Below are positions 1 to 31,040 of a stretch of 31,040 bases of DNA, one piece after another. The translations under genes and the position numbers were made by a program. This stretch comes from an uncultured Verrucomicrobiae bacterium. GTDB lineage: Bacteria > Verrucomicrobiota > Verrucomicrobiia > Limisphaerales > JAFGQR01. The first letter of the stretch is position 1; every line of letters starts with the position of its first letter. The notes below the pieces were generated by a model. The model was not told the DNA's origin. It worked only from the letters and a program-made list of their open reading frames with translations, and did no database searches. The stretch is from contig CAWBHS010000044.1 of assembly GCA_963788655.1 (NCBI GenBank), forward strand, positions 1 to 31,040, written 5' to 3'.

Positions 1-219
1 TGCTCGTGCCCCGACGAATACACCAGCACCCGGGCGGCGCTGCTGCTCAAGCAATACGGCATCCATCGGGTGCGTCCGCTGGCCGGCGGCTACGAAACCT
101 GGCGGCAAAAGAATTTTCCGCTGACGCCGGCTGCCCGCGCGGCGCAAGCCGCAGTGATCCAATCGTCTCCACGCCACGATCCCAATCCTTTACCAACCCT
201 CCATGAACTCGCACACTGA
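1..219 (+). CDS. C-terminal rhodanese-like domain, probably of a DedA/VTT-rhodanese fusion (5'-partial)
   Basis: Frame 1 reads CSCPDEYTSTRAALLLKQYGIHRVRPLAGGYETW...*, matching the YCxCPxE...VRPLxGGxxxW pattern. Absent from the ORF track because it has no start in the window. Confidence 0.7.
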   Translation, partial: CSCPDEYTSTRAALLLKQYGIHRVRPLAGGYETWRQKNFPLTPAARAAQAAVIQSSPRHDPNPLPTLHELAH

Positions 220-935
220 AACCGTTACCATGAGTGACTCGAAAAGCACCGCCAACCAATCCGGTTTCCGCTGGAAATGGCTGCTTTACGTTGGCGCGGC
301 TATCGCGCTGATTGCCGCCGCGAAATACTTCCACGTGCAGGATCTGCTCAAGCAGGTGCTGGATTGGGTGGGGCAACTCGGGCCGTGGGGCGCGGTCATC
401 TTCATCGCGATTTATGTGGTGGCGACCGTGCTGTTTGTTCCCGGCTCAGTGCTGACGCTCGGTGCGGGGGCGGTGTTCGGCGTGGTCTGGGGTTCGATTT
501 ACGTGTCCATCGCAGCTCACGCTCGGTGCGACGTGCGCGTTTCTTGTCGGCCGGTATCTCGCCCGCGACGCCATCGCCCGCAAGATTGAAGGCAACGAAC
601 GATTCGCAGCAATTGATAAGGCGGTCGCGACCGAAGGCTGGAAGATTGTCGGGCTCACGCGCCTGTCGCCGGTGTTTCCGTTCACGCTGTTGAACTATGC
701 GTTCGGCCTTACGCGTGTGAAGTTGGGCCACTACGTTCTTGCCTCCTGGATTGGCATGATGCCCGGCACGGTGATGTATGTGTATCTCGGTTCGCTGGCC
801 AAGGCCGCTTCCGGCGAGCGAACCCGCACCACTGGCGAATGGGTGCTCTACGGCGTCGGCCTGCTCGCCACCGTGGCTGTCACCGTGTTCGTCACGCGCA
901 TCGCCAGGAAGGCGCTGGCAAGAAAAATCACATAG
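203..935 (+). CDS. TVP38/TMEM64 (DedA/VTT) family membrane protein, one frameshift near 515
   Basis: ORF 203..589 (LFVPGSVLTLGAGAVFG) joins ORF 462..935 (LGATCAFLVGRY, RLSPVFPFTLLNYAFGLT, GMMPGT). Confidence 0.85.
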
Positions 936-957
936 TCGATCCCATCGCGACACCTTT

Positions 958-2486
<1,529 letters not shown>

Positions 2487-2565
2487 CTTTGTAAAATATG
2501 AACATGACTGAGTAATTCGTGAGCCCTCTAAATACCATCCAGAACACCACCCCGCGTTCCGCTGA

Positions 2566-2694
2566 ATCCAGCGTCGCCTTGGCATCACGGCCGTTCCCAC
2601 GCTCATCGTATTCAAGAACGGGCAACCCGTGCGGACGCTGCGGGGAGTCCAGTCACGACGAGAACTTTCTGCGGCACTCGCCGCTACGGCGTGA
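2566..2694 (+). pseudogene. Thioredoxin C-terminal remnant
   Basis: Frame 1 reads QRRLGITAVPTLIVFKNGQPVRTLRGVQSRRELSAALA*, the thioredoxin cis-Pro segment. An in-frame TGA precedes it and no CxxC is visible. Confidence 0.6.
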
Positions 2695-2726
2695 CCCAAC
2701 CAAAGCCCGTAACCATCAACAAGTTT

Positions 2727-3323
2727 ATGGCCGGAAAATTTCTTGAAGTTGCCTTTACACCCGCCGTGCTCGCGGCGCAGAAGAATTACTTCGGACGCGC
2801 ACAGCAGATTCCACCGCAACCCGAGCGCGACCCGCTCACCAGCGACGAAGTTCAGTTCATCCAGTCGCGCGACAGCTTTTACATGGCGACCGTGACGGAA
2901 ACGGGCTGGCCCTACATGCAACATCGCGGTGGCCAACCCGGTTTCCTCCGCGTCGCCAGCCCCACGCAACTCGCGTTCGCCGATTACAAAGGCAATCGCC
3001 AGATGCTTTCCACCGGCAACCTCGCCGCGAACAATCGCGTTTGTCTGTTCCTCATGGATTATCCGCAGCGCACGCGGTTGAAAATTCTCGGCCACGCCCG
3101 CATCAAGGATGCCCGGCAACATCCCGAACTCGTCGCGCAACTCGCCGAGCCGGAAACGCGCGGCATCGTGGAGCGATTGTTCTTCATCGAGGTCGTTTCC
3201 TTCGACTGGAACTGCCCGAAATACATCACGCCTCGGTTCATGGAGAAGGAAGTGCGCGAAGCCGTTGCGCCGTTGCGGCAGCGCATAACGGAACTGGAAT
3301 CACAACTGGCAGGCAGGAAATGA
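2727..3323 (+). CDS. Pyridoxamine 5'-phosphate oxidase-family FMN-binding protein
   Basis: RDSFYMATV, GWPYMQHRGG.PGFL, FADYKGNRQ.LS.GN, FLMDYP, FDWNCPKYITPR. Confidence 0.88.
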   Translation: MAGKFLEVAFTPAVLAAQKNYFGRAQQIPPQPERDPLTSDEVQFIQSRDSFYMATVTETGWPYMQHRGGQPGFLRVASPTQLAFADYKGNRQMLSTGNLAANNRVCLFLMDYPQRTRLKILGHARIKDARQHPELVAQLAEPETRGIVERLFFIEVVSFDWNCPKYITPRFMEKEVREAVAPLRQRITELESQLAGRK

Positions 3324-4082
<759 letters not shown>

Positions 4083-4099
<17 letters not shown>

Positions 4100-4568
4100 A
4101 GTTGATTCCCATCAGTTCGTCCGGCGTGCAAATTTCCGGCAGGGTGTGGCCTTGCTTGGCGACAAGTTTGCGCAACTGTCCCACGATGGCAGCGTTGGCG
4201 ATGTGCCTGCAATTCCATGTGAGCAATATATCCATTTCGTGAACCGTGGCGAGGGCGATGTGGGCCGCATCACCTTCGGCTTTCGCGGGAAGCAGCCCGG
4301 AATCCAGGATACTCCGGGTCAGGTCGCGGGCTTCCTCGGTAGATTCGAGCAACGCGATGTCGGCCAGGAGTGTCAGGCGGTGGTGGGCCATTTCCGATTC
4401 GCCTCGCGCAATTTCGTCAAGGACAAGCTGGCTGGTGAAAAGCTCGTGCTTCTCGCGCTGAAAATCCCACCAATCACGGGTGAGTTGCTGATGGGCGGCT
4501 TGAATCAAATCGCGCGCGGGTCGTGCGACGACGTAGCTCGGTATCGTGCTTTCGATGTAGATGCGCAT
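4083..4568 (-). CDS. PIN-domain (VapC-like) toxin
   Basis: IYIESTIPSY, SQLVLDE, DAAHIALA and LLTWNCRHIAN give the acidic PIN pattern. Confidence 0.85.
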
Positions 4569-4591
4569 TGGTCGTCAGTTTTATTTACTGT

Positions 4592-4634
4592 CCTCACCCG
4601 GCCTTCGGCCATCCTCTCCCATCCGATGCGAGGG
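4592..4634 (+). repeat. REP-like palindrome (CCTCACCCGGCCTTCGGCC type)
   Basis: cctcacccGGCCttcGGCCatcctctcccatccgatgcgaggg: double hairpin between the thiC stop and the PIN gene. Confidence 0.65.
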
Positions 4635-4658
4635 AGTGTGTTCGGCGAGTAGCCTGTG

Positions 4659-6625
<1,967 letters not shown>

Positions 6626-6683
6626 AACGTCTTCAGTTGATTGACGAAAAGAACCTGAACCAAACGGAAGGGAAGAATGCCAC

Positions 6684-6800
6684 CGTCCCTTCGCCAGCAT
6701 TATCTGGAGCAGGTTCAATGGGTCTTCTGCGGACCAAGCGCAGAACTCTCAGCCTTTGTCCCGCCAACACGGCGCGGGGACAGGTCGGCTCCCCAGTTAC
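6684..6800 (-). promoter_or_regulatory. TPP riboswitch
   Basis: Minus strand GGGGAGCC...GGCTGAGA...ACCCATTGAACCTGCTCCAGATAATGCTGGCGAAGGGA, about 60 nt upstream of the thiC ATG. Confidence 0.95.
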
Positions 6801-6908
6801 GGAAGAACCATGCGACGCGGGTCGGAGCGTGTCAAGCCAATGCCAGGGCGGTTTGGAACTCGGCAGGCCGCGTCCTTTCAGGTACTTGAGTCCAAAATCC
6901 TTGAAGCC

Positions 6909-7200
6909 TTCGCGAAGATAAGCGCGCACCTTGTCCCACTGCTGATCAAGGGTCGCGGTGGGAGCGGGAAGTTGTTTGATCTTCAGCGTGGCAATGCCCG
7001 GGCGGGACTCGGTCTTGATCTCCTCGATGGATTTCGGTTCGCTGATCTTGCGTTCGAGCGCGCGATGGGTCGCGACGAGCGCTCGCTGGCGGTGCGGGAC
7101 GCCCGCCTGCGGGAACGCCAGAAGCAGGTGGGCGAGAGCGCGGGAGCCATCAAGCTGCGCCAGAGCGGAGCCATGAGCCAGGATGTCCGGATGGCAACCC
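6909..7200 (-). pseudogene. Probable remnant of an RND (AcrB-family) permease N-terminal region
   Basis: Frame without a start reads PHRQRALVATHRALERKISEPKSIEEIKTESRPGIATLKIKQLP...LDQQWDKVRAYLRE, resembling the AcrB PN1 segment. Recognised by eye only. Confidence 0.4.
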
Positions 7201-7201
7201 G

Positions 7202-7276
7202 GTAGCTGCCGACGTGAGTCGGCGGCTGACTTTTCAATGGCTGGAAAGACAGCCGTGCTCTCACGGGCACAGCCAC
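7202..7276 (+). repeat. REP doublet (GTAGCYGCCGACGTGAG family)
   Basis: gtagctgccgacgtgagtcggc with a degenerate inverted partner ctcacgggcacagccac. A related unit lies at 9035. Confidence 0.55.
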
Positions 7277-7385
7277 AGTTTTCAAGTCATGAGTTCCCTG
7301 GAGAACGGGTCCGACGTCGCAAACTCGCTTGAATAGCAAATCTGCCTTGGCGCCCCGCCAGGCGGGCGACTACCGTGACCGGCGG

Positions 7386-8186
7386 ATGCGAAAGTACAAG
7401 CACGTGATCAACGTTGGCCTCCAGAACCTGCTGGTGTATCGCGTCAATTTTCTCTTCCGGGCCTTGTTTGGTTTGTTACCGCTCGCTGCCACCATCTCAC
7501 TCTGGCGGGCGATTTACGCCGGGCAAACCGGATCGGTAGCCGGCTATTCACTGGGACAAATGATTTCCTATTACCTCGTGGTCACGCTGGTGGATATGGC
7601 GACGGCCGTGGCGGAGGACGATTGGCAAATCGCCGCGGACATTCGGGATGGCCGGATCAGCCAGTTCCTGATCAAACCGGTGGATTACTTGACGTATCGG
7701 CTTTGTCTGTTTGGCGCAGGGCGCATCATTTACACGGTGGTGGCGCTGGTCCCGGTGGGATTGTTTATTTTTCTTCAACGCCAGTATTTCGTGCTGCCGG
7801 CCAATGGGGCGGTCCTCGGTTGGTTCCTGCTTTCGGTCACGTTGACGGCTTTGTTGCAGTTCTTCATTTCGTACACCATGGCGTTGTTGGCATTTTGGTT
7901 CCTGGAAATCTCGACCTTCATTTTCATCGTGTTCGCGTTCGAGTTCATCGCCGGCGGGCATTTGTTTCCGCTGGACATTCTGCCGGCCCCGCTGGCCCAG
8001 GCGCTGGCATTCACGCCGTTCTATTATCAAATGTATTTTCCGGTGAGCATTTACGTCGGCCGCAGCACCGGCGCGGCAATGTATGAAGGGTTGGCGATTC
8101 AAGCGGCCTGGGTGGTGACGGCTTACTTGCTGGCCCGCCTGATGTGGAATCGGGGACTGCGCCGGTACTCGGCGGTGGGCGGATGA
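7386..8186 (+). CDS. ABC-2 family transporter permease
   Basis: LVYRVNF, IAADIRDGRISQFLIKPVDY, GGHLFPLDILP, LRRYSAVGG; multiple TM segments. Confidence 0.88.
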   Translation: MRKYKHVINVGLQNLLVYRVNFLFRALFGLLPLAATISLWRAIYAGQTGSVAGYSLGQMISYYLVVTLVDMATAVAEDDWQIAADIRDGRISQFLIKPVDYLTYRLCLFGAGRIIYTVVALVPVGLFIFLQRQYFVLPANGAVLGWFLLSVTLTALLQFFISYTMALLAFWFLEISTFIFIVFAFEFIAGGHLFPLDILPAPLAQALAFTPFYYQMYFPVSIYVGRSTGAAMYEGLAIQAAWVVTAYLLARLMWNRGLRRYSAVGG

Positions 8187-9017
8187 AAACGTACGGAACC
8201 ATCGTGGCGGCCGGGGCGCGGAATTGGCGGCGTTATCTGACGATCTATGTGGCGCTGTGGAAGAATTCCATCGTGCGGGAGATGGCGTTCAAAGCCAATT
8301 TCCTGATGTGGATCTTTGTCGAAATGCTTTGGTTCGCCATGCAACTGGCTTTCGTGGCCGTAATCTACCAGCACACGCAACACATCGTGGATTGGTCCAA
8401 ATGGCAGGTCGTATTGCTGATGGGCGCCGCGCAGTTCATTCAACAGATCTTCCAGGCCATCTTCCTGACTAATTGCACTCAGATCTCCGAGCACATTCGC
8501 ACCGGGCGGCTGGATTTTATGTTGCTGCTCCCGGTGAACACGCGCTTCCTCGTGTCCTTGCGGCAAGTCGATCTCGGCGGTTTCGCCAACGCGGCCACCG
8601 CCCTGGCCGTCATGGGTTACGCCCTCCGGCAATTGAACTACTGGCCGTCGCCGTTGCAGATCTTCGTGTTCTTGCTGTTGGTCGCCACTGGGGTGCTCGG
8701 TACACTATTCGTTGATGTTCCTGCTCGCGAGCGTCAGTTTCTGGACGGTGCGCGCGCAGGGGATTGTGTGGGGGTATTACAGTCTGTTCAACATCGCCCG
8801 GCTGCCGGATTCGGCATTTCGAGGTTTGTTCAAGGTAGTATTTACGTTTGCCATTCCCATGCTGCTGGTCGCCAATGTGCCGGCGCGTCTGCTCGCCGAC
8901 AAACTCAATTCGCCGCTGCAAGTGCTGCTGTTGCCGGCGATGGCCGTGGCGTGCTGGCTGGTTTCGGAAACATTCTGGCGTTACTCGTTGCGGCATTACA
9001 CCAGCGCCAGTTCTTAG
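8183..9017 (+). CDS. ABC-2 family transporter permease, frameshift near 8700
   Basis: REMAFKANF and IRTGRLDFMLLLPVNTRF, continuing in 8712..9017 (SFW...ARLP...FAIP...ANVPA...YTSASS). ATGA overlap with the upstream gene. Confidence 0.85.
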
Positions 9018-9034
9018 AACCTGTTTGAAGAATG

Positions 9035-9059
9035 GTAGCCGCCGACGTGAGGAGGCTAC
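9035..9059 (+). repeat. GTAG-type REP unit
   Basis: gtagccgccgacgtgaggaggctac, same family as 7202. Confidence 0.55.
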
Positions 9060-9153
9060 GGCGTGTGTGAGTGGTTCGGCCTGAAGGTCAGGATTAAGAA
9101 TTCTGCACTTGAGCGGTTGAATTGCGGCGAGGCACAGACTAAAGTGGGCGCTC

Positions 9154-9312
9154 ATGAAATTCGTTTTGGCACTCGTTGTCTATCTGGCGTTCGCGGCCGC
9201 CATTGGCGCGGGCCTGATTTTGGCCGTGCAAGGCCGGTCCGTATGGCTTCTGTTGATCAGCCTGTTGGTCTTTGGGATAACATTTGCCCGTTACGGGTGT
9301 CGCGCACATTGA
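9154..9312 (+). CDS. Small 52-aa two-TM membrane protein
   Basis: MKFVLALVVYLAFAAAIGAGLILAVQGRSVWLLLISLLVFGITFARYGCRAH*. Below the ORF-track cutoff; two clear hydrophobic helices. Confidence 0.65.
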   Translation: MKFVLALVVYLAFAAAIGAGLILAVQGRSVWLLLISLLVFGITFARYGCRAH

Positions 9313-9439
9313 CGCGGCTGGGGGCTTGGAGTCCCGCCTTCAGGCGGCACGGCGCTCGAACTGTTGGAAGGTGACAGGACCACAATCGCATGGCGGAATG
9401 GCAGTTTCGCCCTTCCGTCGCCAAATCCGTTGCTGATTC

Positions 9440-9627
9440 AGCCGTGACTATTCAATAGCTGGAACCGCGATGAGGCGATTCGGCGTGGTAGGACAGCCGT
9501 CTCGCCTGTCTCCAATAGCCCCAAGGCATCCTCGCTTTTTAGTGACCTGGAGGCGTTACGGTACAAGTCGATGGTTTGCAATCGTTCGAGACAGGCGGGA
9601 CGCCTATCCTACTGAATAGTCACGGCT
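9440..9627. mobile_element. MITE/REPIN-like element, copy 1
   Basis: Perfect 15-bp terminal inverted repeat AGCCGTGACTATTCA...TGAATAGTCACGGCT enclosing an inverted GTAGGA REP pair. Confidence 0.8.
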
Positions 9628-9634
9628 ATGCAGC

Positions 9635-10030
9635 TCAGTAGTGCTTTCGGATTCGCTCCATGATCATCTTGGACATCACTTCATCACCAAAGGTGCCCAC
9701 GCGAAGACGAAACTCGGTGGCGTTGTCGGTAAGTCGCTTCAAGGTGATGTGGACTTTGACATCGCCTTCAGTTCTCGCTTCCAACTCGGCTTCCAGAGCC
9801 CCTTTGTTTTGGGACCGGACCACATACCGCAGCTCTTTCATGGCGGCCAAGGTGGCGGTCCATCCGCGATCCAGGGAAACCGGCTCATCGACCTTCATTT
9901 CCCCTTTGAAGTAAGCGTAAGTGCCCGCGCCGGCGGCGGCCGCTCCACCGACGGCGAGCACCACGCAGCCCACCTGCAGGGCGGCCAATCCGGCCAGCAG
10001 CGTCAATAGAATCCAGCGTTTGGTGTTCAT
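9635..10030 (-). CDS. DUF3568-family lipoprotein
   Basis: Signal peptide with Cys (QVGC), GAAAAGAGTYAYFKGE, RLRVGTFGDE. Confidence 0.8.
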   Translation of the reverse strand: MNTKRWILLTLLAGLAALQVGCVVLAVGGAAAAGAGTYAYFKGEMKVDEPVSLDRGWTATLAAMKELRYVVRSQNKGALEAELEARTEGDVKVHITLKRLTDNATEFRLRVGTFGDEVMSKMIMERIRKHY

Positions 10031-10237
10031 GTGCATACTCACGGTATCGCCCGAAGTCCAGTAGTCCGGGCTTCATCTGCTCTTTGCAGTAGCTTATACC
10101 GAGAAGGTTGGGGCGGCAATTTGATTCGAGCGGGCGATGCGGTTGCGCGGGTGTTGAGCGGTTCAATGGTTCGGCAGGAGCGGCATGCGCAGGTCTCACT
10201 TGCCAATGGCGGGGGTTCTCTCTAACTTGCGCCCGCA

Positions 10238-11167
10238 ATGGAAAAAGTTGTCATCATTGGAACTGGATGCGCCGGATTGACGGCGGCGCTCTACACGGCG
10301 CGCGCCAACCTGAATCCGTTGGTGCTCACCGGCATCGTCCCCGGGGGATTGCTTACCACGACCAGCATTGTGGAGAATTTTCCGGGATTTCCCGAAGGCA
10401 TCGATGGTTATGAACTCATGACGCGGATGCAGAAGCAGGCCGAGCGGTTTGGCGCGCGGGTCAAGTTCGGCACCGTCGAGTCGGTCGATTTCACCAAGCA
10501 GCCCCTGACGTTGAACGTGGACGGTGAACCAATCGAAGCGCAGACGGTCATTATCGCCAGCGGAGCCAGCCATCGCCACCTGGGGCTGGATAGCGAAGCC
10601 AAGCTGGAAAAGAAAGGCGTCACTTACTGCGCGACTTGTGACGGCGCGCTGCCCATGTTCCGCAACCAACCGCTGGTAGTGGTTGGCGGCGGCGATTCGG
10701 CCTGCGAAGAAGCGATGTATCTCACGCGGTTTGGTTCCGTGGTGTATCTGGTGCATCGCCGCGACCAGTTGCGCGCCTCCAAAATCATGGCGGAACGGAC
10801 GCTCGGGAATCCAAAGATCAAGCCGCTCTGGGATTCCGTGGTCACCGAGGTTTTCGATGTCGCCCAGGACAAAGTCACCGGCGTGCGCGTGCGCAACGTA
10901 AAGACCCAACAGGAAAGCACGGTGGATTGTGCCGGCGTGTTCATCGCCATTGGCCATTTGCCCAACACCCAGATGTTCAAAGGCATCCTCGACATGGACG
11001 AGAACGGATACCTGTTGCGTGGGAAAGGTTCGGCCACCAACGTGCCCGGAGTGTTTGTGGCCGGGGATTGCTCCGATCCCGTCTATCGTCAAGCAATCAC
11101 GGCCGCGGGCATGGGGTGCGGGGCAGCGATCGATGCGGAACGATATCTGGCGGCCTTAAACCAGTAA
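10238..11167 (+). CDS. trxB: Thioredoxin-disulfide reductase
   Basis: AGLTAALYTAR, VENFPGF, CATCDG, GGGDSACEEA, HRRDQLRAS, YRQAITAAG.GC.AA. Confidence 0.96.
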   Translation: MEKVVIIGTGCAGLTAALYTARANLNPLVLTGIVPGGLLTTTSIVENFPGFPEGIDGYELMTRMQKQAERFGARVKFGTVESVDFTKQPLTLNVDGEPIEAQTVIIASGASHRHLGLDSEAKLEKKGVTYCATCDGALPMFRNQPLVVVGGGDSACEEAMYLTRFGSVVYLVHRRDQLRASKIMAERTLGNPKIKPLWDSVVTEVFDVAQDKVTGVRVRNVKTQQESTVDCAGVFIAIGHLPNTQMFKGILDMDENGYLLRGKGSATNVPGVFVAGDCSDPVYRQAITAAGMGCGAAIDAERYLAALNQ

Positions 11168-11511
11168 CGAACGTGCGGCCGGCAGCTTGCCGGCGGGCTG
11201 GTAGGGCCGTTTCGAAGTTCGACGCCCTAACCTTCGGCTTTGGTCAAGCAGGTGCCTCCTCCCCGCTGACGGCCCACTTCAGGAATTGGACGAGACCTTG
11301 TTCCAGCACGCCTTCCTGGGTGAATTTGATGTCGCTTCGGGTCAGAATTGAAGTTTGCGGACATTGCCACACGCCATGTGTCCGTCTTTTGGCTCAGCGG
11401 TGGAACTGTAGCCTAATTCGGTACACCGGCAAGAACCGGGCTCGGTTGACGCCCATTCCCGAACGCTCGAATTTAGGCCACCTCGCGACAAAGCGACGAC
11501 ACTCTGTAATT

Positions 11512-11528
11512 TTGGCAGAATGGCTGCT
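11512..11528 (+). promoter_or_regulatory. Possible sigma54 -24/-12 promoter
   Basis: TTGGCAGAATGGCTGCT has GG-N10-GC spacing, about 90 nt upstream of ATG 11618 in a 450-bp intergenic region. Confidence 0.35.
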
Positions 11529-11617
11529 ATTCCCCCGGCTTGAATGGCAAGACACCAAACCTGCGCCGTCCGTCGTCAAAGCACGGCAAGCAACCTGAAC
11601 CGCAGCCCAGCATTCGT

Positions 11618-11893
11618 ATGAGGTTCGTTATCGAGGTGGGAGATATTGAAAAGGAAACGGTCGAGTTCGCCTTCAACCAACTTCTTGGTCGGACGGTCAT
11701 CCGACGCAACGGCCAGGAATTCAAGCGCAATGTCCGGCTGTTTTCCGAACCCGTATTCGAGCATCACATTATCGATTTACACGAACGGCAACGCGCCCTG
11801 TTAAGAATCGAGAAACGGCGCAAGCATCTGGTGGGTTCCCGATACAGCGTGTATGTGAACAACCAACTGGTTCAATGCCATGAGGGAATCTGA
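11618..11893 (+). CDS. Hypothetical beta-rich protein
   Basis: MRFVIEVGDIEKETVEFAFNQLLG...LRIEKRRK...YSVYVNNQLV; protein-like composition. Confidence 0.65.
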   Translation: MRFVIEVGDIEKETVEFAFNQLLGRTVIRRNGQEFKRNVRLFSEPVFEHHIIDLHERQRALLRIEKRRKHLVGSRYSVYVNNQLVQCHEGI

Positions 11894-12021
11894 GCGGCGA
11901 GGAGGAACGTCACCGGCGTGAACGAAATGCGTCCGGACGGGGGGCCGACGTTTCGGTTTTGCGGTAGAAAGGCATCACCGTTGCGGAGGATTGGGGTGAT
12001 GCGCGAACAGCCTGCCTCGTT

Positions 12022-12131
12022 GTAGGACAGCCGTCCCGGCGGTCCCGAATGTTGCAAGCCGTTCATCGTAAAGTTCCCTGAAGTATTGAACGTGCTTTGA
12101 TCCTTCGGAGCAGTCGCCCCGCTTGTCCTAC
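12022..12131. repeat. REP doublet (GTAGGACAG family)
   Basis: gtaggacagccgtcccggcggtcc ... cagtcgccccgcttgtcctac, an inverted pair. Confidence 0.65.
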
Positions 12132-12169
12132 GATCTTCAACACCCCATGCGTTAAGGGATGCAACGCTT

Positions 12170-12365
12170 AGCCGTGACCATTCAGTAGGACCGGCGTCCC
12201 GCCGGTCCCGAACGAGTGCAAACCAACAACTTGGATCACGGCGCCGCGAGTATTTCTATGTCACCAAACGGTGAGGATGCCTTGGGCTATTCGAGACAGG
12301 CGAGACGCCTGTCCTACCACGCCGAACTGCCCCATCACCGCACCAGCCACTGAATTGGTACGGTT
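12170..12365. mobile_element. MITE/REPIN-like element, copy 2 (inverted, diverged)
   Basis: Aligns along its length with the reverse complement of 9440..9627 (agccgtgac.attcagtagga..., gaggatgccttggg, gagacaggcgagacg.ctgtcctaccacgccgaa). Confidence 0.8.
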
Positions 12366-12421
12366 GAGTGACGAATTGAATGCCGGCTGTCGCAGAAGAA
12401 GCGCCTTGCCCCTGATCTGCC

Positions 12422-12832
12422 TCACCGCGCCTCGCGGATACGGATGGTGTAGCGCTTCGCCTGCGCATTCATGGAATCAAAGGTCACCGTTTGCTGCTCG
12501 TTCTCGGTAAGGATCAGCGTATTCCATGGGCTGGAATCAATGGTGAAGCCCTGGGCGTCTTTGAACTCGCATTGCACCTGCACCTGGATGCGCCGGTTTT
12601 CGCGATTCCGCACATTGGCGGCCACACGCAGGCGTCCATCGGGCAGCGTGGTTTGCTGAATGCCCGAACAGGTGACGGAACGTTGCGCGCCCGGATCCAT
12701 CAACACGAAATTGGCCTGGTTTTCCAGATCGTACTTGGTGGTGTTCACCGGCGCATACGCACCGCCGTGTTGGCAGCCGGTCCCGGCGGTCAGAACGGCC
12801 AGGGTAAAAAGAAGAGTTAGCTGGTTTTTCAT
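12422..12832 (-). CDS. YcfL/DUF1425-family lipoprotein
   Basis: Signal peptide with Cys (GTGC), DGRLRVAANVRN, QCEFKDAQGF; clustered with lpoB. Confidence 0.75.
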   Translation of the reverse strand: MKNQLTLLFTLAVLTAGTGCQHGGAYAPVNTTKYDLENQANFVLMDPGAQRSVTCSGIQQTTLPDGRLRVAANVRNRENRRIQVQVQCEFKDAQGFTIDSSPWNTLILTENEQQTVTFDSMNAQAKRYTIRIREAR

Positions 12833-14004
12833 TGCGTTTGAGGGGTTGTCGATTTGTCACTCACAAAAAGCACCTTGTCCCGCGAACCTTCGGGAACGGT
12901 GAATTGAATGGTCTTGGTCATGCCCACCAGCGGCTGGCGGCTGGCGTTTAGGAATTCCACGGTGGCGGTGTAGGGTCCGGGCGGCAGGCGGAAGGAAGCA
13001 AACGTCAGGAACAGCGGCAGGTTGTCCCACGTGCGGGTATCCGCTTCGGGCCGCGTGCTGGCGGAAATGACTTTACTGAGGATGCCGGCCGCCAGGAGTC
13101 CCAGCCCCGCCGCTTGGGTGTCGCGGTTGGAGGCCAATACGGCCCCGGAGAGGATGCCCGCCGTGCCGGCCGCATCGGTGCCGGATTTGAACACGGCTTT
13201 GTTGCCCAGGATATGATCCATGACGCGACCGCCCCGGGTTGTGGCTTGGAAGTTCAAGTCATCGTAGGGCCCGACGTGCGCCGCCGTGTCATCCACGCGG
13301 ATCATGACTTCACTGGCCACCGATGAGCCGTCCCGGAAACGCAGTTCTTCGCCATACTGGCCGGCGGCGTATTTCTTCGGGCCGTGGCCGTAATTCACAA
13401 AGACCAGGACGTTGTTGGTGGGATTGGGTTCCGGCGGAATGGCCAGCCGGGCTTCTTTGCGGGCGCGTTGGATCGCGTCGCTGCCGTCGCCCCCGAGTTG
13501 TTCGGTAGCCAGTCCATCGAGGTAATCCAACAACACATAATCGCTGGCGTAGGTTTTGTTTTCGGTGTCGGCATCCTGCACCGCCGCGCTGCGAAAACAG
13601 GCCCGCGCATTGTCCGGTTCGCCGTCCCGCCAGTAGAGAATGCCGCGGTAGTAGTAGGCCATCACCCGCTCATACGGCTCGCCCAGAAACGTCTTTTTGG
13701 CTTCAGCGGTGAAGTAGCCCTTGGCTTTGCGCGATTCTTTGTTCGCCTCGAAAATGCCACCAATGCGCGCCAGCGCGCTATCCAACTCAGTCTTGGCGAG
13801 ATCAAACTGTCCCCGCTGCATCGCGGCGGCGGCCATGCGATATTCCCAAAGCACCTTGTCGCGCTCCGGTCCTTCGGCGATGGCCCGGGGACCGTCCACC
13901 AACGGATCGCCGGTGAGCGGAAAGGACAGTTGCTTCGTCGTAGAAGCGCAACCAACCGCCCCGACCACAACCGCCAGCAGAACAATTCCGCGCAGAGAAT
14001 TCAC
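12829..14004 (-). CDS. COG3014-like TPR lipoprotein
   Basis: Lipobox AVGC, FLGEPYERVMAYYYRG, DNARACFR, ADTRTWDNLP. Confidence 0.75.
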   Translation of the reverse strand: MNSLRGIVLLAVVVGAVGCASTTKQLSFPLTGDPLVDGPRAIAEGPERDKVLWEYRMAAAAMQRGQFDLAKTELDSALARIGGIFEANKESRKAKGYFTAEAKKTFLGEPYERVMAYYYRGILYWRDGEPDNARACFRSAAVQDADTENKTYASDYVLLDYLDGLATEQLGGDGSDAIQRARKEARLAIPPEPNPTNNVLVFVNYGHGPKKYAAGQYGEELRFRDGSSVASEVMIRVDDTAAHVGPYDDLNFQATTRGGRVMDHILGNKAVFKSGTDAAGTAGILSGAVLASNRDTQAAGLGLLAAGILSKVISASTRPEADTRTWDNLPLFLTFASFRLPPGPYTATVEFLNASRQPLVGMTKTIQFTVPEGSRDKVLFVSDKSTTPQTQ

Positions 14005-14031
14005 GATGGCATTGGGGGAGTGAATCGAGGC

Positions 14032-14658
14032 TTAGCGGTAAACCGCGTCCTCGAGACCCTGTCGTTTCACCTGATAATCGTTGGCCCAGATCAGGGCGCT
14101 GGTGCGGGCGTCAATCAGTTGGAACGTGTACAGCACATAGTCGCTGACGCCCGCGCCGGTGCGGGTGGTCATGCCCTGGAGCTTGCCGGTCAGAAAATAG
14201 TCGGCGCCTTTGAATTCCTGGAGCAAGGGATCACTGCTGGAGGTCACTTCCCCGGCGCGTTTCTTGGCCCGTTCCTGCTCGAGGGCCTGCATGCGATCAC
14301 GGGCCAGGAAGATCACTTTGCCGTTGGCTTTCGAAGCGAGGAGGGTCTGGATTTTGGTCAGGAAAATGTCTTTGTTAATGGGAAACCGCGTCTCGTTGAC
14401 AATCGGGTCCAAAACGACGTACGGCGGAGTCGAGGCATTGGCGATCTGCGGCTGGCCGAGAATCGAGCGGGCCATCTTGTCCGCCACGGTGACGAGATCC
14501 TGCGACTCGATGCCGGTGCCGGCCACAAAGCCGCGTTCGTCGGCGGACATTTCCGTAACCGGCACGCCGGAGGGATTTCTGACGCCGGAAGTGGCACAAC
14601 CGGAAAGCAGCGCCACGAAACCGGCCAGTCCAAGAGCAGTGATAACAGTGTTCTTCAT
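14032..14658 (-). CDS. lpoB: Penicillin-binding protein activator LpoB-like lipoprotein
   Basis: Lipobox LSGC, ESQDL..VADKMARSIL, GADYFLTG, YTFQLIDARTSALIW. Confidence 0.75.
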   Translation of the reverse strand: MKNTVITALGLAGFVALLSGCATSGVRNPSGVPVTEMSADERGFVAGTGIESQDLVTVADKMARSILGQPQIANASTPPYVVLDPIVNETRFPINKDIFLTKIQTLLASKANGKVIFLARDRMQALEQERAKKRAGEVTSSSDPLLQEFKGADYFLTGKLQGMTTRTGAGVSDYVLYTFQLIDARTSALIWANDYQVKRQGLEDAVYR

Positions 14659-14909
14659 AGGATTGAGCTTACCAACAATTTTCAAACCTCACAACCAGGT
14701 TCATTCCGCGGCAAAAACCTTCCACCACCCACCCGCATCGATTCATTGCTAATCCGCGTGGCTGTGATCGCGCGTGTCATTTCAATCTAGTTCGACGCTG
14801 GTGCTGGTTTTGTATTCGCTTCGATACTCTAGCATCTTCCCTTCGGGGCGTCGCTATTTTTCAGGTATAAGCTTGTATTCAAAGGCGATTGGCAGTAATA
14901 GCGCCGGCT

Positions 14910-15293
14910 ATGAACGATGACTCAGTAAAAAAATACCTGCAACTACAAGCCGCCTTGAAGCGGGAAAAGGTGGAACTGGAAGCCCGCCTAAAGAGCATCA
15001 GTCAGGCGCTGGCCGGCACGACCGCCGCCCCGGCTCCCTCGGCTCCGGCTCAACGAGGTCCCGCCTCCAAGCCCCGTCAGAAGATGCATCGCGTTAAGAA
15101 CACGCTTTCCTTGCGGCAGGCCATCACCCAGGCAACCCGGCAGCAGCCCTTGACCAAGCAGGAGATTCTGGACGCGGTCCTGAAACTGGGATACCGCTTC
15201 GACACTAAGAAACCCATCGGGTCGATCAACTCGATCCTCTACGGCGAACCCAAGTTCAAGAATCGCGACGGCCGGTTTAGCCCGTCGAAGTAA
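14910..15293 (+). CDS. Basic coiled-coil + putative winged-helix protein, possibly nucleoid-associated
   Basis: N-terminal heptads (LKREKVELEARLKSISQAL), Pro/Ala linker, Lys/Arg-rich C-domain (PLTKQEILDAVLKLGYRF). Confidence 0.65.
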   Translation: MNDDSVKKYLQLQAALKREKVELEARLKSISQALAGTTAAPAPSAPAQRGPASKPRQKMHRVKNTLSLRQAITQATRQQPLTKQEILDAVLKLGYRFDTKKPIGSINSILYGEPKFKNRDGRFSPSK

Positions 15294-15392
15294 AGGTCGT
15301 CAACGGGCGCGCCGGTTCAATCCTTCGTGCCGTTGCCGGGCTGGCTATTTTTGTCACTTGCGGTCGGGCTCGTTTGCCTCTCAATATGAGGC

Positions 15393-16182
15393 ATGCTCGC
15401 TCGACGCGTTATACCTTGCCTCGATGTGCATGCCGGCCAGGTCACCCGCGGCGTGCAATTCGGCAAATTTGAAGAAGGCGGCCTGCGCAATGTAGGCGAT
15501 CCCGTCGAATTGGCGCTCCGGTACAACGACCAGGGCGCCGACGAAATGGTTTTCTTCGATATCACCGCGCACGCCCAGGGCCGGCAGAGCATGGTCGATG
15601 TCATTCATCGCGCCGCCGACCAATGCTTCATGCCGCTGACCGTCGGCGGTGGCATTCGTACGGCCGACGACATGCAAACCATGCTGCGCGCCGGCGCCGA
15701 CAAAGTGAGCATCAATTCCGCCGCGCTCGCCCATCCCGACCTGATCCGCGAAGGCTCGGAGAAATTCGGCAGCCAGTGCATCGTGGTGTCCATCGACGCC
15801 AAGAAAGTGGCGTCCGATCGCTGGGAAGTATTCTCGCACGGTGGCCGCAAATCCACCGGGATGGGATGCCATCGAATGGGCGCAGCGGGCGGTGTCGCTG
15901 GGAGCCGGCGAGATCGTGCTCAACAGCATTGACGCCGACGGCACCAAGGCGGGCTACGATGTGGTCATCACCCGGCGCATCAGCGAAACGGTGGGCGTGC
16001 CAGTGGTCGCCAGCGGTGGGGCGGGCCAACTCGAACATCTGGCTGAGGTGCTGCTCGAGGGCAAAGCGGATGCGGTTCTGGCCGCCAGCATTTTTCATTT
16101 CGGCGAATACACGGTGGCGGACGTGAAGCGCTTCCTGGCTTCCAAGAATATTCCCGTCCGCCTCGAACCCCAGCCGGCATAG
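15393..16182 (+). CDS. hisF: Imidazole glycerol phosphate synthase cyclase subunit, frameshift near 15862
   Basis: [33 protein letters not shown] and [11 protein letters not shown], then [23 protein letters not shown] and LAASIFH. Confidence 0.95.
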
Positions 16183-16238
16183 TCGCTGGGCCGCTGGAAG
16201 TTATTACGGTGAGCGAATTGGCTGGGGCGTCCGATTTT

Positions 16239-16385
16239 CGCGAAGCGTTTGGAATGTGAGGAGCTTGCTCTTGCTTTCGCAGGATCCAGCGCGCACGCAA
16301 ACAACCCAGGAGCGTACGCAACATTTGACCGCTTCTCCCCTACCGAAAGCGCCGGTAAGCCGGGCGCACTCCAAACGCTGACGCG
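16239..16385. repeat. REP doublet (GCGTTTGGAGTGCG family)
   Basis: cgcgaagcgtttggaatgtg ... cgcactccaaacgctgacgcg, an inverted pair between convergent genes. Confidence 0.7.
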
Positions 16386-16458
16386 ACCATCGGCACGGCC
16401 TTCCAGAATGGGATTAACCAAACACCCGCGCTGGCTTCCGCCTCAGCGCGAACACACT

Positions 16459-17439
16459 TTAGCCAAAAACATTCTTCGGGTGTTTCTTCCGGCCCAACAG
16501 CCCATAGACCACCCAGTCGCGGCTATGCACAATCGTTTGCCCCATCAGCCACAGCGGCAATCCGCAGACCGGCCGGGCCGCCTGGACGATACGCCGTGAA
16601 TACGCGCGGTTTCCCAACTCACGAAAACGTTTCGCTTTGATGCCGGAACGGACGGCGAACAAACCCTTGAGTTTCATCCGCCGGATGACCGACGCGGGCT
16701 GCTCGCGCCAGCCTTCCACGATTTGCATGGTCCGCCATTCATCAAGCACCAGCGCGTTGAGATCGACCATCGCCGCCCCGGAGCTGTTGGTGGCATTGGT
16801 GCCGTGCCAACGATACTTGCCCAGCGGCGAAGCGAGTTTGACGATTTTCTGGCAGTGCCGCCCCCAGTCCGGCCAAAACACCATGTCCGCCAGAATGGGA
16901 ATATCCAGCCGAAATAGGCAGGGCGTTTTTTGGTAATCGGTCTTCAGCAGAGTGGCGCAAAAGGCTTGGTTGCCGATCTCCGCCCGTTCGCGCAAATACT
17001 CGTCCCGGCCCAAAACCGTCACTTGGCCGGTGGCACGCCCGGAGACACTCAAATGCTGGCCATTGTCGTCGATGCGTTCGTCCAGGCAATACGCCAGCCC
17101 GAAGCCCTGGCAGTCTTCCAGGGTGGGCAGCAACGTTTCGTAGAAGCCGGGTTCCAGGAGATCGTCGGCGTGCAGGATTTGGAGGTATTGCGTTTGGTCG
17201 GCAAATTCGAGCGCACGATTGCAATTGCCCAGCAGGCCCAGGTTGGATGGATTACGCATCCACTCGCAAGGCAGCCCTTTGAATTCCTTGACCAGCTTTT
17301 CGGTGTTGTCGGTCGAGCAATTGTCCACCACCACCACCCGGTCGGGCCGGCGGGACTGGCGGCTCACGGACTCCAGCGTTTGGACGACATAAGCTTCCGC
17401 GTTGTAAACCGGAATCACGGTGGTCAACTTCGTGTTCAT
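16459..17439 (-). CDS. Glycosyltransferase family 2
   Basis: VIPVYNAE, VVDNCSTD, ILHADD. Confidence 0.9.
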   Translation of the reverse strand: MNTKLTTVIPVYNAEAYVVQTLESVSRQSRRPDRVVVVDNCSTDNTEKLVKEFKGLPCEWMRNPSNLGLLGNCNRALEFADQTQYLQILHADDLLEPGFYETLLPTLEDCQGFGLAYCLDERIDDNGQHLSVSGRATGQVTVLGRDEYLRERAEIGNQAFCATLLKTDYQKTPCLFRLDIPILADMVFWPDWGRHCQKIVKLASPLGKYRWHGTNATNSSGAAMVDLNALVLDEWRTMQIVEGWREQPASVIRRMKLKGLFAVRSGIKAKRFRELGNRAYSRRIVQAARPVCGLPLWLMGQTIVHSRDWVVYGLLGRKKHPKNVFG

Positions 17440-17488
17440 CGAGGTTGATTTCCTAGCAGAGGATCACCCCGAAAGCAAAACGTTCTTG

Positions 17489-18865
17489 TCAATCCCGCAA
17501 CCCTTGCGCCAGTTGCCGTCCGCGGAGGAGACAGTCGTCGGTCCAAAAGTATTTCCACTGCCCAAACCGTCCGCCCAACATCAGCGTGGCCCGGCTCAAG
17601 TCCAGGGGGTCCCGATGGCCCCAGTCGGTGCTGGCGTCCAAGTCGTTCGCCTCGCGTTGCAGCCCATAAGCCGTCAGCCAGTTCAGGATGCTGTCCAACG
17701 CCGCGCGACGTTGGTGATCAAAAATCACATTCGCCCACCGCACCTCGTGCGTGTGAAACGCCGGCGCCGACGGGCCGCACTGGTCCGGGGCGATGAATCC
17801 CATCTCCACCAACTCTCGCAGCACCCTTTGGCCAACCGCTGCCGGGGGCTCCGGCAACGGGCGATGGCGGCCGAAATACACCTCCACCTGAACTCCGGTG
17901 TGCCCGGGTGGCGCGTTGAACGGCGACAAGCGTTCGGTGCAGTTGATGCGCGTGGACAGCTTGTCTTCATCGTAAATGTAAAACCAGTTCCCCGCCCGCA
18001 GCGTGGGATGCGGTGCCGTGGCGTTGACCAACAACAATTGCGAACAATTCAACGCCGCGGCCGCTTCGCGCATCGCCGCGGTGGCCTGCGCGCAGCGTTG
18101 GACGAAGACCGGCAATGGCAGCGTGCTGATCAGCCGGCCGTAGGGAAGGCACTCCCCTGAGGTCAGCCAGAGTTTCTTCTCCGCCAGGTCAATTCGCTCC
18201 ACTTCGCAGTGGTAACGAATGCGTGCTTCTTTCACGAGGATTCCCAAAAAGGCCTGGTAGCCGCCTCGACGGGGATACCGCGCGTGAGTGATATAATGGG
18301 TTCCGTACGGCAACGGGCCTTTCGCCCCAGCCTGCACTTCTTCCGTCGCTGGGGAATACATTCGTTCCCCGACCCATTCGGTATTCAAGTCGGCTGGCTC
18401 AACCGTCCAGTATTTGCGCGTGTAAGCCTCGGGGAAAATGCGGGCAAATTCCACGCCGAACGCTTCCTCCAACCATTCCTGATAGTTGGCGGGGCGGGCA
18501 TCGTCATCGGCAGAACGCTGCGGGCGCGCCAGAAACGAGTCCAGGCAGCGGCTGCGGATCGGCTCAGGAACCTGATACAAATTGCACTGCGCTGGATGAT
18601 CCACCCAATGTCCTTGAAAATAATTCACCGTGCGAACGTCATGCGCTTCGTAATCCCCGTCCACACTACGGGCAAACAGTTCCTTGACGTAATCATGTTT
18701 GGTGAACGAGACGTGCGGACCCTCGTCCCAAGTGAACCCGCCGCGCAATTCCGAGTGCGCATGGCCAAAAGGCACGGCCGCTTTTTCGAGAATGAGACAG
18801 TGCTCATGCCCGAGGTGATACGACGCGGACAAGCCCGCGAGGCCGGCTCCCAGGATCACATTCAT
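17489..18865 (-). CDS. FAD-dependent oxidoreductase (UDP-galactopyranose mutase/HemY-like)
   Basis: ILGAGLAGLS, DEGPHVSF, YTRKYW, GRFGQWKYFWTD. Confidence 0.82.
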   Translation of the reverse strand: MNVILGAGLAGLSASYHLGHEHCLILEKAAVPFGHAHSELRGGFTWDEGPHVSFTKHDYVKELFARSVDGDYEAHDVRTVNYFQGHWVDHPAQCNLYQVPEPIRSRCLDSFLARPQRSADDDARPANYQEWLEEAFGVEFARIFPEAYTRKYWTVEPADLNTEWVGERMYSPATEEVQAGAKGPLPYGTHYITHARYPRRGGYQAFLGILVKEARIRYHCEVERIDLAEKKLWLTSGECLPYGRLISTLPLPVFVQRCAQATAAMREAAAALNCSQLLLVNATAPHPTLRAGNWFYIYDEDKLSTRINCTERLSPFNAPPGHTGVQVEVYFGRHRPLPEPPAAVGQRVLRELVEMGFIAPDQCGPSAPAFHTHEVRWANVIFDHQRRAALDSILNWLTAYGLQREANDLDASTDWGHRDPLDLSRATLMLGGRFGQWKYFWTDDCLLRGRQLAQGLRD

Positions 18866-19107
18866 GCGGACGAGGAAGCCGCGACCAGCGTGCGGCGAAT
18901 CTCCTGGACCAACGATTCCCGTGGCGGCTCAGCGCCGGCCTGGACCAGTTCCAGTGCGGCACACTGCTCCGGTGCGTCGAGCTCAACCAAGAAGTCGTTC
19001 GCATGGTGCCGCGTGGCCTTCCCTATGAGGTCACCCTGGGCCGTAAAATACCGGCAGGGGAAACCGGCAAAGTAACCGCGGGCTCCAGATATTGGAATCG
19101 ATCGCAT
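18862..19107 (-). pseudogene. Internally deleted NAD-dependent epimerase/reductase (SDR)
   Basis: Only 81 aa. Rossmann-like start MRSIPISGARGYFAG joins directly to a C-terminal-like helix (ESLVQEIRRTL); no YxxxK region. Confidence 0.5.
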
Positions 19108-19134
19108 GTGTGGTCAGCGTGGGTTCTTGCTCAA

Positions 19135-19409
19135 TTAAAACGATGATTCGTAGTCCGCCAGCGTCGAGATGATCTGGTCGCGTGCCGACGAGGCTACGGT
19201 GCCGGCTTGGTACAACATGACCGTTGCCTTGGCAAGTTTGTTCCAGACTTTTCATTAAAAGACGAAGGCGATTCCCAATTCCTGGAAGAGATCCTGGCGA
19301 TAGGGCCGGACGAAGCTGCCGCGCGCATCGGTGAAAATATATGGCCGCAACGGGACCAGTCTCGCGAATCCAGGTCGATCAGAATGAACATCTGAGGGTC
19401 GGTCGTCAT
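19135..19409 (-). pseudogene. Degraded RmlC/AscE-like NDP-sugar epimerase
   Basis: After a frameshift reads LVPLRPYIFTDARGSFVRPYRQDLFQELGIAF* (RmlC FxDxRGxF motif), then ATVMLYQ...SARDQ...LADYESSF*. The RGLH core is missing. Confidence 0.7.
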
Positions 19410-19416
19410 CTGGGGC

Positions 19417-20163
19417 TCATTCCCAGGCGTCCATGCGAATACGGTCCGGTGGCACCTCGCGCGCTTGCAGCTCGGTGGTGAGTGCGTTGAGCATCGGCGG
19501 CGGCCCGGACAGGTAAAAGACCTTGGCCGTTGGGTCCGTGATGCGCGGCCAGACTTCATCCAACGAGATGCGCCCGATCAAATATTCCGGGGCGTTGGGC
19601 CGTTCACTTGCCGGCGGCGCCCAGCCCGGTTCCGTGGTTTCCACAAAAAACAACACCCGGAAATTCGGCACTCGTTCCAGTTGCGCCAGGATCTTGTCGC
19701 GAAAGAGCAACAGGTCTGGATTCCTGGCGCCATAAACCAGCCAGACGGGTTGTGGATGATCGGGAGCCAGCGCTTCGAGAAAAGCCGTGAACGCGCTGAT
19801 ACCCGTCCCGCCGGCCAACAACACCGCGTCGGTCGAGCTATCGATGATAAATTCCCCGTAGGGCAGTTTGATCCAGACGCCCCGTCCGACTGCCAGTGCC
19901 TGCTCCATCTTGCGGGTGTAACGTCCCACCCCGGAATAGCAAATCCGCACGCGTTGCCGGTCCCGCGGGGAACTGGCAATGGAAAACACGCGCGACTCCG
20001 GCCAGAAGCTCGACGGATCAAACTCATCGACGGTCAGGTGCAGGAACTGCCCCGGCTTGAATGACGGCAGCGGTTTGTCCGGCCGCAAGTCCACCGTGTA
20101 AACCCGTCCACCGTGGTCGGTGAGTGCTTCGACCGTGCAGCGGATCTTGCGGGGCATGCTCAT
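19417..20163 (-). CDS. Ferredoxin-NAD(P) reductase-type flavoprotein (AscD/DdhD-like, no 2Fe-2S domain)
   Basis: FKPGQF, RVFSIAS, PYGEF, LAGGTGI, YGAR, YLSGPPPM; directly downstream of rfbH. Confidence 0.82.
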   Translation of the reverse strand: MSMPRKIRCTVEALTDHGGRVYTVDLRPDKPLPSFKPGQFLHLTVDEFDPSSFWPESRVFSIASSPRDRQRVRICYSGVGRYTRKMEQALAVGRGVWIKLPYGEFIIDSSTDAVLLAGGTGISAFTAFLEALAPDHPQPVWLVYGARNPDLLLFRDKILAQLERVPNFRVLFFVETTEPGWAPPASERPNAPEYLIGRISLDEVWPRITDPTAKVFYLSGPPPMLNALTTELQAREVPPDRIRMDAWE

Positions 20164-20212
20164 GCGGTGGCAGGCAGCGGACCGTGAGGGAGGGCTGGAA
20201 AACGAAGCGGCT

Positions 20213-21532
20213 TCATGAGTTCGTTTTCCCCGCAATGAACTGGTCGATGGTGGCAAGAAGGTGGCGGATCATTTCGTCAGTCAGCCCCGGATAGACACCG
20301 ATGAAGAACGTGTTCGTGGTGATGACGTCGCTATGGATCAACGTGCCGACCACGCGATGCCCGATGTCCGCGTAGGCCGGGTGGCGAAGCAGGTTGCCGC
20401 AAAAGAGATTCCGCGTTTCGATGCGCGCCATTTCCAGCGTGGTCACCAATTCGGCCCGCGTGAAGGGCGCATCCGGGCGCACCGTGATCACATAGCCGAA
20501 CCAGGATGGGTCGGCCTTGGGCGGGGCGGTGTGCAGGATCAAGTGCGCCTCGTGCTTCTTCAAACCGGCTTCGAGCGCGGCGTGATTGCGTTTCCGCGCG
20601 GTGATAAAGTCCGCAAGCTTCGCCAACTGCGCCACGCCGATGGCGGCTTGCATATCGGTCACCTTCAGATTGTAGCCAATATGGCTGTAAACGTATTTGT
20701 GATCGTAGCCAAAAGGTAGCGTACCGAACTGCTGGCCAAAGCGTTTGCCGCAGGTGTTGTTTTCGCCGCCCGCGCAATAGCAATCCCGGCCCCAGTCGCG
20801 GAAGCTGCGGGCGATGCGCGCCAACTCCTCGTCGCCCACCGCCACGGCGCCGCCTTCACCCATGGTGAGGTGGTGCGCCGGATAGAAGCTGAACGTCGCG
20901 AGGTCGCCGAACGTGGCGGTCAGTTGGCCGTCGTAACGGCTGCCGAGTGCGTCGCAATTGTCTTCAATGAGCCAGAGACCGTGTTGCGTACACCACTCGC
21001 GCAGCTCGCGCACCGGATACGGCACACCCATCGTGTGGGCGATCATTACCGCCTTGGTTTTCGAACTGAGCGCGGCTTCGATCGATTCCAGCGTCGGAAC
21101 GTAGGTGCCGAGTTCCACGTCCACGAACACGGGCACGGCTCGATTTTGAATGATCGGATTGACGGTGGTCGGGAAACCGGCAGCCACGGTGATCACCTCA
21201 TCACCCGGCTTCACCTGGCGGTCTTTGAGTTTCGGCGACGTAAGCGTGGAGAACGCCACCAGATTGGCGGACGACCCGGAGTTGACCAGCAACGCGTGAT
21301 CGAGGCCCAGGTAATCGGCCAGTCCCGCCTCGAACTCCTCGCTGTACCGGCCGGCGGTCAGCCAGAAATCCAGCGAGGCATCCACCAAGTTCACCAACTC
21401 CCGCTCATCAAAATGCCGGCCCGCGTAGCGCACCAAATCCTCGCCCGCTCGGAAGGCTTTGCGCGGTTCGGCCGCGTGGTATTGCTGCACCAAGTCGAGG
21501 ATTTGTCGCCGCAGTGTTTTTCGGTCACTCAT
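20213..21532 (-). CDS. rfbH: CDP-4-keto-6-deoxy-D-glucose 3-dehydratase (RfbH/DdhC)
   Basis: VNSGSSANL, EDNCDALG, SFYPAHH.TMGEGG (His in place of the PLP Lys), RDCYC...NTC Fe-S motif, YDHKYVYSHIGYNLK. Confidence 0.93.
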   Translation of the reverse strand: MSDRKTLRRQILDLVQQYHAAEPRKAFRAGEDLVRYAGRHFDERELVNLVDASLDFWLTAGRYSEEFEAGLADYLGLDHALLVNSGSSANLVAFSTLTSPKLKDRQVKPGDEVITVAAGFPTTVNPIIQNRAVPVFVDVELGTYVPTLESIEAALSSKTKAVMIAHTMGVPYPVRELREWCTQHGLWLIEDNCDALGSRYDGQLTATFGDLATFSFYPAHHLTMGEGGAVAVGDEELARIARSFRDWGRDCYCAGGENNTCGKRFGQQFGTLPFGYDHKYVYSHIGYNLKVTDMQAAIGVAQLAKLADFITARKRNHAALEAGLKKHEAHLILHTAPPKADPSWFGYVITVRPDAPFTRAELVTTLEMARIETRNLFCGNLLRHPAYADIGHRVVGTLIHSDVITTNTFFIGVYPGLTDEMIRHLLATIDQFIAGKTNS

Positions 21533-21559
21533 ATCCAAAAAGATCGTTCCCAAACTTCC

Positions 21560-22675
21560 CTATTTCACGGCCCAAGGCAAACCGGCATTGGCCGCGTCGG
21601 TCTGGTAGTGCTCGATCTGTCCGGTCGTCAGCGCCTGAATTGCCTTGGCTGCGTCGGAACCGGTGCCCGCGGACGTCGCCTGCCGATACCACGTAACGGT
21701 GTGCGCGATGGCGTTGGGAAATGTCCACACCGGCGCCCAACCCAACCGGGCGTGCGCTTTGTCGGTGGATAACTGGAGCAACTGGGCCTCGTGGACCGCA
21801 GCGGGATCGCTCCTGTCCTCCCAACGGCCGGGCCAGTGTTTCAGGACTTCGTTTACCAATTCCGCGACCGTGCGGTTCGCTTCATGGCCGGGGCCGAAGT
21901 TGAAAGCGGAAGCCAGTTGGTCGTCACTGGCACCGGACTCGGCCAGGCGCGCGGCGAGCCAGAGATAACCGCTGAGCGGATCAAGCACGTGCTGCCACGG
22001 TCGGGTGGCAACCTTGTTTCGCACGGGAATGGGCTGCCCGCCCTGCAACGCGCGGATGCAATCCGGCACGAGTCGGTTCGGTGCCCAATCGCCGCCGCCA
22101 ATGACGTTGCCGGCGCGGACGCTGGCCAGGCGCACCGGGTGCCCATCGAAAAATGAGCGCCGCCACGAGGCGATGGCGATTTCCGTCGCGGCTTTGCTGG
22201 AACTGTACGGATCGTGACCGCCGAGCGGATCGGCCTCGCGGTAGCCATAAAGCCATTCGCGATTCTCGTAGCACTTGTCGGTGGTCACCAGGATGGCGAC
22301 GCACGGCTTCTGCAATTGCCGCAAGGCCTCGAGGACGTGAATGGTGCCCATGACGTTGATGGCATAAGTGTCCACCGGCTGGTCGTAAGCGGCCAACACG
22401 AGCGGCTGAGCCGCGAGATGAAAAACAAAATCAGGTTGAGCCGCCTGCACGGATTGGGCGACGGCGGCGGCCTCGCGGAGGTCGGAGATTTGATGCCCGG
22501 GCAGCCGCGCCTCCAAACCAAGCTGTTGGAACAGCGCCGGGGTGGTGGGAGGCGGCAGGGCGAAACCATGCACGCGGGCCCCGAGGGTCAACAGCCAGTG
22601 CGCCAGCCACGAGCCTTTGAAACCCGTGTGGCCGGTGAGCCAGACTGTTTTGTTGGAAAAAGCGTTGCCAAACAT
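21560..22675 (-). CDS. rfbG: CDP-glucose 4,6-dehydratase
   Basis: TGHTGFKGSW, HLAAQPLV, TTDKCYEN, DPYSSSK, RAGNVIGGGDW, RPWQHVL. Confidence 0.95.
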   Translation of the reverse strand: MFGNAFSNKTVWLTGHTGFKGSWLAHWLLTLGARVHGFALPPPTTPALFQQLGLEARLPGHQISDLREAAAVAQSVQAAQPDFVFHLAAQPLVLAAYDQPVDTYAINVMGTIHVLEALRQLQKPCVAILVTTDKCYENREWLYGYREADPLGGHDPYSSSKAATEIAIASWRRSFFDGHPVRLASVRAGNVIGGGDWAPNRLVPDCIRALQGGQPIPVRNKVATRPWQHVLDPLSGYLWLAARLAESGASDDQLASAFNFGPGHEANRTVAELVNEVLKHWPGRWEDRSDPAAVHEAQLLQLSTDKAHARLGWAPVWTFPNAIAHTVTWYRQATSAGTGSDAAKAIQALTTGQIEHYQTDAANAGLPWAVK

Positions 22676-23451
22676 TACCAAACTTTCCATGGCGCCTGGC
22701 CTTGCTGCCACAGATGGTTCAGCAGCTCGAATTCGCGGAAGGTGTCCATGGGCTGCCAGAAGCCACTATGCGGGAAACACATCAGTTGCCCGTCCGCGGC
22801 CAGTTTACGTAGCGGTTCCCGTTCCAGAACCAGGTCCGGATCATCATTCAGATACCGGAAGACCTCGCGTTGCATCACAAAGAATCCGCCGCTGATCAGA
22901 CCGCCAATGGACTGGGGTTTCTCATTAAACTCGGTCACCCGATGATCCTGCATGGCCAGCTCGCCAAACCGGCCCGGCGGCGAAACTCCGGTCAAGGTCG
23001 CCAGTTTTCCGTGGCGCCGGTGAAAGTCCAGCAAGGCGGTCAGGTCAATGTTACCCACGCCGTCGCCGTAGGTGAGCATGAAGGTGTCGTCATGAATATA
23101 CGGTTTGATGCGCTTGACGCGCGCGCCGGTCATGGCCTCATCGCCGGTGTTGGCGAGGGTGACGGTCCACTCTTCCTCGGGGCCGGTGTGGTGGTAGGTG
23201 ACGTGTTGGTCCGGGCCCAGTTTCAGGGTGATGTCATGGACGGTTTGCCGGTAGTTCAGGAAGTAATCCTTGATGACCTCGCCTTTGTAACCGAGGCACA
23301 GGAGGAATTCGTCGTAACCGAAGTGCGCGTAATACTTCATGATGTGCCACAACACCGGCCGGTTCCCGATCGGCAGCATGGGCTTGGGCCGATACTCGGT
23401 TTCTTCCCGCAACCGGGTGCCTTTGCCCCCGCACAAAATGACGACTTGCAT
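22675..23451 (-). CDS. rfbF: Glucose-1-phosphate cytidylyltransferase
   Basis: LCGGKGTRLREET..RPKPM, MTGARVKR, LTYGDG, GFWQPMDT, APWKVW. Confidence 0.95.
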   Translation of the reverse strand: MQVVILCGGKGTRLREETEYRPKPMLPIGNRPVLWHIMKYYAHFGYDEFLLCLGYKGEVIKDYFLNYRQTVHDITLKLGPDQHVTYHHTGPEEEWTVTLANTGDEAMTGARVKRIKPYIHDDTFMLTYGDGVGNIDLTALLDFHRRHGKLATLTGVSPPGRFGELAMQDHRVTEFNEKPQSIGGLISGGFFVMQREVFRYLNDDPDLVLEREPLRKLAADGQLMCFPHSGFWQPMDTFREFELLNHLWQQGQAPWKVW

Positions 23452-23557
23452 GGGCGTGTTGTAGAAGAAAAGCGCCGTGAATCCAACGGGAAAAACCAAC
23501 TCAGCGCAAGGAAACTGGCGATGGGGGATTCCGGCTGAACTGGTGACCGACCGGAAC

Positions 23558-23658
23558 CGCGAAGGGTCAGGTCAGCGGTGGAAGCCAGCCACCGATGACG
23601 TTCGGATTGTCTCGGAGCGAATCGACCGGCTTCCGTTTGATGCACTGCGTCGTTGGGT
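23558..23658 (-). other. attC site, terminal and degenerate
   Basis: Minus strand: R'' ACCCAAC, arms GGAAGCCGG/CTGGCTTCC, then CGCTGACC. R' has decayed (CTTCGCG). Confidence 0.6.
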
Positions 23659-23680
23659 GATCGTTCAAGTTGCTCTCCAA

Positions 23681-23962
23681 CTATGGAGTGAACTCGACCA
23701 ACATCCGCATCGTCTCGACCTTCAGGCCGTCCTCCCGCATTGCTTGCTTGCCCTCGTCGGACTGCAGCAACGCTTGGAATTTCGCCATATCGGGTATCTC
23801 CGCCATGATTCCCGTTGCATTGGGGTTCTTGGGGTCGCGGAAGTTTCGGCATTTGATTCCCAGCTTCCCGAACAGCTCGTGTCGGCTGCCGGGTCCTTGC
23901 TTCCAGGCGTTGGCCCAGACCGCACCGTCTTGAACTTCGTGGACTATGATTACCGTCGTCAT
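23681..23962 (-). CDS. Cassette gene, 93-aa hypothetical (dimeric alpha/beta-barrel-like)
   Basis: MTTVIIVHEVQD...FRDPKNPN...FQALLQSDEGKQAM; RBS-like AAGGA; lies between two attC sites. Confidence 0.75.
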   Translation of the reverse strand: MTTVIIVHEVQDGAVWANAWKQGPGSRHELFGKLGIKCRNFRDPKNPNATGIMAEIPDMAKFQALLQSDEGKQAMREDGLKVETMRMLVEFTP

Positions 23963-24020
23963 TGTTGATTCCTTACGTTTTGTGTTGGTGGTTGGTTTGC
24001 GAAAGCGGCTGTGTTGCGTC

Positions 24021-24127
24021 ACCGAACATCGATGAGCTCAGACACCCGGCTGGAGTCGTCCGAAAGAAAGAGACTTTTCAGATTTCATTGAGCGACGGTC
24101 CGGGTTGTCTGTAGCGCCTGGTTGAAC
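24021..24127 (-). other. attC site whose R'' end was replaced by the inserted element
   Basis: Minus strand GTTCAAC-caggc-GCTaCAGACAaCCCGG...CCGGGTGTCTGAGC-tcatcgat-GTTCGGT, with extra bases in the R''-proximal arm. Confidence 0.8.
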
Positions 24128-24222
24128 AAAGCCGCTGCGCGGCGAAGGTGGTCGGACGCGGTTGAGCTTGGCGGCAAATTATCGGTCAGCGACATGGCTG
24201 GAATCTATCATGCTGGCGGGGC

Positions 24223-25233
24223 ATGAAAACTAAAAAACATGCCGCGAATGGCAACCCCACCAAAACCAACCTCAACCCCAACCTCCCCGCCATCCGCACG
24301 ACCGGGCGCGAGTATGTCAACCCGGTCGATTACCAGCATCCCTACCCGTGCCTGGCCCGCTTCGCCGACGTGCTGGCCCTGCGCTATGACGCCAATCGCA
24401 CCCGGCACGCCTATTACCGGCAGGTGCGCCTGATCCACGAGCATTTCGGCGCCGACCCCAGCATGCTCACCGAGGACCAACTGCGCGACTATTTCCTGAT
24501 GGTCAAGCTCCAGAAGCACTGGCAGCCCAAGTCCATCCGCCAGGCCCTGGCCGCGGCGCGCCTGTTCTTTGTCGAGCACCTGGCGCATCCCGACTGGCAG
24601 GTCTTTGCCCGGATCCGCGCCAAGGATCATGACCGCTTGCCCGCGGTGCTCACCCGCCCGCAAGTCCACGATCTGCTGACCTTCATCCGCCTGCGCCGCT
24701 ATCGCACGCCCATCAAACTCATCTATGTCTGCGGCTTGCGCTTGAGCGAATGTCTGGGCCTGACGATTCACGCTGTTCACGGCCGGGAAAACAAGTTGCG
24801 GATTCGCCGCGGCAAGGGCCAGCGGGATCGGATGCTGCCGTTGCCCACGTCCCTCTATCAGGAGCTGCGGGCCTATTGGGCGTTCCACCGCCATCCCCTG
24901 TTGCTCTTTCCCAATGTCGGCCGCGGGGCGCACACGCCCCAGGCGCTGGCCGCGCGCATGCACGCCGCCACCGGTCCCATGCCGCCCTCCTCGTTGCAGC
25001 GGCTATTGATTCTGGCCCGCAAGCAATTGAACATCCCCGCCGCCTCGCTGCATTCCTTACGCCATAGTTTTGCCACCCACTTGCTCGAGGCGGGCGCCCA
25101 CCGGCCCACCATTCAACGGTTGCTGGGGCACAAGCAGATCACCTCGACGATGATCTACCTGCACTTGACCCACCAGAGCGCCCAGGACGCCTGGCAGCTC
25201 ATGGCCGCGCTGTGCCGCGGGCTGCCGCGGTAG
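24223..25233 (+). CDS. Site-specific tyrosine recombinase (XerD/IntI-related, IS91-associated)
   Basis: [46 protein letters not shown]: full catalytic set. Confidence 0.93.
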
Positions 25234-25258
25234 GTCGGCTACCTCCGCGTCCGCTCGC

Positions 25259-26404
25259 GTGAGCGCCACCGTCATCGGGGCGCTGCGTCGGTTCCTGCCC
25301 GCGTTCCTGGAAACCCATCCGCCGCTTTCGGAGGAACAACGCCGCGCCCTCTGGGCCTTCACCCATTGCCGCACGCCGGCGTTGGGCGGGCAGGCTTTTG
25401 CCTGCGAAGACAAAGCCTGCGGCCGCGTTCACTTCGCCTGGCATTCCTGCAATCACAAAGCCTGTCCGCAGTGTGGCCGGCAAGCCACCGCCCGATGGGT
25501 CCAGCGCGAATTGGCCCAGCTCGTGCGCGCTCCCTACTTCCTGGTCACCTTCACGCTCCCGGCCGAACTGCGCGGGCAGTTCTTCGGGCCCCACGCCCGC
25601 CAGGCTTACGACCTCTTCTTCCACGCCGTCTCCGGCGCCTTGCGGGAAAAGTTGGCCGCCGACAAAAACCTGGGCGCCCACCGCAGCGGCTTCACCGCCG
25701 TCTTGCATACCTGGACCCAGCGCCTGGAGTTTCATCCGCACCTCCACTGCCTGGTGCCCGGCGCGGGGCTGGATGCCGGCGGCCACTTCGTCCGCGGCAA
25801 GAACGAGGATCGCCTGGTGTTCCTGGGGCATTTGAAAGCCGCCTTCCGTCAGCACTGCTACCGGCGCTTCAAGGAAAACAACTGGCCCGTCGATCCGGCC
25901 GTCTGGTCCACGGAGTGGAATGTCCAAATCCAACCGGTCGGCGCGGGGGTTCCCGCCGTGAAATACCTCGGCACCTACGTGGCCCGCACGGCCATCCGCG
26001 ACGAACGCATCGTGGCGGTCGGGGACCAGACGGTGACCTTCCGGTGGAAGGATCGCGATCACGATCGCCTCGCACAGTTGACGTTGCCGGGCATCGAGTT
26101 CGTGCGCCGCTACCTGCGGCACGTCCTGCCGCGAGGCCTGCGCTCGGTCCGCTATTACGGGTTCTGTCATCCCACCGCCAAGGCCCAGCGTCTGCGCGTG
26201 CAGTGCCACAGTGGCTTGCCGGTGCAATTGGGCGATCCCACGGTGGCCCCTTCCTCCCGTTCCACTCCGCGCTGTCCCGGTGGCGGCGGGCCGACGCGCT
26301 TCCTCGCGTCGGTTGGCCGATGGGCACGGAAGCGCGGGCCCCCGCGGCAACCGCCACGCCACCCGATCCCACCGCGGTCGAGCGCCGCTGCCATCGCCGC
26401 ATGA
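25259..26404 (+). CDS. IS91-family (HUH Y2) transposase
   Basis: Zn-binding CRT..LGG...C...C...SCNHKACPQC, FLVTFTLP, HTW...HPHLH, YLGTY, HVLPRG...VRYYG. Confidence 0.93.
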   Translation: MSATVIGALRRFLPAFLETHPPLSEEQRRALWAFTHCRTPALGGQAFACEDKACGRVHFAWHSCNHKACPQCGRQATARWVQRELAQLVRAPYFLVTFTLPAELRGQFFGPHARQAYDLFFHAVSGALREKLAADKNLGAHRSGFTAVLHTWTQRLEFHPHLHCLVPGAGLDAGGHFVRGKNEDRLVFLGHLKAAFRQHCYRRFKENNWPVDPAVWSTEWNVQIQPVGAGVPAVKYLGTYVARTAIRDERIVAVGDQTVTFRWKDRDHDRLAQLTLPGIEFVRRYLRHVLPRGLRSVRYYGFCHPTAKAQRLRVQCHSGLPVQLGDPTVAPSSRSTPRCPGGGGPTRFLASVGRWARKRGPPRQPPRHPIPPRSSAAAIAA

Positions 26405-26680
26405 ATACCGCGCCTCAAAACAATCCGAGGTTCCGCGGGCGGGAAGCGCTTGCGGCGCGTGAGCCTCTCGGCGCTCGGAATCGTGGAAACCTCTCCTCCA
26501 AGCCACCTTTTCTGGCCTCCGCCTTCAGTAAACCACCCTCACTTCCCGCTCGGCCTACTTCCCCGCTCCGCTTGGGGTCCCGCGCCGTCATCAAAAGCGC
26601 CTCTCCGACCCATCGAGTGACTCCTTCGGCTCAAATACAAGTGCCATAGGCTCTGGCGAACCGCCGCGTCGTTCGGGCTT

Positions 26681-26746
26681 GTTCAACCAGGGGTGTAGTT
26701 GCTGGCTCCGCTTCGCTCCGCAGCAATACACCCTTTATTGTTGGGC
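26681..26746 (+). other. attC-like hairpin carried by the element, polarity opposite to the array
   Basis: GTTCAAC-ca-GGGTGTAgTTGCTG-loop-CAGCAATACACCC-tttatt-GTTGGGC. The extra base is in the left arm on the plus strand. Confidence 0.7.
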
Positions 26747-26765
26747 GAACTTCTCACGGCTGAAT

Positions 26766-27020
26766 CTATTGTGTAACCTGCCCATAAATGTAAAGCGCAG
26801 GCATGAAAGCGAGGAACAGCGCACAGACCCGTGGCCATTTGGTGCCATGGCGTAGAACAGTCAAAACGGGCCATAGCGCGAGGCCGACCAAGACAGCGTC
26901 GCTAAGCAGCATTTCAGTCGAGCGCATTCCATCGCGAGGAAGAGTGACTTCGCGAAAACAAACTGTAGCCTCGAATATCAGACTCACGCTAAGGAGCCAA
27001 AGCTGAATCGCTGTGGTCAT
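26766..27020 (-). CDS. Cassette gene, small membrane protein (84 aa)
   Basis: ATG a few nt after core GTTGGGC; about three hydrophobic segments. Confidence 0.6.
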   Translation of the reverse strand: MTTAIQLWLLSVSLIFEATVCFREVTLPRDGMRSTEMLLSDAVLVGLALWPVLTVLRHGTKWPRVCALFLAFMPALYIYGQVTQ

Positions 27021-27026
27021 GGTGTC

Positions 27027-27119
27027 GCCCAACGACAGAGGTCAGGCACGGCGCGCCCGAGATGCCCGACATGAAACGAGAGCGCTCCCGCGCCGTTGCC
27101 TGCACCGGCTTTGTTAGGG
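27027..27119 (-). other. attC site
   Basis: Minus strand CCCTAAC-aaagcc-GGTgCAGGCAaCGGCGCG...CGCGCCGTGCCTGACC-tctgtc-GTTGGGC, with two extrahelical bases. The upstream gene's stop lies inside R''. Confidence 0.88.
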
Positions 27120-27482
27120 GCATTTTTCATTTGTTGTGTGCTCAAGAAATCTCCCCAAGTCGCTAAGCACCTTCTCGAGCGCAGCTTCGGCACTGACTGC
27201 CGCGAAATCTTCGTATAGGCCAATGTGAGGACCGTTCCATTCGACCATGAGAAGATGGTCAGAGGGGCCGTGAGCCGGCTCACCATTCTCTTGCGGGAAG
27301 GTGGACTGGAGGCGGAACAACTCAAGCTGCCAGACGTGGCACCGGAAAAAATCACGGCGTTCCGTGTCTCTGAATATCTCGATGCGAGTAGGCCACTTCT
27401 CGTCAGCAAGTGTCAAGTCCACCTCGACCGTTTTGACTAGCTCAAAAACGGGGCTGGTGATCGCTGAGTGCTGGAGCTTCAT
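27114..27482 (-). CDS. Cassette gene, 122-aa hypothetical
   Basis: ORF fills the cassette and its TAA overlaps R'' (CCCTAAC). Confidence 0.75.
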   Translation of the reverse strand: MKLQHSAITSPVFELVKTVEVDLTLADEKWPTRIEIFRDTERRDFFRCHVWQLELFRLQSTFPQENGEPAHGPSDHLLMVEWNGPHIGLYEDFAAVSAEAALEKVLSDLGRFLEHTTNEKCP

Positions 27483-27494
27483 ACGTGCATGCGC

Positions 27495-29704
27495 ACCGGG
27501 TAGGCGTCATTGGTTACCCGCCGACGCCCCCCTAAGAACCGTACGTGAAAGTTTCCCTTCATACGGCTCAAGCCTTTCAAAGGCCGTCGTTGATCCGGAC
27601 GACCCAGCTATCAGAGTTTTGGCCATAATAACAAGCCTTTCGAGAGCCGATTATACGCCCCCGGTCGCCCGAGGCGAGCCGTTTCCTACGGGGTAACTGC
27701 GCCAGGCAAAGCACCGACGCTTCTCGAAATACTTGACCCAGTCCGGATGATAAGGATTGGCCTCGGCTTTCACTTTAATGTGCCGATCCATCACCGTCTG
27801 GAGCAGATTCCGCAGCTTCAACAATCGCGGCTCGCCGTCTCGGGTGCGAACCCAAGTCGAAAAGCAGCCTTTGCCAGCGGCGGGATAATATTTGCGGCGT
27901 CGCCAAGTCCAGGATTTCTTGGGATGCCGCCGTTTCATCCATCGCCAGAGCAGGTCGTTCACGTACCGATCAACCTGATAGAATGCTTCTCGGGCGACGA
28001 CATGGCGGTGGTAGTTGGCCCACCCCCGCAGGATTGGATTTAACGTTCGGATTAACACTTCGGTCGCCAGACCCCGACCTTGCCGAATGCACTGTCGGGC
28101 TTTCTCCCGTATCCCGGCAATCGCCTTGCGGGAGGGAGTGATCCGAAGTTTCTTTCCCCGTTTGCGCAGGTTCTGTCCCAGGAAGTCAAAACCTTCCTCG
28201 ATATGGGTGATCTTGGTCTTTTCCTCTGAGAGACTCAGGCCCCGTTCCTTCAGGAAGGAGGCGATCACCGGTTTGACCTTGTCTTCGAGGGTTTCCCGAC
28301 GTGCCGCCGTGACCACAAAGTCATCCGCATAGCGGATGAAGTTGACCTTGTCATGGCGCGGTCGGATCGCCGCCCGGATGGCGACTTCCAACCCATCGAG
28401 GGTCAGGTTGGCCAACAAAGGGGAGGCGATGCCCCCTTGCGGTGCTCCCGCTTCGGTCGGAAAGAGCCGACCTGCTTCCAGATAACCGGCGCGCAGCCAT
28501 TTGCTCAGGATCTCGCGATCCATCGGGATGTGCTGGAGCAACCAGTCGTGGCTGATTTCGTCGAAACAGCTTTTAGTATCCCCTTCCAGAACCCAGACCG
28601 GCGCGTAGCTCTTGGCCAGTGCGTTGAAGCACTGCCCAATGGCATCGGCGCAACTACGGCCTTCCCGGAAACCATAGGAGTTCTTGTCAGCGCAAGTCTC
28701 CGCAATCGGTTTCAAAGCCAAGGCATGGAGGGCTTGATGGGCGCGGTCAGTCATCACCGGAATACTGAGCGGCCTTAATTTGCCGTTCTTTTTCGGGATG
28801 TAGAGACGCCTCAGGGGTTGCGGTTGATAGCCGCGTTGTTTGAGGCGCGATACCGCTGCGAACTTTTGTGAATCGGTTCGCCAGACCTGTCCATCGACTC
28901 CGGGCGTGGCGTGTCCTTTGTTACTCGTCACCCGTTGAACGGCCAGTAATTTGGCCGCGCCCGAGTGCGTGAGAATCCACTGCAGGGCTTTTGCCCGGCC
29001 GGGGTCGTTTTCTCTGACCGCCTTGGCAATACGCATCTGCAGCCGTTTGACCGAGGCGCGCACGGATTCCCAGTTCAGGGCTTTCCATGCGGTGCCGCGA
29101 CCGGAGGACGCACCAGTCGATCCCGAAAGATCAACCGTCATTTGCTTCTCCCCCTGCATCGGTTCTACCTATTCTCTTGCCAAGAAAGACCCGATCGAAG
29201 TGGGTCTATCCGATCCATTACAGACCGGTTTTTACTTTTTCGATCCTCTCAAAGCTGCTTCCCCTGAGCCGGCCTTGCGGTGGGCTTGCCTGGAAACCGT
29301 CCAGGCGGGATACCCGCAGCTTTTCCATGTTCCGCATTCATCACGAGATGGGTTAGGTCCACTCTCTACACCGGCGGTGCGCCATTCGCGTCGGGCCACG
29401 TTAGACAACCCGAACCTGACCGCTGGCCTTATTTTGGCCGGAGCCTTAAAAACAGCCTCGTCTGGCTCGTTCCTCTGACGATGCTTGCGAGTGTTCAATT
29501 GGTTTGACCCTACCATCCAATTCTAGCGCCGCACCCGGATTGAGGCTCCCAGGCTGGCTACATTGTCGGGAAGGCTTCACACCCTGGACAGTAGCCTTGC
29601 GGCCGCCCGCCCAACGCATGCTTCCCTGGAATACCTGCCGCGAAAGGCAGGACTGAGTCAGGTTGCCCATGCTCAGCAGTGATGAATGCGACTTCATGTC
29701 ACAA
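27495..29704 (-). mobile_element. Group II intron (IIB/CL-like), inserted at attC core GTTAG|GCGC
   Basis: Domain V GAGCCGTATGAAGGGAAACTTTCACGTACGGTTC (27536-27569), domain VI ending CTACCCGGT, 5' end TTGTGAC. Excision gives GTTAGGCGCAT, one mismatch from the complement of the cassette's R'' region. Ends are +/-1-2 nt. Confidence 0.88.
27651..29159 (-). CDS. ltrA: Group II intron reverse transcriptase/maturase, no HNH domain
   Basis: RVT_N-type start (W..LNW...VKRLQMRIAKA), TPGVDG, RPLSIP, SYGFR, PQGGIASPLLAN, RYADDF, GFDFLG, LNPILRGWANY. Confidence 0.95.
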   Translation of the reverse strand: MQGEKQMTVDLSGSTGASSGRGTAWKALNWESVRASVKRLQMRIAKAVRENDPGRAKALQWILTHSGAAKLLAVQRVTSNKGHATPGVDGQVWRTDSQKFAAVSRLKQRGYQPQPLRRLYIPKKNGKLRPLSIPVMTDRAHQALHALALKPIAETCADKNSYGFREGRSCADAIGQCFNALAKSYAPVWVLEGDTKSCFDEISHDWLLQHIPMDREILSKWLRAGYLEAGRLFPTEAGAPQGGIASPLLANLTLDGLEVAIRAAIRPRHDKVNFIRYADDFVVTAARRETLEDKVKPVIASFLKERGLSLSEEKTKITHIEEGFDFLGQNLRKRGKKLRITPSRKAIAGIREKARQCIRQGRGLATEVLIRTLNPILRGWANYHRHVVAREAFYQVDRYVNDLLWRWMKRRHPKKSWTWRRRKYYPAAGKGCFSTWVRTRDGEPRLLKLRNLLQTVMDRHIKVKAEANPYHPDWVKYFEKRRCFAWRSYPVGNGSPRATGGV

Positions 29705-29807
29705 CTAACGACCAAGCTGAGCGACTGACATGAGCGCGCCGACGACATCCGATTGCAACGAAGACGCCGCCCGCGCTCATGGCAGTTCGCTCAGCGTCTG
29801 GTTGGAC
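29705..29807 (-). other. attC site (R' core interrupted by the intron)
   Basis: Minus strand GTCCAAC-cagac-GCTGAGCGAaCTGcCATGAGCGCG...CGCGCTCATGtCAGTCGCTCAGC-ttggtc-GTTAG|intron. Confidence 0.88.
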
Positions 29808-29950
29808 CGCTCGTTCCATGCGGTGATGGACTACGCGGCCCGAAACAACTGGAGCGAGCAATTGCTGGATGTCTCGCAGAAAAAGTTTGGCCGCGTGCGT
29901 CAAGGAGTTGGCGTGCTGCGTGAGAGTTACCGTTCGATGCTCGCCGCGCA
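29808..29950 (-). other. Apparently ORF-less first cassette
   Basis: 143 nt between exactly complementary core sites (GTTGGAC/GTCCAAC); no convincing self-contained ORF. Confidence 0.6.
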
Positions 29951-30000
29951 GTCCAACTATTATTATTCTACCAGTGAACACATAATGAACTTGCCAAGTT
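29951..30000 (-). promoter_or_regulatory. Putative attI site / cassette promoter region
   Basis: Minus strand AT-rich ...GTTCATTATGTGTTCACTGGTAGAATAATAATA-G|TTGGAC: a core site with no attC hairpin, at the head of the array beside the intI remnant. Confidence 0.6.
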
Positions 30001-30030
30001 GTTGACAACAGGGCACCACGGAAAAACAAG

Positions 30031-30150
30031 GTTGAAGCTGAGGCGATACCACGAATGCCGGCGGTAATTCGGTTGCGGCATCAGCCCTTTTCCACGGAAC
30101 AATCCGATTGTAGCTGGCTCCGGCACTCCATTCGCTTCCGGCCCAGGGTG
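30031..30150 (+). pseudogene. intI: Truncated integron integrase N-terminus
   Basis: EAIPRMPAVIRLRHQPFSTEQSDCSWLRHSIRF resembles the IntI N-terminal pattern IRxRHYSxxTExxYxxWxRRFIxF. Divergent from the array; no catalytic domain before glnD. Confidence 0.6.
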
Positions 30151-30235
30151 CCCACCAGGGCGTGTCGGCCGAACCCAATACCAAGCATTCTCAGCATGGG
30201 GGTTCTTTTATCAACCAGGACTGGATCGGTCACGG

Positions 30236-30268
30236 CAAAAAGAGCGGCGCTGGGCAAGCTGGCGCCGG
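30236..30268 (-). terminator. Probable intrinsic terminator of glnD
   Basis: Minus strand CGGCGC-loop-GCGCCG followed by CTCTTTTT, right after the stop. Confidence 0.5.
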
Positions 30269-31040
30269 TTACTTCAATTCCGCCAAGGCCTCCCGCAGCT
30301 TGGTTTCGATGAGTTTCTGCCGCTTCGCCTCCAGTATTTTCCGGCCGTCGTTGGCCGTGACGTAGAAAGTGTCCACGGCGGCGCCTTTTTCGGTGAGGAT
30401 TTTGGCCAGGGAAATGTTGATCTCAATTCCGCCAGCGCCCGGGAGATGCGGAACAGCAGACCCAGGTGGTCTTCGGTTTCGATTTCGATCACGGTTTGGG
30501 TGGCGGACGCCGTGTTGTCAATCTGGATGGTGGTGGGCAGTTCCTCCCCGGCCAAGCCAAAGTAGAGGGGGCGCCCGGGGCGTTTTCCTTGGATGAGCCG
30601 CTCCAGGTTGAAGTCTTCGTCCGTCAACGCCGCGGTGAGCAGCCGCCCAAATTCCTGGCGCTCGTCCACGGTCACGAGGCTGCCGGTGCGGGCATCCGCC
30701 ACGGAGAAGGTGTCCAGGACGACTTTATCGGTGCGCGTAAAGACTTCGGCGCCGAGGATGTTGATGCCGGCGGCACTGAAGGCGCAGGTGATCTGGCTGA
30801 ACAGGCCGGCGCGATCCCAGGTGCAGATTTTGGCCTTGGAATAGCCGCGGTCCCGTTGGTGGTGCCAGGTGATCACCGGTTCGAGCCCCCGTTTGCCGTC
30901 CGCCAATTGCCGGCGCATGAATCGCCGCACTTGGAGGAGATCCTTGGCAATGTCTTTCACACTGTGGACGGTGAAATGGCGGGAAGGTCGCTGGAAATGG
31001 CCGGCAATTTCCTCCGGCGTGACCCGCCGCTTCACGGTCC
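30269..31040 (-). CDS. glnD: [Protein-PII] uridylyltransferase, C-terminal ACT domains (5'-partial, frameshift near 30425)
   Basis: ICTWDRAGLFSQI...INILGAEVFTR.D..LDTF, TVIEIETEDHLGLLFRIS, then ISLAKILTEKGAAVDTFYVT. Confidence 0.88.

Follow-up and report, generated by a model that had tools for sequence, protein, structure and literature searches.

A two-gene IS91-family element inserted antisense in the R'' box of an attC site in a cassette array of an uncultured Verrucomicrobiae bacterium

Organization of the element and its ends

The window (the whole stretch of 31,040 nucleotides that was analysed) contains a cassette array with three attC-like sites, one of which is interrupted by a mobile element of 2619 bp encoding a tyrosine recombinase (rec) and an IS91-family transposase (tnpA). 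The features are as follows, with R1 denoting a covariance model built from element flanks without the R'' box.

24021..24121, minus strand: body of the interrupted host attC, consisting of the C of R'', spacer, L'', loop, L', spacer and R' GTTCGGT (24027-24021)
24122..26740, plus strand: whole mobile element, TTGAAC...TTTATTG; junctions read, and the same ends bound other complete copies
24122..24143, plus strand: left end, terIS-like, (TT)GAAC-AAA and a small hairpin GCCGC-TGC-GCGGC (24131-24143)
24223..25233, plus strand: intact ORF, tyrosine recombinase gene of the Xer/IntI group, 336 aa
25259..26404, plus strand: intact ORF, IS91-family Y2-HUH transposase gene, 381 aa, GTG start
26678..26687, plus strand: inner box CTTGTTCAAC, in which GTTCAAC (26681-26687) is an R''-like core and an inverted repeat of the left end
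26691..26740, plus strand: right-end hairpin (26691-26733, bulged G at 26698) and spacer TTTATTG (26734-26740), oriIS-like by position
26741..26746, minus strand: first six bases of the host R'' (GCCCAA), severed from the rest of its attC
27027..27112, minus strand: intact neighbouring attC-like site, the top R1 match (77.7 bits, E = 3.3e-16), outside the training rows
29703..29801, minus strand: third attC-like site of the array (R1 29.4 bits, E = 2.4e-4; also found by a heuristic scan)

Both junctions were read directly. On the left, ...GCGCCTGG|TTGAACAAAGCC places G at 24121 and TT at 24122-24123; on the right, ...CACCCTTTATTG|TTGGGCGAAC places G at 26740. The element thus has TTGAAC at its start and GTTCAAC, a hairpin and TTTATTG at its end, bearing out the preliminary description of a 2619-bp element that opens at G|TTGAAC; the terminal GTTCAAC is present as described there, but at 26681-26687 it lies slightly to the left of what that description implied. 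The two ends overlap by GTTG in the window copy and by GTT only across its relatives, and the flanks of the window element contain no target duplication beyond this GTT(G). The earlier claim that nothing is duplicated beyond the GTT core agrees with this and with two paralogues of other target sites that naturally lack an insertion and run unbroken across G|TT. At one related locus (L033) the base 5' of the TT derives from the target.

The same ends recur among 77 related loci and the window, with 57 right ends and 68 left ends identified and 41 complete copies with matching ends (2402-2902 bp). The table of right ends had 65 rows, of which seven were discarded as false because they exceeded 110 nt or lay within coding sequence (L009, L037 minus strand, L040:5312, L045:4246, L045 minus strand, and two on L048 minus strand). 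The left-end sequence hardly varies over about 60 loci and the gammaproteobacterial relatives L078-L080; its layout resembles the left end of the IS91 copy L082, CGAG-TA-hairpin. The inner box has no or one mismatch in the 57 right ends and is also found in L078, L079 and L080. Tandem head-to-tail copies are present in L048, L059 and L045. Because the same ends recur across loci and the terminal hairpin covaries (see below), the junction pattern exceeds chance.

The host array

Deletion of the element in silico restores a minus-strand order of GCCCAA|C, spacer, stem, loop, return arm, spacer and GTTCGGT. The rebuilt R'' GCCCAAC is fully complementary to GTTGGGC (27033-27027) at the start of that cassette, just as the preliminary description had proposed. 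The body of the interrupted attC scores 41.9 bits with R1 (a training row) and its stem has an extra base in the 5' arm. All three attC-like sites are on the minus strand at cassette spacing, and no intI was found among the scanned ORFs of the window, so that within the window the host array counts as a CALIN. A strict scan for RYYYAAC...GTTRRRY (at most one mismatch between cores) gave no sites in the intact window, and it is over-stringent because the R' in such an array belongs to the next cassette. GC skew within the window gave no readable signal for the direction of replication.

The recombinase and the transposase

The recombinase matches the Pfam families Phage_integrase (PF00589, 5.1e-27) and SAM_4 (PF13495), and its best NCBIfam model is the integron integrase TIGR02249, with 149.5 bits in two matched stretches against a cut-off of 265. 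It also falls below the cut-offs for XerC (129.2 versus 335), XerD (125.6 versus 330) and XerA (127 versus 220). The closest solved structure is that of IntI4 (2a3v, 121 bits). The residues R173, K198, H277, R280, H303 and Y312 are invariant both in alignment A1 (22 sequences) and in alignment A2, which includes three IntI proteins. The IntI-specific segment, which reads extrahelical bases, is absent from the recombinase, the corresponding region having about 63 residues versus about 83 in IntI in the alignment with three IntI proteins. The gene lies within a mobile element inside an attC, not next to an attI and divergent from the array. A structure model from 22 close sequences has a mean pLDDT of 55.6, too poor for a fold search. 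Placement relative to IntI and Xer rests on the profile scores, as an unrooted tree of only the recombinase, IntI and Xer clades has one possible topology and could not reveal sister groups. More than 4700 relatives scored at E <= 0.001, and the best 120 of these are at least 69% identical. In the distant two-gene relatives described below the top model is XerA or XerD, not IntI.

Judged by its sub-cut-off score and the missing IntI-specific domain, the recombinase is not an IntI. Of the earlier label 'IntI-related', membership of the Xer/IntI group therefore stands, while the score (149.5 bits against 265), the lack of the IntI segment and the XerA/XerD-like distant members argue against anything closer. 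Since relatives in hosts and at sites lacking attC have the same kind of recombinase, with XerA or XerD as best model, the likeness to IntI is a family trait and not a match to the target.

The transposase scores 304.3 bits with NF033538 (cut-off 125) and has Pfam matches to Y2_Tnp (PF04986, 1.2e-41) and Zn_Tnp_IS91 (PF14319). The sequence contains the HPHLH and YLGTY motifs. It is about 26% identical to that of IS91, and a PDB search by sequence found no solved relative.

The terminal hairpin and the circle junction

The right-end hairpin has 13 bp and the single bulged G. The preliminary description had staked its reading on conservation of this hairpin, and its pairs do covary among relatives: 91.4% of cells are paired versus 78.2 +/- 0.9 in shuffled alignments (none of 500 shuffles was as high), and 9 of the 13 pairs vary on both sides. 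Each of the 33 transition mismatches reads A.C on the plus strand and G.T on the minus strand; top-strand G.T is never seen, and the confinement of G.T to the bottom strand indicates that it is this strand of the hairpin that folds.

When the ends are joined as in a circle, the order of parts is that of an attC (RYYYAAC, spacer, bulged stem, spacer, G|TTRRRY), and the minus strand of the junction is predicted to fold with a 9-bp R stem and a 13-bp L stem (-23.2 kcal/mol, z = -3.6); the integrated right end with its host flank gives -12.7 kcal/mol (z = -0.3). The suggestion that the circularised element would carry an attC-like site with complementary cores is thus upheld in layout and in predicted fold. 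In its own orientation the element has cassette cores and a bulged stem, with a TTRRRY start and an extra base on the R'' side. R1, built without R'', does not match the right end of the window element at E <= 0.1.

Related elements and choice of target

The gene pair recurs in 77 related loci, mostly Verrucomicrobiota MAGs, with tnpA immediately 3' of rec in 68 of them. The left flanks of these relatives correspond to an attC body in reverse, and 42 of 63 testable flanks have the order spacer, arm, loop, arm, spacer, GTT, compared to 24 of 1000 control GTT sites; 41 of the 42 have the extra base in the R''-side arm. An MFE-based flank test gave 31/63 versus 19/400 controls, and an MFE-based scanner recovered the true sites plus many GC-rich false ones; the arm test and R1 were used in its place. 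The right flanks open with TT[A/C/G]G[G/C]C, which is the R'' box reversed (TT, then A, C or G but never T, G in 43/53, G or C in 45/53, and C in 43/53). In an alignment of the flanks 14 pairs were folded, and all 14 show compensatory changes.

R1 identifies 118 attC-like sites in 423,405 bases, every one of them on the strand opposite rec and tnpA, in accord with the earlier observation that genes and hairpin polarity oppose the array. An R1 match directly abuts 35 of 52 left ends, including 17 that are non-training rows. Among the 34 non-training left ends, 13 have no R1 match, copy or right-end-like hairpin alongside, and another four are unmatched and abut another copy or a right-end-like hairpin. 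Sites resembling attC flank the element on both sides at cassette spacing, for example 15 in L017, and L005, L007, L051 and L065 each have an intI that scores above cut-off (290-390 bits). No attC-like flank was seen in L009 and L080 (Photobacterium, judged by eye).

More distant pairs are kept in Gammaproteobacteria, Alphaproteobacteria and Clostridium plasmids, with recombinases 31-36% identical; annotated integrase and IS91 transposase pairs occur in Salinivibrio, Photobacterium, E. coli, Sinorhizobium and Clostridium plasmids. In a class 1 integron of an E. coli IncC plasmid the joint is exactly GTCTAA|C, between aadA1 and qacEdelta1, and R1 recognises the aadA1 attC of this integron; L079 has a textbook aadA1 attC as its target. 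Full copies of the plasmid relative were found once in 72,556 plasmid records and not in 5,426 E. coli genomes. The rec and tnpA genes overlap in L078, L079 and L083. The rhizobial L081 and Clostridium L083 pairs (one copy each) have other putative ends and are not in attC.

These comparisons place insertion on the attC top strand at R'', the inverse core box, with the joint at RYYYAA|C or 1-3 nt to its 5' side. The genes of the clade are always antisense to the cassettes, and no target is duplicated. The window element is an intact member of a large attC-specialised clade of two-gene IS91-family insertion sequences, and the occurrence of many relatives at the same spot and in the same orientation makes it a specialised parasite of cassette arrays. 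The attC targeting put forward in the preliminary description is thus supported by the flanks of the related loci (an R'' site, a G|TT junction and one orientation), and generic insertion at GAAC/CAAG regardless of attC is not the pattern of this clade. A further suggestion, that the element might supply a recombinase to an array lacking intI, finds no support: the element uses the box and the strand that IntI does not, and four related loci have an intI of their own.

Mechanism of insertion

We tentatively favour a scheme, quite possible although short of probable, in which this attC-specialised element is integrated by its own recombinase following formation of a circle by the HUH enzyme; the recombinase-made joint is the weakest link. 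The Y2-HUH transposase would peel off or copy the bottom strand to generate a single-stranded circle, as in IS91; indirect signs of such a circle are the bottom-strand G.T bias of the hairpin and the tandem copies. The joined ends would fold into a hairpin resembling attC, in which a spacer separates the R box (GTTCAAC/GTTGAAC) from a bulged L stem. The element's Xer/IntI-group recombinase would then bind the hairpin and carry out a single-strand exchange with a host attC folded from its top strand; IntI makes no use of that strand, which would be exposed on the lagging-strand template. Replication would finish the insertion. With the two hybrid sites as substrates, the same reaction run in reverse would excise the element precisely. 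In favour of the recombinase acting at the site are its invariant catalytic residues, the location of the joint within G|TT, which is the IntI crossover point, the target-derived base 5' of the TT in L033, and the retention of the gene pair across phyla. Only bottom-strand circles of IS91 insert (PMC13181058), and in chromosomal integrons the attC top strands are on the lagging-strand template (PMC11023631).

Several features speak against the recombinase. The hairpin of the element has its bulge in the 3' arm and the host top strand has its bulge in the 5' arm, and it is not obvious how the two would be read alike. The left end, GAAC and a hairpin, is like terIS of IS801 and IS1294, which has GTTC on the bottom strand (PMC13181058), and would fit a cut by the HUH enzyme. 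By sequence, the recombinase lacks the IntI segment, misses all the curated cut-offs and is of the same kind as those at non-attC sites.

The transposase acting alone is a serious rival because the classical IS91 transposase inserts bottom-strand circles without a recombinase (PMC13181058). Here the transposase would nick oriIS and terIS (GTTC| on the bottom strand), make a bottom-strand circle and insert it, choosing the attC top strand RYYY|AAC-spacer-hairpin for its resemblance to its own oriIS with flanking tetranucleotide; the recombinase would resolve tandem multimers, excise the element, or control end recognition as Orf121 does in IS91. The terIS layout of the left end is as expected for such a scheme, as are the tandem copies in L048, L059 and L045, which rolling-circle read-through would generate, and the overlap of rec and tnpA in L078, L079 and L083 parallels orf121 of IS91. 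The same source reports that IS91 TnpA alone inserts bottom-strand circles and that the upstream overlapping ORF modulates termination and insertion, and gives the family targets GTTC/GTCC, which the RYYY of R'' resembles (PMC13181058). However, the flank on the oriIS side is G[C/G]C[T/G/C] before AAC and lacks the T at position 2 that all IS91 targets keep (PMC13181058). The 7-mer alone cannot account for the association with attC, so that the transposase would also need to read the hairpin, and the intact recombinase and the perfect RYYYAAC/GTTRRRY pair around a bulged stem across phyla are left unexplained. We consider insertion by the transposase alone conceivable, but somewhat improbable.

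That the element is an ordinary integron cassette with two mobility enzymes, moved by a host integron integrase, is very improbable. Its anatomy in its own orientation, with a TTRRRY start and an attC-like end with the extra base on the R'' side, is that of a cassette, but canonical bottom x bottom recombination by IntI would give insertion at R' in cassette orientation, whereas insertions are at R'' and 118/118 attC-like sites lie on the opposite strand; R1 is also silent on the right end in the window at E <= 0.1, and no intI was found among the window ORFs scanned. A lack of any target specificity, with the attC-like flanks being part of a longer element or the product of generic GAAC/CAAG targeting and sampling bias, might be read from BLAST similarity that continues about 20 nt beyond the left junction in many loci, from the 13/34 non-training left ends with nothing alongside, and from L080 and L009, but we dismiss it as improbable in the extreme given that the flanks differ in sequence yet keep their pairing (14/14 pairs compensatory), that attC-like sites continue to either side at cassette spacing (15 in L017), that uninterrupted sites of the same family exist (27027-27112 in the window, and others), and that the L079 target is the textbook aadA1 attC.

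Implications

The attC top strand is treated as silent in integron biology, and integron arrays are regarded as protected cassette stores moved by IntI alone. We found no published description of an attC-targeting two-gene IS91-type element in the literature searched. It is a doubtful but consequential idea that these elements constitute a second, integron-independent attC recombination system, in which the HUH enzyme makes an ssDNA circle and the element's Xer-like recombinase joins it to the attC top strand. If this is so, two unrelated DNA-breaking enzymes are combined to act on the attC strand and box that IntI spares, and two hybrid attC-like sites arise from a single attC at each insertion, one with host R'' and element hairpin, and the other with element GTTCAAC and host body. 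Given two hybrid sites per insertion, the elements could reshape arrays and be shuffled by IntI, including in clinical class 1 integrons; the member in the E. coli IncC class 1 resistance integron means that the family bears on array rearrangement there, though it is rare. To our knowledge, the only attC parasites described so far are the IS1111-attC elements and group IIC-attC introns, to which this family would add a third and abundant kind. It would also offer a handle on the role of the integrase ORF in two-gene IS91 elements and on the biological accessibility of folded attC top strands.

Comparison with known systems

Two-gene members of the IS91 family such as ISWz1 and ISShvi3 in ISfinder carry an integrase ORF, and those with an upstream integrase share with our element the integrase and IS91 transposase as a unit; we found no statement of attC targeting, of strand or box choice, or of cassette mimicry in the literature on these members. 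The element is like IS91, IS801 and IS1294 in having a Y2-HUH enzyme with an N-terminal zinc domain, unlike ends and no target duplication. It also shares the family arrangement of a left tetranucleotide and hairpin upstream, where terIS of IS91 is placed relative to tnpA (PMC13181058), and a subterminal palindrome downstream, with the bottom strand as the folded or active one. It differs in that its target is a structured attC box and not bare GTTC/CTTG: in place of the IS91 tetranucleotide (GTTC/CTTG beside oriIS), the bottom-strand flank is G[C/G]C[T/G/C]-AAC. Its right inverted-repeat copy is internal, before an attC-like hairpin, and not at the tip, and it adds a catalytic tyrosine recombinase to a transposase only about 26% identical to that of IS91.

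As with integron cassettes and IntI, there are RYYYAAC...G|TTRRRY cores and a bulged stem, the bottom strand folds and the joint falls within G|TT, but the element is inserted at R'' and inverted, has spacers of 6 and 3 nt and brings its own enzymes, and its recombinase is without the IntI domain and below the IntI cut-off. CTX phage integrates folded ssDNA into a chromosomal site in an XerCD-dependent manner that replication completes. This Xer-type exchange of one strand on folded ssDNA is the nearest precedent for the mechanism we favour, although there a host-encoded recombinase acts at dif, without any HUH enzyme.

The IS91-like ISCR28 located beside sul4 is similar in that attC sites have been called at its end ('data not shown'; PMC12772301), but its authors read this as passive shuffling, and the cited passages describe no recombinase partner (PMC12772301). 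The IS1111-attC elements are insertion sequences likewise specialised on attC sites (PMC9229058), but they have an RNA-guided DEDD transposase and neither an HUH enzyme, a tyrosine recombinase nor an attC-like end. Similar in choice of target are the group IIC-attC introns, which insert at R'' antisense to the cassettes with recognition of the attC hairpin, and whose site TTGT/T is one base off the joint of the element (PMC7923331). Those introns are retroelements that reverse-splice into the bottom strand 3' of the hairpin, whereas the element described here is DNA and joins the top strand on the 5' side of the hairpin.

Organization of the element and its surroundings

The window is ordinary chromosome (~60% G+C) with thiC, ABC-2 transporter and thioredoxin-reductase-like genes, and the segment from 23499 to 30274 is occupied by small minus-strand ORFs without Pfam match, a group II intron, and the two-gene IS91-type element. 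The junctions claimed in the preliminary description are confirmed in the window sequence, being ...CCTGG|TTGAAC (left) and ...TTTATTG|TTGGGC (right), and the element therefore spans 24122-26740 (2619 bp). Both of its ORFs are intact, the catalytic residues of recombinase and transposase are present, and the transposase scores 304 bits against NCBIfam NF033538 (cut-off 125).

Features of the element and its surroundings (R1 is a covariance model of attC-like sites built from aligned left flanks of the element family)
to 23499: sugar-nucleotide operon (end)
24131-24143: 5-bp hairpin of the left end, preceded by TTGAAC-AAA
24223-25233, plus: tyrosine recombinase, 336 aa (Pfam Phage_integrase 5.1e-27, SAM_4 2.2e-9)
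25259-26404, plus: IS91-family transposase, 381 aa (Pfam Y2_Tnp 1.2e-41, Zn_Tnp_IS91 1.3e-23)
26678-26687: CTTGTTCAAC of the right end
26691-26733: 13-bp right-end hairpin with one bulged base, followed by TTTATTG
27027-27112, minus: intact neighbouring attC-like site, the best R1 match (77.7 bits), outside the training set
27495 to ~29702, minus: group II intron (Rfam domain V/VI and D1-D4 matches)
27651-29159, minus: RT/maturase ORF of the intron (TIGR04416, 364 bits)
29703-29801, minus: third attC-like site of the window (R1)
from 30274: glnD-like ACT-domain gene

The intron probably starts with GTGAC at 29702, immediately after the R' box (GTTAGTT, 29709-29703) of the site at 29703-29801, and given this 5' end it would lie in sense orientation after the top-strand hairpin. 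The IIC-attC introns described so far (PMC7923331) are instead antisense at R'' of the bottom strand. Elsewhere in the window, the full thiC gene has beside it a duplicated fragment that corresponds to its 3' part (3324-3914 and 4659-6143; repeats of 54-205 nt, 92-98% identity). Inverted repeats of ~85 nt (80-82% identity, each internally palindromic) at 9438-9631 and 12166-12367 bracket 2.5 kb with DUF3568 and thioredoxin-reductase-like genes and may be a repeated intergenic element. A hisF-like gene at 15393-16126 is apparently split into two overlapping frames, one at 15393-15932 and the other at 15623-16126, with a Pfam match to only the first 147 of 228 profile positions; this may reflect a frameshift or a sequencing error.

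Relatives of the element

The recombinase has at least 4745 relatives at E <= 0.001 (8000 candidates scored); each of the best 120 is at least 69% identical, and contigs only 2.5-3 kb long account for many of them, in keeping with a repeated element. One scan of a species-representative genome collection yielded 77 loci, nearly all titled Verrucomicrobiota MAGs, and an IS91 tnpA directly follows the recombinase gene in 68 of them, the other nine (L027, L041, L049, L061, L063, L069, L072, L074 and L077) being truncated by contig ends or degraded. With the window included, 68 left and 57 right ends were located, giving 41 complete copies of 2402-2902 bp.

Several loci have unusual arrangements. 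Head-to-tail copies joined at ...G|TTGAAC with nothing between occur in L048 (2571-5132/5133 onward), L059 (204-2780/2781 onward) and L045 (574), one such case being in a complete long-read chromosome, and could arise by repeated insertion at a regenerated site or by rolling-circle read-through. Solo right-end hairpins lie within arrays (L010 2540-2613, L070 3740-3799, L026 3366-3428, L030 3186-3247), some bordered by R''- and R'-like boxes in place of the element's inner box; these may have been left behind by excision or deletion, or may be cassettes with an attC of the same type. An insertion of ~40 nt in the right-end hairpin loop leaves stem and ends intact in L006 (6461-6564), L008 (2895-2998), L013 (6507-6610) and L042 (2207-2308). 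In L041 (~5115-6994) the tnpA of an element copy is split by a stretch that begins GTGTGCC, includes a 394-aa ORF (5794-6978) and looks like another group II intron.

The target site

A first strict attC scan found no site in the intact window, and the question of the host site was therefore put to the flanks of the relatives. To the left of TTGAAC sequence identity is gone but a pattern is kept, reading on the opposite strand as C, a 5-9 nt spacer, a stem with an extra base in its first arm, a loop, the second arm of the stem, another spacer, and GTT followed by A, G or C. On the right, the final G is followed by TT in every flank (the right-end finder demanded TT, and a BLAST-anchored flank list gives the same picture), then by A, C or G but never T, G (43/53), G or C (45/53) and C (43/53), the reverse complement of GCCTAA, GCCGAA or GCCCAA. 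An arm test is positive for 42 of 63 testable left flanks, 41 of these with the extra base in the R''-side arm, and for 24 of 1000 random GTT sites in the same loci. Alignment of 26 flanks gives a 14-pair consensus fold with compensatory changes in all 14 pairs, and R1, built from this alignment, finds 118 sites at E <= 0.1 in 423,405 bases from 57 sources, every one opposite the gene strand of the element. These sites have cassette-like spacing and lie on both sides of the elements, with 15 in L017 alone.

An R1 match directly abuts 35 of 52 left ends (18 training rows and 17 not; table read by eye), and four more adjoin another copy or a right-end-like hairpin; the remaining 13 (L009, L016, L022, L023, L031, L044, L051, L058, L059a, L061, L072, L078 and L080) have no R1 match. 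Genuine integron integrases (290-390 bits, cut-off 265) are encoded in L005, L007, L051 and L065, to the right of the element and on its strand, upstream of and divergent from the arrays, as intI is in real integrons. Natural uninterrupted paralogues of the L052 and L056 sites (L064 2690-2786 and L037 2404-2494, 79-81% identity) run continuously across G|TT, and insertion is without target duplication. The targeting of attC sites proposed in the preliminary description is thus supported, with R'' boxes and G|TT joints at the flanks of homologues, and the element very probably represents a two-gene IS91 clade specific for attC R''.

Strand and orientation

The extra stem base marks the R''-L'' side of an attC, and IntI crosses over in the R' box. 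The cassette ORFs also run on the strand so marked; the top strand of the array is therefore the window minus strand, and the element lies in R'', not R'. The terminal hairpin covaries across homologues, with 91.4% of cells paired against 78.2 +/- 0.9 in shuffled alignments (0/500 as high) and 36-50% in slid controls, and with double changes at 9 of 13 pairs. The 33 transition mismatches are without exception A.C when read on the gene strand, which makes them G.T on the opposite strand, and the reverse case does not occur; selection for folding has therefore acted on the bottom strand. This matches IS91, whose bottom strand is active and whose circles insert only as single-stranded bottom-strand DNA, not in double-stranded form (PMC13181058). 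The bottom strand of the element runs on into the top strand of the host attC, so that the host strand taking part in the joint is the top one, at a point 5' of the attC hairpin. Where integrons are chromosomal, the lagging-strand template contains this strand, and folding is expected there (PMC11023631), which offers a possible reason for the strict orientation.

The recombinase and distant relatives on plasmids

The best NCBIfam model for the recombinase is the integron integrase (149.5 bits in two stretches, cut-off 265), followed by XerC, XerA and XerD (126-129 bits), and among solved structures the family profile matches IntI4 best (2a3v, 121 bits), then a XerC-like protein (92.6) and XerD (80.2). 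It is 29-31% identical to three true IntI proteins and lacks the IntI-specific inserted segment, and gammaproteobacterial, rhizobial and Clostridium relatives have XerA/XerD as top model with IntI close behind. It is therefore a recombinase of the Xer/IntI group; "IntI-related" holds in this sense, but it is not an integron integrase.

A tblastn search of plasmid records identifies distant pairs of the two genes (recombinase 31-36% identical). In the Escherichia coli IncC plasmid NZ_LT985243.1 (L079, 3307-5642) the pair, both genes annotated as whole and the recombinase 33% identical to that of the window, is found in a class 1 integron with aadA1 on one side and qacEdelta1 on the other, and runs antisense to the cassettes. 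Its joints, ...GAACGAATTG|TTGAACGAAGCCGC and ...CTTGTTCAAC-hairpin-TTATTTG|TTAGAC, put the insertion precisely within the inverse core, GTCTAA|C, just beyond the stop codon of aadA1. With 43.3 bits for the adjacent aadA1 attC and 31.2 bits for the attC after it, R1 evidently recognizes textbook attC sites. The L079 element is rare: 72,556 plasmid records contain one full copy and one 245-bp fragment, and the complete E. coli genomes searched contain none; the fragment, a right end 94.7% identical, is on a plasmid of Shewanella sp. ANA-3. A Salinivibrio copy (L078) has the ends of the clade, lies among small antisense ORFs and has a flank that is attC-like by eye, with no adjacent R1 match; no attC-like flank was seen at a Photobacterium copy (L080).

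On rhizobial and Clostridium plasmids the two genes also occur together, but with different ends and outside attC; targeting of attC is therefore a trait of the TTGAAC/GTTCAAC-ended clade and not of all two-gene IS91 elements. Examples outside integrons are L081 (Sinorhizobium, 1470-4060) and L083 (Clostridium, 1080-3710), each with ends deduced from a single copy; those of L081, TTGGAC... and ...GCCCAAC-hairpin, are again RYYYAAC/GTTRRRY-like, and this copy lies among GGCATAAT-type palindromic repeats.

Possible mechanisms of insertion

The sequences establish the structure of the element, its target and orientation, the absence of duplication and the strand that folds, whereas every statement on catalysis is inferred. 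We tentatively suggest a division of labour, in which the transposase would produce a bottom-strand circle, the joined ends would take up an attC-like fold whose R box (GTTCAAC/GTTGAAC) is perfect and whose stem is bulged, and the element's own recombinase would exchange one strand with the folded host top strand at AA|C. The folded circle junction has -23.2 kcal/mol (z = -3.6). Conservation across phyla of the catalytic residues and of the RYYYAAC/GTTRRRY pair, and the position of the joint within G|TT, are sequence features in favour of this. The left flank of L033 has A, not G, before TT; this base is therefore target-derived, and so the bottom-strand cut is 5' of the C.

It is almost as likely that the transposase does everything, as the IS91 enzyme needs no helper. 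The left end, GAAC plus hairpin, matches terIS of IS801/IS1294, whose bottom strand reads GTTC, and the left end of an IS91 copy, CGAG plus hairpin, and the R'' box, a GTTC-like RYYY followed by AAC, spacer and hairpin, resembles the element's own right end and flank. However, the flank lacks the T at position 2 that all IS91 targets keep (this and the helper and terIS statements are from PMC13181058), and an intact recombinase would have no task. Neither division of labour nor transposase action by itself accounts for the host bottom strand never being used; that strand has the same 5'-RYYYAAC-spacer-hairpin layout, with a bulge geometry nearer the element's own. The host IntI is an unlikely agent of movement, as its reaction would place the element at R' and in the opposite orientation.

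Comparison with known systems

Searches of openly available full-text papers yielded no account of an IS91-type element with attC as its target or with cassette mimicry; an earlier description elsewhere is possible. Among the nearest published statements is that on ISCR28, at whose end attC sites are called (PMC12772301). Group IIC-attC introns share with the element the same box, R'', and an orientation antisense to the cassettes, but use the other attC strand (PMC7923331).
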